Shown: positions 1-64,000, counted from the stretch's first letter. The stretch: 64,000 bases of DNA from a virus (IMGVR_UViG_3300021960_000059:4193-68192), one strand, 5' to 3'. Numbers and translations: made by a program. Notes: generated by a model not told the origin, from the sequence alone.

Positions 1-1812
1 GATTGCTCTGAGTGTGTCTTCAAGAGACATTGTTTCTTTGACTTCTTCTACCAACTTAACAGTGACATCTGAAGATTTGAAACTGTGAACTTTCATTTTT
101 TTAGATGCTTTTGCAATTGCATCTTTCTCATTCTTTGCCGTGACGGTTTCGCGTCCTGCACCTTTGATGTCCACTTGATATGTTGCTTCTTCTAATTCTT
201 CAAACACAGATTCAAAGAGTTCGTTTGTTTGTTCTTCATTCATTTCTACTTCCTCCGCATAGTAGTCTGCAATTTTCTTAGGTGAGTCAAAGAACTTCGA
301 TCCTTTCTCACCTTTCTTAGACATGAACCATCCACCTGCACCGTCATCCAGATCACCAGATGCGACTTCTTTGTTGCCAACCATTACAAGAGCAACACCG
401 TCGCCCTTAGTGACAACTTTGGTCTTACCCTTGGTTGCGAGGACACGCATTGCTTCGTCCAGTTCCATTTCAACTGACTCTTTCTTTGACTTGATTTGTG
501 AAACCTTTGCCATTGCTTTCTTGAAAATACTTGGATTATTTGTTTTGATTTCTTTTTCCAACTTGTTGACCGCATTCATTTCTGCACTGGTTGGTTTGTA
601 GTTTTTATTCTTCTTGAACTTAGAGGTCACAGCATTGACTGTTTTTTCTAATGCGGCAGATACTTTCCCATCAGTTTGATGGTCTAACATTGCCAGACTC
701 ATCGCAACCACAGGTAATGACATACCCATACCTAACATTGCACCGAATATTTGGAGTGTTGGATCAATGTTTTCGTCCAGTTCAACAGACTCCTTGTACA
801 TGTTCAGTTCGTACTTCTTGTTGTCAAGATTAGCAACTTGAATCTGTACACCCTTCTTGCCATCCTTGCCCTTCAAACGATAAGAGTTTGTCTTACCTGC
901 AGAAGGTTTACGAGGACCGGATGCAACCTTGTCGTCAATCTCTTTTGGATCAATCTCAATTCCAAACTTCTTCTTTGCATAGTCATACGCATGCTTCATC
1001 GCAGACGAGAAGTCCTTGTGATATAAGTCGTATCCAGAACCACCGGACTTCGATGGATCACGATTTGCTTCTTCTAGTTCAACCTCTTCCTTGCTAAAAC
1101 GATTTCCAATCATCTTCGCACGTGCGTCGTTGTGTCCCTTAGACCAAGCAGTGTACTCTTTCGTACCTTTCTTGTTAGGGTTGTCGTCGTAACTTACCTT
1201 CTTCGCAACTGCTTTCTTACCGTCTTCGTATGCTTTTGCTTCAGCAGGAGTCTTGTATGCTTCGTCCAGTTCGACTTCTTCAAAAACAACAGGCATAGAT
1301 ACAGTTGCTTGTGTCTTTGGATCAAGAACTGTCATACGTTCTTTACCTTTAGTGTCGTTCTTATAATCTTTTGAAACTTTCTTGAAGTTTGCTTGTGAGA
1401 TATGAACCTTACCGTCTTTTACTTTGTAGTCTCTACCGGAAAGAACTGCTTCTTCAAGTTCATCAAGTTCTTCCAACTCTTCTAATGTAAAGTCTTCAAT
1501 CTTAAACCCACCACCTTGGACTGTTACTTTGATGCCGTTGTTACGCATAACACTAACAATCTTTTCACGAGGTGAAGTGTCTAAGTCCATCAGATCACGC
1601 GCAAACTTTGAAGTGACACGAGGAGACTTCTTACTTGCGATTGCTGACATACGGTTTGCGAATGCTAAGAAATCGTTCTTATCCATGCCACCCTTTGTCT
1701 TTGCATATTGCGTTAGTTCTTTTGCCGCACCTGCATAGTCTGCCTTAGAGACATCAAATGGAGGGTTATCTTTTTTTTCTGCCATCATTCTGATGGTATT
1801 TGCTAAGTTCAT
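1..1812 (-). CDS. Large modular polyprotein-like internal head protein (truncated at window start; missing from the ORF track)
   Basis: Manual translation from ATG at 1810-1812 (MNLANTIRMMAEKKDNPPF...) is open to base 1 (604 codons). Small Lys-rich domains are separated by EVELDEA/ESVELDE/EVELEEA linkers. Confidence 0.85.
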   Translation of the reverse strand, partial: MNLANTIRMMAEKKDNPPFDVSKADYAGAAKELTQYAKTKGGMDKNDFLAFANRMSAIASKKSPRVTSKFARDLMDLDTSPREKIVSVMRNNGIKVTVQGGGFKIEDFTLEELEELDELEEAVLSGRDYKVKDGKVHISQANFKKVSKDYKNDTKGKERMTVLDPKTQATVSMPVVFEEVELDEAYKTPAEAKAYEDGKKAVAKKVSYDDNPNKKGTKEYTAWSKGHNDARAKMIGNRFSKEEVELEEANRDPSKSGGSGYDLYHKDFSSAMKHAYDYAKKKFGIEIDPKEIDDKVASGPRKPSAGKTNSYRLKGKDGKKGVQIQVANLDNKKYELNMYKESVELDENIDPTLQIFGAMLGMGMSLPVVAMSLAMLDHQTDGKVSAALEKTVNAVTSKFKKNKNYKPTSAEMNAVNKLEKEIKTNNPSIFKKAMAKVSQIKSKKESVEMELDEAMRVLATKGKTKVVTKGDGVALVMVGNKEVASGDLDDGAGGWFMSKKGEKGSKFFDSPKKIADYYAEEVEMNEEQTNELFESVFEELEEATYQVDIKGAGRETVTAKNEKDAIAKASKKMKVHSFKSSDVTVKLVEEVKETMSLEDTLRAI

Positions 1813-1825
1813 AGGAATTTACCTT

Positions 1826-4498
1826 TTAGTTGTCTACTTTTGCTGATGCTCTCCACTGGTAACAAGACCAGTAACGTGCTTTCCATTTTGGTCCCGGATC
1901 ATCACATCCGTGTCTCGCACGAAAACTTTTTCTACGAGCCGGATCGTCTCGTTTAATTTCCATATTAGGATCACCAAAGTTTACTTTTACAACATTTCCT
2001 TTTTCGTTCTTGACATAGACAGAGAACTTTTTAGGACCATCTGGTGTTCTAAATGGGTTGTTAAGTTTAACATTTTTCTTTTTACCATCTTCTTCTACGA
2101 TTGTTATTTCTTCAATAATGTGATCAAAATGAGAATCACAATCGTTACAACACGATTCTTCATTCATCATATCTGCTAAGACTCTTGCATCGACACCATC
2201 AAACTGCTTGGCAATTTGTGCCGCATAGTATTCGATTGAGTGCTGAAGTCCTTTCTTACCGCCTTCTTTTTTCTTGCGATCAAGCACATCTGCCAGAACT
2301 TTCTTTGCCATATCATAACCCTTCTTGTGAGTTATCTTCGACAAAGGTTCAAGCAACCAACGAGGCATTTCTTCCAATGCTTCTTCACCCATCGGCACCA
2401 CAGGACGAGCATTAGGAACACCCAACATTGCCTTTAAATTTTTCTTAGGTTTCTCGTGCGTCCAACCTTGCTTTGACAAACGCTCATGATCCGCAGGAAC
2501 CTTTGCCAACTCTGACTCACCAGTTTCTGGATTATACATCATATGAGGTTTAAAGTCGTCTTCGTTCTTAGGTTTTTCACCACGTTCTTTTTTAGAGATT
2601 GCGATTGCCGCTTGTTGAGCAGGAGAGATTGCTTCTGGCACACAATCAGGAACCATCTTGTCCCCTTTCTTCTTCATACCAACTTGCTTGTATCCATCCC
2701 AACACTTCTCGTCGAGTTCGATTTCTTCTCTCAGTCTTGGTTCTCTACGGTTTTTAGACGGGTCTTCCATCCTCAAATTTTTCGGGTCATTGTTTAATGG
2801 GTTGTTGTCTTTATGACCAACGTCTTTGCCTTTAACTGCTTTGTCACCCATAATTCTTCTTGCTTGGTTTCTTGATGACCTTCTTGCAATTTGTTCAGGT
2901 TTACCCTGATAGTTTTCATATTCTTTTTTATAATCTCTTTCTTCTTTAACACCCTTTGCAAGGTCTTTATCTGCACCACCCCAAGTTCCTTTGCCCTTGG
3001 TAATGAATGAGTTGACTCGTGCAAATCCCCACTGCTGTTGTGTCGCACCGGGACGGTGACCTGTCTTCCATGCCGCCATACCACGATTATACACCTGACG
3101 CAAAACACTAACAGGGATGCCTGACTTCTCACTTTTTTTCTTTAATGCGTTAGTCGCATCTTCACTGAGTTCATACTCTTCTGTTTGAGTGTTTGTTGTT
3201 TGCGTGTCTTTTGTCCGAGCACGATCAAGCATTGCATCATGCTTACGTTTGTCTGATTCTTTCTCACGTTTAATTTTATCTTGTGCCGCTTTAACTGCAT
3301 CTTGCTCACCAAACATCTTTTTATACTTGAGTGTATGCTTGCTTGGTTTTGTTTTCGCATCAGCATCACCCGGTGCAGATTTGTATGATGACGGAGACCC
3401 ATCTGGTTTATCCGCACCTTTTGCAAATTGTTTTGCTCTGGATTCCTTCTCTTTGTCAGAAAGTCCCTTATAGTACTTCTTCGGTTGAGTACCGGGCAAG
3501 TCTTTAACATCAGAATCTTGGTCAGTTTTTTTGGGTGCTTCTTTTTCGTCCTTTTCCATAATTAAAAATAATTCTTCAATCAACGGATCAAACTGTTCTT
3601 CTTTGGGACCACTGCGTACTTGTGCCAATCTTTCCGCCTCCTGTTTACGAACTTTAGGAATTAACTTTTTAGCAAGTTTTTGGATTATGGCACTTTTCTT
3701 TGTAATCATTTTATCAACAGAAACTTTTTCTGCCGAACTTAATTCATTATAGGAAGCACCTCGATCTCCTGCCACTTTGGTTCTAATTATATTTCTTGCT
3801 TGCTTAAGTGCTCTTTTTTTAATTGTGTCACCGTCTGCTTTACGTTTTGCTTTTAACTTACGCATTCTAGCAAGTTTTGGTGCAAGTCGTTTCATTCTCC
3901 TACCAATCTCTTTACGTTGTTGAATGGTAAGAGGTTGACGATTTTCTTCTACACTCTCTTTAATAACACTATTGATAATATCATAGATTATTTTTGCATC
4001 TGAACCCTGAAGTTTTTTTGGTAGTCCAGACTTGAATGTATCAAAATCACCGTCTTTTGCAAGTGCTCTTAGTTTGGATGCAGACATTCCTTCAACACCC
4101 TGTGCATCAGGATCTCTTTCACCTGCAGACACAACTTTAACTGAATCGAATGTAAAATCTTTTCCATTATATTTATTGAGGAGGGTTTGAAATTCTTTCA
4201 CACGATCAGATCCGACGACCATAATAGCATCAGTGTAACCTGCCTTCTGGAGTTCTTTTGCGACATCGAATACAGTTTTACTTTCGGATTGTATGATAGA
4301 ATTTCCGAATGCTTTTTTCGCAAAACGAATCTTGTCTTTATAACTAAGGGGATCTTTCTTATTATTTTGAGTATGCGACAAGTAAACCCTTGCTTCAGCA
4401 CTGTTTGTCTTTGCAACTGTATTTACTTTGTCTACCAGTTTTTGGTGGCCAATAGTCGGAGGGTTCATGCGTCCAAATGTGAACACGATCTTTTTCAT
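1826..4498 (-). CDS. Cytidylyltransferase-like (HIGH-family) domain fused to multiple small modules (DUF5824-like, HNH, DUF6321-like)
   Basis: N-terminal FGRMNPPTIGH...VVGSDR...MSASKLR; internal DVGHKDNNPLNN..NL HNH motif; C-terminal VNFGDP...SFRARHGC...YWSC. Start placed at MKKIVF (4498), behind AAGGA and two TATAAATA late promoters. Confidence 0.85.
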   Translation of the reverse strand: MKKIVFTFGRMNPPTIGHQKLVDKVNTVAKTNSAEARVYLSHTQNNKKDPLSYKDKIRFAKKAFGNSIIQSESKTVFDVAKELQKAGYTDAIMVVGSDRVKEFQTLLNKYNGKDFTFDSVKVVSAGERDPDAQGVEGMSASKLRALAKDGDFDTFKSGLPKKLQGSDAKIIYDIINSVIKESVEENRQPLTIQQRKEIGRRMKRLAPKLARMRKLKAKRKADGDTIKKRALKQARNIIRTKVAGDRGASYNELSSAEKVSVDKMITKKSAIIQKLAKKLIPKVRKQEAERLAQVRSGPKEEQFDPLIEELFLIMEKDEKEAPKKTDQDSDVKDLPGTQPKKYYKGLSDKEKESRAKQFAKGADKPDGSPSSYKSAPGDADAKTKPSKHTLKYKKMFGEQDAVKAAQDKIKREKESDKRKHDAMLDRARTKDTQTTNTQTEEYELSEDATNALKKKSEKSGIPVSVLRQVYNRGMAAWKTGHRPGATQQQWGFARVNSFITKGKGTWGGADKDLAKGVKEERDYKKEYENYQGKPEQIARRSSRNQARRIMGDKAVKGKDVGHKDNNPLNNDPKNLRMEDPSKNRREPRLREEIELDEKCWDGYKQVGMKKKGDKMVPDCVPEAISPAQQAAIAISKKERGEKPKNEDDFKPHMMYNPETGESELAKVPADHERLSKQGWTHEKPKKNLKAMLGVPNARPVVPMGEEALEEMPRWLLEPLSKITHKKGYDMAKKVLADVLDRKKKEGGKKGLQHSIEYYAAQIAKQFDGVDARVLADMMNEESCCNDCDSHFDHIIEEITIVEEDGKKKNVKLNNPFRTPDGPKKFSVYVKNEKGNVVKVNFGDPNMEIKRDDPARRKSFRARHGCDDPGPKWKARYWSCYQWRASAKVDN

Positions 4499-4521
4499 AG
4501 GGTTTTCCTTAGACTTACCTA

Positions 4522-4550
4522 TTGACAATACTTTAATTTTTGTGTATAAT
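4522..4550 (+). promoter_or_regulatory. Consensus sigma70 promoter on the antisense (+) strand
   Basis: TTGACA (4522-4527), 17 bp, TATAAT (4545-4550). Confidence 0.65.
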
Positions 4551-4561
4551 CAATTTGTAGT

Positions 4562-4581
4562 TATTTATAATAGTATTTATA
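4562..4581 (-). promoter_or_regulatory. Tandem T4-type late promoters
   Basis: Two TATAAATA (4562-4569, 4574-4581) upstream of the 1826-4498 gene. Confidence 0.8.
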
Positions 4582-4584
4582 AAT

Positions 4585-4610
4585 TTACTTTTGCCATCCT
4601 TTGATCACAT
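4585..4610 (-). repeat. Duplicated 3' end of the 5214-6443 gene (direct repeat with 5214-5239)
   Basis: 22/26 nt identical; both copies encode VIKGWQK-stop. Confidence 0.85.
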
Positions 4611-5212
4611 TAAGATAATTTGATTTCGCATAGGAAGTGTTTCCTTCCTTCAAATATTTTATTGACAATCTCAATCTTTGTTTCTTTGAGTTTGTTTGGT
4701 TTTGTTGCATCCTTACGAATATCAAAAATCAGTTTGGTATTTTCATGCGAGTGCTTTCTGATTAGATCGACGTATTCTGAAATGGGATAATGAAATCCAC
4801 AAGACTTAAAAGAGCAGATCAGATCAAACATTTGATCGTCAGGAATATCAATATTGTTTGCATCAACAAATCGATAGGTCATATCGCGACACTCATACGA
4901 TTTTCTCAGATCATCAATTGGCGAATAGAATGCAAATTTATCAGCAGTCCCCCAATTATAATATCGAGTTTGCTTTCTTGGTTCGTTGATCGATTTGTCA
5001 CCATCAAGCAACCACAACTCAGTGCCATAATCTTTCTGAAACCATTCTGCCTCACGAGCAATTCCACATCCAATCTCTAGCATTTTCTTTGGAGGAGTAT
5101 CCAAATAATCTTTTAGAATGTCGTAATTTTCTTTCTTATTGACTACATGATCTTTTTTTTTCTTTGATGCTGGTTTGTTCCACACATCAACCCAATCATA
5201 ATTTTGACCCAT
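4610..5212 (-). CDS. Class I SAM-dependent methyltransferase
   Basis: MLEIGCG motif I, WLLDG motif II, FDLICSFKSCGFHY. Confidence 0.75.
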   Translation of the reverse strand: MGQNYDWVDVWNKPASKKKKDHVVNKKENYDILKDYLDTPPKKMLEIGCGIAREAEWFQKDYGTELWLLDGDKSINEPRKQTRYYNWGTADKFAFYSPIDDLRKSYECRDMTYRFVDANNIDIPDDQMFDLICSFKSCGFHYPISEYVDLIRKHSHENTKLIFDIRKDATKPNKLKETKIEIVNKIFEGRKHFLCEIKLS

Positions 5213-5213
5213 A

Positions 5214-6443
5214 CTATTTTTGCCAACCCTTGATCACATCATCAGAAAAATTAGCACGTGAGAATTCTAATCGATTTACAAGTTTGACTGCTTCTCCATC
5301 ATTATTAATTGCAACATAACCTTCTGGTGCTGTTACTTCAAACCCTTTACTTGTCTTTAGAAATGTTCCGATACTTGATGCTTTGTCCATCTTCTTTATG
5401 ATCAACTCCTTCGCATCGATGATCTGATTCATCAGTGTGAAGATCTTCACCAAATCTGCTGAGTTGGAGGAGCCAAAGAATTGCATCATTTCTTTCTTCT
5501 TCTGTATCCAAGGTGCTTTTCCCTTTTCTGTTTTTTTCGATTCAATTTGCTTAGTGTAATATTGAATAACATAGTTCATGAGACCACGCACATGGTTTCT
5601 TGGATTTGCAATCTTCTCACCCGCACGAACTTTCGTGTTGAAGTGAGTCTTAATACGAGTTTTAATTTCATCGCTCTCAGCAATTGCGTTCAGTGTCTTT
5701 GCACTGATACCACGAAATGTCTTACCCGCGGATGATAGTATGGATGTGACTGCGGCAGTTTCTTTTGCAGTCATTGATGCAGAACCTGACACATCTTTGT
5801 AGGTTGCATCAGTGTGCCATACACCTTTTGTTTGGGTCAGTTTAGATGAGATGTCCTGACCGAACTCTGCCTTCATTGATTCAAAACTGTCTCCGACATA
5901 ACGAGTGTGCCAGACGATACCAATTTTGGAGGAACGTATTTTCTTTCCAAGTTCACTACTGTAGGGGACGGTGTAGACAATCGTATTGGGGTGAAAGGTG
6001 ACGAGTTTTTCACCATCAATGACTTCGGTCCCAAGAGTGTCGTTGGAGTACAGAAAGTCACCTTGTATGACTCCTGTAATTCCCAACTTGGGGAGTTCGG
6101 ACAGAGCGAGTTTAAATTTAGTACTAAGATCGTTACTACCAAGATCTCCATCTATCTCTGCCTCTGTCTTGTAAATTTTTGGATCTTTGTTGAAAATTCC
6201 TTTCTTTGCAATGAAAAACTTTCCATCACGTGGATCAGTCCCTGCAAAAATAGCAGGAGCACCATCCCACTTAACAGTGGTATTAACAGGACGAGCAGTA
6301 CTGCCAGATAACATATCCCTGAGACTTTGTAAAAAATTGATTGCATCTCTTGCACCCTTTACACCATTGTTGAGAACCGAATCCTCTAGATGTTCCATGT
6401 GAGTGTTCTTTTGCTCTGTTAGGTAGGAGGTGAATTTTTTCAT
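5214..6443 (-). CDS. Conserved T4-like phage protein (DUF6267-like) with ligase/covalent nucleotidyltransferase-type motifs
   Basis: KNTHMEHLED, TVKWDG, IQGDFLY, PEGYV, VKLV; N-terminus MKKFTSYLTE resembles the T4 capsid-targeting sequence. Confidence 0.7.
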   Translation of the reverse strand: MKKFTSYLTEQKNTHMEHLEDSVLNNGVKGARDAINFLQSLRDMLSGSTARPVNTTVKWDGAPAIFAGTDPRDGKFFIAKKGIFNKDPKIYKTEAEIDGDLGSNDLSTKFKLALSELPKLGITGVIQGDFLYSNDTLGTEVIDGEKLVTFHPNTIVYTVPYSSELGKKIRSSKIGIVWHTRYVGDSFESMKAEFGQDISSKLTQTKGVWHTDATYKDVSGSASMTAKETAAVTSILSSAGKTFRGISAKTLNAIAESDEIKTRIKTHFNTKVRAGEKIANPRNHVRGLMNYVIQYYTKQIESKKTEKGKAPWIQKKKEMMQFFGSSNSADLVKIFTLMNQIIDAKELIIKKMDKASSIGTFLKTSKGFEVTAPEGYVAINNDGEAVKLVNRLEFSRANFSDDVIKGWQK

Positions 6444-7975
6444 TTAAACATAAAATCCTTTACATCCGATGGTGCTGATACTCTTGCACTTTTTAGTTCA
6501 ATTCCTAAAAATGCAAATAGGTTTTTAAATGCATCCTTCCCCATCTTCATAATTTTCTTTACTGCATTTTTTGCACGAGTGAAAATTCGTCCCATCAAAT
6601 TGGAAACAAACTTGCCAACTGCACCAACAACATTACGCATGCGACTGATTGCTCTTTTAAATAAAGTCATCTCATCTAGGTTTACTGACTCCGAAAGCAA
6701 ATCTTTGTTCATTTCTTGCACCCACGAATCGTTAAGAATTTCCTCACGAATGATCGAGTCTAACGATTCACTAAGTTTTGCTTTTGAGTCCACATTGATT
6801 CTGAAAGTAGAGTAGGGACTTCCACTCGACGATTTCCATGAGGTATAAAATGTGCATTGCTTTGCGATTGACTTAATTTCTGAGGATACTTTAACTGCAC
6901 CCGAAAGACCCTTACTAGACCCATCTGGTGAAATAGGAATAAATTTACTCACTGCTCCTTTGTTTGCATCAAACTCAATGCAACATGATGCAATTGCAAG
7001 AGGTGTTTTGCCCTCAAACTTTTTACGACCAGACATTGCTTCATACACAAAGAATTCTTTGAACTGTTCATTTTCTTCCACTGCGAATGTCTTTTTAATT
7101 TCTTCATTAATTTCTTTGTGGAATGCTTCCACCGAAACATATTTTTCTACTGATTTTTTATCTTCAGGGGACAGTGTTGAGGTGTCTCCTTTTGACAATT
7201 TATCCAATGCGGTCTTCGTCATTTTAGTTGCGACTTTATCAAACTTCTCATCAATCTGACTTGCGATTTCACGAACACCGATGGGACTGTTTTCTCCCAA
7301 GTATTCAAGAGCCGCGTTAAAGGTTGCAATAGTTTCTTCTTTTGCGGCAGACATTAACTGAGAACCACCTTTTTTCTTCAACGAAATATTGTGAGTCTTA
7401 GTATACATATCAGATTTTGGTGTTCCATCTGATGCACCAAATGATGCCCAGAACTTAGATAAATTTGATTTGGATTTGCCTTTACCGAATTGGGTCATCG
7501 GTGACTTACCAATATACTGCACGAAATCTTTTGCAATATTTTCTGCGTAAGTCTCGTATGTAGGATAGAATCGTTTTGCATTCTCTGATGCGGATGCGTC
7601 AGGTGTTAGTTTATTCTGTAGGTTGTATTTGTCTGTGATTAAATCTTCCCAATCATGACCTTCTGGTGATGATGTTGTCTTATCCGCGGCAACAACTACG
7701 ACATACTCCAGTCCATCTTCTGGGTTGACAAATAGTACTGCTTCATACTGACTACTTGGATTGCCACCTGCTTTTGGAGGTGATATCCGAGCAGTTGTAT
7801 TAAATGTCTTTTCTATTTGTTTTTGGATCTCATTGACTGTAGATCCCCTGACACGAATGCCACCTTGCTGATTCATTTTTTCAAGATCTGGCATTGCATC
7901 GAGCAGTTTTTTTGCAACTTTAGTATAAGTGCGTTTTGGTTCTGATTGTTCTAAAATAAACTGTGAAAACTTCAT
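6440..7975 (-). CDS. Hypothetical internal protein, possible PD-(D/E)xK nuclease-like domain
   Basis: MKFSQFILE N-terminus; TPKSDMY...ISLKK motif; GATAAATA late-like promoter just upstream. Confidence 0.55.
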   Translation of the reverse strand: MKFSQFILEQSEPKRTYTKVAKKLLDAMPDLEKMNQQGGIRVRGSTVNEIQKQIEKTFNTTARISPPKAGGNPSSQYEAVLFVNPEDGLEYVVVVAADKTTSSPEGHDWEDLITDKYNLQNKLTPDASASENAKRFYPTYETYAENIAKDFVQYIGKSPMTQFGKGKSKSNLSKFWASFGASDGTPKSDMYTKTHNISLKKKGGSQLMSAAKEETIATFNAALEYLGENSPIGVREIASQIDEKFDKVATKMTKTALDKLSKGDTSTLSPEDKKSVEKYVSVEAFHKEINEEIKKTFAVEENEQFKEFFVYEAMSGRKKFEGKTPLAIASCCIEFDANKGAVSKFIPISPDGSSKGLSGAVKVSSEIKSIAKQCTFYTSWKSSSGSPYSTFRINVDSKAKLSESLDSIIREEILNDSWVQEMNKDLLSESVNLDEMTLFKRAISRMRNVVGAVGKFVSNLMGRIFTRAKNAVKKIMKMGKDAFKNLFAFLGIELKSARVSAPSDVKDFMFK

Positions 7976-7997
7976 AGTGAATCCTTATTTGTATGCA

Positions 7998-8177
7998 CTA
8001 TTTATCTTTTCTGAAACCCATAAAGTTATTTGGGTCAACATGTTTTAGTACAGTTTCTTGAACCGCATTGGTGTACGCATCGTACAACATGCTATAGAAC
8101 TCACCCTGCTTTTCCGATGGAACGAACAGGTCTTTTGCTTCCTCCGGAGTTAGATCCATTTCTACCTTGATCTTCAT
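7998..8177 (-). CDS. Small hypothetical protein (DUF6489-like), not in the ORF track
   Basis: Manual translation MKIKVEMDLTPEEAKDLFVP...FRKDK*, 59 aa. Confidence 0.6.
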   Translation of the reverse strand: MKIKVEMDLTPEEAKDLFVPSEKQGEFYSMLYDAYTNAVQETVLKHVDPNNFMGFRKDK

Positions 8178-8460
8178 TCATCACCTCATAGTTCATTTCT
8201 ACTGGAACGCTGACGGATTTCCCCCAACGATTCTTTTTTGTTACACATTTAAATCGACCGGGTATCCATCCTTCTGGTGGATCTGGTATATTCTTATCAA
8301 TTGCTGTGAGTTCGCGTGTAGTTGTACCAACAAAGATACGAGAGTCTTTCTTTCCTCGCATTGTGGCACGAACGCATGAATGGATTTGTCGATTGACATA
8401 ACGGTCAAACTTGTCTTCACCGTTTTCTCTGTAGAATACTTTAACTTCAAAATCACTCAT
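8101..8460 (-). CDS. Hypothetical protein
   Basis: ORF following tRNA-Trp, with a GAGAG leader before ATG at 8460. Confidence 0.55.
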   Translation of the reverse strand: MSDFEVKVFYRENGEDKFDRYVNRQIHSCVRATMRGKKDSRIFVGTTTRELTAIDKNIPDPPEGWIPGRFKCVTKKNRWGKSVSVPVEMNYEVMNEDQGRNGSNSGGSKRPVRSIGKAG

Positions 8461-8473
8461 AATGTCTCTCATG

Positions 8474-8547
8474 TGGCAGAGGCACAGGGATTTGAACCCC
8501 GACGAACGGTTTTGGAGACCGTCATGCTACCATTACACCATGCCTCT
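8474..8547 (-). tRNA. tRNA-Trp(CCA)
   Basis: Cloverleaf; anticodon arm ACGGT-CT-CCA-AA-ACCGT; GGTTCAAATCC T arm; encoded CCA. Confidence 0.95.
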
Positions 8548-8555
8548 AAAATAAA

Positions 8556-8732
8556 GTGCGGAACGGGTGGATTAGGGTAACCACCAATGGGGTACGATCT
8601 GAAGTACCTTTCTAAATAGACCCCATACGACCTGCATTCCCGCGAAGGACATGGGCGCTACCCCTTCGGTCTACCTTACCCCCCTTCAGCGAGAGGTATT
8701 CGGTCACGTTCCTATCGGTGTTGCAATCACCG
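8556..8732 (-). ncRNA. Multi-stem structured RNA within the tRNA cluster (manA-like candidate)
   Basis: Closing helix GGAACG/CGTTCC; stems GAAGG/CCTTC, GACC/GGTC, ATGGGG/CCCCAT, GGTAC/GTACC, GGTGG/CCACC; GC-rich and non-coding between two tRNAs. Confidence 0.65.
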
Positions 8733-8737
8733 AACTC

Positions 8738-8812
8738 TGGAGTGGATGATAGGAATCGAACCTACTTAAAACTGATTTGCAGTCAGTCACCTAACCATTC
8801 AGTCACATCCAC
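8738..8812 (-). tRNA. tRNA-Cys(GCA)
   Basis: ACTGA-CT-GCA-AA-TCAGT anticodon arm; GGTTCGATTCC; CCA end. Confidence 0.95.
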
Positions 8813-8818
8813 GAATTC

Positions 8819-8895
8819 TGGTCTCGTCGGCAGGATTCGAACCTGCGACCCTCTGCTTAGAAGGCAGATGTTCTATCCATCTGAACTACGACGAG
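8819..8895 (-). tRNA. tRNA-Arg(TCT)
   Basis: TCTGC-CT-TCT-AA-GCAGA; GGTTCGAATCC; CCA end. Confidence 0.95.
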
Positions 8896-8907
8896 GAAAA
8901 CACTTTG

Positions 8908-8980
8908 CTCGCGAGGTAGGACTTGAACCTACGACAACTTGATTAACAGTCAAGTGTTCTACCAACTGAACTACTCGCGA
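8908..8980 (-). tRNA. tRNA-Asn(GTT), no encoded CCA
   Basis: CTTGA-CT-GTT-AA-TCAAG; GGTTCAAGTCC; ends ...GCAAA. Confidence 0.9.
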
Positions 8981-9004
8981 GCAAAATGCTCTCTCAAAAC
9001 CACC

Positions 9005-9048
9005 GAGTGAGAGGAGGACTTATTTTGTCTGCCTCCTTTCTCTCACTC
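9005..9048 (-). other. Long leader hairpin of the tRNA-cluster transcript
   Basis: GAGTGAGAG..GGAGG..GAC / GTC-CTCCTCTCACTC inverted repeat directly after the promoter. Confidence 0.55.
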
Positions 9049-9057
9049 AGTACAGAC

Positions 9058-9087
9058 ATTATATAACAATATTTCGTCTGCTGTCAA
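9058..9087 (-). promoter_or_regulatory. Sigma70 promoter for the tRNA cluster
   Basis: TTGACA-18 bp-TATAAT. Confidence 0.75.
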
Positions 9088-9169
9088 TAACTATTTCAAA
9101 CTTTTTATTCTCAATAAAATCAAGCAGTTTTACATCATACTTAGGATATCCTTTAGGACAAGGAGTTAG

Positions 9170-9250
9170 GGTGGGGTGGGAACTTTGCGTTCCCATCTTG
9201 TCGGTGCGATAGAGGAGTATCTTGTTGAGAGAGGCATTCGCACCGCCCCG
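9170..9250 (-). ncRNA. Candidate small structured RNA
   Basis: GGGG/CCCC closing stem; CGGTGCGA/TCGCACCG stem with 28-nt loop; TGGGAAC-GCAAA-GTTCCCA hairpin; GC-rich intergenic segment. Strand is uncertain. Confidence 0.55.
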
Positions 9251-9269
9251 AAACTTCATATTACCACGT

Positions 9270-9731
9270 TTATAAAAACTTTGTCAACCCCTGATTCATA
9301 AAAATATCTTTTATTTTTTCGTGTTCTTCTCGTGTTTGTGACTCTAATCTTTTTTCTGGATTTAGAGTATCACCAACTAAAATAGTTCCACCACTCAATC
9401 TCTTTTTGCATAGGTCTACATTATCTCTCATAATGTCTACACCGTATATATCTGCCAGTGCTTCCTCTTCTGTCATGTTGTAGAAGTAAACCTTTATCCA
9501 CTTTACCGCAACAAGAAATTGACCGTCTCCACAAGCAGGGTCTAGAACTGTTTTTCCTTTGCAAAAAATATCTAGATCAGATTTTTTTAGCATATCTAAG
9601 ACTAACTCTGTTGGAGTAAATATTTCTGCTGTTGCCTTCACACGATATTCATCTCTTCCGATTTCTCCCATGTACTCATGGTCATTCATCTTCTGTTCGA
9701 TTTTATCCCAAATAACTTTCGACATAATCAA
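9270..9731 (-). CDS. N6-adenine DNA methyltransferase, SAM-binding half (motifs X, I-III)
   Basis: EIFTP, LDPACGDGQF, YGVDI, GDTL; lacks motif IV. Confidence 0.8.
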   Translation of the reverse strand: MIMSKVIWDKIEQKMNDHEYMGEIGRDEYRVKATAEIFTPTELVLDMLKKSDLDIFCKGKTVLDPACGDGQFLVAVKWIKVYFYNMTEEEALADIYGVDIMRDNVDLCKKRLSGGTILVGDTLNPEKRLESQTREEHEKIKDIFMNQGLTKFL

Positions 9732-10602
9732 TTTCTTTCCGAGTCAATTTAAACATACTAAACAAATCAGAGTCTGTCATTCTACCACAATTTAATATGT
9801 TTGGCAATGCCTTAAATACCTTTTCGTTGCCAAAACCTGACCATTTGGCAGTCTTGAGAATGTACTTAAACAATTTTAAATTTAAATTGTCGGCAAGGAT
9901 ATTACCAGAACTCTCGTTTGGGACCACGATATAATATGCCATATCTGTTCCACCATACACACCATCGTCATAGAATGGTTTAGTGTAACCACTGCGAGAC
10001 CACATTACCTTTTTCTCGTCTGCCCAATCTTGTCTGATACTTGAGTACCACACCTGAGAGTTTGTGTGAAAAATAGGGTAGATGTGTTTGTCTGTTTTTT
10101 CTTTGCTGATAACATCAGTACGATGAATTAAAACATTGTGGCAATTTACATAATCGTATCTTACATCAAGTTTGTCTTTTGTGTCAAATATAACTTTTTG
10201 ATGTATCGAATAAGATTCCTCACACATATCATTCGGCAAATAAAACGACGATTGATCTATCAGTTTGTCAAAGGTTCCATTGTCTGTCCCGATCTTAGTT
10301 TCGGTAGAATCCGACTGAGCATTGACAATCATGTAATCTGCAAAGGTGCTTCCAATATTGGGGAAGTATTTTTTAGTATCCAGATTTAAGAAACTCACCA
10401 CCTTGTCTTGGAATATTTTTAATATCTTGTTAGAAGGTGACAGAAAACTACTGGGAGAAACCTGAAGCAAAACACCATTTGGTTTTAACCACTCGTCAAA
10501 AGTTTTTTGTGTGAATGTGATCCACAACTTATGTTGAGTTTTTTTCCTGTTTAAAGAATCCTGAAAGGGGGGATTTGCAACGACAACATCAAATTTTATC
10601 AA
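9703..10602 (-). CDS. N6-adenine DNA methyltransferase, catalytic/TRD half (Eco57I/TaqI-like)
   Basis: Begins FDVVVANPPF (motif IV); no motif I. Confidence 0.8.
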   Translation of the reverse strand: MIKFDVVVANPPFQDSLNRKKTQHKLWITFTQKTFDEWLKPNGVLLQVSPSSFLSPSNKILKIFQDKVVSFLNLDTKKYFPNIGSTFADYMIVNAQSDSTETKIGTDNGTFDKLIDQSSFYLPNDMCEESYSIHQKVIFDTKDKLDVRYDYVNCHNVLIHRTDVISKEKTDKHIYPIFHTNSQVWYSSIRQDWADEKKVMWSRSGYTKPFYDDGVYGGTDMAYYIVVPNESSGNILADNLNLKLFKYILKTAKWSGFGNEKVFKALPNILNCGRMTDSDLFSMFKLTRKEIDYVESYLG

Positions 10603-11723
10603 CAGACATTTGCTCCCTTGAGGTTAAGGTATGTGTTGATTGACGTAGCAATCTCTTTAGACTTCTTTGGTCTGCGTTCACCATAGTGTAATTCGATACC
10701 TTCTTTTTTGTGGAACATAGTGCCTTCGTACTGACCAGTTTTAGGAAGATGCCATGCTCCATTTTTCTGCAATGTAAACGGAACATCAATGTTAATGATT
10801 TGCCCACCATCATCAGTAAGACTAAACAATATTGACTTCTTGTTCTTTATATATTCAACCTTGCATTGGTCTGAATTGACACGCTCTAATAGTTTGGCAT
10901 AGTCCTCATCAAACAAAGAACACAAATACCGATCTTTACTAATGAGTAAAAGTTCTTCGTCATAGTTGAGACCTGCCATTTTTAATACTCGCGGTTTGAT
11001 CAAATCGTTTGGCAACTTCGATAGTGCTTCTATCGTAACTTCGATTGCCTCTTCACTCAGGTTTTTACAATCGTCTTTCCATTGCGTATCGATGTTAGAC
11101 CATAATCGAGCATCTTCACTGTTTACATACCTTTGCTTCAGAATGTTCGACACATTTTCATAAGTGTTGTAAGCATCTTTTAGATAGGAAAGTCCCAACC
11201 TATCAAGAAGTTCATTTCGCTTTTCCTTATCACTTCCTTTAAACACATCGTTTGTGATTGGGTCTTTAAATGTCCCCACTCCAACAGACTGAAAAATAAA
11301 GTTGTTTAAAAATGAGACCCAAGTTCCAGAGCACAATTGAGGACGCTCATAACCGTTTTTGTAATTTTTTAGTGAGACCGAAATAATTCTGTCTTTAAAC
11401 TTGATAACAAAGTCGCCTTTCAGTTTTTGGTTTCTGAATTGCTTTTCTACATTTATGAAGTCAAACTTTTCGTTTGGGTATTTTTTCAGCAAACTACCAA
11501 AGAATTCTTTCACAACACTATCAATGTTCTTCTTATATGATGAGTTTGCAAAATCGTTTTCGATGTTTCTTTCACGACAGTAATCTTGGAAAATATCAAA
11601 TTTTTCTTGCACATCATCGGTTAAAGAACAACCACTCTCAACAGCAAGTTTCTGTAAAACATAAACAATATATGCTTCTGCGGCATCCTGAATGTAATGA
11701 TCTTTTGCACAACCCGCACTCAT
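10599..11723 (-). CDS. Putative type II restriction endonuclease (PD-(D/E)xK)
   Basis: KGDFVIK...ISVSLKNY motif; translationally coupled to the MTase genes. Confidence 0.55.
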   Translation of the reverse strand: MSAGCAKDHYIQDAAEAYIVYVLQKLAVESGCSLTDDVQEKFDIFQDYCRERNIENDFANSSYKKNIDSVVKEFFGSLLKKYPNEKFDFINVEKQFRNQKLKGDFVIKFKDRIISVSLKNYKNGYERPQLCSGTWVSFLNNFIFQSVGVGTFKDPITNDVFKGSDKEKRNELLDRLGLSYLKDAYNTYENVSNILKQRYVNSEDARLWSNIDTQWKDDCKNLSEEAIEVTIEALSKLPNDLIKPRVLKMAGLNYDEELLLISKDRYLCSLFDEDYAKLLERVNSDQCKVEYIKNKKSILFSLTDDGGQIINIDVPFTLQKNGAWHLPKTGQYEGTMFHKKEGIELHYGERRPKKSKEIATSINTYLNLKGANVC

Positions 11724-11766
11724 TTTCTAAAACTCCTTAATACATTCTCTCTCGATCAACTGTATT

Positions 11767-11796
11767 AGTTTAACACTACTCAGTGACTTCTGTCAA
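11767..11796 (-). promoter_or_regulatory. Sigma70-like early promoter
   Basis: TTGACA-18 bp-TAAACT followed by a GTTGATCGAGAGAG leader. Confidence 0.55.
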
Positions 11797-12210
11797 CCAT
11801 TTTTTGTAAAGAGTTTCTTGCATTCTATATCCCTGACGCTCCCAAGGTTGCTTACTGTATGGTGTGTCTGTGTAGTCTTTACCTTTCCACATCCGACGAC
11901 CATCTGCGTAATCTTTGCACAATCCTGTTGCCCACTGCCAAACATGAACCATCTCGTGCATGACGGTTTTAATCACATCTTCCAAGTTCTCGTACTCGTC
12001 AAACTTCTTGTGAAGATCAATCTTGAAGTTACGATTGTCGGTACTGTCGCACCAACCATAGACACCTTCACTTCGGAGTGTCTCACGCAACTCAATCTCA
12101 ATGTCGAGTGTTCTCATTCTTGGCATCAATTCTTTGATACACCAGTTAGTGATGCCTTCAACGAGTTTACGATTCTTTTTCGTACTGCCTGTCACAAGAA
12201 CAAAATTCAT
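11776..12210 (-). CDS. SprT-like zinc metallopeptidase
   Basis: HEMVH motif; QPWE C-terminal motif. Confidence 0.75.
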   Translation of the reverse strand: MNFVLVTGSTKKNRKLVEGITNWCIKELMPRMRTLDIEIELRETLRSEGVYGWCDSTDNRNFKIDLHKKFDEYENLEDVIKTVMHEMVHVWQWATGLCKDYADGRRMWKGKDYTDTPYSKQPWERQGYRMQETLYKKWLTEVTE

Positions 12211-12377
12211 TAACGAACCACCTTCGCAGTTGCTAAAATTTCACCTTTCACTTCACCTAACTTGCGAACCATTTTGATTGCTTTCATCATTGCTTCACGT
12301 TTGCTAGTGCCGAAAAGTCGAAAGGTTTCTTTGATACCCAAGTCTTTTGCATTTACTGTTACATCAAATAAAGTCAT
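12210..12377 (-). CDS. Small early hypothetical protein (55 aa), not in the ORF track
   Basis: MTLFDVTVNAKDLGIKETFRLFG...; GAGAGAG leader; stop overlaps next start. Confidence 0.65.
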   Translation of the reverse strand: MTLFDVTVNAKDLGIKETFRLFGTSKREAMMKAIKMVRKLGEVKGEILATAKVVR

Positions 12378-12405
12378 AATTTCTCTCTCATCAACTTACA
12401 TATAC

Positions 12406-12476
12406 ATAATACCACAAAGGGGTTGCAATGCAACCCCCTATTCATAATAAAATGCTCCTTTGATATCAAGCAGTTA
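12406..12476 (-). promoter_or_regulatory. Early promoter with palindrome and IHF-consensus site
   Basis: TTGCAT-16 bp-TATTAT; GGGGTTGCA-T-TGCAACCCC palindrome; TATCAAGCAGTTA at 12464-12476. Confidence 0.6.
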
Positions 12477-12570
12477 CCGACTTTTCCTCAAGTTGTTTCT
12501 CAAGTTCCGCAACTCTACGTTGCAGTTTGCGAACCATTTCTCGTAATGTATAAAAGTCTCTATCACTCAA
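12466..12570 (-). CDS. Small coiled-coil peptide (34 aa, TTG start)
   Basis: AAGGAG SD; MSDRDFYTLREMVRKLQRRVAELEKQLEEKSVTA. Confidence 0.45.
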   Translation of the reverse strand: MSDRDFYTLREMVRKLQRRVAELEKQLEEKSVTA

Positions 12571-12632
12571 TGTTAAGGTCTCCTTTATTGTTTTAAATTA
12601 TACCATGATGAACATCTCACTATCTTAGTAGA

Positions 12633-14051
12633 TTACATTTTGATCCCACTAAAATCCTTTCTCCCTGCTTTGCGTGTAGTCCACTGCATCGCATCGTCTT
12701 CGTTTGCTCGTTTGCCAAAAGTTGATTGATCGAATACAGGACCATTGTCTACAATATCTTCTTGTGCAGTTTGCTCGCAGTCAAATAGTCGCATCTTCGC
12801 TCGATCAACTCCAACTACGAACCTCTTATAAGTAGATGGATCGCCATAGCGATTTTTCAATTGTTTCACCATGATCTGTCCCAAGTCCTCCAACTCCTCA
12901 GACGCAATAAGTGCGATAAGGAAGTCGGCAGTGGCAGGGAGACCGAACGACTCACTTGTGTCGGTTAAATCAACATCTGAGTTACTATAACCAGAACGAG
13001 TTGTCTGAGTTGCAGACACCAACGGCACATTGAACTCCACTGCAAGTCCACGCAGTTCTTCTGCGATTGCCTTGACAAGAGTGTAAGAGTTGACTTGTGC
13101 ACCTGCTTTGACTCGCGATGAAATACAGATGTTGAGGTAATCGATGTAAATAATGTCTGGAACAAACGACCGCTTCAATCGCAACTCGTTGAGCAGATGT
13201 CGAAAGTGTCCAGAACCTGCACTTGCGGTAGGATACTCTTTGACAATAAGTTTACCACTTGTCTTGCCCCTTACCCTTTCAATCTTCTTGTCGTACATGT
13301 CCTTAGAGAGTGCCTCAAGGTCATCTAAAGTGACATTCAAAAGGTTAGCATCGATTCGTTGTGCTATGCGCTCCTCTGCCATCTCCATAGTAATGTACAA
13401 AACATTCTTACCATTCAATAGGTTAGCAGATGCCATGTGACACATCGCGAGTGATTTGCCGACACCAGTACCTGCGAGGATGATGTTTAGCGACTTCTTA
13501 GGCAATCCACCCTTTGTAATTTTATTTAGGTATTCAAGGTCAAATGGGACTCGTTCCTCAACACGATGGTAAAAATCATAACGAGTATCTGCATCATCAA
13601 GGAAGTCGTGTCCAATGTTTGGATCAAAGGATACACCCAACGCATCCGACAACAACTCAGGTATCGCACCCTTGTCGTTCTTCTTGTCGTTGCCATCAAG
13701 GATTGCAATCGAGTTCATGATTGCGTTGTAGATTGCTTTCTCTTGACACCACTTCTCAGTCGTGTCAGTCAACCATTGCTTGTCAACATCCTCACCATCA
13801 AGTGATGAGATAAGAGATGAGGAACTGCTGAACTCTTCATCAGACAGATCATCACGACTGTCCATCTCAAGTGTCAATGCTTCTTTGGTAGGAAGACTGT
13901 TATACTTATTGATGAACTTATCGATCTCTTGATATACAGTCTTCTCTAAACGATCATGGAAATACTCAGACTTTAGATAAGGAAGTGTGCGTCTCGCAAA
14001 GTCCTCATCATTCAGCAGATGCCTCAGTATCACCAGTTCCGTCTTCGCCAT
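12633..14051 (-). CDS. 41: Replicative DNA helicase gp41
   Basis: AGTGVGKS Walker A, YIDYLN, SESFGLPATAD, QLKNRY. Confidence 0.97.
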   Translation of the reverse strand: MAKTELVILRHLLNDEDFARRTLPYLKSEYFHDRLEKTVYQEIDKFINKYNSLPTKEALTLEMDSRDDLSDEEFSSSSSLISSLDGEDVDKQWLTDTTEKWCQEKAIYNAIMNSIAILDGNDKKNDKGAIPELLSDALGVSFDPNIGHDFLDDADTRYDFYHRVEERVPFDLEYLNKITKGGLPKKSLNIILAGTGVGKSLAMCHMASANLLNGKNVLYITMEMAEERIAQRIDANLLNVTLDDLEALSKDMYDKKIERVRGKTSGKLIVKEYPTASAGSGHFRHLLNELRLKRSFVPDIIYIDYLNICISSRVKAGAQVNSYTLVKAIAEELRGLAVEFNVPLVSATQTTRSGYSNSDVDLTDTSESFGLPATADFLIALIASEELEDLGQIMVKQLKNRYGDPSTYKRFVVGVDRAKMRLFDCEQTAQEDIVDNGPVFDQSTFGKRANEDDAMQWTTRKAGRKDFSGIKM

Positions 14052-14325
14052 TTTTTACACTCTCTAGTTGTTCTTCAATGATTTCGGTTAGAATATCACC
14101 TATTATAGTCTTAAACTCTTCTGTTGTCAAGTCAAGATCACTTGGGTTTTCTAGGGTAATTGTGTTAAATGAAAGAATAACATCTTCATTATTTTCACCT
14201 CCTTCAAAAGACACTGTATCATATTGATATATGATGCCTTCGTATGTCCCTTCCTCTAGTTTAACTGCCCAATGGTTATTATGAAAAGAATTATTGTGCT
14301 CAATTAGTTGATATTTCACTTGCAT
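14008..14325 (-). CDS. gp40-like head vertex assembly chaperone
   Basis: Position between uvsX and 41 as in T4; acidic protein of about 105 aa. Confidence 0.55.
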   Translation of the reverse strand: MQVKYQLIEHNNSFHNNHWAVKLEEGTYEGIIYQYDTVSFEGGENNEDVILSFNTITLENPSDLDLTTEEFKTIIGDILTEIIEEQLESVKNGEDGTGDTEASAE

Positions 14326-15355
14326 CTTCTTCTGCCTTATTTTCATCTACACCTATTTTACCATACAAAAACTCTTGTGCCGCGGCAACTTCCAATTGTG
14401 CCATAATATCGTCTGTGAAATAACTTTGCGGGTTTTCATTAATTGCTTTTGCAAACACCTTACGTCCGTCAGGCAATTCATATCGGGTAGATACTTTCTT
14501 TATAATGTCATATTTCTCAGCAAGATCAAGAAGACCGTAATAACGATCAAGACCGCTATCATAAGATAGTTTGACGAATACGTCTTTGTTTTCTTTTGTG
14601 AATCTCGATTTGTGCATACGTACTTTAATGAGGTTACCGATGACATCTGTGCCATCCTTGTCCTTCTTTTTTGTAAGCATACAGATAGATGATGCCGCAT
14701 ACTTGAGACCTGATCCACCAGAAATTTCTTTAGTTGGTACATACGCCCCCACCACATCGTAAACATGGTTAGTAACAAGCATCGGCACATTTGCCTTTGC
14801 CAACTTGAGAGAAAGAACTCTGAATGTGCCACGCAACAACTGTGCCTTAGTCATATCGCGTTTGTTTTCACCCTTTGCTGTATCTTCCAATTCTTTCTCT
14901 GACGAAAGCATACCCAAAGAGTCAAGTACCATCATCATTGGCGGTTGGTTCTTCTCTTCTAGATAATTATCTAACATACGCACTGCTTGAGTACGAAATT
15001 CCTCAATAGACTGCGGTTCAACAATTGCAACTCGTTTTGCGTCAATGCCTCGATCAGTCATCATCTTTTTTGTGACTGCGGCTTCGGTATCAAAGTAAAT
15101 AACACCTCCCTCTGGATGTTGCTCTAAGAATGTCTTGAGCACTCCCAGAACAAAGAAGGTCTTACCTGTTGCAGATTCACCTGCGAATGCGGTGATCTTA
15201 TTGTTAGGAACACCACCATACATCGAACCACTTAATACTGCATTCATAATGTATGAACCAGTGTCAATAGAACCAGAATACTCTGAACTATTTCCACCAT
15301 CTTCAAGGATGTTTGCGTTATCAAACCCCTTGACCAAATCATTTAAAAAATTCAC
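14300..15355 (-). CDS. uvsX: UvsX RecA-like recombinase
   Basis: AGESATGKT, YFDTE, LDSLG, GGSGLKY. Confidence 0.95.
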   Translation of the reverse strand: MNFLNDLVKGFDNANILEDGGNSSEYSGSIDTGSYIMNAVLSGSMYGGVPNNKITAFAGESATGKTFFVLGVLKTFLEQHPEGGVIYFDTEAAVTKKMMTDRGIDAKRVAIVEPQSIEEFRTQAVRMLDNYLEEKNQPPMMMVLDSLGMLSSEKELEDTAKGENKRDMTKAQLLRGTFRVLSLKLAKANVPMLVTNHVYDVVGAYVPTKEISGGSGLKYAASSICMLTKKKDKDGTDVIGNLIKVRMHKSRFTKENKDVFVKLSYDSGLDRYYGLLDLAEKYDIIKKVSTRYELPDGRKVFAKAINENPQSYFTDDIMAQLEVAAAQEFLYGKIGVDENKAEEDASEISTN

Positions 15356-15615
15356 GATGTATATACTCCATCTAACTTATCACGGAATTGTTCGATTTTT
15401 ACAAGTCTATCTTTGCCGTTCCATTTGATGTAATCTTTTTCTGGATTAGCTGCGAGATTATTCAGTAAAGGTAAAATCATGTTGTATAAAGTATCGCATT
15501 TTTCTTTGTATTTGTCAACCTCAGATGCTGTTGACTGTGCGGTGGACTTGACTTCTTTTACAATGTCAAGTTCGTTTTCATCCACCATAGTGAACCCAAA
15601 ATCAAAGTCACTCAT
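15352..15615 (-). CDS. Conserved hypothetical protein
   Basis: MSDFDFGFT... ORF coupled between gp43B and uvsX. Confidence 0.7.
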   Translation of the reverse strand: MSDFDFGFTMVDENELDIVKEVKSTAQSTASEVDKYKEKCDTLYNMILPLLNNLAANPEKDYIKWNGKDRLVKIEQFRDKLDGVYTS

Positions 15616-16718
15616 GTGAAAAAATCCTCCAATGTTGCTTTCTTTTCCGAACTCCAACCAATCGCACTGAGAATAGCACTGATGGGTTCAAGGAATGCTT
15701 TGTCAAACTGTGTGTCGTAGTCTATGTATTGATTCAGCCCGAACTCTTTCGGTAGGGAAGACATAATGCTAAGAACATTTTGCCGAATAGGATTTGGAGT
15801 TTTGAGATAACAAAACTTGATCTTTTCACCGTCTTTGATTGACTCATAACGTTTCTCCAACTTATGTTGCTTGAGCAAGTGATTGTAGAGTAGACTACCT
15901 CTTACATGAATCGGAGTGCTTTTCATAAACTCCAACTCATCCCCATTGGTTGTATATTTAGTGAGATCAGTCACTCCACGAGGGAATGCAACTTCCTCAA
16001 AGGGTAGAGTGCGAAACTTTTCTTTAAAGTCTGCGATGTATTTTTGTACAGTTGCCTCGTCAGAACTCATAATCAGTTTGACTGCACCCTTCAACGCATC
16101 ACGACAAGACTGTGGTGTTGATGATTTGACAATCTCCAATCCCATGACTTTAAGTTTAGGTTCAGTATATCGTACACCTTCGTTGTCATACACATTGAGT
16201 GCATAACGCTTCTTCGCAGTCCAGATGCCCTTGTCCGCAATTGCCTCACGTTTCATGAACATCTTCTGATCATATACATTCATCAGATCAGCAAGGTTTT
16301 GATAACTCTGATCAATAAACGGTTCAATCTTCTTTTGAGCAACATCGTCCAAGAATTTGACCACCCGGTCAGTATCAAGGTTTTGTACTCCGTCTCCCTT
16401 CGTAAACACTTGGTTAACCAATCGGTCAAAAGTGATGTATAGCGAATCTGTATCTGAAGCAATGACATAATCTTCACCCTCTGTCTTCAGTAGTTTATTA
16501 AGGTATTCATTCACTCGTGCTTCGATCCACCGAATGGACAACTGCCCACTCAGCGTAATCGACTCTGCCATTCGCACATCAAAGAAACGAAAGTATTGGT
16601 TACCCAACGCACCATAGGCAGAGTTCAACTGAACCTTCTTTGCGAGTTGCAGATTCTTGTACTTAGAGATGTCTTTCTCTAACTGCTTCTTGCGAGTAAG
16701 AAGTTCTTGTTTTGTCAA
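15612..16718 (-). CDS. 43: DNA polymerase B, C-terminal subunit (gp43B; fingers-palm-thumb)
   Basis: KVQLNSAYG, ASDTDS, KKRYALN; TTG start. Confidence 0.95.
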   Translation of the reverse strand: MTKQELLTRKKQLEKDISKYKNLQLAKKVQLNSAYGALGNQYFRFFDVRMAESITLSGQLSIRWIEARVNEYLNKLLKTEGEDYVIASDTDSLYITFDRLVNQVFTKGDGVQNLDTDRVVKFLDDVAQKKIEPFIDQSYQNLADLMNVYDQKMFMKREAIADKGIWTAKKRYALNVYDNEGVRYTEPKLKVMGLEIVKSSTPQSCRDALKGAVKLIMSSDEATVQKYIADFKEKFRTLPFEEVAFPRGVTDLTKYTTNGDELEFMKSTPIHVRGSLLYNHLLKQHKLEKRYESIKDGEKIKFCYLKTPNPIRQNVLSIMSSLPKEFGLNQYIDYDTQFDKAFLEPISAILSAIGWSSEKKATLEDFFT

Positions 16719-16981
16719 AGTACCAATCCACTCACTGCTGAACGGTATGCCTTTTCAATGTCATTGTTTACTGCTGTGACGAACACATACTGCTGAAATG
16801 TTACCGCATCCGGATTCATTTTCCCTGTTACGCAAATACCTGCCGCAAACCCCATACCTTGTTCATTCTGGATCAGCATCCGAGGATCATCTAAAATAAT
16901 GTTCCCATCTTTCAATGTTCGATACTTACCAACAAACTCGCCTGCAATCGTTACGACTGCTACTACGTCACCTTTTGTCAT
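16715..16981 (-). CDS. Small hypothetical (Sm-like beta protein) inserted between the polymerase halves
   Basis: 88 aa ORF with 4-nt overlaps at both ends. Confidence 0.7.
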   Translation of the reverse strand: MTKGDVVAVVTIAGEFVGKYRTLKDGNIILDDPRMLIQNEQGMGFAAGICVTGKMNPDAVTFQQYVFVTAVNNDIEKAYRSAVSGLVL

Positions 16982-18435
16982 GTCAACTCCTTCAGTTGCT
17001 TATTTACTTCTTCAAGTTCTTTCTGTGCTTCAATCATTTTTTGTTTATAAAGTACTCGTTCATTATACATCGTTTCCATCATTTCTGGCAAGAACCCTTG
17101 GCAATCTTTTCGATAGTAGAATCCATTGGCAGTCAAGCATTTGTCTTTGTCTATGGCATCGTCCCATTGATCAATCATTTTCATATCAACGATGTCGTCT
17201 ACTGTGATGTCTTCTTTCATATTGGGTATGAATGTGTCTGGACTGATGTTGTACTGCATGATCAAATGCGGATACAACGAGTTCAAGTCAAACGACATCA
17301 CCCAATTGTGCATCCCAACCTGTGGGTCTTTCACATACGCACCCGCATACTTGGAGTCCTTGCCTTGGAAATCCTTTGGCGGAATCACGATCTGTTGCTT
17401 GAGCAGGTAATTATGTATCAACACATCCCACATGCGTACTTGCGTGAAGACATCACCATAGTTTACTTGAGCATCGTAAGCAATCGTCAGTGCCTGTTCG
17501 ATGAGACGCATCTTATCCTCCAGTTTGTCAACCAACTCAACATCCTTGATGTTGTAGTCAATGAACTTCTGGTAATCTAACTTATACAGTTGGTGTAGTG
17601 TCTCCATCTCAGAGTAGTCGAGTTTATTCTCACCAAGTTCTACATAACCGATATGATCTAGTCGATACGACTCTTGTTGTGAGTATGTGAACTTTTTATA
17701 GAGTTGCATATAGTCAAGCACTGCGAGTCCAACTAATGTATACTCTTTTGATTCCTTACCAAAGTTGCCCTTAAAGGTTCGTTCTTGAATCCACTTCGCA
17801 GGGGATAGACGACGAGCATCTTTCTCACCGATCAGTTTTGTGATACGATTGATTAGATAAGGTATGTCGAATCCATCAACATTCCAACCAGTAACAATGT
17901 CAACATCAATGCGTTCCCAGAACTCAAGAAATACATCTAGGAGATGTCTTTCTCCACGACAATCCACGTAAGATACAGTATCACGAGTATTGTTATACTC
18001 ACCGACACCAAAAACAAAATATCTGCCATTGACCGAAACCGTAATTGCTGTAACAGGTTGGTTCGCTATCTCTGGATTGGGGAAACCTTCCTCACTACCA
18101 ACCTCAATATCAATGTTTGCTACTTTCACTACGTCGGGATCAAACTCTTTGCCGTAGTGTTCATTGAGACATGCATATGCCCAATTGGTTGAACCGTAGA
18201 TCTTAAAGTTATCTACTTCCTCATATCTAGACACAAAGTCTCGTGCCTCTTTAATTGATCCCAACTCCATCGGTTCGACAGGAGATCCAAGCACTGTCTT
18301 CCAAGTCGTCGGCCGACGAGATGGCACATAGAGGGTAGGTGAATAATCAATACGGTCTACAATGCGACGACCATTGTCGTAACCGCGAATGAAGACCGTA
18401 TCACCTTTGCTATAGAAGTTTGTATAAAATCTCAT
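16978..18435 (-). CDS. 43: DNA polymerase B, N-terminal subunit (gp43A; exonuclease plus motif A)
   Basis: DIEV ExoI, GWNVDGFD ExoII, YNIKD ExoIII, SFDLNSLYP. Confidence 0.95.
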   Translation of the reverse strand: MRFYTNFYSKGDTVFIRGYDNGRRIVDRIDYSPTLYVPSRRPTTWKTVLGSPVEPMELGSIKEARDFVSRYEEVDNFKIYGSTNWAYACLNEHYGKEFDPDVVKVANIDIEVGSEEGFPNPEIANQPVTAITVSVNGRYFVFGVGEYNNTRDTVSYVDCRGERHLLDVFLEFWERIDVDIVTGWNVDGFDIPYLINRITKLIGEKDARRLSPAKWIQERTFKGNFGKESKEYTLVGLAVLDYMQLYKKFTYSQQESYRLDHIGYVELGENKLDYSEMETLHQLYKLDYQKFIDYNIKDVELVDKLEDKMRLIEQALTIAYDAQVNYGDVFTQVRMWDVLIHNYLLKQQIVIPPKDFQGKDSKYAGAYVKDPQVGMHNWVMSFDLNSLYPHLIMQYNISPDTFIPNMKEDITVDDIVDMKMIDQWDDAIDKDKCLTANGFYYRKDCQGFLPEMMETMYNERVLYKQKMIEAQKELEEVNKQLKELT

Positions 18436-19031
18436 GCAGTAATTATATCATAGATCTCTTTCCAGTTCAAGACCCGTGTGACACCCTCACAAGTGATAAC
18501 ATCTGCGTTGTGTTCGTGGGCAACTAACAGTGCATCTAATCCTAACCGATCGCCAACATCTGCGTTTTCTGGTTTGTCTTCAACCCAGTAGCAATCAGTG
18601 CCACGGTACTCTTCCAATGCTTCATCTTTGTCAGCACCAGTATCAAGGTAGACATACCGTTCGAACACTGTAGGACCAAACAACTCAATCAAGTTTTTTG
18701 TCCGTAGATGCTGACTGTAAGGATCATCACTGAGACTTGTAATCGCATGGAATACATACCCATGTTCTTCGTGCAACTTTTTCACATACTTGATTGCGTC
18801 ACGTAGTGGAGGCAACTTCCGAATCTGTGCACTCTCGTTAAACATCCGTGTGAGACGTTTTCCTTCAGCACTTTCAATGCCGTAACGTTCGTTGATTTTG
18901 TAAACTGTTTCTTTACCTTCAACGACTGTGTAACCGTGACGAGTCATCCAACCGTGGAATGCATATTCCCAGTCGAGTAGAACCCCGTCGCAGTCGACGA
19001 GGATTGTTTTTTCTTTTGTTGCGTAAGTCAT
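18432..19031 (-). CDS. HAD-family 5'(3')-nucleotidase-like protein
   Basis: LVDCDGVLLDW motif I; WVEDK motif IV. Confidence 0.8.
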   Translation of the reverse strand: MTYATKEKTILVDCDGVLLDWEYAFHGWMTRHGYTVVEGKETVYKINERYGIESAEGKRLTRMFNESAQIRKLPPLRDAIKYVKKLHEEHGYVFHAITSLSDDPYSQHLRTKNLIELFGPTVFERYVYLDTGADKDEALEEYRGTDCYWVEDKPENADVGDRLGLDALLVAHEHNADVITCEGVTRVLNWKEIYDIITA

Positions 19032-19038
19032 ATATCTC

Positions 19039-19380
19039 CTAAAGGTAGTTGGCACCTGTCCACTGGACACGTGTGTTATCGAGGTCAAAGACGTTGCCTC
19101 GTGCTTTGTTTCGTGCAGGTTTGTTGTAACCCGCTGCCATCAGAATGTCACCTTTCTTGAAGAGTTTGTCATCATCAGTTGCAACGATGAAACCCCAAGC
19201 ACTGCGGTTCTGAAGGACTTTGATGTATTTGCGACCTTCGACGAACTCGATTTCTTCTTCATACTGTCGCATCATCTCTAAGTTGTGCTCGCTCAACTCA
19301 CCGTTGGCAACACGATTCGTCCAATCGTTGTAGTCAGCGATCATGCGGTCTTTAAGGTTTTGGATTGCTTCGTTCATCAT
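19039..19380 (-). CDS. Conserved early phage hypothetical protein
   Basis: GRKYIKV...GDILMAAG..KPA.NKARGN motif typical of T4-like early genes. Confidence 0.75.
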   Translation of the reverse strand: MMNEAIQNLKDRMIADYNDWTNRVANGELSEHNLEMMRQYEEEIEFVEGRKYIKVLQNRSAWGFIVATDDDKLFKKGDILMAAGYNKPARNKARGNVFDLDNTRVQWTGANYL

Positions 19381-19408
19381 GTTCTCTCTTCTCTCAATCA
19401 ACATAGGT

Positions 19409-19478
19409 AGTATATCAAATTGAGAGAAGAAGTCAACACTTTTTTGAATTTATTTTCACGTGAAATAACAAAGGGTTA
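19409..19478 (-). promoter_or_regulatory. Early promoter with upstream IHF-like site
   Basis: TTGACT-16 bp-TATACT; TAACAAAGGGTTA at 19466-19478. Confidence 0.7.
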
Positions 19479-19487
19479 GGCAACCAT

Positions 19488-19580
19488 TTAAGAAGTTACC
19501 TGATAGTTTCTACCCTGTTCAGCAGTAGGTGCTGTAAAGTTTGAAGTGTACTTTGCAGTACCAGTAATGAATAGAATCCT
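19488..19580 (-). pseudogene. Startless remnant of a LamG/tail-fibre-type C-terminus
   Basis: Reads ...FITGTAKYTSNFTAPTAEQGRNYQVTS*; in-frame stop upstream and no ATG. Confidence 0.45.
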
Positions 19581-19600
19581 ACAAGATTATTTTGTTTTAC

Positions 19601-19608
19601 TATTTATA
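19601..19608 (-). promoter_or_regulatory. T4-type late promoter
   Basis: TATAAATA. Confidence 0.6.
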
Positions 19609-20176
19609 ACACGAAACTCTCTGTCAATCCACTGTCACTATCATATTGCATTCTTAAATATTCCATTACACTTTCTGGTGATGATACTCCATATGGATCT
19701 GGATTGTCTTCAGTTGCATCTGGTTCTACAAACATTTTTTCAATCACACCGTTATCTACAACCATTGCGTATCGACGAGATCGTGTTCCAAAACCAACTG
19801 CAGACATATCAATGTCCATACCCATTCCTTTTGTAAACTCTGCGTTTCCGTCTGGAATAAAATCAATGTTCTTAACATTCTGATCAATCATCCATTTACG
19901 CATTACGAATGTATCGTTCACCGAGAGCACATAGATCTCATCAATGTTACCTATGTCTTCGCGAATCGTCCAATAGTTATCTTCAAACCCCGGAACTTGA
20001 TAAGTAGAGCAAGTGGGTGTAAACGCACCGGGTAGGGAAAATACCACCACTCGCCGATCCGAGAATAATTCCTTTGTCGTTAAATCTTGCCACTTGAATG
20101 GATTGTCCCCTCCGATAGATTCATCACGAACTCTCTTCTTGAAAGTCGTTTCCGGTACGCGCATTCCTTCTTTCAT
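19604..20176 (-). CDS. Peroxiredoxin (Prx5/redoxin family)
   Basis: LPGAFTPTCS, SVND.FVM, DGN.EF, RSRRYAM. Confidence 0.92.
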   Translation of the reverse strand: MKEGMRVPETTFKKRVRDESIGGDNPFKWQDLTTKELFSDRRVVVFSLPGAFTPTCSTYQVPGFEDNYWTIREDIGNIDEIYVLSVNDTFVMRKWMIDQNVKNIDFIPDGNAEFTKGMGMDIDMSAVGFGTRSRRYAMVVDNGVIEKMFVEPDATEDNPDPYGVSSPESVMEYLRMQYDSDSGLTESFVL

Positions 20177-20279
20177 TTAATTCCTCTTGTATAATTTTTT
20201 GTTCAAGTTTACCTGCCTTCTTGCTTTTGTGTTTAGATTCTGCTTTAAGCAATTTAAGCCACAACTTCTTTAATGACAT
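20124..20279 (-). CDS. Small basic peptide (51 aa), not in the ORF track
   Basis: MSLKKLWLKLLKAESKHKSKK...; start overlaps upstream stop. Confidence 0.45.
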   Translation of the reverse strand: MSLKKLWLKLLKAESKHKSKKAGKLEQKIIQEELNERRNARTGNDFQEESS

Positions 20280-20380
20280 TATTTCTTCAATTTCTTTGCA
20301 AAGTCAATGATTCCGTCAAGTTTCCACCTGACAATCCAACCGAGTGCAAACCCTAAAACAAATCCGAGTGTCATAAACAT
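20279..20380 (-). CDS. Small single-TM membrane peptide (33 aa), not in the ORF track
   Basis: MFMTLGFVLGFALGWIVRWKLDGIIDFAKKLKK; coupled to the M15 gene stop. Confidence 0.6.
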   Translation of the reverse strand: MFMTLGFVLGFALGWIVRWKLDGIIDFAKKLKK

Positions 20381-20844
20381 TATACGTTAATCCCTTCAGA
20401 ATAAGTTGTCTTGCCATCGATACGTGCGGCAGTCAGAACTGACTTACGGTTATCACCATCTGCTTTGTATGATACATGCACCCAACCAGAATCAGGAATG
20501 CCCGGTGTGTAGAACTCAAGAATCAACTGATCGAACTCAAGGTTGTCACGAATCCATTCTGCTAGTTCTCCGTTTGGGACTCCGGGGACTTCGATGTCTG
20601 CCGCTTCTCCTTTGCAATGTTGGGACTTACTGCTTCCACCAACAGCATCATTAAGAGCAGGACTACGATACCCGGAATTAAGAACAGTAGGACCAAAATG
20701 GTCACGAACTGGTTGAACAACATTTTCAAAAAGTGCCATTGCCGCATCGAGATGATCTCCTTCTGGAGTGTTATCAATTCCCTTGCGTTCTGCAGTTTGG
20801 GACTTAGTAAATTCTGCTAAACTAAAATTTTTGGATAGTTTCAT
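20380..20844 (-). CDS. Peptidase M15A (endolysin-like)
   Basis: SGYRS..LN.AVGG...SQH..GEAAD, WVHVS. Confidence 0.9.
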   Translation of the reverse strand: MKLSKNFSLAEFTKSQTAERKGIDNTPEGDHLDAAMALFENVVQPVRDHFGPTVLNSGYRSPALNDAVGGSSKSQHCKGEAADIEVPGVPNGELAEWIRDNLEFDQLILEFYTPGIPDSGWVHVSYKADGDNRKSVLTAARIDGKTTYSEGINV

Positions 20845-20864
20845 ATTATCTCCTACGATTAGAA

Positions 20865-20882
20865 AGGGGACTTTCGTCCCCT
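20865..20882 (-). terminator. Rho-independent terminator-like hairpin
   Basis: GGGGAC-GAAA-GTCCCC-TTT. Confidence 0.7.
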
Positions 20883-20886
20883 CTAT

Positions 20887-21327
20887 TTAGTCTTTGATTT
20901 CAATTTGTTTACATTGAGATTCGGGGATGAGTCGATCTAATGTGATCCTTAACAGACCATTAATCATCTCTGCGTTCTTGACTTCAACCGAGTCGTTAAG
21001 TGTAAACATACGAGTGAATGGACGTAATGCCAACCCGTGATAAAGAGTGTCGACATCTTTTTCGTCATTCTCAGCATTGCCCTTGACGACCAGTTTATCG
21101 CCTTCCGTTTCGATAGTAAGATCGGACTTACCGAATCCTGCGACTGCCATTTCGATGACATACTGATTCTCCGCAGTTTTCTTAATATTGAATGGAGGAT
21201 AGTTAGGAATGTTTTTTGTTGCTGTGTCGTGAAACTTTTGCATTTCATCGAACATTTTGTCGTAACCGACAAAGAATTGATCAAACCCCTTCGGGAATGT
21301 TACACCAAATTTTTCAATTGCACCCAT
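20887..21327 (-). CDS. Small heat-shock protein Hsp20
   Basis: NYPPFNI, EMAVAGF, A.M.NGLL.I.L. Confidence 0.92.
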   Translation of the reverse strand: MGAIEKFGVTFPKGFDQFFVGYDKMFDEMQKFHDTATKNIPNYPPFNIKKTAENQYVIEMAVAGFGKSDLTIETEGDKLVVKGNAENDEKDVDTLYHGLALRPFTRMFTLNDSVEVKNAEMINGLLRITLDRLIPESQCKQIEIKD

Positions 21328-21383
21328 AGTGCTTTCTCCTTTATTAAGCAAGTTTAAGTTTTGCATCCTTTCGGCATGCATTA

Positions 21384-21758
21384 TTATCCCTTGACGATAC
21401 TCGTCAAGTCTGGTTGAAAATAGTTTGGTCCTTTCATGACCTTACCATCTTCTCTGTAAATTGGATCACCGTTGTGATCTAACTTACTCATATTGGACTC
21501 CTGCACCTCTTGGAAACATTTGTCCAAATCAATACCGAATGCGTGACCTGCACCATATGTGACATACAAAATGTCAGTTAGTGCATCGGCAACCTCTACA
21601 ATATCAGCATTGCCTATTGCTTCACGCAATTCGTTCAATTCTTCTTGAATTAATTCAAGTCGTAATGCTATAGTTTCGTTGTCTGGGAACTCTGCTTCCT
21701 TTTTGACCTCTTGCCCAAAGGTGCTCATAAACAGACCAACGTCTTCAAAATTACTCAT
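21384..21758 (-). CDS. MazG-like NTP pyrophosphohydrolase
   Basis: LIQEELNE...EVADALTDILYV..SNMSK..DGKVMKGPNY. Confidence 0.88.
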   Translation of the reverse strand: MSNFEDVGLFMSTFGQEVKKEAEFPDNETIALRLELIQEELNELREAIGNADIVEVADALTDILYVTYGAGHAFGIDLDKCFQEVQESNMSKLDHNGDPIYREDGKVMKGPNYFQPDLTSIVKG

Positions 21759-21760
21759 AA

Positions 21761-22150
21761 CTATTTTTTCTTTCCTATATTATATTTAGCAACCAAATTC
21801 CATTCGTCTTTCTCGCGGTGCGGTAAAATTTTAATTTGCGATAATGGTGTCACAGGTTCTGCTGATTTATTTTTATCGATCAATTCAACTAACCCCCATT
21901 CTGAAATCAAGTTCGCAATTGTGTTTCTACGACCTCGATCATCTTCTCCAAAGTTGCTTGGTTTTCCATCTAACGCAAATAGTTCTTTAAAATGCACGAT
22001 GTAGTATCTTCCTTGTTTATGAAGAATGTGACATGATTGATAAATTGTTTTGTCTTTTCTCGATGCGACACCGATGCGAGTCAAGGTCTCGCGAATCTTG
22101 AGGAAGTCGTCATCATTATTGATCCGAACCTCAATAAGAGTTTCAAGCAT
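21761..22150 (-). CDS. regA: Translational repressor RegA
   Basis: DDFLKIRETLTRIG, QSCHILHKQGRYYIVHFKELF. Confidence 0.96.
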   Translation of the reverse strand: MLETLIEVRINNDDDFLKIRETLTRIGVASRKDKTIYQSCHILHKQGRYYIVHFKELFALDGKPSNFGEDDRGRRNTIANLISEWGLVELIDKNKSAEPVTPLSQIKILPHREKDEWNLVAKYNIGKKK

Positions 22151-22538
22151 TTCTTCCACCTTTTTCAAGTCTTTTTCTTATTAGAAGAATCTGTTCATCA
22201 GTTAATGTGGTGAGTGCTTGCAATGCTTTAGAGTCGCCATAACCAAAGTATTCTTTGATTGCGGCAAGGTCACCGTGATCTTCTTTCTTATCCCACTTCG
22301 CATACCGCTTCTTGGGTCTTACACTATTTAGTAAAAACTCATATTGCAGTGCGTTGTCAAGATTAGACCTTTGGTTCATCTCATTAGCAAGACCAACCGT
22401 GTCATGGTGATATGATAATGCTCGATTGGTGAGGAAAGGATTGTATCCCTTCTCTGCCAATTGATCGTTCTCAGTTCCTCGCATGAGGTTTTTCTTGGTT
22501 TGGTTGATAGAGTTTACATAGTCAAATGGATTACTCAT
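22143..22538 (-). CDS. 62: Clamp loader small subunit gp62
   Basis: YNPFLTNRALS, EYFGY; synteny with 44 and regA. Confidence 0.92.
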   Translation of the reverse strand: MSNPFDYVNSINQTKKNLMRGTENDQLAEKGYNPFLTNRALSYHHDTVGLANEMNQRSNLDNALQYEFLLNSVRPKKRYAKWDKKEDHGDLAAIKEYFGYGDSKALQALTTLTDEQILLIRKRLEKGGRNA

Positions 22539-23475
22539 TCCACTCCACCTCTACCATCAACTCAGTCAGCATTGCCATTAGATTGATCTCTTGATCAACG
22601 ACAAATGCAGACTTGTATTGATAGTCCGCAAGTGTGACAACCACTTGAGGAATACTTTGTGGTTGGACATACTCACTCATCGAGTCGTAGAGTTTACGAA
22701 AGATTGCTGAGGTGTCACCATCTACATTCTGTGCGACCCACTTACGAACATTAGTGAACTCTTTGTTGCGGAGTCCATCGATGAGTTGCTTAATGTTGAC
22801 ATCCTCAAAATTGACGAGGATGCCCGCATCGATCTTGCCAGTCACAGAGTATCGTTGTAATTCGTTGAGCACTCGACGATTGTCGGGAAAGAACTTCTTA
22901 ACAACTTCTGCGACTACCTTGTTGTCAAACTCGATGTTCTCTTTCTCAAGAATCTCTTTGGATCGCTTGTACATCTGAGATGCCATTGTGGTTCTCTCTT
23001 CTTTAGGAAGTTTGAACTCAATGACTGAACATCGAGAGTGTAGTGGTGCGATGATCTTATTGACAAAGTTGCAGGTTAGGATGAATCCACAGTTACGAGA
23101 ATACTCTTCCATAAAGTTACGCAGTGCAGGTTGCACCGTGTCAGCATTTAGGTAATCTGCCTCATCTAGGATGACATACTTGCGTCCACCACTCAACGAC
23201 ACCGATGATGCAAAGTTTTTGATCTTCGTTCTAAGGGTATCGATGAGTCGACCCTCATCAGAACCATTGATGACAATGTAGTCGCAACCCAATTCTTCAA
23301 GGATTGCTTTAGCAACCGTAGTCTTACCAATACCCGCAGAACCCGATAGTAAGAGATTCGGTACATTGCCTTGCTCCACAAAGGTCTGAAATGTTTGCTG
23401 TAACTCAGACGGTAGGATTGTCGTTGCTACAGTTTTAGGACGATATTTCTCCACCCATAGAAAGTCTTCGCGCAT
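22531..23475 (-). CDS. 44: Clamp loader large subunit gp44
   Basis: LWVEKYRP, GIGKTT, ILDEAD, SRC. Confidence 0.96.
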   Translation of the reverse strand: MREDFLWVEKYRPKTVATTILPSELQQTFQTFVEQGNVPNLLLSGSAGIGKTTVAKAILEELGCDYIVINGSDEGRLIDTLRTKIKNFASSVSLSGGRKYVILDEADYLNADTVQPALRNFMEEYSRNCGFILTCNFVNKIIAPLHSRCSVIEFKLPKEERTTMASQMYKRSKEILEKENIEFDNKVVAEVVKKFFPDNRRVLNELQRYSVTGKIDAGILVNFEDVNIKQLIDGLRNKEFTNVRKWVAQNVDGDTSAIFRKLYDSMSEYVQPQSIPQVVVTLADYQYKSAFVVDQEINLMAMLTELMVEVEWNE

Positions 23476-23486
23476 GTTCACTCCAA

Positions 23487-24029
23487 TCATAATATAGCAT
23501 AAATGTCTCTTGATTCAGTATACACTAAGTATCCTTGTGACTCAAGAATTCTTTTCATGTTCTTGTCATCAATATGCCAGTGTTCAAGTTTGATGAACAT
23601 GGGTTTAATTTTCCAAGAATAGGACTCAATAATATTTGTTTCGTGTCCTTCAACATCAAGTTTCAAAAAGTCTATTTTTTCTATGCCATACTGATCAATT
23701 AAAGTATCGAGAGTCATACAAGGAAATTTATATTTACCTTTTACAAATCCTTGGTTTGCGCGCATCTCAAGGAGTTTAGTCCCTTTATGATTTTTACTTG
23801 CGACATGGGAAATTCCTTTAACCCAATCATCTCCTTCAGAAACATAGAAGTCAATTTCCCCATCATAGTCGGTCACAACAGTATTAATAACTGTGAGATT
23901 TTCATGAGTAGGTAAGGACATAGCAATCTCAGGTACTGCCTCTACCATAATCCCACTCCATCCATTTTTTAACAGGGGGAAGCAAGTATCAAAATCACAA
24001 GAACCTATCTCTAAAAAAAACTTACTCAA
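23487..24029 (-). CDS. FkbM-family methyltransferase
   Basis: FLEIGS, GWSGIMVE, IDFLKLDVEGHE; inserted between 45 and 44; probable TTG start. Confidence 0.8.
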   Translation of the reverse strand: MSKFFLEIGSCDFDTCFPLLKNGWSGIMVEAVPEIAMSLPTHENLTVINTVVTDYDGEIDFYVSEGDDWVKGISHVASKNHKGTKLLEMRANQGFVKGKYKFPCMTLDTLIDQYGIEKIDFLKLDVEGHETNIIESYSWKIKPMFIKLEHWHIDDKNMKRILESQGYLVYTESRDIYAIL

Positions 24030-24684
24030 AAGTTGAACCTGCTTCTGTTGCAACCCAATACTGAACACTATCGCTTTTGAAGTGTGCAATGCCAGACTTA
24101 GAGATGCTCAGTGTGTAGTCGTTTGAAATAAACTTGAGGTTCTCGATCTTAAAGATGAACTTAAACGATGCATCAGTGTCTGTATCGGACGAGATCGCAA
24201 ACTCATTTGATGATGGGTTTTTGGTGTCAGTAGCAACCAACGAGACCTTACCATCTCGATTCGTGACAACCACCTCTGGCAGTCCCAACTGGTTTGCACC
24301 ATTGAGAATCTGACGATAGTTTGCCTTGCTCATTTCAAACTGAACTTCCACTGAAGGGAGTTCGATGTTCTTCTCTGGAGGTGTAGTGATCATGCTTGGA
24401 TCTGCGTAGGTGTAGTTTGCCTTTGACGATCCTTCCTGAAGTGTCACTTGACGATCACCAAAGTCAAAGTCTGCTTCTTCAAACAGAGAGGATAATCCAA
24501 GGAACTGGTTCAATTCATAGATTGCAAAGTCTACTGGGAATGCCTCTGGCACTGTTGCTTGTGCCAGAATGGTCTTTTGCTCTGAGACTGTACGAATCGT
24601 ACTGCCTTTCTTAAATGCCAATGACTGATTGATGGTGCTAAAATTCTTTAACACATCAAATGTCGTATCACTGATCTTCATCAT
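24022..24684 (-). CDS. 45: Sliding clamp gp45
   Basis: LKNFSTINQS, FAIYELNQFL, YWVATE. Confidence 0.95.
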   Translation of the reverse strand: MMKISDTTFDVLKNFSTINQSLAFKKGSTIRTVSEQKTILAQATVPEAFPVDFAIYELNQFLGLSSLFEEADFDFGDRQVTLQEGSSKANYTYADPSMITTPPEKNIELPSVEVQFEMSKANYRQILNGANQLGLPEVVVTNRDGKVSLVATDTKNPSSNEFAISSDTDTDASFKFIFKIENLKFISNDYTLSISKSGIAHFKSDSVQYWVATEAGSTFE

Positions 24685-24964
24685 TTACTTCTCCATCACG
24701 GTTATTCAAATCATGTACATGTAGTTGGATTATAGCATAGTGTAACACTTTAAGCAAGTCAGCACGATTGTATCCATTCTTTTTACCGTACCGTTGTGCA
24801 TACTTGAGAATGTTTCCAATACAGAATCCATCACCATGACCACTGTCTATAATGAACTCTGTTGCTTGGAACTTGTTCTTGCTGTAATGCTCACCATAAG
24901 TACCCTCAATATACTTGAACAATTCCTTGAGGTACTTGTCTTCATCATAACGAAATTTATTCAC
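24668..24964 (-). CDS. DUF3310-like conserved protein
   Basis: HYS..GF.IGNILKYAQRYGKK.G...DLLK. Confidence 0.75.
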   Translation of the reverse strand: MNKFRYDEDKYLKELFKYIEGTYGEHYSKNKFQATEFIIDSGHGDGFCIGNILKYAQRYGKKNGYNRADLLKVLHYAIIQLHVHDLNNRDGEVNDEDQ

Positions 24965-25825
24965 TTACTTTTTCATCCTAGAAATTTTATCCGGATCTGC
25001 TGTCGCACTTGCATTAATCTGTGCTAGATCAGTTAAAGAACCACCAAAGGTATATGAACCAGTGTGTAATAGTTTCATCCAAGGACACATCCAAGTATCA
25101 ACTCCGACTTTCTGCATCCACTGGCAGAACATATAATCTTCTGACAAATACCGTTTTGACTTCTCGTCAATCAATGCTTGGAAGTACATCATGATTTCAC
25201 GAGTACCATCAAAGTGCTTGGTGCGGACATGATCTGGCAGATAAGAATACTCTGGATATGCTTCATCGAATTTCTTGAATGCATATTTGTCAATCATCAT
25301 AAACCCAGTTCCACCTTCAAGAACTTTTACTGGTTCATCAAGACGAACTTCTCGTTGACCTTGTGCAGGATTGAATACAAAATCTCCAACATACCTTTCT
25401 AAGTTGTTGGGGTTCTCATCTGCAAATCCCTTCTCCACTGCGTGTTTGATTTTTTCCCACGCGATTGTTTTTTTAGGATAAGGTCCACACATAATGTGCT
25501 TATCATTTTCTGGATCTGTGTGATCCATTAATGCCAACATCGACAATACATCATTTGGATCAAATCCAATATCAGAGTCGATAAACATTAAGTGAGTATA
25601 GTCCGATCGCAGAAATTCATCTACACAGTAATTTCGTGCTCTTGTAATTAAAGACTCGTTAAACAGATAGAAAAACTTCACATCAATTTGATAGTGAGCA
25701 CACATTTTTGCAAGATCTGCAGTCGACTTGGTATACATACCGTGACAGTTACCACCGTACATAGGAGTTGCGACAAAAACTTTTCGTTTTCTAAGATCTT
25801 CTACTTTAACTTCTAGTTCCATCAT
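24965..25825 (-). CDS. GT-A glycosyltransferase-like protein
   Basis: ATPMYGG, ESLITRARN, HLMFIDSDIGF (DxD), GTGFM, YLSEDY.FC. Confidence 0.7.
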   Translation of the reverse strand: MMELEVKVEDLRKRKVFVATPMYGGNCHGMYTKSTADLAKMCAHYQIDVKFFYLFNESLITRARNYCVDEFLRSDYTHLMFIDSDIGFDPNDVLSMLALMDHTDPENDKHIMCGPYPKKTIAWEKIKHAVEKGFADENPNNLERYVGDFVFNPAQGQREVRLDEPVKVLEGGTGFMMIDKYAFKKFDEAYPEYSYLPDHVRTKHFDGTREIMMYFQALIDEKSKRYLSEDYMFCQWMQKVGVDTWMCPWMKLLHTGSYTFGGSLTDLAQINASATADPDKISRMKK

Positions 25826-25852
25826 TCACCTTATTTTTGAATACTATAATAC

Positions 25853-25887
25853 ATTGTAAACGAAAAAGGGGTCTGAGTCAACCCCTT
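25853..25887 (-). promoter_or_regulatory. Terminator hairpin overlapping a sigma70 promoter
   Basis: AAGGGGTTGACTCAGACCCCTTTTT hairpin; TTGACT-17 bp-TACAAT. Confidence 0.6.
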
Positions 25888-25906
25888 AGTTATTTATTTA
25901 GTCTCC

Positions 25907-27040
25907 TTAAAAAGGAACATTGGCATCGTCAGGAAACTTTTCATCATCGCTCATTAGGACACCCGCATCGATCTTCGCGTAGAGATCGCGGAACGACTGC
26001 TTGGTGTCGTCGTCGAAACGATTGATACACATATCAATGGCAGTCATACGATCCTCAAAGATCGAGTATGCCTTTGCGATGTGAACCAGACGACGAGTCG
26101 AGATCACCTCGTCAACACCACCATCGTAGAATGTCTTACGAATGATGTCTGCCCAATCGACTAACTTCTCACAGTAGTCACCGTCATCGACACCCAAGTC
26201 GGCAAACACCTTGCCGAGAATCTTTTTCTCGATTGTTGGTGTTGGGTAGTCCTGCTCACAAGTAATTGGGAAACGTTCCAAGAATGCTTCGTTCATTACG
26301 TTAGTACCGATGAACCGTCCATCCTCTGAACCCTTACCTTTGGTGTTACCAGTTGCGACAACTGTAAAACCATCAGCAGGTGTGATGAACTCACCAGTCT
26401 TCTTGATGAAGTATCCCTTACCTTCAAGGATTGACTGCAGACACATAATCTTTGCAGGGTTTGCAAGATCAATCTCATCGAGGAGTAGGACTGCACCCTT
26501 TTCCATTGCAGCGATCACTGGACCTTTGAAGAACTTGGTCTCACCTGCAACCAGACGGAAACCACCGATCAAGTCATCTTCATCTGTCTCCAGAGTGAAG
26601 TTCACACGGATGACTTCACGACGAGTCTTGGCACATGCTTGCTCAACAGAGAAAGTCTTACCGTTACCAGACAGACCAGTAACATACACTGGATAGAACA
26701 TGCCAGACTTGATGATCTTTTCAACAGTCTTGTAGTTACCGAATGGAACGAACAGGGGATCGACTGAAGGGACTAGGTTCTCTTTGAACCCGTCGAACTC
26801 AGCAGTCAGAGTCGCAGAAGTGTTTGCAACTGGTGCCTCAACCTTTGGTGTAAACTTCAGAAGCATCGGCACTTCATATAGACCACGACCTACTCGCATG
26901 TCTGTGTTATTGAAAATGAAGGATGGTTTACGGAAACCTTTCTCTTCGCAGAGATCAACGATCTGTGCTTTGGTTGCGGTAGTACCGAACTTCTCATTGA
27001 TTGCCTCGATCAAGGCAGTTTGTGGACGATTCAAATTCAT
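25907..27040 (-). CDS. CobS/MoxR-like AAA+ ATPase
   Basis: GLSGNGKT, LLLDEID, NEAFLERF, STRRL. Confidence 0.9.
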   Translation of the reverse strand: MNLNRPQTALIEAINEKFGTTATKAQIVDLCEEKGFRKPSFIFNNTDMRVGRGLYEVPMLLKFTPKVEAPVANTSATLTAEFDGFKENLVPSVDPLFVPFGNYKTVEKIIKSGMFYPVYVTGLSGNGKTFSVEQACAKTRREVIRVNFTLETDEDDLIGGFRLVAGETKFFKGPVIAAMEKGAVLLLDEIDLANPAKIMCLQSILEGKGYFIKKTGEFITPADGFTVVATGNTKGKGSEDGRFIGTNVMNEAFLERFPITCEQDYPTPTIEKKILGKVFADLGVDDGDYCEKLVDWADIIRKTFYDGGVDEVISTRRLVHIAKAYSIFEDRMTAIDMCINRFDDDTKQSFRDLYAKIDAGVLMSDDEKFPDDANVPF

Positions 27041-27113
27041 AATATATTCCTCTCTCAATCAACATAGGTAGTATCTCATATTCGACACCACCTGTATAAT
27101 GGTATTTTTCTAT

Positions 27114-29297
27114 CTAAGCAACCATCTCGATAAACTGTGTCAATAACACTCGTGAAGTCTTGCGGTTGGCATTTGCTTTCTTGAATGCGGTACGGATCTG
27201 ACCGACCTTTGCATCATCTGCGACTTCAATTGCACCGTTTGAAGTCTCAAGGTTCTTACCTCCCTGAAGAGCAAAGAATTTGTCATACCCACAGTTTGGA
27301 ATCGTGGTGAACTTGTTTTTCTTGAGGTCTTCGTTGAGTTTAGATACTTGCTCATAGGACAATCCTGCACTACGCAGATCAGACATCAACGAACGCTTGT
27401 TCTGCGGAAGGATGCGGTATCCAATAGCGTTTGATCCAGTGTGATCGCGGAACAACTCAAGCAATGACTTGGTGTAACCGTTGCGATCTTGCAGACGGTA
27501 TTGCTTCTTAGTCACAGGGTCAATGAACTTGACAATGTTGTACTTAATACCAAGATGCCAGATCGCAACATTAGTGCGAGGGTTCCCATTCATGTTAATG
27601 ATCTTTGCTTCAATCGGGTGCGAGTCACCATCTGTTAAGAACACAGTGTTGACGATATCCAAACGGTTCGACTTCTGGAACTCTTTGTGAATCTGGACAC
27701 CTGCCATGATAGCATCATCGAGTGGCGTACCACCTAAGTAGAACTCCCAAGGCAAGTAGTACGACACATCCTTGCTGTAGTTCTGACCGATTGCCAAAAG
27801 CATCTGAGCCATCTTGGTGAACTCAGCACGATTCATCCGATTGTTGAAGAACTCCATCAAACGGAATCCGGTTTTGTACTGGAGTGTGTTCACATCAACA
27901 TTGTTGACTGTATCAATAACACCAGACTCACCACTACGATCAAACCGATCAGAGAACGCATACACACGGTATGGGATGTTGACTTGACGACAGAACATCA
28001 CGAGGTTCAGTAACTGATCAATCGTTGGTTTCATGTGCTTATGCATTGAACCAGACCAATCGAGGTAGAGTACCATGCCGTGGTTCTTACCTTCTGGAGT
28101 CACAGACATCTTGCGGAAGATGTCGTCAGAGAACTTGTAGTTGTTCATCTTGACAGGACAGATCACACCAGTTTTTGCAAGAGTAGTACGGGCATACTCA
28201 GATGCCTTCTTCTTCATCTCAAACTCTTTGACCATGTAGTTCACAGTCTTCTTGTTTTCAGTCTGGAACTTCTTCCACAACTGCTCGCCGTAGTTTGCAA
28301 GGTGTGCTCTTTGCTCACCATATCCACCCGGATTATTACCGAATGCCATTACCTTCTTGTAATCGATGATTAGATTATCAACCTTGTTTGTGTTCAAACG
28401 CAGGTTGTAGACCTTGGTGTCAGAGTTGTTACCGAACTCTTTACGAATGTTAGAGTGGAGTGCTTCTTCAGTTTTAGAGATAGGTTCGTCAGTTAGTTCA
28501 GATGATTCTCCATCATCTTCTTCCTCGCCCTCACCGTCTTCATCAGAAGAATCAGACTCATTCTCTTCTTCATCGGCATCTTCTCCAGTGTCTGTGCCTT
28601 GCGACTCGTTGCCTTCCTGCTCCTCATCGTCATCGTTATCCATCTCCCAATCATCTTGACCGAAACCGTCAGTCTCGACTTCCTCAGTCTGAGTCTGACC
28701 CTCGTCTTGCATTTGCTCTTGTTCTTCTTGTTGCTTCTGCATCTCTTCTTCTTTCTTTGCTTTTTCTTCAGCAAACAAACGATCTGCAATATCAACAACT
28801 TGTTCCCAAGTGACACAATCTTCGATCTCTTTGATCCAATGCATCTCATCTTTTTCGATGCGAACACCAGAGGTCTGACCACACTTGAAGTAAGTATTTA
28901 TGCGGTCAATCAGATCGAATGTGTTGATCTCTGCCATGCTCGCGCCAAAGAAACCATCTGCCATCAACTTCTTGTAAGAGTTGATGAAGTTTCGACGCAG
29001 ACCGGGGTACTTGTTCTGAACGAGACGCTCGATACGGGCATCTTCGATTACATTCAAGAAAGACTTATATGCGCGTCCGCGATCACAGACCGCATCGTGC
29101 CAACCGTCTTCTGGAGTGTAGAGTGCGTGACCGACTTCATGACCGATGAAGTGATCGTAGTTGTCGCCAGTGAGATCATCCCACAATGGCAGAGTCAGCA
29201 CTCGATCTTTCACATTGAAAGACGCTGTTGGTGCGTTCTCATGAACCACTGTGATGTTCTCAGCAGCAAGGAGTTTAGCGAGAATGTCTTTTTGCAT
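27114..29297 (-). CDS. CobT-like metallopeptidase-VWA protein
   Basis: HEVGH, acidic linker, DWSGSM MIDAS, GGTPL, LTDG. Confidence 0.85.
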   Translation of the reverse strand: MQKDILAKLLAAENITVVHENAPTASFNVKDRVLTLPLWDDLTGDNYDHFIGHEVGHALYTPEDGWHDAVCDRGRAYKSFLNVIEDARIERLVQNKYPGLRRNFINSYKKLMADGFFGASMAEINTFDLIDRINTYFKCGQTSGVRIEKDEMHWIKEIEDCVTWEQVVDIADRLFAEEKAKKEEEMQKQQEEQEQMQDEGQTQTEEVETDGFGQDDWEMDNDDDEEQEGNESQGTDTGEDADEEENESDSSDEDGEGEEEDDGESSELTDEPISKTEEALHSNIRKEFGNNSDTKVYNLRLNTNKVDNLIIDYKKVMAFGNNPGGYGEQRAHLANYGEQLWKKFQTENKKTVNYMVKEFEMKKKASEYARTTLAKTGVICPVKMNNYKFSDDIFRKMSVTPEGKNHGMVLYLDWSGSMHKHMKPTIDQLLNLVMFCRQVNIPYRVYAFSDRFDRSGESGVIDTVNNVDVNTLQYKTGFRLMEFFNNRMNRAEFTKMAQMLLAIGQNYSKDVSYYLPWEFYLGGTPLDDAIMAGVQIHKEFQKSNRLDIVNTVFLTDGDSHPIEAKIINMNGNPRTNVAIWHLGIKYNIVKFIDPVTKKQYRLQDRNGYTKSLLELFRDHTGSNAIGYRILPQNKRSLMSDLRSAGLSYEQVSKLNEDLKKNKFTTIPNCGYDKFFALQGGKNLETSNGAIEVADDAKVGQIRTAFKKANANRKTSRVLLTQFIEMVA

Positions 29298-29323
29298 AGG
29301 TGTTACCTCTCATTTACAGAACC

Positions 29324-29352
29324 AGTTTAATCGATTCTTAGAGTAGAGTCAA
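29324..29352 (-). promoter_or_regulatory. Sigma70-like early promoter
   Basis: TTGACT-17 bp-TAAACT. Confidence 0.6.
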
Positions 29353-29405
29353 CACCTAAATGCAAAAAAGTTGAGATTATTTTGTTATAAGGTTATAACT
29401 AAAAG

Positions 29406-30542
29406 TTATAAGGGAAGGGTAGCACCAAGTGTTCTTTTGCCTTCAATGATACCCTCAATGCGTCTCTCAACCATCTCAGCATACTCTGGGTTGAGTTCAC
29501 ACAGAATCGAGTTACGATCATGTAGATACGCAACACCTGCTGTCGTACCCGAACCACCGAATGGATCAAGCACCGTTCCACCCTCTGGACAACCTGCGAG
29601 AATACAGGGTTCGATCAGTTCTGGCGGGAATGTGGCAAAGTGCGCTCCCTTGAATGCCTTTGGCGGAACAGTCCACACACTACGCTTATTAGCAGTCTCA
29701 TACGACTTCTCAAGTCCACTGTGCGGTTGTAGTCCTGTACCTGAGTTATGATACTTACCATTCGTTCTATCGCGTGTTCCCCAATCCTGCTTGACAGGTT
29801 GCTTGATTGCCTCGTAGTCGTAGTAGTATTTCTTCGACTTACTCAATAGAAAGATGTACTCGTGTGCTTTCGTACAGCGATCACGAACTGACTCTGGCAT
29901 CGGATTTGGTTTGTTCCAGATGATGTCTTGGCGTAGATACCAACCGTCTGCTCGTAGAGCAAATGCTACCATCCAAGGAATGCCGATCAAGTCCTTTGGT
30001 TTAAGTCCAATCTCATGTGCCTTGACAGGTCTCAGATCACCAAGGATAGTTCCTTGTGAAGTTCCTTGCTTGGTTCCTTCGATACCCTTTTCGTTTGATG
30101 AACCATCAGCATTACGATTCTTACCAGAACCCGCATACGAATCGCCAAGGTTCAACCACACTGTGCCATCGTCCTTCAATACACGACGAATCTCGCGGAA
30201 CAGTTTGACTAGATTATCACAGAACTCTTCTGGCGTTTCTTCCAATCCGAACTGTGAGTCCTCACGAACTGCTCCACACTTCTTACACTCGTTCTTGTAG
30301 ATAGCATCACCGACTGCGTGACCCTTGTCATCCATTCCTTTGTGACCTGTTGTCGTTGTATCGCCAACCTTAGAGTCTCGCATGTGATTGCATTCTGGAT
30401 CACCACCTACCCACTTGCCAGTGCCATAGTCTCGTAATCCAAAGTATGGCGGTGATGTCACCACCGTGTTCACACTCTGATCGGGGAGAGACTTGATCGT
30501 CTCGCGATTGTCCCCAACCAGAACATCATAAGTTACCTTCAC
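29406..30542 (-). CDS. Beta-class DNA methyltransferase (N4-C/N6-A)
   Basis: TSPPY, IIWNKPNPMPES, HFATFP, LDPFGGSGT. Confidence 0.92.
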   Translation of the reverse strand: MKVTYDVLVGDNRETIKSLPDQSVNTVVTSPPYFGLRDYGTGKWVGGDPECNHMRDSKVGDTTTTGHKGMDDKGHAVGDAIYKNECKKCGAVREDSQFGLEETPEEFCDNLVKLFREIRRVLKDDGTVWLNLGDSYAGSGKNRNADGSSNEKGIEGTKQGTSQGTILGDLRPVKAHEIGLKPKDLIGIPWMVAFALRADGWYLRQDIIWNKPNPMPESVRDRCTKAHEYIFLLSKSKKYYYDYEAIKQPVKQDWGTRDRTNGKYHNSGTGLQPHSGLEKSYETANKRSVWTVPPKAFKGAHFATFPPELIEPCILAGCPEGGTVLDPFGGSGTTAGVAYLHDRNSILCELNPEYAEMVERRIEGIIEGKRTLGATLPL

Positions 30543-31315
30543 TTATCGTATCCCATTTCCTTACGAATCTTTGTGGCAGAGATGTCATGAATCTCATCAG
30601 TGAATACTTCTTGCTCGATCTTGTATCCCACATCGCGTCCATAGGTAATGTTGACGACATTCGGTACGAGCATGATTGTGTACTCATTGTTATAAGTATA
30701 CCCGTATTCCGAAAGTTTTTCAATGATTTTTTCTTTCACAAACTCAAAGTCAAATGGGTTAGAGTCGTTCCATCCTTGGCAGTCACGAACTTGAATAGCA
30801 ACCTGTCCTGTCTTTGCGAGTGCGCGTTCAAACAGTGCTAAGTGTCCATCGTGGAATGGTTGCCACCGTCCAAGCATCTGAGTCGTTTCTTTACGCCATG
30901 AAAAAGGTTGTAGATGCCCAGAAATCAACTGTGACTGTGCGTCTGATTCCATCTGCTCAAAGCGGAAGTCGATGCCATCCAAATTTGGATACTCAAATGC
31001 TTTGTTGGTATCCTCGTAACGCCCTTCTGTGATTGTATCCATAAACACAACCACATCAGCACTCACGATGTCTCGTAGTGCTTGAGTAGGACATACAAAG
31101 TCGAGGATTGCCCATTGCTTCTTAGAGTCCTTACCAAGTTGCTTCATGCGTTCTGCTTGGCGACGACGACCCATCTCGGAGAAGTCCCAATCGTTGAACA
31201 TCTCACGCACTTGATCTGCGTTGTAGTGATCTGCGTCTAACTTCTTAGACAGTTTGTTTGCTAAAGTGGACTTGCCACTCCCCGGTAAACCAAAAACAAG
31301 AATGGTCTTTGCCAT
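30539..31315 (-). CDS. APS-kinase-like P-loop kinase fused to a cytidylyltransferase-like domain
   Basis: GLPGSGKS; MLGRWQPFHDGH; ISATKIR. Confidence 0.8.
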   Translation of the reverse strand: MAKTILVFGLPGSGKSTLANKLSKKLDADHYNADQVREMFNDWDFSEMGRRRQAERMKQLGKDSKKQWAILDFVCPTQALRDIVSADVVVFMDTITEGRYEDTNKAFEYPNLDGIDFRFEQMESDAQSQLISGHLQPFSWRKETTQMLGRWQPFHDGHLALFERALAKTGQVAIQVRDCQGWNDSNPFDFEFVKEKIIEKLSEYGYTYNNEYTIMLVPNVVNITYGRDVGYKIEQEVFTDEIHDISATKIRKEMGYDK

Positions 31316-31941
31316 TATTCTTCGTCTCCTTCAATTAAAAATGATACTGTGTCATCAACAATTTCATCTTGTCTCTCACAAATCCATTCATAGAGAACCT
31401 CACGAAACTCCTCTTCCTTTGCCTCACCGACTTCATCATCGCGCCAACACTCATCGTCTTCGTCCCATCCTTCTGCAATCTCTGGATATCGGTGGAAAAT
31501 CATATTGCGAATGTCTTCATCATCATCTTCCGCACCGTCCTCAACCTCGTCATTAGTATACACATACGCACCAATGAAATTAGGCATCTCGTCCTCGTAA
31601 CGCATTGACCACACAATCTTGTCGTCTAATTTGTTCAGTTCCTTCACCAACTTTTTTACACCAGACTCAGGAGGTGACCATGCGGATTCTGTGCGGATTG
31701 TCATATCGTCTTGATCAAACTCTTCGATATAACACCACTTTGATCCGATATTTTCTGTCGTCCAAGAATACTGTTTTACATCTTCAGATGTGATATCTCC
31801 TGCGACGAACATGTCTGCAAACCACCGTCTGCCATAGTCATCAACTTGTTCTTCGCAACGATCATACATCTCGATCAATCTTGCTTTCGCATCATCATTG
31901 ATCATATGAAAATTTATTATTGAATATACATGATTTGCCAT
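31315..31941 (-). CDS. Acidic hypothetical protein (DUF1281-like)
   Basis: MANHV...NIGSKW...SAWSPP motif. Confidence 0.6.
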   Translation of the reverse strand: MANHVYSIINFHMINDDAKARLIEMYDRCEEQVDDYGRRWFADMFVAGDITSEDVKQYSWTTENIGSKWCYIEEFDQDDMTIRTESAWSPPESGVKKLVKELNKLDDKIVWSMRYEDEMPNFIGAYVYTNDEVEDGAEDDDEDIRNMIFHRYPEIAEGWDEDDECWRDDEVGEAKEEEFREVLYEWICERQDEIVDDTVSFLIEGDEE

Positions 31942-31942
31942 A

Positions 31943-32812
31943 TTAAATTCCTAGTGCTTTTGCTAGTGCGTTAGTTTCTTCATCATAATTCATCAGAAGA
32001 AGTTCTTTGCGTTCCTTCTCCTGCTCAAGATAGTTCTTAGAGTTAGTACACATAGAGTACTTGAGATCCCATACAATCTGTCTCCAGTTAGGAAAACGAT
32101 CCTGTACCTTCTGATCTGCATTGTATGTGATCATTTGATCTGACTTACAGTCATTGCATGCTTGTGCGAACTCGTCGTGATTGAAGTGCTTGTGTGTATC
32201 TCCATCCTTGCCGTATAGATTGCTTGATGCGATCTCATATGGAGGATCTAGGAATACGAACGCATTATCATCACTCATCAGTTCTTTGTAGTCAAGATTA
32301 GTGATCTTCCACTTCTGAATGAGGTAAGAGTAAAACCGCATCTTCTCGATACCCAAGTATGAGAAGTTACCTACTTGAGAAGAATGCGAAAACGAACTAC
32401 GGTTCTCGGTCAGTCCAGAGAATGACATCTTGTTGAGTGCATAGAAGTAAGCTGCACGACGAACATCACTGCCTTCAGTTCCAATGTCTTCTCTGATCTG
32501 ATTGAATGTCTCTTTACCTATCTCTTTCTGATCTGTTACTTTATCTTTAATTGCCTTGACTTCTGACTGCAAGTTTGTGCAGTCGTCTCGTAACTGAACC
32601 CAAAAGTTATACAAGTTACCATACAGATCATTAATCCAGATATTTGCATTAGGGTTTGCTTGTGCGAACCATACTGCAACAGAACCACCACCAATAAACG
32701 GTTCATTGTATTGCTGAATGTCCTTTGGAAAATGATCACCAAGGAACTTCATTGCTCTGGATTTACCACCCGGATATCGTAGTGGAGTTTTATAGGTAAA
32801 GGTCTGTGCCAT
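31943..32812 (-). CDS. dam: Dam-like (D12 class) adenine methyltransferase
   Basis: LRYPGGKS, EPFIGGGS, FLDPPY. Confidence 0.9.
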   Translation of the reverse strand: MAQTFTYKTPLRYPGGKSRAMKFLGDHFPKDIQQYNEPFIGGGSVAVWFAQANPNANIWINDLYGNLYNFWVQLRDDCTNLQSEVKAIKDKVTDQKEIGKETFNQIREDIGTEGSDVRRAAYFYALNKMSFSGLTENRSSFSHSSQVGNFSYLGIEKMRFYSYLIQKWKITNLDYKELMSDDNAFVFLDPPYEIASSNLYGKDGDTHKHFNHDEFAQACNDCKSDQMITYNADQKVQDRFPNWRQIVWDLKYSMCTNSKNYLEQEKERKELLLMNYDEETNALAKALGI

Positions 32813-34527
32813 TAAGATGCTATCCTACTAAAATTTTTCACCTTCTCAAAACGAATTTGAGATCTAAACTTATCTATTAGTATATCACCTTTGTGAGAAA
32901 TAATAAAGACATTTGTGTCTCCTCCAATATCTTGTAAAAGTTTAAGGAATTCATCACATCCTGAAGTGTCCAACGATGCATCAAACACCTCATCTAAAAT
33001 CAGAAGATTGGTGTTGGTGCTGTTCTTGAGTTTCGCAACTGCTCTCCAAGTAAATAGTAATGCGAGGTCAATACGCATTTTTTCTCCCTCGGAGAAAGAA
33101 GCATAAGAAAACTCATCACGATAACGACTCTTAATAACCTCATTGAATTCCTCGTCCAGTTCAAAGTTTACAAAAAAGTCTAGTGCAGACAGATACTTGT
33201 TGACTAACTTATTGATGATTGGAATGTACTGTCGGATAATCTTCTTCTTAATTCCACCATCTCGTAGCATCTCTGTCGCAATCTTGAGTACCTCAGAGTC
33301 CTTAGAGAGAGACTCGGACTTGGATTCAAATGCTCCAAGTTCTGTTTCCAGTTGCTGTATTTTGGATGACGGACTATCCTCTGTCTCTTCATTCCCCTGT
33401 AAACTGGATAGTTTATCTTTGACTCGATCCGCATTACTCTGGTAAGTGGATAGTGCCGACTCGCAATCGCGCCAGTGTTGTTGCCAAGTGGTGATCTCTT
33501 GTTGTACTGAGGTAATATACTGTATCTCTTCATTAAGCGATACTTGCTGTTTCTCCAACTCTGAGATTGCGGATTGTGTTTCCTCTGCAATTCGTTGTGT
33601 GTTCTCAAGTTGCTTTGCTTTTGCCGTTGCTTCGATGACTTGCTCGCAAGTCGGGCAATTGTCATGTTTCTCATAGAACCGAATCCTCTTCTCTGCCTTA
33701 GCAATCTTGTCGTGAAGTTTCATCATCAACTCAGACACCTTGGCAGACTTTGTATTCACCTTGTCTGCGTTCGCAATAGATTCAGACAACTCATTGATCT
33801 TGTCCATTGCTTCAGTCTGTTGAGTCTGTGCAGTCAATCCTTGCAATGCCCACTCTTGCAATTCTGCTTGCAACTCTGCCTTCTGCTTCTCTACATCTGC
33901 ATTGAGTTTCTCAAGGTAATCTTTCTGTATGCTAATCTTCTCACCAAGCAAGTCAATTTGATACTCGACCTCTTGCTTTTCAGTTTTGTTACGAGCAACA
34001 CGATCCTTGAGTAGAGTGTTCATGTAACTAAAAATCTGAATATCTAACAAGTCTTCAATGACATCTCTTCGATCCTTTGTTGTGAGTTGCATGAAGGGAG
34101 TGAAGGATGCGTTACCTAACACGACGATTTGGGTGAACGATTTATAGTTCAGTTTGAGAATCGTGTCCTCTAACTGAGTCTGGTAATCTCGTGCCGATCC
34201 CGGTTGGTCTATTAGGTTGCCGTTCTTTGTGATTTCAAAGACAGCAGGTTTAATGCCCCTACGCACCACATACTCTACATTACCAATAGTAAACTCGATC
34301 TCTGTGACAAGACCCTTCTCGTTGATACTGTTCATCAACTGTGGTTTCTTGATGTCACGAAACGGTCTGTTGAACAGAACGAAACAGAGAGCATCAAGGA
34401 TGGTTGATTTACCTGCACCATTCTCACCAGTAATAATTGTACTTGGAGAACGATCCAGTTGGATTTCAGTGAAGACATTTCCCGTACTGAGAAAGTTCTT
34501 CCAACGCAATTTTTTGAATCGGATCAT
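32812..34527 (-). CDS. 46: Recombination nuclease ATPase gp46
   Basis: GENGAGKS, CPTC hook, FSEGEK, LDEVFD. Confidence 0.96.
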   Translation of the reverse strand: MIRFKKLRWKNFLSTGNVFTEIQLDRSPSTIITGENGAGKSTILDALCFVLFNRPFRDIKKPQLMNSINEKGLVTEIEFTIGNVEYVVRRGIKPAVFEITKNGNLIDQPGSARDYQTQLEDTILKLNYKSFTQIVVLGNASFTPFMQLTTKDRRDVIEDLLDIQIFSYMNTLLKDRVARNKTEKQEVEYQIDLLGEKISIQKDYLEKLNADVEKQKAELQAELQEWALQGLTAQTQQTEAMDKINELSESIANADKVNTKSAKVSELMMKLHDKIAKAEKRIRFYEKHDNCPTCEQVIEATAKAKQLENTQRIAEETQSAISELEKQQVSLNEEIQYITSVQQEITTWQQHWRDCESALSTYQSNADRVKDKLSSLQGNEETEDSPSSKIQQLETELGAFESKSESLSKDSEVLKIATEMLRDGGIKKKIIRQYIPIINKLVNKYLSALDFFVNFELDEEFNEVIKSRYRDEFSYASFSEGEKMRIDLALLFTWRAVAKLKNSTNTNLLILDEVFDASLDTSGCDEFLKLLQDIGGDTNVFIISHKGDILIDKFRSQIRFEKVKNFSRIAS

Positions 34528-34530
34528 AGA

Positions 34531-35592
34531 TTAAACTTCAAAGTGTAATGCTTCATTATACAGGGATTTCATGAGAGAGTCAAGTTTCTTCTTGGGCACA
34601 TTGTCTGGCATTCCTTCGATGTACTTAGATAGAATCGTCATAGTGTCCTCTGCCTCGTTGACCAAATCCTCGTCGTCATCTAAATCAAGATTAAGATGAT
34701 CTTCTACAACTTGAATGTTGATTGGGTCTGCTTTGATCAGTTTATCCATGAATTTATCGAACCAATATGGATTGCCACTTGAGTGCTTGACTACTTTGAC
34801 ATATGTGCCCTCATATGTTGCAAAATCTTGAGAAAGCAACTCATCCATTTCTTTTCCTTCATCATTATAGAACACCTTGTTAAACATCGAATACGGATTT
34901 CGGATGAACTCTAATTCTCTGGTCTCGGTATCATACACATGAAACCCTTTGGGATCTTGGTAGTCGCTCCATGTGAGTTCATAAGGACATCCCAAGTAGT
35001 CAATGTTTCCAGTAGTAGATTTGTGATGAAAGTGTCCAGACATCACGCGGTCAAATCGTTTAAAGTCTGATATTTTCATACCATGCTCGTTCATGTTGCC
35101 CCGATCCATAAGGCAACCTGCAATCTCAAAGTGACCAAAGACAACTTGTGCTTCGGTGTTCTGCATGAACTCCATCGTGCTTGCGTAGTTGCCATTGTTG
35201 ATCCAAGGAATAATTGCGTGTGGTACATCATCAAAGAGCACCTCTGCAACCTCGGAATAATACTTCACATTAGTTGCGTCAAACAACTCTTGCATCGCAT
35301 TGATCTCGTTAGTGTTCTTGTATGGCACATCATGGTTACCAACAATTACATGCAGATCAATATTGCGATACAGACAAGGTTCTATAAATCCTTCTTTGAG
35401 TCGTCGTAGGGTAACATAAGAGATATACTTCCTGCGATCCACAATGTCACCAAGATGTAGGACAGTATGGATTCCACGCTTGTCAAGTTCTGGGAAAAAT
35501 ACATTACTATAGAAGCGATCAAAATAATCAAGGAAGGAAAGATTGTCATTACGAACTCCCCAATGCGTATCAGTTACTAATGCTATTTTCAT
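34531..35592 (-). CDS. 47: Recombination nuclease gp47
   Basis: TDTHWG, HLGD, GNHD, SGHFH. Confidence 0.96.
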   Translation of the reverse strand: MKIALVTDTHWGVRNDNLSFLDYFDRFYSNVFFPELDKRGIHTVLHLGDIVDRRKYISYVTLRRLKEGFIEPCLYRNIDLHVIVGNHDVPYKNTNEINAMQELFDATNVKYYSEVAEVLFDDVPHAIIPWINNGNYASTMEFMQNTEAQVVFGHFEIAGCLMDRGNMNEHGMKISDFKRFDRVMSGHFHHKSTTGNIDYLGCPYELTWSDYQDPKGFHVYDTETRELEFIRNPYSMFNKVFYNDEGKEMDELLSQDFATYEGTYVKVVKHSSGNPYWFDKFMDKLIKADPINIQVVEDHLNLDLDDDEDLVNEAEDTMTILSKYIEGMPDNVPKKKLDSLMKSLYNEALHFEV

Positions 35593-36139
35593 CTACTACT
35601 CGCTTCTTCTTTTTGCGTCTCTTGTGATCTTCAAAATTTTGGATAAAGTCTGACATATATTCTTCAGTCCACTCATTATATTTTACACCATCATTGTAGT
35701 CATGTCCATAGTCGTGTGATTGCCTATCACTAACATCACCAAAGATATTTGCGTCTTCGGTTGCTTTGTACTTAGTATACAGATATTTTTTTTCTTTTTG
35801 GATACGTCTAAGAAAAGCATAATAGATAATCTGCGTAAAGTATGCAAAAGGATTCTGTGATTTTTCTGGATTAAAATTATCAATATACTGCAAACTATTT
35901 TCAATACCATCCGATATCATCTCCTCTCGAAACGAATAGTTTACAAAGTTTGGTTTGTATGATAGATGTGTTGCAATCTTCATAATACAGTCTGCAACAT
36001 ACATGGGAACAATTGGCCTGTCCCTACCCTCTGCTTCTGCCTTCTGTACTGACTCGCGAAACTCTACCATTGCCTCAAGGAACTTTTTGTTGTCCACATA
36101 ATAGGGTTTTTTTCTTTTCTCTGCTCTTGTTTCTGCCAT
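35570..36139 (-). CDS. 55: Late sigma factor gp55
   Basis: YVDNKKF, NPFAYFTQI..AFLRRI.KEKK. Confidence 0.96.
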   Translation of the reverse strand: MAETRAEKRKKPYYVDNKKFLEAMVEFRESVQKAEAEGRDRPIVPMYVADCIMKIATHLSYKPNFVNYSFREEMISDGIENSLQYIDNFNPEKSQNPFAYFTQIIYYAFLRRIQKEKKYLYTKYKATEDANIFGDVSDRQSHDYGHDYNDGVKYNEWTEEYMSDFIQNFEDHKRRKKKKRVVDENSISN

Positions 36140-36140
36140 G

Positions 36141-36518
36141 TTAATGTACCGTGTTTGCTGATAATTCTATTGGTTGCCCAAACTTTTCCATCCAAGGATC
36201 ATTGACCTCTTCTTCCGTTTCTTCGTCTTCCTCTGTTTCTTTATCGTTACCCTTAAGTGTAGAAAGCGATTTTATATAGTAGGCATCGATGTCTTCATCT
36301 ACTGCGGCAACTGCAACCACATGACTTGTATTCAGATTGACTAAATTAATACTTCTTGTGAGAGGAACCCAAGTCATTGCAATCATCATTGGTCTTCCAG
36401 ACGGACCTTCTCCAATTTCAAGTAAAAGAGGTTCAAGAATACTTGTTGTGTTTTCGTCTTGATGCACGATCTCTGCAATGATTGTCTCACCGTTAATTAG
36501 TTTTATGATTGAGTTCAT
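36141..36518 (-). CDS. Conserved hypothetical protein between uvsW and 55
   Basis: IKLINGETIIA N-terminus; synteny. Confidence 0.7.
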   Translation of the reverse strand: MNSIIKLINGETIIAEIVHQDENTTSILEPLLLEIGEGPSGRPMMIAMTWVPLTRSINLVNLNTSHVVAVAAVDEDIDAYYIKSLSTLKGNDKETEEDEETEEEVNDPWMEKFGQPIELSANTVH

Positions 36519-37969
36519 TCCCCTACCTTTATGTTGTAGATTTTGTAATCGAATTCTTCTTCGTTGTAAATCTTCACTCGTTCAGCAAAGTGCTTGATCG
36601 TGTGGTTATTCCATGACTTGTATGATAAATCGTCTGCGATGTCATAGAGAGTAGCAACTTCCTTGTTGTCACCCTTACGCAATGCTCGTCCTATCGACTG
36701 AAGATTGCGAACACGAGACTTAGAGGGGGAAGCAAATATGACATTATGGAGGTTACGAATGTTGATGCCTGTGGAGAAAGTACCGTAACTTGCCACAATA
36801 ATGGCATTGTCTGATTGCTCAATTCTATGTCTAATGTCTTCTCTTGTAGTAGCATCGATACCCCCATGTACGAAATAAACTTCTTTGCCCGATTCATTTA
36901 TATCATTGTATAATATTTGACCGTGTTTGTCAACCATCTGATACAACACTAAGGTATTGCCCTCACGTGTAATTGTGAGGTTCTTAATGAACTTGTTACG
37001 GTAATCGTTGGCAATGAGAAACTGAATCTCATCCTGATAGTTAGACTGTTTCATCTGCTTACAAGTTCCCTCTGGATACTTGAGCACCAATGCCTTGATA
37101 CGAAAGTCCGACAGAGTTCCTTTCTCGATCAACTCCTTTGTCTGTATGACCTTCATCACTGAACCGAACAGACCTTCTAATACCAACTTATTTGTCTGTG
37201 TCCCGTCAAGTGTTCCGGTCAATCCGAATCGCCATTTACACTCATCAAGTTTGGTCATGATCTTAGTGAGAGAGGTTGCCTTAAACTGATGTGCCTCGTC
37301 ACCGACCACTACATCGAACTGGTCAAACCACTTCTTGGGTTGCTTATAGATGGACTGCCATGTGCTGATAAAAATTTGTGCTTCTGGGTTGTTTTTCTCT
37401 TGACCTTCCATGATAAGGTGTGTATAATAAAACTGTTGGTTTTCAGAATACTCTATAAAGTCCGTATTCATTTGATGCACCAAAGAGGTAGTGGGTACGA
37501 TAAGTAGTGCCTTCTTCTCACCATGAGAGAGTAAGTATTTAAGGATACAATAAATGATGAATGATTTACCAGACGCAGTAGGTGAAAGGATTAACGCACG
37601 ATGAACACGCAAGGCATGAGCAATTGCTCTGAGTTGGTAATCTCTGGGGATGTACTTACCTTTGAACAGTTCTTCCAACTCATTAAGAGCGATGTCATCA
37701 ACATGATCGAGTCCCCCATGTACGACACATTCATAGTCCCTATCTTGGCAAAACTTTTTGACACGAGCAACGAGACCTTTATAGAGTGTATGACTCGCAG
37801 TATTGAACAGTCGTATTTTACCATCCCACATGCGATTTTTATATGAAGGCATGAACTTAGCACCCGGAACCTCAAAGGTGAAGTAGTCAGAGAGTTCTTG
37901 CCCCAACCCTCTGTCACACTCAATTTTTACATTCACTTCATCTTTTGGAAGGATGTCAATTCTATCCAT
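36515..37969 (-). CDS. uvsW: UvsW helicase
   Basis: PTASGKS, GDEAH, GLTGT, QSIGRALR. Confidence 0.96.
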   Translation of the reverse strand: MDRIDILPKDEVNVKIECDRGLGQELSDYFTFEVPGAKFMPSYKNRMWDGKIRLFNTASHTLYKGLVARVKKFCQDRDYECVVHGGLDHVDDIALNELEELFKGKYIPRDYQLRAIAHALRVHRALILSPTASGKSFIIYCILKYLLSHGEKKALLIVPTTSLVHQMNTDFIEYSENQQFYYTHLIMEGQEKNNPEAQIFISTWQSIYKQPKKWFDQFDVVVGDEAHQFKATSLTKIMTKLDECKWRFGLTGTLDGTQTNKLVLEGLFGSVMKVIQTKELIEKGTLSDFRIKALVLKYPEGTCKQMKQSNYQDEIQFLIANDYRNKFIKNLTITREGNTLVLYQMVDKHGQILYNDINESGKEVYFVHGGIDATTREDIRHRIEQSDNAIIVASYGTFSTGINIRNLHNVIFASPSKSRVRNLQSIGRALRKGDNKEVATLYDIADDLSYKSWNNHTIKHFAERVKIYNEEEFDYKIYNIKVGE

Positions 37970-38393
37970 TCGTAAATCTTAACCAATCAATTGCATTTTT
38001 AATTTGGAATCCACGGTTGTTAATACTCTTGAGAATTGCTTCAAGGTAATTGACCTTTTCTTGTTGGAGTGCTAACTTGAGGTTTAGTTCGATGAAGTCA
38101 TCATCAGACTCAATATATGTATCTACTTCGTTCTTGAGGATTTTCTTGTAGAACTGATCGCGACCCAACTCCTCTAACTCTTCTTGGTCTAACTCACCAA
38201 GGTAATATTCATTAAGAAGTCTTTTCCGTTTATTGCGTTGTGCGAACATTCTTTTTAACTGCGCGTTTTCTCCCATGTAGATTTTGAGATATTTGTTATG
38301 GATGACAGGAATCTTTGTAGACTCTTCACCTAACTCAGTCTCATCCATACGGCAGTCTTTGTCCCACTCGGACACAATGTCTTCAATTCTCAT
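37962..38393 (-). CDS. uvsY: UvsY recombination mediator
   Basis: HNKYL...NRGFQIKNAIDW. Confidence 0.92.
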   Translation of the reverse strand: MRIEDIVSEWDKDCRMDETELGEESTKIPVIHNKYLKIYMGENAQLKRMFAQRNKRKRLLNEYYLGELDQEELEELGRDQFYKKILKNEVDTYIESDDDFIELNLKLALQQEKVNYLEAILKSINNRGFQIKNAIDWLRFTNG

Positions 38394-38420
38394 GATAAAT
38401 CCACAGGTAAAATAATATAA

Positions 38421-38449
38421 AGTATAACAGATTATACGATACTTGTCAA
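38421..38449 (-). promoter_or_regulatory. Sigma70 promoter for the uvsY operon
   Basis: TTGACA-17 bp-TATACT. Confidence 0.7.
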
Positions 38450-38956
38450 TTCATACTTACGATATGCAAAGGATGCTGTACCTTGTAAAAACTCTACATC
38501 AGTCCCAGTAATATCAAAATCTAATTGACCAATAGATACAGGATACATGTCTATAAACTTAACCTCGATATTTGGTTGATAGGATGAAGTTGTTATAATT
38601 AATGTCGCATCGGAATAAACCTCACCAATAGGTTGAATTCCTCCCTTTTTTATGCCCGCATATTGCTGAAAATTATCTGGATATCCTAGACCAATTATCC
38701 AATTATAAATTTCTAGAAAATTTTTCATATCCTCATCGACTGTAAAATTAATTGATAAAGGACTAAAGGTAAGTTTGTCACCGGGAACAGGCAATTTAAT
38801 AAAAGTATTTTCCACACTATCTATTTGCCCCATAGTAATATCTGGGATAGAAGCAGAAGTGCAAAAATAATTAACATTAGGCAGTTTCTTTACAGAAAAC
38901 TTAAATCCTAAAGGAGATAAAAAACTTTTATTATCAGGAGTGTTTTGTAATGCCAT
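38432..38956 (-). CDS. 3: Tail tube terminator gp3
   Basis: FLSPLGF, PGDK, VDEDMKN..EI.NW; late promoter at 38981-38988. Confidence 0.88.
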   Translation of the reverse strand: MALQNTPDNKSFLSPLGFKFSVKKLPNVNYFCTSASIPDITMGQIDSVENTFIKLPVPGDKLTFSPLSINFTVDEDMKNFLEIYNWIIGLGYPDNFQQYAGIKKGGIQPIGEVYSDATLIITTSSYQPNIEVKFIDMYPVSIGQLDFDITGTDVEFLQGTASFAYRKYELTSIV

Positions 38957-38992
38957 TTTAATTCCTCACAAAGTTACTACTATTTATAAGGC

Positions 38993-39018
38993 AAAAAAAG
39001 GGGGACTTTCGTCCCCCC
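38993..39018 (-). terminator. Terminator after the major capsid gene
   Basis: GGGGGAC-GAAA-GTCCCCC-TTTTTTT. Confidence 0.88.
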
Positions 39019-39048
39019 TAATCCGGTAGTTTAGAACTACTCTTTTTA

Positions 39049-40416
39049 TTACATCAAGTTTGCAACCTTGACCAAACGGTAGTAAAGGTTCTTCTTAGCA
39101 AAGGCAATTGCACCGTCTGCATTAGAAGTAGCAAATGGGTTTGCAACCATTCCGTAACGAGTCTTGAACCCGATCTTAGGTTGGAATGTATTCTCACCAA
39201 CCGCACGAACCATCTGGAGTGGTACGTATGGGCAGTAGAACAGACCTGCGTCAAACGCATTGCTTCCTTTGTAACCAATTGTGTAGTAGTTATTGGTTGC
39301 ATCTGAGAAGTATGGATCAATGTATACACGGATACGACCGTTCAAGACACCTGCGAATGTGTTGCCTGTGTCATCAACTTGCAAGTTGTTAGACAAAGCA
39401 GGAGTATAATCAAGAACACCTGCCATCTGAAGTGCTGAAGCAACATCAGAAGAAGTGATCATCATATTACCCTTACCACGACGAGTTGCTTTCGCAATTT
39501 CGTTCGCATCACGTTCGATTTGGAACATCAAACCTTTGAACTTCTCTGCCATCCAACGACCGTTAGAGTCGGTGTCAAGATCGAAAGTACCGGCCGTAGT
39601 GACATTGATCTGAGCACCTGCAGTTGCTGTATAGTTGATTGTACGAACAACTTCACGGTTGATTTCAGCAAGAATTTCAGCAGACAAGATGTTTGACAAC
39701 TCTTGCTCTGCATCCAGACCGTGGATTGCTTTGAGGTCTTGTGCAAGTTCCATTGTGTATTCTGCTTTCAGAGCACGAGTCTTAGCAGTTACTGAAACTT
39801 TCTCGATTGAGAATGCCATCTCTTGGAAAGAGTTCTGAGAGTCGTCTCCCAATGCTTCTCCAGTTGCTGTTGACATACCTGTTGATACAGTATATCCAGA
39901 ACCTGAAGCACGATCATTAGGATCAGTACCAGTTGCACTTGTACCTGCAGATCCGTCGATTGCAACTTGTGAATTAGTGTTAGCACCTGCTGATGCAGAG
40001 AATGTAGTATCTGCTTCGTTGAACAGTGCTTCTGTGCCAGATTGGTTGCTATAACGAGAACGCATTGCAAAGATCAGTCCAGTAGGACCAGTCATTGGTT
40101 GAACACCACAAATGTCGTATGCAATCAGATTAGGCATAGAACGACGAACCAGTGAAATCAGTACTGGATCGAATGTGTCGATAGAACCATCAGCTGCTAC
40201 AGAAGATGAAGCGCCCATTGCGTTAGTTGGTGATGCTTCTCCAAGTAACGTAGTAGTGTGCGATCCGCCTTGATGAATTGCTTGTTCACGAGCAGATTGA
40301 TATTGGTTTTCCAGAAGTTGGGCAGTTACTGTACGCTTATGTGCGTCCTTGATTGGTTCAAGGTCAGCATGCTCAAGAACTGGTTGCCACTTTTGAATAA
40401 GAGCATCAGTTGCCAT
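39049..40416 (-). CDS. 23: Major capsid protein gp23
   Basis: GVQPMTGPTGLIFAMR, RALKAEYT.ELAQDLKAIHGLDAE, GFKTRYG. Confidence 0.98.
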   Translation of the reverse strand: MATDALIQKWQPVLEHADLEPIKDAHKRTVTAQLLENQYQSAREQAIHQGGSHTTTLLGEASPTNAMGASSSVAADGSIDTFDPVLISLVRRSMPNLIAYDICGVQPMTGPTGLIFAMRSRYSNQSGTEALFNEADTTFSASAGANTNSQVAIDGSAGTSATGTDPNDRASGSGYTVSTGMSTATGEALGDDSQNSFQEMAFSIEKVSVTAKTRALKAEYTMELAQDLKAIHGLDAEQELSNILSAEILAEINREVVRTINYTATAGAQINVTTAGTFDLDTDSNGRWMAEKFKGLMFQIERDANEIAKATRRGKGNMMITSSDVASALQMAGVLDYTPALSNNLQVDDTGNTFAGVLNGRIRVYIDPYFSDATNNYYTIGYKGSNAFDAGLFYCPYVPLQMVRAVGENTFQPKIGFKTRYGMVANPFATSNADGAIAFAKKNLYYRLVKVANLM

Positions 40417-40473
40417 TTTTATTCTCCTTTCGGTTTTTACCTAGTAGTTATATTTAGTATTATTTATAAATTG

Positions 40474-41565
40474 TTACTTTTTAATCGACCGACTAATAGC
40501 ATCTGTAAATGCTTTCATTTGTGGATCAATCTGAACTTCGTTTTCTTCATCCAGTTCAACTGGTTCTGAGTCGAATGAAGTATCTTCAGAAATAACTTCT
40601 TCTTGTGGGAAGTAGTTTTCTTTGATAGTCTCCAACTTCTTCGCATAGTCTTCGGCAGAATCAAACTCAACACCTTCAGCGAGAGATTGCATCTTGACTA
40701 CTTGAGATTCAGTTAGACCTTCAGTTACATCGCGCAGAATTTCTGACTTTTTAGATTCAATGATTTCCTTACGAGATACGATGTTCTTTTCGACTTCTTC
40801 ACTTAAAGATTCTTCCAGCTCAGCAATCTTTGATGCGAGTTCGTCAACAAGGTCAACTTTCTCTTCTGGAATGTCAATATATGATTCAGTAAATAAGTTA
40901 CGCAGACCTACCATAAAGTTTTCTGCGATTTCTGAACGAATGCCTTGCTCAACTGCCAGTTCATTTTCTTTCATCCACTGCTCAACTACATATTCCATGT
41001 AGTCATCCAATCGAGATGTCAATGACTCAACGATTTCTTCTTTCTCTGCTTCCATTTCTGCTTCAAGATCAATGGTTACTGTTTCCAGAATTTCGTTGAC
41101 CTTTGACACAACTGCCGCTTCAAAGATAGTAGTTGCTTTAGAAGTGAAGTCTTCTGACAGGTCTTCACCTGCGAACATTGCTTCAACATCTTCTGCGACA
41201 TTTACATCTTCAGCAGAGACTTTCTTAATTTCTTTGATAGAAGTTACTGAGGAATTTTCTTCCACAGACTCTGACCTCATTCCACCACACATTGCTTCGT
41301 ATGCCGCTTTCAGTTCTTCTTTCCTCAAGTTTTGCATATGCGCCATCGCTGCTTGTAACATAGCAACCTTAGTCTTTGGCACTTCTGATGATGAACGTTT
41401 CGGTGCCGATTTCTTTTCTTTATCGGCATCTTTTCCTTCAGCACCGGGTGCATCTACCTCTTTTGTTGTTGGATCAGGCACTTCGGATGGATCTCCTAGA
41501 GATGCTTTCACCTCTACGATTTGTCCTTCTTCCTGTTCCAACATTTCCATTTCTTGATCGGACAT
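40474..41565 (-). CDS. 22: Prohead core scaffold gp22
   Basis: KATTIFEAAV, YMEYVVEQW..EN; late promoter at 41602-41609. Confidence 0.93.
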   Translation of the reverse strand: MSDQEMEMLEQEEGQIVEVKASLGDPSEVPDPTTKEVDAPGAEGKDADKEKKSAPKRSSSEVPKTKVAMLQAAMAHMQNLRKEELKAAYEAMCGGMRSESVEENSSVTSIKEIKKVSAEDVNVAEDVEAMFAGEDLSEDFTSKATTIFEAAVVSKVNEILETVTIDLEAEMEAEKEEIVESLTSRLDDYMEYVVEQWMKENELAVEQGIRSEIAENFMVGLRNLFTESYIDIPEEKVDLVDELASKIAELEESLSEEVEKNIVSRKEIIESKKSEILRDVTEGLTESQVVKMQSLAEGVEFDSAEDYAKKLETIKENYFPQEEVISEDTSFDSEPVELDEENEVQIDPQMKAFTDAISRSIKK

Positions 41566-41613
41566 GTTGTTATCTCCTTTACGGTTTAGTCATTTATAAT
41601 GTATTTATAAAAC

Positions 41614-42267
41614 TTAAAGTTTCGATAGAAAATTCTTAAAAATCCGCAACTTCGTTTCTTCTAAATCACGAGAAGATGCCTTAACGACTTCTTCTTTGTA
41701 ATCTGCGATAGATGCTTCTTTGATGAGACCATTGTCCCAAATCCACTCCTTACCTTCCATAATACCATTGACAAATGCATCTGGTGCTGATGGATCAGCA
41801 ACAATGTCACCTGCTGTTGCAAGATAGAAATCCCCTTGAACCTCATTCACACCTTGACGATTTGGTTTCAAAGAACCCATGCCACGAGAAGACACTGCTA
41901 ACTGTCCCCCATCGTCCATGATGCCCTTAACAATCGCACCCATTGGTGTTTCTGCTAAAATCTTTGCACGACCTCTGAAGTTTGCTCCGTCACGTTTCAA
42001 ATCAGTAATTAAATGAGATACTCGTTCAAGATTAATAGTCGGTCCACTTGGATGACCTAATTCTCCATATGCACGATTTTTTTCAACATACTCTTTGTTA
42101 TATCGTTTTACTTCTTTATCTAGCACTTCGGCAGGATACATACGACCATTACGGTTCTTGATGTCGCCTTGCATGAAGATACCTTCGATAAAGTAGTTCT
42201 TTTTACCGTCTTCTTTTGCCTCAGAGATATACTGAATATCTTCATTGAGTTCTGTGATCAGTTTCAT
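41614..42267 (-). CDS. 21: Prohead protease gp21
   Basis: MKLITE, NRNGR.Y, GELGHP, VSSRGMGS, DIVADPSAP. Confidence 0.96.
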   Translation of the reverse strand: MKLITELNEDIQYISEAKEDGKKNYFIEGIFMQGDIKNRNGRMYPAEVLDKEVKRYNKEYVEKNRAYGELGHPSGPTINLERVSHLITDLKRDGANFRGRAKILAETPMGAIVKGIMDDGGQLAVSSRGMGSLKPNRQGVNEVQGDFYLATAGDIVADPSAPDAFVNGIMEGKEWIWDNGLIKEASIADYKEEVVKASSRDLEETKLRIFKNFLSKL

Positions 42268-42268
42268 T

Positions 42269-42517
42269 TTAGTATCCCGTAGAAGAAATATGAGTACCGA
42301 ATAAAGTAGTTGCTCCACGCAATCCTTGCCCGATTTCTAAATGAATTACTTGTCCACCACCTGCGGGAATATAAACACTTCCTATATCACCATCGTCATC
42401 TGCATTTCGGACAGTAACTAATGATGCTGTTGATGTGTTAAAAACATACACTGATGTGGCATTTTTAAAATTAGTGGTTCCAGTTGCAAGTGCTGTTGCC
42501 GTACTTAATACTTTCAT
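42269..42517 (-). CDS. Small hypothetical (structural) protein
   Basis: 82 aa ORF coupled within the prohead operon. Confidence 0.65.
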   Translation of the reverse strand: MKVLSTATALATGTTNFKNATSVYVFNTSTASLVTVRNADDDGDIGSVYIPAGGGQVIHLEIGQGLRGATTLFGTHISSTGY

Positions 42518-42972
42518 TACTTACCTCCGAACGCAACGTCCATTAATTTCATGAACACTTCTGGAGACTTTTCAATCTGGTCTTCCATTTTTTTCTTGTT
42601 TTTGTCGTTGATCTTCTTGTAAAGATTAAGCATTGCGTTGGCAGTTGTCATATCTATCTTTAGTGTCTTACCGTTTTCAAACTTAACTGAACCTGTTGAC
42701 TTTTTGTCAACGATATTTTTTAAACCGTCCATGACTTTGCCCTCAGTCAAATCGAGTGACTCCAACTCTTCTTTGATAGTGCCGTTGAATACATGATCTT
42801 GTCCGGGGGCTGCTAGGTAATCAGTCTTTTGCACCATGTGTTGGTTAGCAAAATCTTCTTCACCTTTTGATCTGGGTTTATACCCTTTAACTTCATCATC
42901 ACCATCTTTTGGTGCGACAGCATCCGCGGCAGATGCTTCTGTTACGAATTTACTAAACTTCTGAATCGACAT
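42517..42972 (-). CDS. Prohead core protein (gp68-like)
   Basis: Position; MSIQKFSKFVTE CTS-like start; LDLTE site. Confidence 0.6.
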   Translation of the reverse strand: MSIQKFSKFVTEASAADAVAPKDGDDEVKGYKPRSKGEEDFANQHMVQKTDYLAAPGQDHVFNGTIKEELESLDLTEGKVMDGLKNIVDKKSTGSVKFENGKTLKIDMTTANAMLNLYKKINDKNKKKMEDQIEKSPEVFMKLMDVAFGGK

Positions 42973-43156
42973 CGGTATCCCCTTGGATTTCTTCTTCTGT
43001 ATCTGCAGACATGAAAGATGATGTTACTTGCATTTTTTTCAAACTAACAGCATCACGAACTTTGTCCATCAAAATATCACCGACCGCATTTTTAAATACT
43101 GATGCGTCTCCATCCATCGCAGCTCTTACTGCATCTTGTGTTGTATAATCACTCAT
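42953..43156 (-). CDS. Prohead core protein (gp67-like)
   Basis: Small acidic ORF after the portal gene; late promoter at 43176-43183. Confidence 0.6.
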   Translation of the reverse strand: MSDYTTQDAVRAAMDGDASVFKNAVGDILMDKVRDAVSLKKMQVTSSFMSADTEEEIQGDTDVDSEV

Positions 43157-43190
43157 GTCGTAATCTCCTAGTAACTATTTATAAAATATT

Positions 43191-44678
43191 TTAACTGAAG
43201 TCATCTTCACCTTCAGGAGAAGGTTCATTTGCAATTTGTTGATCGATTTCTTCAATTTCTTCTTCGGTTTGCATAAGAATATTTTTACGCACCCACTCTT
43301 TAGAATAATAGTTTCCGACATATTCATCAAGTTCACGTAATGTGTTTAATCTTTCACGCATAATTTCTGCATTTTTAAGTTCTGTAAAATGGTTATCTTC
43401 AATAAAGTCATAGTAAATCTTACCCTTAATATCACTCCACTCTTGCTTAGTAATAATGCCTTTAAGGAGCAATTGCTTTTCAAGAATAATATGGAACAAC
43501 TCGGAGAAACGATAACGCAAACGAGAAATAAATTTAGAGAATTTTAATTCGTCGCGACTAATTTCTGAAGCACGACCTAAGTTAAATGATGAGTCTGATT
43601 CTAATCTAGAAGTAGGAACATTTAGGGATTGATAAAGCTTCTGTCGGAAATAGACTACATCTTCAATTTCACCAAGATTTTGTCCTCCCGGCAGTGTGCT
43701 GATTTCAGTTGCTTTACCGTCTCCACGACGAGGCAACCAATAGTCTTCAAGCATTGTGAGGAATTTACGGTCATCACGAACTTCACCAGTGTTTGCATCA
43801 TAGACTAACTTGTTTTTATGCTTGACCATCATGTCGCGCAAATACTGTTCTGCCTTTGCTTTCGGCAAGTTACCCACATCGATATAAAAGATTCGACGTT
43901 CTGGTGCTCGTGCTAAACGATAGATGACTGTTGCATCTTCAAGCATTCGTAGTTGGTTAAGGGGTTTGATTGCTTTATGAATGTAAGACAATACCATCTT
44001 ATTATTCTGATCCATAATACCAGAATGACAATATGCTATCGAGTCCGGTGCAATTTTTACACCTTGATTCCCCGCAGTAATGCCTTTAGAAGAATAGAGA
44101 TAATATTCGTCATACTTTTTATTGAATATTTCTTGACTAACACGATTTTGATTGTCTCTTTTTTCAACACGAACCTTTTTAATTTTTCGTGGATCTATAT
44201 AACGAATTTCCTGAATGCCCACACGAGGTCTTTTTGTATCGATCATTAAATGATAATATAGACGACCGTCAATATACCAATTACGAAAAATATCATACGC
44301 ACGATTATGAAAATTGAGCATATTCAAAATTTCATCAAACTCTTTTCGAATCAAATCTTTAATCGTATCATCCATTTCTTCGACATTATCAAGGACAATT
44401 GATACTGGTGAATCTTGCTCAGTACCAACAATAGTTTCATTAATAATATCATCAATTGCTCTTTCGCATTCTGGTTGTTGAGCCATCTCTCGATATCGAG
44501 TAATGAGATGTGCTTCATTTTTTGCTTGACTATTGACATCTACAGTAGTGCCATAAACTCCACCTTCAGCAACTGCGAGAGTTCCATCGTCATTTGGTGG
44601 AGGTGCGAAAGATATTACATTAGGTTTGGTTTCTTCGTCTTTTTTACCAATTTGAAAACCAAAGAGTTCGATTGCCAT
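43191..44678 (-). CDS. 20: Portal protein gp20
   Basis: IYRLARAPERRIFYIDVGNLPK, EDYWLPRR, LPGGQNLG. Confidence 0.98.
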   Translation of the reverse strand: MAIELFGFQIGKKDEETKPNVISFAPPPNDDGTLAVAEGGVYGTTVDVNSQAKNEAHLITRYREMAQQPECERAIDDIINETIVGTEQDSPVSIVLDNVEEMDDTIKDLIRKEFDEILNMLNFHNRAYDIFRNWYIDGRLYYHLMIDTKRPRVGIQEIRYIDPRKIKKVRVEKRDNQNRVSQEIFNKKYDEYYLYSSKGITAGNQGVKIAPDSIAYCHSGIMDQNNKMVLSYIHKAIKPLNQLRMLEDATVIYRLARAPERRIFYIDVGNLPKAKAEQYLRDMMVKHKNKLVYDANTGEVRDDRKFLTMLEDYWLPRRGDGKATEISTLPGGQNLGEIEDVVYFRQKLYQSLNVPTSRLESDSSFNLGRASEISRDELKFSKFISRLRYRFSELFHIILEKQLLLKGIITKQEWSDIKGKIYYDFIEDNHFTELKNAEIMRERLNTLRELDEYVGNYYSKEWVRKNILMQTEEEIEEIDQQIANEPSPEGEDDFS

Positions 44679-44699
44679 GTTTTTTCCTCAATAATAAAC

Positions 44700-44728
44700 A
44701 GGGGCGACTGTTCTATTTAGTCGCCCCT
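44700..44728 (-). terminator. Hairpin between 19 and 20 overlapping a CTAAATA late-like promoter
   Basis: AGGGGCGACT/AGTCGCCCCT inverted repeat. Confidence 0.6.
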
Positions 44729-44745
44729 TTAATCACTTTTGTGGG

Positions 44746-45297
44746 TTAGATCCCACCAGCGTTGCCAGTTTGACCACCAGATACCTGCCAGTAGTCATAC
44801 ACAAAGGTAACACCAAACTCTTCGATATTATCACCTTGATCCCATCCTAAATCAATCGCTGCGACTGCGGTTGGGAAGATACCTATAAAGTCATATACAC
44901 GCAGAATTTCACCAGTTTTACCATACTGAGTGACCTGTGCGTTTGCTTTGTAGAGTGAAGGTGCTGAACCACCCGCATTGTTGATGTTGCCTTGGAATGA
45001 GTTAATCGCATTTGACCACTGTTCCATTGCATTACGAATCAAAAAGTCTTCATCGTTGATGATCGTTGGTGACCACTCACCAAAAGTACGAGTACCTGCG
45101 ACTTTAATTATACGACCAAAGTATGGCACATCAATCGCACTCAAAGTTGCTTCCGGGATCTGAGCTGTCTTGCACATGAAAGGTACTTGTGCGTCTGCGA
45201 CACCGTTGATCGGGTTCGTGATCTGCACTTGGAACAGGGAGGGACGAGCCCCTCCTTGTGCTAATGCTCCTGAGAATTCGTTTACATTAAACGCCAT
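44746..45297 (-). CDS. 19: Tail tube protein gp19
   Basis: GGARPSLF, AGTRTF..W..TIINDEDF, IEEF.VTF.YDYW. Confidence 0.96.
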   Translation of the reverse strand: MAFNVNEFSGALAQGGARPSLFQVQITNPINGVADAQVPFMCKTAQIPEATLSAIDVPYFGRIIKVAGTRTFGEWSPTIINDEDFLIRNAMEQWSNAINSFQGNINNAGGSAPSLYKANAQVTQYGKTGEILRVYDFIGIFPTAVAAIDLGWDQGDNIEEFGVTFVYDYWQVSGGQTGNAGGI

Positions 45298-45322
45298 TAT
45301 TGTTCTCCTGTTTTATCTCTAT

Positions 45323-47371
45323 TTATCCTGCACGACCAACGATTTCTGAGAACTCTACTCCAGTTCTCACCGCTACAAAGTTTAGTTGGATAAAGTTGAT
45401 AGAACGAGCAGGTTTAATATAAATATCACCCACGAACTCATTGCGGTCAATAACTTCTCCGGTATTGTTTGTTCCGTCTACTACAACAGTAAAGTCGGTA
45501 ATACCACGACGACCTTGCACATCTCGTAAGAACGGTTCTACTAAGTTCTTAAACTGAGCACGAGTGAATTCATCGTTGAATTCGAACAATGTAAAGTTCG
45601 CTGCGGTTGCGATTGCTTTTTCCAACACAATAAACAGTCGACGCACATTAATTCTATCAAACGCAGAAGGTTGCGCTAATAGTGTTTTATCTCCAAACAA
45701 TACAGTACCTTGACCGGGGAATGTTACAATAGGGTTAATGCCCTTCTTGTAGAGTTGATCACGATCTGCTTTCGATGGGTTGTATGCTAACTTAATCGCA
45801 TTCTTAACATTACCACGGTTAAATCCTGCAGGAGAGAACCAAGGATCACGAGTCAGATCAGTCTGCACCATGAGACCTGCTGTATCTGCGTTCAGTGGTA
45901 CATAACGGTATACATCGTTGTACTTATCGTACTGATACTTCCAACCAGAATCCATCACTGCGTATGAAGATGATGGCAACAAATCACGGAATGCGATAAT
46001 GTCATCACGTTCTTTTCCGTCGTATGCATTGTTATTCACTACATCAGACCTTTCTGGTGAGAGAACCACGACACAATCTTTACGCACTTCTGCAATGTTA
46101 TTGATTAGATGCGTTGCAACAGTTTGATTTGCATCTGAACCTAAGAGGAAAGAAACATCTACATCAGCAGTGTTGTTAAACAGATTATATCCTGTAACTT
46201 TTTCGGAATCACCTAATGCTGTACCATCTGCACCATTTGTCATTGATACTGTGATTGGTGCATTCCAAGTAGTTTGATCAGCACCAGATCCCCCACCAAA
46301 AGTTGTGGTAACTGCTGTTGAAGTTGCCGCACCAGTAATATTCGGATTCGTAAATCCTGCCCAGATCCATGCAGATTGTTGGTTGATAACTGTCTGATAG
46401 TAGTTACTTGCACCTTGCTCTGTCTTTGCATCAGATGCCAAAGAAACATTTTCATAAGTTTCTAGAATTGACTTACGGGCACCAGTAATAAGACCATCTT
46501 CATCCTCTACAACAATGTGAACAGCATCACCAGTAGATCCTGCTGTATTTGCATATGATGTTGTGGTTGGAGCTTGATCAAAGTTATTGTAGTATTCCCA
46601 ACGACGAACTAGTGTTGTTTGTGCACTATCAACTGCAGCTTCTGGTGATGCACCCACTTTAAGAGTTGATGTTCCACCGTCAGTAAATGCTTTGTAGGTA
46701 GAATCTAATGTAATCTGCGTTGCACTATCAATGGAACTAATTTTTCCTAAGAAGACATTGTTACTTGATAATAAATTATCTCCAACAATAAGTTTGCTAG
46801 TTGCGTCTGAATTATCTCCGTCTAAGTTACCAGAGTATCCAATTGTTACAATTTTTGAACCTGCAGTAAAAATAAATTGAACATTTGCAGTTGTTTCGAA
46901 AGAGTATGTGTTATCTGAACACACCCCAATAGTTTGTTGCCATGCGTTAGCAGAAGGACACATTGAAACTTTCAAGGAGTTTCCTAATGCACCCGGATAT
47001 TTTGCAACCCAATCTCCGTCAGTCGAGGCCGCAGTATAATCATTATCATAATCGTCTTGATTTTTAATAACACGATCTGCTTTTGTGCTTGCAGTTGCAT
47101 TATATGCATCTGAAGACACACCACGCACAACATAAAGTTGGTTACCGTATGCAAGGAAATTCGCTGCGGTAAAAAATGATGTTGCACTGGTTGAATCCGG
47201 TTTATGGAAAATGTTTACGAGTCGATCTTCACTATCTACCAATACTCTTTGCAGAGCTGGTCCCCATTTAAACTGTCCTACAATACCGCCCTCTGTGGTA
47301 CTTACTGCAGGAACAACGGTAGTGAGATCAATTTCACTTACATTAACGCCCGGTGATACTTGGAAAGGCAT
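45323..47371 (-). CDS. 18: Tail sheath protein gp18
   Basis: SPGV..SEIDLT, WFSPAGFNRG, FDRINVRRLF; late promoter at 47418-47425. Confidence 0.97.
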   Translation of the reverse strand: MPFQVSPGVNVSEIDLTTVVPAVSTTEGGIVGQFKWGPALQRVLVDSEDRLVNIFHKPDSTSATSFFTAANFLAYGNQLYVVRGVSSDAYNATASTKADRVIKNQDDYDNDYTAASTDGDWVAKYPGALGNSLKVSMCPSANAWQQTIGVCSDNTYSFETTANVQFIFTAGSKIVTIGYSGNLDGDNSDATSKLIVGDNLLSSNNVFLGKISSIDSATQITLDSTYKAFTDGGTSTLKVGASPEAAVDSAQTTLVRRWEYYNNFDQAPTTTSYANTAGSTGDAVHIVVEDEDGLITGARKSILETYENVSLASDAKTEQGASNYYQTVINQQSAWIWAGFTNPNITGAATSTAVTTTFGGGSGADQTTWNAPITVSMTNGADGTALGDSEKVTGYNLFNNTADVDVSFLLGSDANQTVATHLINNIAEVRKDCVVVLSPERSDVVNNNAYDGKERDDIIAFRDLLPSSSYAVMDSGWKYQYDKYNDVYRYVPLNADTAGLMVQTDLTRDPWFSPAGFNRGNVKNAIKLAYNPSKADRDQLYKKGINPIVTFPGQGTVLFGDKTLLAQPSAFDRINVRRLFIVLEKAIATAANFTLFEFNDEFTRAQFKNLVEPFLRDVQGRRGITDFTVVVDGTNNTGEVIDRNEFVGDIYIKPARSINFIQLNFVAVRTGVEFSEIVGRAG

Positions 47372-47437
47372 TTTATTTCTCCTTCTCATTAAAGAGTCAT
47401 TTTTATATTTCTTCCAATATTTATAAAAAACTGTTGT

Positions 47438-49490
<2,053 letters not shown>

Positions 49491-49515
49491 AGTTTATACC
49501 TAATTTTAACATGCT

Positions 49516-50337
49516 TTACTGACCTGAACTATCAAAAAAGTTTTCTCTTTCAAATGCAAATCCATAATTATCAGAAGCACTAATTAATGATGATGCAACC
49601 GATGCGGTAGCATTTGTTGTTGGAGACCCGTTTGCAAGTAATCCCGGTGTTAATGTGAGTTTACTATTTACTGAGGATGTGGCAGTAGTATTTGCAAACG
49701 CATTAATAATAGACTTTTTAATAACCGCAGAATTTTTGACAGGACCGAAAATATATCCTTTCACCACAAAATTCATGGTGTATATTAATGCTCGTCTTGT
49801 TTGGAAATCACCATCATAAGTGTCTTCAATACTCATCCCAGTAAATATTGTTGGAATATCATAGTACTCATTAGTATCTGTCACCAACTTCATCGTATTA
49901 ACCCATTCTGGTCTAAAGAACGGCAAGATTTGTTCGATGGTTTGTACCGCATCTTCTTGGTTACCAAACATTCCATATAATGAAAAGTCGATATTGTATG
50001 GCACAGGAACTTGTTGATTTTTTACTTTATCATTATCCGTCGATGTGTAAATATTTTTTTGAAGTTTGTTTAAATTTCTAGAAGGATCATATGTGTAATT
50101 CGTTATTTCAAAAGACAGTCTAGGCAATTGTAATGCGACTTCACGATCTAAACTTGGATCAGTTCTTAGACGAGAAAGAAATTTTTCTCGTGGTCCATAT
50201 GCAATTGGTAATCGAAACTGTTGAGTAGGTTGATTGCTTGCATTATATCTAACAATTTCAATTTCGTTAAACATATTGCCGAACATAATGACATACTTTC
50301 GTATGGCACCGTGATAGTATTGTGGATTACCAAACAT
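49516..50337 (-). CDS. 15: Tail sheath stabilizer gp15
   Basis: PIAYGPREKFL, LPRLSFE, EQILPFF.P. Confidence 0.93.
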   Translation of the reverse strand: MFGNPQYYHGAIRKYVIMFGNMFNEIEIVRYNASNQPTQQFRLPIAYGPREKFLSRLRTDPSLDREVALQLPRLSFEITNYTYDPSRNLNKLQKNIYTSTDNDKVKNQQVPVPYNIDFSLYGMFGNQEDAVQTIEQILPFFRPEWVNTMKLVTDTNEYYDIPTIFTGMSIEDTYDGDFQTRRALIYTMNFVVKGYIFGPVKNSAVIKKSIINAFANTTATSSVNSKLTLTPGLLANGSPTTNATASVASSLISASDNYGFAFERENFFDSSGQ

Positions 50338-51089
50338 TACCAACTACCCTCTTCAGAAAATGGATTGGACTCAGAGAAGTCTAAGAAATCAATACTTGAT
50401 GTCGTAAAGTACTCATTGTTTGCCTGAGAATCAATTTGACTAATGTCGTAATCTTCACGAACAATTGACGCACCATCTTCAAAGACAAGAACTTCTCCTG
50501 CCTCAGTAAGCAACTCGTAGATTCCTCGGTCAGTAGAGAACTTCTCTTCGATGTTATCAACAACAGAAAGTCCAGTGTCAAGTATTTCATTATTGTAAGT
50601 AAACAATGATAGACTCAGATCATAGGTTTGTAATGATCCCATCTGGTAAAAAATAGATTCGTGTTCAACAAACTTGACTTCAAATATTTTGCCATTGAGT
50701 GGGAAATATATTAAGTCTCCCTCAGATGGACGACCGATACCTTCTAATTCATTTGTAGGAGTCGTATCAAGTTTATTGATTTCTTCACCAAATCGTCTTT
50801 GAGAAACTGTAAGGACAAGTTCATCTTGGATTTCAAGACCAAATTTGGAGAGAAAATCTCCTTCACCTTGAAACCCATCGACAGACTTAATGTACATTTC
50901 AATTTGATATGCCGTTTCGAATTTGGAAAGAATATCTTCACCAAACAGAGTGTCTTCCTTCACCATTTTTCTAGGCATATACATCACATCTATACCATAA
51001 ATTTTGATCGATTCAATGATCAAATTTTCGATAAGGTTTTGCTCTTGTGTAAAAGCAAAATTGTTAAAGTATAGATTTGTAGTAGGCAT
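50337..51089 (-). CDS. 14: Neck protein gp14
   Basis: ESIKIYG, SKFGL, RPSEGDLIYFP, DFSESNPF. Confidence 0.93.
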   Translation of the reverse strand: MPTTNLYFNNFAFTQEQNLIENLIIESIKIYGIDVMYMPRKMVKEDTLFGEDILSKFETAYQIEMYIKSVDGFQGEGDFLSKFGLEIQDELVLTVSQRRFGEEINKLDTTPTNELEGIGRPSEGDLIYFPLNGKIFEVKFVEHESIFYQMGSLQTYDLSLSLFTYNNEILDTGLSVVDNIEEKFSTDRGIYELLTEAGEVLVFEDGASIVREDYDISQIDSQANNEYFTTSSIDFLDFSESNPFSEEGSW

Positions 51090-51093
51090 TTAA

Positions 51094-51837
51094 TTACCCA
51101 ATCATGTCCATTGCAGGAAGTGAGTAAGAATTTACTACCTCTTCTTCCAACCGTTTAATTTCTTCATCCGCTTCTGACCAGATTGTTTGACCGTTAAATT
51201 GCAGTCCACCCGGCAATTGCATTCCTTCAAACTTTTTAAGGTTCTCTCCCCATTGTCGTTTGAACAATTGTGTGCAATATTGACGCAACCAACGATCCCC
51301 CCATACAGAGGTGTAAGTATCTGGATCAAGAATACGATAACATTCTATGATCAAATATTCTCCGACGGTTACTCTCGCAGACCAATCCATATCTAGATAC
51401 AGTCGATCAGTGTGCCGACTGAATCTTAGAGGTTGTTTTCCGACAAAAATTTCTTCCATTAATGCGATACGTTCCATAGAACTGACATAGTTCTGAAACT
51501 GAGAATGAGACCAATCATAAATCTCATTCAGTGTTACTTGATACCTGAGATTGAATAGGTTGTTTGCGTTGAGTCCAGTGCCTACTGGGAAGACATTAAT
51601 AATGCCATTGATTGTGCTTGGCACCGTGACATATTCATTGGTAATATCATCAGCAGTAACTTGATGTTTAAGAAAAGTTCTTTCCGAACCATCAAAATGA
51701 TAATCACGATAATACTCTAATGCGTCATCGATTCGATCTTGCATCTGGTCTTCATCGATATTAATTTCGATGACCGGATGACCCAATCTCCTCATGCAGT
51801 ATTTTTTTAATTCTTCTCGTGTGGTAGGATTTGCCAT
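51094..51837 (-). CDS. 13: Neck protein gp13
   Basis: RRLG.PVIEIN, QWGENLKKF.G.QLPGG; late promoter at 51869-51876. Confidence 0.93.
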   Translation of the reverse strand: MANPTTREELKKYCMRRLGHPVIEINIDEDQMQDRIDDALEYYRDYHFDGSERTFLKHQVTADDITNEYVTVPSTINGIINVFPVGTGLNANNLFNLRYQVTLNEIYDWSHSQFQNYVSSMERIALMEEIFVGKQPLRFSRHTDRLYLDMDWSARVTVGEYLIIECYRILDPDTYTSVWGDRWLRQYCTQLFKRQWGENLKKFEGMQLPGGLQFNGQTIWSEADEEIKRLEEEVVNSYSLPAMDMIG

Positions 51838-51880
51838 AAAAATAGTCCTAAGAGTTTATCTATAGGACTATTTATAATGA

Positions 51881-52372
51881 CTATAGATTGTAGTCTTCTG
51901 GGTTAGGATAATCATCTTCAGCATAGTATAAAGATTTAAAAGATTCATCATCAGTCACTGCGTCCCAAGATGCCTCTAAACTAATTAGATGATTTCTTAC
52001 CGCAGTTCTGTAATTAACCACATTTTCAGGAACATCTTGTCCAGTTTCTATTTTTCTTGTATAGTACCAATCAGTTGGTTTAAGCAAATTACCGACTGTT
52101 TCTTTAAGACCTTTTACTATAGAATCTCTTATATCTGTCAGTAGATCTTCTCTCACTACAGGATTGTTATCTTCATCATATCCACTATATATGGTTTTAT
52201 CTAAAGATTTTTGTCTAGGTTGTGGTTCCTCAAAAACTAATCCCGCGGCAATTTTTTCTTCATCAGACCAACGATACCAATCACCAGAATGCAATACGAC
52301 ATCATTATTCGCACATGTTTGTTCCCAAGACTGATATGGTTTTATTACAGTATTAGCATATTTCCACGGCAT
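51881..52372 (-). CDS. Tail fibre assembly chaperone-like protein
   Basis: LLKPTDWY..RK.E......YRTAVR motif downstream of the fibre gene. Confidence 0.6.
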   Translation of the reverse strand: MPWKYANTVIKPYQSWEQTCANNDVVLHSGDWYRWSDEEKIAAGLVFEEPQPRQKSLDKTIYSGYDEDNNPVVREDLLTDIRDSIVKGLKETVGNLLKPTDWYYTRKIETGQDVPENVVNYRTAVRNHLISLEASWDAVTDDESFKSLYYAEDDYPNPEDYNL

Positions 52373-52393
52373 TGATTTTTTCTCCTAAAAATT

Positions 52394-55300
52394 CTAGAAT
52401 GCATTAGCATATTTATATGGCTGATCTGCAAAAGCTGCATATGTATGGACATAAGAGTATTTATTTAGTTCGGTAGTCTCATTCATAGAATTTCGCTTAT
52501 TCATAACCATAAACCCATTAGACATAATCAAGACTTGAGCACCTAACACTATAGAGCTATCTTTAAATATTAAATCATCGTGTTCACCAAAGGTACTTGT
52601 TGGACTACCAACACTAGGCCGCCCAGTTAATGAATTAGTCCAACCAAAAGATGCAGTTGCATAATGATTAAAGTTGTGATCTGGAGAATCTGCGGTCTTT
52701 TGGTCAACAATATGAAAAAATGTATTGTAACTAGAGTGAGGTGCTTTAATTAGTACCCAAGCAGGTCTAAATCCAGTATAGACAAATACTCCATATTCAT
52801 TGCCATTTGCTTCATAATATCCGGCTCTAAAATAACCGTCATAGTTAGCAAACAATTGCACAAAATATTCATGATTGTTTACATTTAAGGATTCGAGAGT
52901 ACCAGATCCGAGACGACCTCCTGTACCATTAAATCCATTAACACCACCAGTAGTCGCACCGTGAGAAACTGTAAATCTGTTTTCTGTAATTCCACTTAAA
53001 AAATCTGTGTTTTGATAATCTATAAATCCACCATTATCATACCCACTTTCAGTTCTAAACCCTCTGAGTGATACGAGGTATTCTTCAGAAACATTCAGTG
53101 CATCTATTAAATCATCAGATGTGGTTGGAGTGAAAGAATTATTATACCATACTGCAAATCCAGTATACCTATTGTAAGTTATTGAAGCAGCTCCGTGATC
53201 TTTATTATGAAATATCATAAAGTCTGGTTCGACACCAAGTCCATGTGTTATAAGTCGCGACCCAGAATCATTTCCTGTATAGGTTAATGCCTTCTGCGGA
53301 ACTACAGGACTAGTTGTCGAGGATAGACTCCATTGATACATTATGCGATTATCAGAACTATTGGACGGATAAACTGGTGATCCAGTTAAATCTCTGAGTT
53401 CAACTGCATTTTCACTGAAATCTAAAGTCGCAAAGTGTGTGGTGACCCCCGAGACTGTAAATGCAAAATTTTCTCCATCCGGAGTTTCATTGTCTCTTCG
53501 GTTTGGATGATAATATTGGTTGTAATAAGAATCCGAGGATGGGACTGGAGCCAAACCAATATTAGATCCAAATGCCGCCCAAGGATATGAATATGACAAC
53601 GATTTAGTTAAAAAATATTCATATCCACTGGATTTAATTCCCAAAGGAACTGATATTTCATTGAAGTTGCCGCTTACATATTCATTGCTATCATTATAAA
53701 TTTTTGCATCAAAATAATCTATTGGAGAGTTATTTAATGCAATATCAACTCCTTCACCGACCGGAAGATTTTGAGTACACCATGCTTTGAATCCTGTAGG
53801 AACTTTATAATAAAACTCTCCATAACCATTTTCATCCGCATAAGTTGTTCCGGAAGATTGATTCCCACCGAAAGTAGGATTTTGACCAAAATTAAAGTTA
53901 GATTCAGGATAAACGCTGTATGCACTATAATGATTTACAAATGGTTGCCAAAGAATTTTTTCGTATCCTTCAGGCAATATAAAAGATGCAGTAAAACTAT
54001 TAAGTGTGGGAGTGAAAGCCGAGTATGAATGAATTACCGCTTCCGTAGCAGAACTATTAAAAGTAGGATCAGTATCAATTCTTGCAGGAGTGTACCATGC
54101 ACCATTTTTCCCAAAATGAATTAGACCTTCATCTAAATCCAGAGCAATCATAAAAATAGTGCCCTCAACTGATGCTTGACCATTTCCGTTGTATGGCAAA
54201 GCTCTATCTCTGTATCGTCCGTCGTCGTCTCCTTTAGGGTAAGTCATATACCCCCATCCGTCAACCATAAGATATTTTTGTTGCTCCGCTGGCACTTGAG
54301 CATAAGTCGTACCAGACTGCCAAGGTCTTGTAAAATTAACTTGACCACTTGCAGAAATACCATAACTCGCAGATCTACCATCGGACATTGAATAATCTGA
54401 TGATACTTCCCAATACCATTTGCCACTTGAGGCACCCATAGTGCCTTTGGCTCCAAATCCAGAAATATTACTACTACGACCAATCTTGGTTCTTAAATAT
54501 GTATTATCATTTCTAAGAAATCTACTACCACCACTGTGTCTGACATCATTTGTATTTAGAGTACAAAAAGTGTTTGTTGGATTAGAAGGACTGAAGTCTC
54601 TTTCACGAATGTTTCGTGAATTAAAATGATGATCGTTGCCAGAGGTGTCTATTATTCCATTAGACTTATAATAAAGGTAGAACCCAGAATCCGTAAAATC
54701 ATGATCAAATTTTAATTGATACCCAGTATTTCCATAAGTTCCAGTATATTCTATTGGAACCCACACATTTCGTACAAACTTTCCAAAGTCACTTGCATCA
54801 AGTGCTTGTCCATCAATACAGTGAAATTCTGATAAGTTGGCCATTAAAAATGCGGCATTATATGGATCATGAGAACCTTGTGAAGAGTTTTGATTCTCAA
54901 CAGCACTAGGAAAAGAATTCATACCAATAATTTCATGAAATCTCCGCGTTGAAGAAGTGCTTGTGCTGAGTACCTTTCGTTGTAATTGACTAGAATCACT
55001 TGACTCACCAAATCCCTCAAAGACCAAGTTTGAGGAAGAACTTGAGGGAGCCAACTCCATTGAAATTTGGTAACCATTAACATAAACTTTTAATCTATCA
55101 GAACTAGAACTCGCATCACAATCAATTGCCACTACAATATGATACCATGCAGAATAATCTCTGAATACCATTTCACTTGCATATTTGCTTATAGTTGTCT
55201 TTGCACCGTTAATCTTCGACTGTCGAACTACAAGTCTTTGTTTATCATCAAAAAGAATAGTTAAATAATTATTAGTTATATCATCAGTGTATGTAAAGCT

Positions 55301-55612
55301 TATATCACTGACAGATGTCACGACACATTGATGACGATTAGTTTCACTTTTGTTAAAGGTATCTTGATTTTTCTTTATCCAAAAACTATAAGTACATGCA
55401 TCATTAGAATTTGATGATGTTGTTTCTGTGAATTGTCTTTCAAAAAAACTACTGTAGTTTACACTACCATAACTATTAGTTGCTCCAGTTCTATTTGTAT
55501 TAGTATCGAAAGCATATGAATTTAATACTAGTGATTTTCCTGATACTGCACCAGATGGATAAATGCTCGCATCGCCACTGCTGTATAAGAATTGCGGAGA
55601 ACCAAATGCCAT
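52394..55612 (-). CDS. LamG/SPRY-domain tail-associated adhesin
   Basis: FRDYSAWYHIVVAID, IDGQAL...FG, SSGKWYWEV, FNFGQ, YTGFRPAWVLIK. Confidence 0.8.
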   Translation of the reverse strand: MAFGSPQFLYSSGDASIYPSGAVSGKSLVLNSYAFDTNTNRTGATNSYGSVNYSSFFERQFTETTSSNSNDACTYSFWIKKNQDTFNKSETNRHQCVVTSVSDISFTYTDDITNNYLTILFDDKQRLVVRQSKINGAKTTISKYASEMVFRDYSAWYHIVVAIDCDASSSSDRLKVYVNGYQISMELAPSSSSSNLVFEGFGESSDSSQLQRKVLSTSTSSTRRFHEIIGMNSFPSAVENQNSSQGSHDPYNAAFLMANLSEFHCIDGQALDASDFGKFVRNVWVPIEYTGTYGNTGYQLKFDHDFTDSGFYLYYKSNGIIDTSGNDHHFNSRNIRERDFSPSNPTNTFCTLNTNDVRHSGGSRFLRNDNTYLRTKIGRSSNISGFGAKGTMGASSGKWYWEVSSDYSMSDGRSASYGISASGQVNFTRPWQSGTTYAQVPAEQQKYLMVDGWGYMTYPKGDDDGRYRDRALPYNGNGQASVEGTIFMIALDLDEGLIHFGKNGAWYTPARIDTDPTFNSSATEAVIHSYSAFTPTLNSFTASFILPEGYEKILWQPFVNHYSAYSVYPESNFNFGQNPTFGGNQSSGTTYADENGYGEFYYKVPTGFKAWCTQNLPVGEGVDIALNNSPIDYFDAKIYNDSNEYVSGNFNEISVPLGIKSSGYEYFLTKSLSYSYPWAAFGSNIGLAPVPSSDSYYNQYYHPNRRDNETPDGENFAFTVSGVTTHFATLDFSENAVELRDLTGSPVYPSNSSDNRIMYQWSLSSTTSPVVPQKALTYTGNDSGSRLITHGLGVEPDFMIFHNKDHGAASITYNRYTGFAVWYNNSFTPTTSDDLIDALNVSEEYLVSLRGFRTESGYDNGGFIDYQNTDFLSGITENRFTVSHGATTGGVNGFNGTGGRLGSGTLESLNVNNHEYFVQLFANYDGYFRAGYYEANGNEYGVFVYTGFRPAWVLIKAPHSSYNTFFHIVDQKTADSPDHNFNHYATASFGWTNSLTGRPSVGSPTSTFGEHDDLIFKDSSIVLGAQVLIMSNGFMVMNKRNSMNETTELNKYSYVHTYAAFADQPYKYANAF

Positions 55613-55634
55613 TATAAATGTTTCCTATTGATTA

Positions 55635-56081
55635 TCATGAATAGTTAAGTAAGGGTGTGCCTAACATTATTGCCGTAGTGCCTCTTGCATAATAAGGCAC
55701 TAAATCCACTGTCTGTGTTACTCCACCAGACAATGTAATTCCATTACCACCGGGAGTTTCATAATCAGTTCCTAACGACAATGTTCTTCCAGTGTGTACG
55801 AAAACAAAGATACCACTTTGTCCCGATTGCGGCCGATAACTGGTTTGCGATGGATTGTTTAGTGTTGCGTTGCCATTGAGAGTAATTACAAAATTTTGGT
55901 ATAGATCAAATCTAGGAGTATAACTAGAGGAGACACTCGCCCCAATGACCCCACTGAATCCTACTTGTGCATTTAATATTCCGTCCCAAGTTAAATAGTT
56001 TCGAGAGTTGACATCTGACGAGCCAGTAAGAGTCCCTCCATTATTAAAAAGGACACCTGAAGAATTTATAGTTGTTGGCAT
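55635..56081 (-). CDS. Hypothetical tail-associated protein
   Basis: QNF.ITL.GN.TL.NP....GQSG motif of fibre C-termini. Confidence 0.6.
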   Translation of the reverse strand: MPTTINSSGVLFNNGGTLTGSSDVNSRNYLTWDGILNAQVGFSGVIGASVSSSYTPRFDLYQNFVITLNGNATLNNPSQTSYRPQSGQSGIFVFVHTGRTLSLGTDYETPGGNGITLSGGVTQTVDLVPYYARGTTAIMLGTPLLNYS

Positions 56082-56090
56082 TTTTTACCT

Positions 56091-56450
56091 CTATTCTATT
56101 AAAGTCCATTGAGTATTTTCTTCATCCCATTGGTACAATTGCCCATCATCTGGATATGCAATTGGGGGTTCCCATTGACAAGTTTCCTCATTTAACAACC
56201 AAGATGACCATGTATGTGGGGGAACAAATGCATCCCTTGTAGAATCATATGTAAACCCTTTTCCCGCAAAATTCTTTCTAAAGGTTTTGTTGTAACTTGT
56301 TTGAATCCAAGTTCCACCAAATAAATCTCTACAGAAGTCAATTCCCAATTGCTCTACTTCATTATTTGATTCGTCTAATAATACATCATTATTTATAACA
56401 ACTACTCTAACTACAGTATTATTTAATCCAAGTTCTGCAAAGTGTGCCAT
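56091..56450 (-). CDS. Conserved hypothetical protein that follows Gly-rich fibre genes
   Basis: MAHFAEL...WIQTSYN..FRKNFAG..WDE. Confidence 0.75.
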   Translation of the reverse strand: MAHFAELGLNNTVVRVVVINNDVLLDESNNEVEQLGIDFCRDLFGGTWIQTSYNKTFRKNFAGKGFTYDSTRDAFVPPHTWSSWLLNEETCQWEPPIAYPDDGQLYQWDEENTQWTLIE

Positions 56451-57397
56451 TAGAATGTAATGCTCCCTGACCCAGTAAATTTATAAATGTTGTAAGATCC
56501 ATCAGTGGTTAATGTTGGAGATCCTGTGGTTGCTGATGCTGTTGCCAATGTTCTAAAAATTACGACACCAGAACCACCAGTTTCCGTTCCGGTTGTTTTG
56601 CCTGAACCTGCTCCACCACCACCTGTGTTGACTGTACCTGCGTTGCCATCATTGTTGTATGTTTGAGCATCTGCGCCACCACCTGCTCCACCACTGCCCG
56701 GATTACTATTAAATGCGGAACCTCCACCACCACCTGCGTAATAAGTTGCAGTGCCAGTAATACTGTTTTGAGTGCCGTCTCCACCGTTTCCAGATGCAGT
56801 AGTAGAACCATCACCACCAACGGCACCTGCACCACCACCTCCACCTGCATGGATATATCCAGAAACCGAGTTTCTTAGATAACCGGAACCACCATCATTA
56901 CCAATAGTACCACCTTCTCCGGTACCACCTGCAGAAGTCCCGGACGCATTTTCAGTACCACCACCTCCACCAGATGCTCCGTCAGCACCATCTTTTCCGG
57001 TGTTGATACTACCTCCACCACCACCGCCATTTACTGATGCACCAGTTACTCCTGATACAGAAGACGCGTCACCATTTCCACCCGGTAAATAGGTGGTTCC
57101 TTTTACACCACCTGCACCGACAGTTACGGTTAATGCTGACCCGGGCATGACTTGGCTGGTCATGTAGAGATAACCTCCACCACCTCCGCCACCGCCGACG
57201 TAACCAGACCCACCATTGCCTCCGCAACCACCGCCTCCGATGATTAATATATCAGCAACAGCAGGATTTCCAATAGGAAAAATGCCCTTAGCAACCGCGA
57301 TCGCGATTTCTTTTAAAGACCATACTCCACTTGCAACATTAGTTGCGGCACTTGCATCATTCCCCTTGCCTAATACACCACCATTTGGACCTGCCAT
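56450..57397 (-). CDS. Glycine-rich tail fibre-associated protein
   Basis: Many GGGG runs; YYAGGGGG, NTGGGG, GGSGVVI, FTGSGSITF. Confidence 0.8.
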   Translation of the reverse strand: MAGPNGGVLGKGNDASAATNVASGVWSLKEIAIAVAKGIFPIGNPAVADILIIGGGGCGGNGGSGYVGGGGGGGGYLYMTSQVMPGSALTVTVGAGGVKGTTYLPGGNGDASSVSGVTGASVNGGGGGGSINTGKDGADGASGGGGGTENASGTSAGGTGEGGTIGNDGGSGYLRNSVSGYIHAGGGGGAGAVGGDGSTTASGNGGDGTQNSITGTATYYAGGGGGSAFNSNPGSGGAGGGADAQTYNNDGNAGTVNTGGGGAGSGKTTGTETGGSGVVIFRTLATASATTGSPTLTTDGSYNIYKFTGSGSITF

Positions 57398-57750
57398 TAA
57401 GAAATTTCCTCATAAGAGCAAACTGCCTCTAAATCGGACGCAACACTTGCAGTTAACCTTAAAGAGTCACCTTCTTCAAGGTAAATGGACTTACTGATTA
57501 TATCTACTGTCGCATCAGCAGGAACTGATATAGTTTTAGCAATGTGATAAGCAGTGGAAGACCTATAAATGTCGACATTAATATCTGCATTGTTTGTTCC
57601 ATCCACGTTTGATATATACAGTGCATTTATTTTCAACACTTGTCCACTTGTGCCACTATTAGAAACTATCGCAGTTGCTGATGTTCCAACTGCTTGGACT
57701 GCTGTTTTGCCGATAATTGATTGCGAATTAATAATATTTGGTGCCGCCAT
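57397..57750 (-). CDS. Conserved hypothetical virion protein
   Basis: MAAPNI...SNVDG...IYLEEGD..SYEEIS. Confidence 0.75.
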   Translation of the reverse strand: MAAPNIINSQSIIGKTAVQAVGTSATAIVSNSGTSGQVLKINALYISNVDGTNNADINVDIYRSSTAYHIAKTISVPADATVDIISKSIYLEEGDSLRLTASVASDLEAVCSYEEIS

Positions 57751-57751
57751 T

Positions 57752-60700
57752 TTAGTCTCCGTAAATTAAGGACAGTCCAAGTGCTTCTGCACTTGACGCA
57801 CTGCCATTATAGAATAGTTTATTACTGCCTGTAATTGCAGAAGCATTTAGTGTAAATGATATGTAGTTATTTTTACTTGGACCCACAGGTTTTTTACCTA
57901 TAATGTCTGAACTAAACACTGCATTTGGGTTTGTTGATGTGATAGAGGAATCAGGAATCCACATGAAAAATACAGTGTCATCACCATCAGTTGTGTGAAC
58001 TGCTAATTGTCCGTCTAATGCCCACCTTATTGAACTTGGCCAATGGTCACTAACATCGTGAGTTCCACCTGCAGATATTGCATCAAATGATAATGAATTT
58101 GTAGTTGTTGAAGAATGAGATGACAAATCATAAGCAGTACCCAAAAAGTGCGTATCTAAATATTCACTAGACTTAGATTGATACAATGCTGTTCCATCAT
58201 CGTTAAACGAAATTCCATACAAATCACCACTTGTTGGTGTAAATGTATTTGTCGGTGTTGATCCTAACGATGTAATATCATATGCAGTAGATGCCGTGAA
58301 TTCGTAAATATTATTCAAATCGTTATCCGCAAAGAAAAACTTAGTGCCGTCTGGACTAACTTCAAGTCCAAGAATATTTGTAAATGTGACATTTGAATTT
58401 GTAGTTAAATCATAACTATCAATATCACCAGAGTCATATGTACTTAAATCATAAGCAGTAGAGCATTTAAATCGTTTCAAAATACCGTCTTTGGTTACCA
58501 AAATCAAACTAGAACCACTGTCTGTCCAACGAATATCTCCTTCATCACCGGGATCACCATATTGCGTATCGGCAACTACTGTTGATCCATTCATACCCCC
58601 TTCAAAATAATTTCCATAAGTGGGAGAAGAATTCGCAACATATTCAAGAAGTCCAGCACCTCGGTTCATGACGACTATACGAGTCGCAGTTGGATTAATT
58701 TCAATACCATAAGGTAAAGCCGGTACTGGATCGATTTCATCAGTTCCACCACTGTGTGGTTGCCCAACCATTGTATCAAAATTAGTGACATCATACCCAC
58801 CTGTTACAATAGACTCACCTTTAAAAGTAAAATTAAATGATCCGAAAGCAGGAATATTAGTAAACAGAATATTTGTATTTCCTGCATTAGAATTAGGAGA
58901 AATTGTAGCAGTAAAGTCAGTCCCAGTTGATAGATCAAAAGTCAAACTATTTGGTGAACCACTAGTAGCTGCCGATCCTGCACTAAAACCCGAACCACCA
59001 CCAGATGCTGATGATGAAATTGTTAATGTCTTAGTCGCATCGTTGGCATCAATAATCATATTGTTACCTGCGACAATATTTAGTTCAGTCCCAGTAGTCG
59101 TTGTTAGAAGTGTATTGCCGCCACTGACAGTAATCGCAGAGAAACTGTTCGCAGAGTCTAACTTAGTTGCAATGTATGCATTGGTATTTGCAAGTGCCGA
59201 CTGGAAAGTTGTATTAGAAATACCTGCTTGAGCACCTGTTGTTACACGAACTGCGACAACACTTGTATTTGCAGGAGGACTTCCAAATGTGACTGTATTT
59301 GATGATACTGTATAGTCTGTTGTGGGTCTTTGAATGACACCATCAACTGTTACAATCATATCCTTCGCTGCAACTACATCCGCAGTGTGACCAAAACTAG
59401 TTGCCGTTCCGTTCGCAGTAAATGTATCAATGTTTACTTCATAAGGTGATGCAACAGCTGTTGAGAAACTGGAGAGATCTAAAGTAAACGTAGAACTATC
59501 AGCACGTGTGAATGTTGCTGTGTTTCCTGATAATGTTGCAGATGTTGTGCTAGTGTTTGCGGCAGATGATCCGACGTTGTTTGCAACCTCAAGATACTTT
59601 GCAGTGTATGCAATAATATTTGCAGAAGGCCAGTAGTCTGCAAGTTCGGTTGCAACGTTTGCAACTTGCAAGTATGGTGTCAACGCACTAGATGTAATAA
59701 ACGATGTCGAATTTGCGACTTGCAAGTATTTCGGTGATGTGTCAGACAAGATAGACGCAACACTTCCCATGTAAGAATGATTCTGACATTGATAGTACAG
59801 AACTTGTGGTGTGTCCTCGTCAACTACAATCTCAGTGTAAGCACCTGCAGAACCCGCAGTACCACTGACAGTCACACCTGTTGTGTAAGCAGTGTTCTTA
59901 TCCGCATCTACGTAGAAGTCTAATGGATGACTTGAGTTCGTAGAATCAGATTGATCAAAACGATACGTCTGATTTGGTGCAAGAACAATCGATGGTGACT
60001 CTACACTATCTAAGAAGTATGCGGATGAACTTCCACCACTGTATGGGTGTGCAGAAGTTTTAGTATCTACAGTAACTGTATACTCGTGGTAGTTAGCAGG
60101 GTTCTTGATACTGATTGTATTTGCAGTAACGTAACCTACATCTGACAAATCAGAATATTGCAGTTGTCTAGTCGTTCCTACACCACTGGTATTACCAATG
60201 AAGACATTCAGATTTGATAGATTAGGAATGTCGTTCGAACGACCTGCACCTTGAATCAGAATTGTTCCTGCAGATGCATGCGATCTGAGAACTTGACCAA
60301 TCTTCTGAATCTTCGTGCTGTTTCCACTTGGACGACTCGCAGTTAGTTTACCTGCTGTTGTGTCGACATAAAGTTCTTGACCTTCAGTAAACACTCCAGT
60401 ATTTGCATTTTCATACACACCGTAAGATGCGATACGTATATTATTACCAGTCGTTGCGGTTTCAAGTGCAAGACCTAATGCGGGCATCTTTGCGGGATCG
60501 TCTGCATCAGCAGGTGCGACAAGTGGTCTTGAACCACCTCCACTGTAACCAGTTACATAGACAGGTGTTCCTGCGTCAATCGTTGAACCAGATTCGTTAC
60601 GTGCGTTAATGGTTGTTGCAGATGCTTGTCCGATTTGCACAAACGTTCCGTCTGCTTCACCATACTCCCAATATTCATTTGTCTCATTCCATCTAAAGTA

Positions 60701-63700
60701 TACATTTGCTTCAGATCCACGATTGACAATGAGTCCTGCGTTTTCAGTTGCGGCAGTTCCAGAACCTAAATCAGAGTTCAATAAAATGTATGTATTAGAA
60801 ACATTCATTTGCGTAGTGTTGACTTCTGTACGTGTTCCTGATACAGTGAGGTTTCCAGAAATAATAACGTTATCACTGAATGTAACTTGTCCACCAACAG
60901 ATTGTAATGCGGTACCGTCTTTACGCAAGAAACGAGTGTCTGCATTTGCGACTTGGATGCGATCAGAAATCAGTGTACGTAATGCAGTATTGGTTCCCGT
61001 CAGATTAGTATTGACTAGATCAATACGTGCTGACTCTGTTGCAATATATGAGTTCGTGTTTGCAAGATATGCTTCAACATTAGCAACTTGCATACGATCA
61101 TCAATCAAAGTTCTCAAAGCAGTGTTAGTTGCAAGTGCTACAGTGTCATCAGTTTTAGTTGCAATGTACGCATTTGTATTAGCAAGAGCAGATTGGAACA
61201 CAGTGTTGGTAGTAAATGTTGAAGTAACGTATGCGTTAGTTACTTCACCAACACCAGTAAGAACTACATCGAACTGAGATGCATCAGTACGAGTAAATGT
61301 GATCGTGTTATTACTTGATGAGAATGTGGCATTGTTTGCATATGGTGTCACATCTTGTGCAACTGCTTCTACCCATGAACTATTATATGCAACGTACAAT
61401 TCACCTGAAGCATTATCCCACCAAAGTTCGCCGTTAGCAGTGATTGCAGGGGCACTATTAGATACAGTAACTGATGTGCCTGTCGATGAGTTTGCGACTT
61501 CTAGGTACTTTGCAGTGTATGTAATGACGTTAGCACTAGGCCAGTAGTCTGCTAGAGTCGTGTTAAGGTTTGCGACTTGTACTCTGTCATCAATGAGAGT
61601 ACGTAATGCAGTATTAGTCGCAAGGACTGTTGTATCGTCAGTCTTGGTTGCGATATATGCGTTAGTATTAGCAAGAGCACTCTGGAATACGGTATTAGTC
61701 ACATATGCCGATGTTACATTAGCAACTTGCATACGATCTGAGATCAATGTGCGTAATGCAGTATTAGTCGCAAGTGCTACTGTATCATCTGTTTTGGTTG
61801 CAATGTATGCGTTAGTATTCGCAAGAGCACTTTGGAATGCAGTGTTAGGTGTAAATGTGCTAGTTAAATAACTATTAGATACATCTCCAGTTCCTAATCC
61901 TGAAAACCTAGCATTAGTGTTAGCAACGTAAGATTGAAACGCAGTGTTAGTGACATATGTTCCTGTGACATTTGCGACTTGTATGCGATCACTGATTAAT
62001 GTTCTGAGTGCAGTGTTAGTCGCAAGGACAGTGCTATCATCGGTCTTAGTTGCAATATATGCATTAGTGTTTCCGAGGTTGGTATCAGTCAGTGCAATAG
62101 AAACTGCATTTGAACTGAATGAACCAGAACCAGTGACATCACCAGTTAATGTGACTGTTGCAGTTGCACCAAGTTTTTGTCCAAGGTTGGTAGTGAGTGT
62201 TGTTGCAAAATTAGGGTCATCGCCCAGAGCAGCGGCAAGTTCATTAAGAGTGTCCAGTGTAACAGGTGCACTATTAACTAAAGCGGCAACTTCTGTGTCT
62301 ACATAAGATCTGATTGCGGTGTTAGTAGAAGTTAAAGATGACCATGTTGCATATTTCGCATCAGCATTTGCGACTTGCAATCTATCGTTGACTAGAACAT
62401 TGACGTTTGCAACTTGCATACGATCATCAATGAGAGTACGTAATGCAGTGTTAGTAGCAAGAACCACTGTGTCATCTGTTTTGGTTGCAATATATGCGTT
62501 GGTGTTTGCGAGTGCTGATTGGAATACCGTGTTAGTGACATATGTTGATGTAACATTAGCAACTTGCATTCTATCACTAATTAGTGTTCTCAGTGCGGTA
62601 TTGGTTGCTAATACCGTGGTATCGTCTGTCTTTGTTGCAATATATGCGTTGGTGTTTGCGAGTGCTGATTGGAATACCGTGTTAGTTGTAAATGTGGATG
62701 TCACATAAGCATTAGTGACTTCACCTACCCCCGTGAGAACTACATCAAACTGTGAACCATCTGTACGCACAAATGTGATCGTATTGTTAGACGAACTAAA
62801 TGTTCCGTTGTTTGCGTATGGTGTTACGTCTTGTGCGACTGCTTCAACCCAGTTGCTTGAGTAAGAAACATATAATTCACCTGAAGCATTATCCCACCAA
62901 AGTTCGCCGTTAGCAGTGATCGTAGGTGCTGAGTTAGAAACTGTGACTGATGTTCCTGTTGATGAGTTTGCAACCTCAAGATATTTTGCAGTGTATGTAA
63001 TGACATTAGCACTAGGCCAGTAGTCTGCAAGTGTTGTATTCAGATTGGCAACTTGAACTCTATCGTCGATCAATGTCCTTAAAGCTGTGTTAGTCGCAAG
63101 TGCAACGGTATCATCTGTCTTCGTTGCAATGAATGCATTAGTATTTGCTAAGTTAGAATTGACTAAAGTCCTGATTGCAGTATTGGTTCCAGTTAAATTG
63201 GTATTAACTAAATCAATTCTTGCATTTGTGTTACCAAGGTTCGTATCGGTCAGTGCAATCGATACTGCGTTTGAACTAAATGAACCTGAACCAGTGACAT
63301 CACCTGTTAAGGTGACTGTAGCAGTTGCACCAAGTTTCTGTCCAAGATTTGTTGTAATAGTAGTAGAGAAGTTTGCATCGTCACCAAGAGCAGCTGCAAG
63401 TTCGTTGAGTGTGTCAAGTGTTGTTGGTGCTGTATTAACAAGTGCGGCAATCTCTGTATCCACATATGAGATGACGTTTGCGACTTGCATCCGATCATCG
63501 ATCAGTAATGTTGCGTTAGCAACTTGGATACGATCATCAATGAGTGTTCTGAGTGCTGTATTGGTTGCTAGTACAGTGGTGTCGTCTGTCTTAGTTGCGA
63601 TATACGCATTGGTGTTTGCAAGATCACTTGCTTGCTTTGCTTCTTGGGTGTTTAAATCCCCTTCGACAGTTGTGATATACGCATTGGTGTTTGCAAGTGC

Positions 63701-64000
63701 TGACTGGAATGCGGTATTCGTAGTGAATGTAGATGTTAAATACGCATTGGTGACAAGTGTGCCACCTGCTTGTAGTGTATCAATACGAGAGTTAGTGTTG
63801 GCAACATACGATTGGAAGTCAGTGTTTGTTGTGAATGTAGATGTTAGATACGAGTTGGATACATCACCAGTTCCTAAAGAGGATGTGACGGTATCTACAT
63901 AGTTTTTGGTTGCGGCATCGTTTGCACTGACTGGATCATTGACAAAAGATATAGTATTATTGCCCGCGTCAAGACCGTGCTTGACACGAAATTTTTTCGT
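57752..64000 (-). CDS. Long repetitive tail fibre protein (start lies just beyond the window)
   Basis: The frame appears open upstream of 63490 in the segments checked, and reads TKKFRVKHGLDAG...DAATKNYVD at the window end; TLDTLNELAAALGDD, GELWWD, ANTN repeats. Confidence 0.85.
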   Translation of the reverse strand, partial: TKKFRVKHGLDAGNNTISFVNDPVSANDAATKNYVDTVTSSLGTGDVSNSYLTSTFTTNTDFQSYVANTNSRIDTLQAGGTLVTNAYLTSTFTTNTAFQSALANTNAYITTVEGDLNTQEAKQASDLANTNAYIATKTDDTTVLATNTALRTLIDDRIQVANATLLIDDRMQVANVISYVDTEIAALVNTAPTTLDTLNELAAALGDDANFSTTITTNLGQKLGATATVTLTGDVTGSGSFSSNAVSIALTDTNLGNTNARIDLVNTNLTGTNTAIRTLVNSNLANTNAFIATKTDDTVALATNTALRTLIDDRVQVANLNTTLADYWPSANVITYTAKYLEVANSSTGTSVTVSNSAPTITANGELWWDNASGELYVSYSSNWVEAVAQDVTPYANNGTFSSSNNTITFVRTDGSQFDVVLTGVGEVTNAYVTSTFTTNTVFQSALANTNAYIATKTDDTTVLATNTALRTLISDRMQVANVTSTYVTNTVFQSALANTNAYIATKTDDTVVLATNTALRTLIDDRMQVANVNVLVNDRLQVANADAKYATWSSLTSTNTAIRSYVDTEVAALVNSAPVTLDTLNELAAALGDDPNFATTLTTNLGQKLGATATVTLTGDVTGSGSFSSNAVSIALTDTNLGNTNAYIATKTDDSTVLATNTALRTLISDRIQVANVTGTYVTNTAFQSYVANTNARFSGLGTGDVSNSYLTSTFTPNTAFQSALANTNAYIATKTDDTVALATNTALRTLISDRMQVANVTSAYVTNTVFQSALANTNAYIATKTDDTTVLATNTALRTLIDDRVQVANLNTTLADYWPSANVITYTAKYLEVANSSTGTSVTVSNSAPAITANGELWWDNASGELYVAYNSSWVEAVAQDVTPYANNATFSSSNNTITFTRTDASQFDVVLTGVGEVTNAYVTSTFTTNTVFQSALANTNAYIATKTDDTVALATNTALRTLIDDRMQVANVEAYLANTNSYIATESARIDLVNTNLTGTNTALRTLISDRIQVANADTRFLRKDGTALQSVGGQVTFSDNVIISGNLTVSGTRTEVNTTQMNVSNTYILLNSDLGSGTAATENAGLIVNRGSEANVYFRWNETNEYWEYGEADGTFVQIGQASATTINARNESGSTIDAGTPVYVTGYSGGGSRPLVAPADADDPAKMPALGLALETATTGNNIRIASYGVYENANTGVFTEGQELYVDTTAGKLTASRPSGNSTKIQKIGQVLRSHASAGTILIQGAGRSNDIPNLSNLNVFIGNTSGVGTTRQLQYSDLSDVGYVTANTISIKNPANYHEYTVTVDTKTSAHPYSGGSSSAYFLDSVESPSIVLAPNQTYRFDQSDSTNSSHPLDFYVDADKNTAYTTGVTVSGTAGSAGAYTEIVVDEDTPQVLYYQCQNHSYMGSVASILSDTSPKYLQVANSTSFITSSALTPYLQVANVATELADYWPSANIIAYTAKYLEVANNVGSSAANTSTTSATLSGNTATFTRADSSTFTLDLSSFSTAVASPYEVNIDTFTANGTATSFGHTADVVAAKDMIVTVDGVIQRPTTDYTVSSNTVTFGSPPANTSVVAVRVTTGAQAGISNTTFQSALANTNAYIATKLDSANSFSAITVSGGNTLLTTTTGTELNIVAGNNMIIDANDATKTLTISSSASGGGSGFSAGSAATSGSPNSLTFDLSTGTDFTATISPNSNAGNTNILFTNIPAFGSFNFTFKGESIVTGGYDVTNFDTMVGQPHSGGTDEIDPVPALPYGIEINPTATRIVVMNRGAGLLEYVANSSPTYGNYFEGGMNGSTVVADTQYGDPGDEGDIRWTDSGSSLILVTKDGILKRFKCSTAYDLSTYDSGDIDSYDLTTNSNVTFTNILGLEVSPDGTKFFFADNDLNNIYEFTASTAYDITSLGSTPTNTFTPTSGDLYGISFNDDGTALYQSKSSEYLDTHFLGTAYDLSSHSSTTTNSLSFDAISAGGTHDVSDHWPSSIRWALDGQLAVHTTDGDDTVFFMWIPDSSITSTNPNAVFSSDIIGKKPVGPSKNNYISFTLNASAITGSNKLFYNGSASSAEALGLSLIYGD
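60950..63900 (-). repeat. Intragenic tandem and segmental repeats in the tail fibre
   Basis: Recurrent ALANTNAYIATKTDD..LATNTALRTLI.DR.QVAN units; duplicated blocks about 61170-61620/62670-63120 and about 62070-62300/63230-63460. Confidence 0.9.

Follow-up and report, generated by a model that had tools for sequence, protein, structure and literature searches.

A structured RNA element ahead of a phage tRNA array

The DNA analysed here (the window, 64,000 nucleotides) comes from a 68,192-base record of an uncultured virus, with an estimated completeness of 38%, and its minus strand holds all ORFs longer than 271 aa as well as all four tRNA genes. Taxonomically, the best cultured matches of its DUF6267 protein are Phage C48C1 (53% identity) and Stenotrophomonas phage DLP_6 (50%), followed by Methylophilales phage Melnitz (49.6%) and by Pelagibacter phage HTVC008M and cyanomyoviruses (~41%), with three of the cultured-match records filed under Kyanoviridae. 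Judged by these protein matches and this filing, the phage is an uncultured, Kyanoviridae-like relative of the T4-like marine myoviruses. A methylase-like gene (Pfam N6_Mtase, 9270-9731) and tRNA-Asn, the first member of an array of tRNAs and a manA-like RNA (Table 1), are 289 nt apart, and the element under study sits in this gap.

Table 1. Positions of the RNA element, its promoter, the downstream array and the GA-rich leaders, counted from the first base of the window.
Feature	Position	Strand	Description
Structured RNA element	9169-9250	minus	Three helices, ~82 nt, 3′ tail ACCC
P1	9249-9246 (GGGG) with 9176-9173 (CCCC)	minus	4-bp G-C clamp enclosing P2 and P3
P2	CGGUGCGA 9245-9238 with UCGCACCG 9209-9202	minus	7-8 bp across variants
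P2 loop	9237-9210	minus	28 nt, reads AUGCCUCUCUCAACAAGAUACUCCUCUA
Conserved loop core GCCUCUCUCAA	9225-9235	minus	Complement of UUGAGAGAGG(C), the "anti-leader"
Second loop pyrimidine tract ACUCCUCU	9211-9218	minus	Complement of AGGAG-type ribosome-binding site
Linker ACAAGA	9201-9196	minus	6 nt, purine-rich, joins P2 to P3
P3	9195-9189 with 9183-9177	minus	7 bp, loop GCAAA 9188-9184
sigma70-type promoter of the element	9258-9287	minus	-35 TTGACA 9287-9282, 18-nt spacer, TG, -10 TAATAT 9263-9258
Second promoter	9058-9087	minus	TTGACA-18-TATAAT, 12/12, perfect
GA-rich leader UUGAGAGAGCAUUUUGC	8981-8997	minus	Adjoins tRNA-Asn 5′ end; possible cis partner of the loop
tRNA-Asn	8907-8980	minus	ARAGORN, Rfam
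tRNA-Arg	8819-8895	minus	ARAGORN, Rfam
tRNA-Cys	8738-8812	minus	ARAGORN, Rfam
manA-like RNA (RF01745)	8556-8733	minus	Rfam
tRNA-Trp	8474-8547	minus	ARAGORN, Rfam
Candidate target leader GUUGAUUGAGAGAGGAAUAUAUU	27041-27063	minus	ATG 27040, CbbQ/CobS-like AAA ATPase (Pfam)
Candidate target leader GUUGAUUGAGAGAAGAGAGAAC	19381-19402	minus	ATG 19380; promoter 19436-19409 (TTGACT-16-TATACT with TG)
Candidate target leader GUUGAUGAGAGAGAAAUU	12378-12395	minus	ATG 12377, 55-aa ORF
Candidate target leader GUUGAUCGAGAGAGAAUG...AAGGAG	11724-11760	minus	ATG 11723; promoter 11796-11767

The methylase region consists of two overlapping minus-strand ORFs that each match a different section of an adenine-methylase profile: Eco57I positions 74-155 for the 299-aa ORF upstream (9703-10602) and N6_Mtase positions 23-95 for the 153-aa ORF downstream (9270-9731). 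Together they could represent a permuted, split or frameshifted methyltransferase; 43 relatives match the 153-aa part separately. At four loci (L028, L030, L032 and L036), another structured-looking stretch of ~150 nt lies downstream of the methylase homolog (at about 20-190 nt), reads GAGGGAUAUG...GGGGUUCAGGUGUAAGCGAUUCCCA...CCCCACUCCCUC, is preceded by a conserved AAAGUGU...UAGUGU motif and has no Rfam match at E <=0.1.

Structurally, the hairpin of the original prediction is real and was exact in sequence and coordinates, its 28-nt loop reading as written, but it proved to be just one arm of a larger three-helix element. The minus-strand fold has a z-score of -3.08, with fold energies for the window's copy of -39.1 kcal/mol for the plus strand versus -29.3 kcal/mol for the minus strand, and the G+C content of 55.8%, against 40.1% for the window, lies in the top 0.5% of 86-nt windows. 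The P2 loop is open and pyrimidine-rich with two G residues (23-30 nt across variants). It has few or no base pairs in the minimum-energy and centroid folds, both for the window and for five homologs; folded singly, each of these homologs reproduces the three-helix shape and leaves the P2 loop open.

Nine distinct full-length variants, the window's included, and one truncated variant (L049) were recovered from 14 uncultured-virus or metagenome records, each record carrying one copy. The P3 17-mer matched nine viral contigs, two of them real (L049 and L053, 92-93% identical over ~100 nt) and seven by chance, and a 20-mer from tRNA-Cys, a query independent of the element, matched 15 loci, five of which carry it (L053, L054, L056, L058 and L067). 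Degenerate patterns brought in L068, and among 12 metagenome stretches eight were real, including the new variants L073, L076, L077 and L079, and four were chance; a broadened pattern added only L108, a chance match. The covariance model R1 scored the window at 107.2 bits, the eight other full-length variants at 65-102 and the truncated one at 82.5; no other sequence in the fetched loci, 465,947 bases in all, exceeded 18.4 bits.

Evolutionarily, the helices are maintained: in the model-guided alignment of the nine variants (A6), 98.8% of 167 cells are standard pairs, and four pairs, two each in P2 and P3, have changes in both partners. The covariation score of 0.199, against 0.076 when shuffled, was reached by none of 500 shuffles, and in slid-partner controls pairing fell to 37-51%, figures that come from closely related variants (mean column identity 81%) and from an alignment fitted to the model. 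RNAalifold predicted the same helices. The P3 stem covaries, but GCAAA in its loop and A-N-AAGA in the linker do not vary, an invariance in part imposed by search patterns, which for L068, L073, L076, L077 and L079 pre-fixed P1, GCAAA and a portion of the linker; L054 and L067, found through the tRNA and free of this bias, have the same invariant P1, GCAAA and linker. Conservation of the loop, which the original prediction had asked for, was found in its 5′ half, GCC(UC)3-4AA, kept in eight of nine variants, and substitutions and indels have altered the 3′ half. Within the second tract ACUCCU is kept in five of nine variants including L068 and is degenerate in the other four, and all nine loops, that of L068 among them, share UGC, a pyrimidine run and A.

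Searches outside this set returned no further copy of the element. Over 9150-9270, Rfam 15 gave no family at the gathering threshold or at E <=10; at the gathering threshold its only matches were the four tRNAs, and none of the 16 matches at E <=10 over 8400-9320 overlapped that interval. Bacteria, sampled as one genome per species, yielded two pattern matches at 14-15 bits, both chance, and R1 at E <=1 had no match in the complete genomes of C48C1, Melnitz-3, DLP_6 and HTVC008M. The element is likewise lacking from the 43 methylase-homolog loci (BLAST over all 43, R1 over 30), the post-tRNA gene used as a homolog query had no relatives, the gene downstream of the element in L068 had one weak relative that lacks the element, and blastn of 8400-10400 against cultured phages matched tRNA parts alone. 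We found no description of the element or of the GA leader in the literature outside supplements, of which that of PMC2864571, among others, might list related motifs. On the strength of its sequence comparisons, the element is a real and new RNA family with covariation support, absent from Rfam and not a chance hairpin, and the family looks narrow and undescribed.

Promoter, strand and downstream transcript

The predicted sigma70-type promoter of the element scores 10/12, with TG, and transcription likely starts ~7-9 nt past the -10, at or just ahead of P1. TTGACA and TAATAT are identical in eight of nine variants, with differing spacers (17-18 nt) and differing upstream genes; the hexamers of L068 are TTGATT and TATAAT. 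The original prediction had allowed for a plus-strand transcript acting as a decoy of the leader, a reading we reject because the plus-strand upstream side has nothing conserved among the variants and no conserved promoter, because two G.U pairs in L068 fit the minus strand and become mismatches if read from the plus, and because the minus strand holds the ORFs longer than 271 aa and the tRNAs. As far as sequence can tell, the element looks discrete on the minus strand, as predicted, with a conserved promoter of its own of the kind expected for a small RNA.

Several other identities were tried and discarded. A small protein gene (66-aa ORF, 9259-9059) has no Pfam match, lacks its ATG in L053, L049 and L067, and is not conserved in frame, since the indels of the variants are not multiples of three. 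No intrinsic terminator was found at the element, where a U-run lies 4 nt past P1 in just four of nine variants, and it is not the terminator of the methylase-like gene, because the upstream gene varies between variants; no U-run is present either. Neither ARAGORN nor the Rfam tRNA model recognises a tRNA, tmRNA or tRNA-like structure, the P3 loop has 5 nt and not 7, and the 3′ ACC is missing in L068 and L079.

The element is always first behind its promoter, and in eight of nine variants it heads a tRNA/manA array, with several hundred nt of untranslated tRNA/manA RNA downstream. What directly follows it varies: tRNA-Cys after 5 nt in L053, tRNA-Thr after 4 nt in L073, a 21-nt GA-rich leader and then tRNA-Asn in L067, L076 and L079, a tRNA-Cys remnant and then manA in L077, and a protein operon in L068, with ~100 nt, a second perfect promoter, a conserved hairpin and then tRNA-Asn in the window and L054. 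A tRNA 5′ end thus lies 4-21 nt downstream in five of nine variants, and the first tRNA of the window begins ~190 nt away. No terminator was found behind the element, and because of this a discrete small RNA would depend on processing of the longer transcript. Assembled contigs from four RNA-library sets, which are contigs and not raw reads, cover 8474-8977 and leave 8978-9400 uncovered.

The hairpin behind the second promoter (9005-9048, minus strand) pairs a GA-rich arm containing AAGGAGG with a CCUCCUCUCACUC arm and keeps its loop GGCAG(A/C)CAAAAUAAGUCC while the stem changes (L054, L055 and L057); it appears to be a further conserved module in the leader of the tRNA-Asn transcript. Further downstream, the array is a shuffling hotspot (window, L053, L058, L067, L073, L076 and L077), where close relatives differ by entire modules: Asn-Arg-Cys-manA-Trp, Cys-manA-Trp or only Thr. 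All that is left of tRNA-Cys in L077 is a 26-nt acceptor-stem remnant, and in L054, L056 and L058 a 127-aa ORF with a borderline HNH match (21.2 bits, cut-off 21.4) lies between tRNA-Asn and tRNA-Cys.

The manA-like RNA lies in the 190-nt spacer between tRNA-Cys and tRNA-Trp and matches RF01745 over its full length (E = 2.2e-10) at 45.7 bits, below the gathering score of 55.2. Paired changes distinguish the window from L053 (for example, GGUGG...CCACC versus GGCGG...CCGCC), and RNA-library contigs from three studies, some of them identical, span this RNA, with DNA carry-over possible. manA has been described as a structured RNA of marine T4-like phages (PMC2864571); it lies here inside a tRNA array, whereas the description there places it in a 5′ UTR. 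As far as that description goes, manA and the element have the hypervariable tRNA region in common and are unrelated in sequence and fold, the element having no Rfam family.

GA-rich leaders and their complementarity to the loop

Four cassettes in the window consist of a promoter, a leader of the form (G/A)UUGAUUGAGAGAG... and AUG, the leaders running from 27063, 19402, 12395 and 11760 with the consensus (G)UUGAU(U/C)GAGAGAG... between promoter-like site and start codon. In this phage and its relatives, the GA-rich leader holds the ribosome-binding region of several genes behind sigma70-type promoters, two of the four in the window (19436-19409 and 11796-11767) passing the promoter scan. The arrangement of promoter, GUUGAUUGAGAGAG and AUG occurs in all element-bearing relative loci examined that are longer than a few kb: the cassette recurs in L053, L054, L056, L067, L073, L076 and L079, and at four promoter-like sites in the full record of L068. 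The 55-aa ORF gene carries it also in L053, L054, L067, L073 and L076, and the CbbQ/CobS-like leader is kept down to 73% protein identity as the sequence upstream diverges.

The shared leader of the original prediction is therefore real, promoter-proximal and conserved in relatives, and its GAGAGA tracts were found at 12389 and 11753. The leader is not, as had been supposed, the property of a whole gene class, because most phage genes use AGGAG/TAGGA-type sites without a GA leader, AGGAG and GGAGT being enriched upstream of start codons. Mechanical ORF calls begin within leaders (TTG 27058, ATG 19404 and ATG 8472), and the true starts of these genes are likely 27040, 19380 and 8460. A 10-bp hairpin just upstream of the CbbQ/CobS-like leader (27066-27093, minus strand) was flagged as terminator-like and overlaps the presumed weak promoter of that leader.

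The loop 10-mer has its exact complement in the cobS-like leader (27049-27058, minus strand), as originally predicted, and the partial complements foreseen just 5′ of tRNA-Asn (8988-8997) and near 19390 (19388-19397) were recovered with one mismatch each. Taken by itself, the 10-mer is at chance level, with nine matches in the window at up to one mismatch against 5.07 expected and nine of 100 shuffles reaching nine. The best duplex forms between the loop and 27063-27041: the exact 10-mer extends to 13 bp with one bulge at -21.7 kcal/mol, an energy reached by just 0.05% of 2000 random coding-strand windows, and the match continues past the repeat to include the leader's UUG/GAUUG. Other leaders have 8-bp-class matches to the loop. 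An accessible complementary seed, as expected of a small RNA, is thus present in the open loop of the predicted folds and its 10-13-bp match to this leader.

Pairing with start regions in general, which the original prediction would have had exceed that of shuffled controls, is no better than for composition-matched shuffled loops: over 62 start regions, crudely called and with three leader genes mis-started or missing, 22% of 200 such loops reach the observed mean, 13.5% the best value and 15.5% the count at or below -10 kcal/mol. Against shuffled start regions the loop does only marginally better (0.5% for the mean, 11.5% for the best and 6% for the count).

Across relatives, compared by reading the sequences, the evidence for joint conservation of loop and leaders is mixed: complementarity is kept in eight of nine variants, which are closely related to one another, but it is lost in L068, and the repeat lengths of the two sides do not co-vary, the loop core being of low complexity. 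The loops of L073 and L079 read CCUCUCUC(UC)AAUC, a gap-free 12-nt complement of GAUUGAGAGAGG, and pair in a different register from the other variants. In L068, the most divergent variant, the CU repeat is absent from the loop though its phage keeps the leaders, and ~6 bp are left as judged by eye. The element and the CbbQ/CobS-like gene occur together only in the window among the records searched, all fragments (two by protein, 23 with R1). The loop is modelled as open in every homolog folded, and its best-kept part complements the GA-rich leader.

Similar partners lie on the element's own transcript. In the window, the loop can pair in cis with the tRNA-Asn leader through AUGC, a bulged C and UCUCUCAA; this leader is directly 3′ of the element in L067, L076 and L079, and a GA tract also precedes the first gene behind the array (8470-8461).

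Possible roles in trans and in cis

Functionally, we tentatively propose, with more doubt than confidence, that the element is a 5′-leader RNA which, once released by tRNA processing, would mask GA-rich leaders by base pairing. Beyond the established sequence, covarying fold, strand, conserved promoter, array-head position, leader cassette and complementarity, we infer that the element is transcribed, cut free and pairs in trans with regulatory effect. Its own strong sigma70-type promoter would make an ~82-nt RNA as the 5′ end of the tRNA/manA transcript, in which the G-C clamp P1 would hold two arms, P3 with the invariant GCAAA and P2 with its unstructured 23-30-nt loop, and RNase P, acting at the 5′ end of the first tRNA (4-21 nt downstream in five of nine variants), would free a stable small RNA. 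The loop core GCC(UC)nAA and the second tract ACUCCUCU would then pair with the GA leader (G/A)UUGAUUGAGAGAG... of several promoters, hiding the ribosome-binding region from the ribosome and perhaps making an RNase III duplex, and translation of the leader genes would fall as the RNA accumulates. The loop may also pair in cis with the GA tract just 5′ of tRNA-Asn; in L067, L076 and L079 the released leader would bring its own GA partner ~20 nt behind P1, and this partner could occupy the loop as a pseudoknot. A broader version, which we regard as rather unlikely, would make the element a global "anti-leader" riboregulator, one abundant tRNA-processed RNA that pairs with the 5′ leader and ribosome-binding region common to sigma70-driven early messages and thereby times their shut-off.

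Base-pairing small RNAs with C/U-rich hairpin loops, such as staphylococcal RNAIII and RsaE-type RNAs, mask ribosome-binding sites. Like these, the element has a stable stem whose unpaired loop, rich in pyrimidines, is complementary to the purine-rich ribosome-binding regions of several messages; unlike them, it is phage-encoded, lacks its own terminator, forms the 5′ end of a tRNA precursor, has a complement that extends past the ribosome-binding site into a shared promoter-proximal leader, and has a function that is predicted. A regulatory RNA excised from a tRNA precursor is exemplified by 3′ETS-leuZ of E. coli (PMC8166272). As described there, the likeness is that a tRNA transcript contains a stretch other than tRNA, which processing would free and which would act by pairing, and such a position inside the tRNA primary transcript is found in eight of nine variants; in contrast to the description of 3′ETS-leuZ, the element is no 3′ spacer but a 5′ leader, has a larger three-helix fold, is phage-borne, and has messenger leaders, not small RNAs, as its presumed partners. 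In T4, the RegB endoribonuclease inactivates early messages at ribosome-binding sites (PMC3014915), and an "anti-leader" riboregulator would be the RNA counterpart of that action. By that account the likeness lies in the proposed outcome only, the inactivation of early messages in a T4-like phage: RegB is a protein that cuts GGAG, the element an RNA that would mask a GA-rich leader, and there is no homology between them.

A role in cis is a serious rival and equally open, because the same transcript carries GA-rich partners. As a leader of an untranslated operon, a possible if doubtful reading, the element would act in antitermination of the put or nut/boxA type, where the pyrimidine tract and the GCAAA hairpin could be factor- or polymerase-binding sites, or in folding and processing of the tRNA precursor, where the loop could pair with the GA tract that precedes the first tRNA or the first post-array gene. 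RNAs that mediate processive antitermination include HK022 put, lambda nut with its boxA and boxB, and the rrn leaders. In the general picture of these systems, the element is like them in being promoter-proximal and two-hairpin at the start of long, partly untranslated transcripts, and in combining a single-stranded pyrimidine tract with a hairpin of purine-rich 5-nt loop (presumably, the loop resembles boxA, and P3 a boxB-type hairpin); it differs in its closing helix P1 and very large loop, and Rfam 15 gives no hit for it. A cis role fits the element's constant place as the first thing transcribed behind a strong promoter, the several hundred nt of untranslated tRNA/manA RNA that follow in eight of nine variants and the operon that follows in L068, and a same-transcript GA partner in all eight CU-tract variants. 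It also fits a family-wide loop feature, L068 included, that is UGC with a pyrimidine run and A and not the exact anti-leader, and the invariant GCAAA and A-N-AAGA on a covarying P3, a pattern (partly imposed by the searches) of a recognised surface. However, no terminator or Rho site to be overridden was identified, the second promoter between element and tRNAs in the window and L054 weakens the need for read-through, a nearby GA partner is absent in L053, L077 and L073, and antitermination is often unnecessary for tRNA arrays, which are highly structured.

It is unlikely, though conceivable, that the element is a protein sponge or decoy whose CU-rich loop titrates a host protein (ribosomal protein S1, Rho or Hfq) or a phage protein. 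In all nine variants including L068, both tracts of the loop are rich in pyrimidines and poor in G, a strong promoter and stable fold would favour a high copy number, and the invariant GCAAA loop may offer a further contact, but neighbours differ between variants and so the gene neighbourhood indicates no partner, and this reading leaves unexplained that the loop also matches UUG/GAUUG, the part of the leader outside the repeat. A riboswitch-like sensor, in which ligand binding at a three-way junction would control the downstream sequence, has the three-helix junction, conserved purine-rich linker and covarying stems in its favour; the lack of an expression platform (no terminator), the tRNAs downstream in eight of nine variants and a most conserved unpaired part that is the long open loop and not the junction make it very improbable. 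We give hardly any credence to the element being no functional RNA at all, that is, a chance hairpin, the terminator of the methylase-like gene, the 66-aa ORF or a plus-strand mimic of the leader: the plus strand does fold more stably and the ORF does start with ATG, but compensatory changes conserve the element, nothing is conserved on the plus-strand upstream side and the ORF is not conserved.

To our knowledge, the small RNAs of lytic phages are poorly known, with almost nothing known for the abundant marine T4-like phages. The element adds a covariation-supported RNA family in their hypervariable tRNA region, beside the manA-like RNA. If the loop does mask the leader, it would be an RNA-only device that couples tRNA expression to early-gene shut-off, and would explain the common leader of those genes; if instead it acts in cis, it would represent a new type of promoter-proximal leader for untranslated phage operons.
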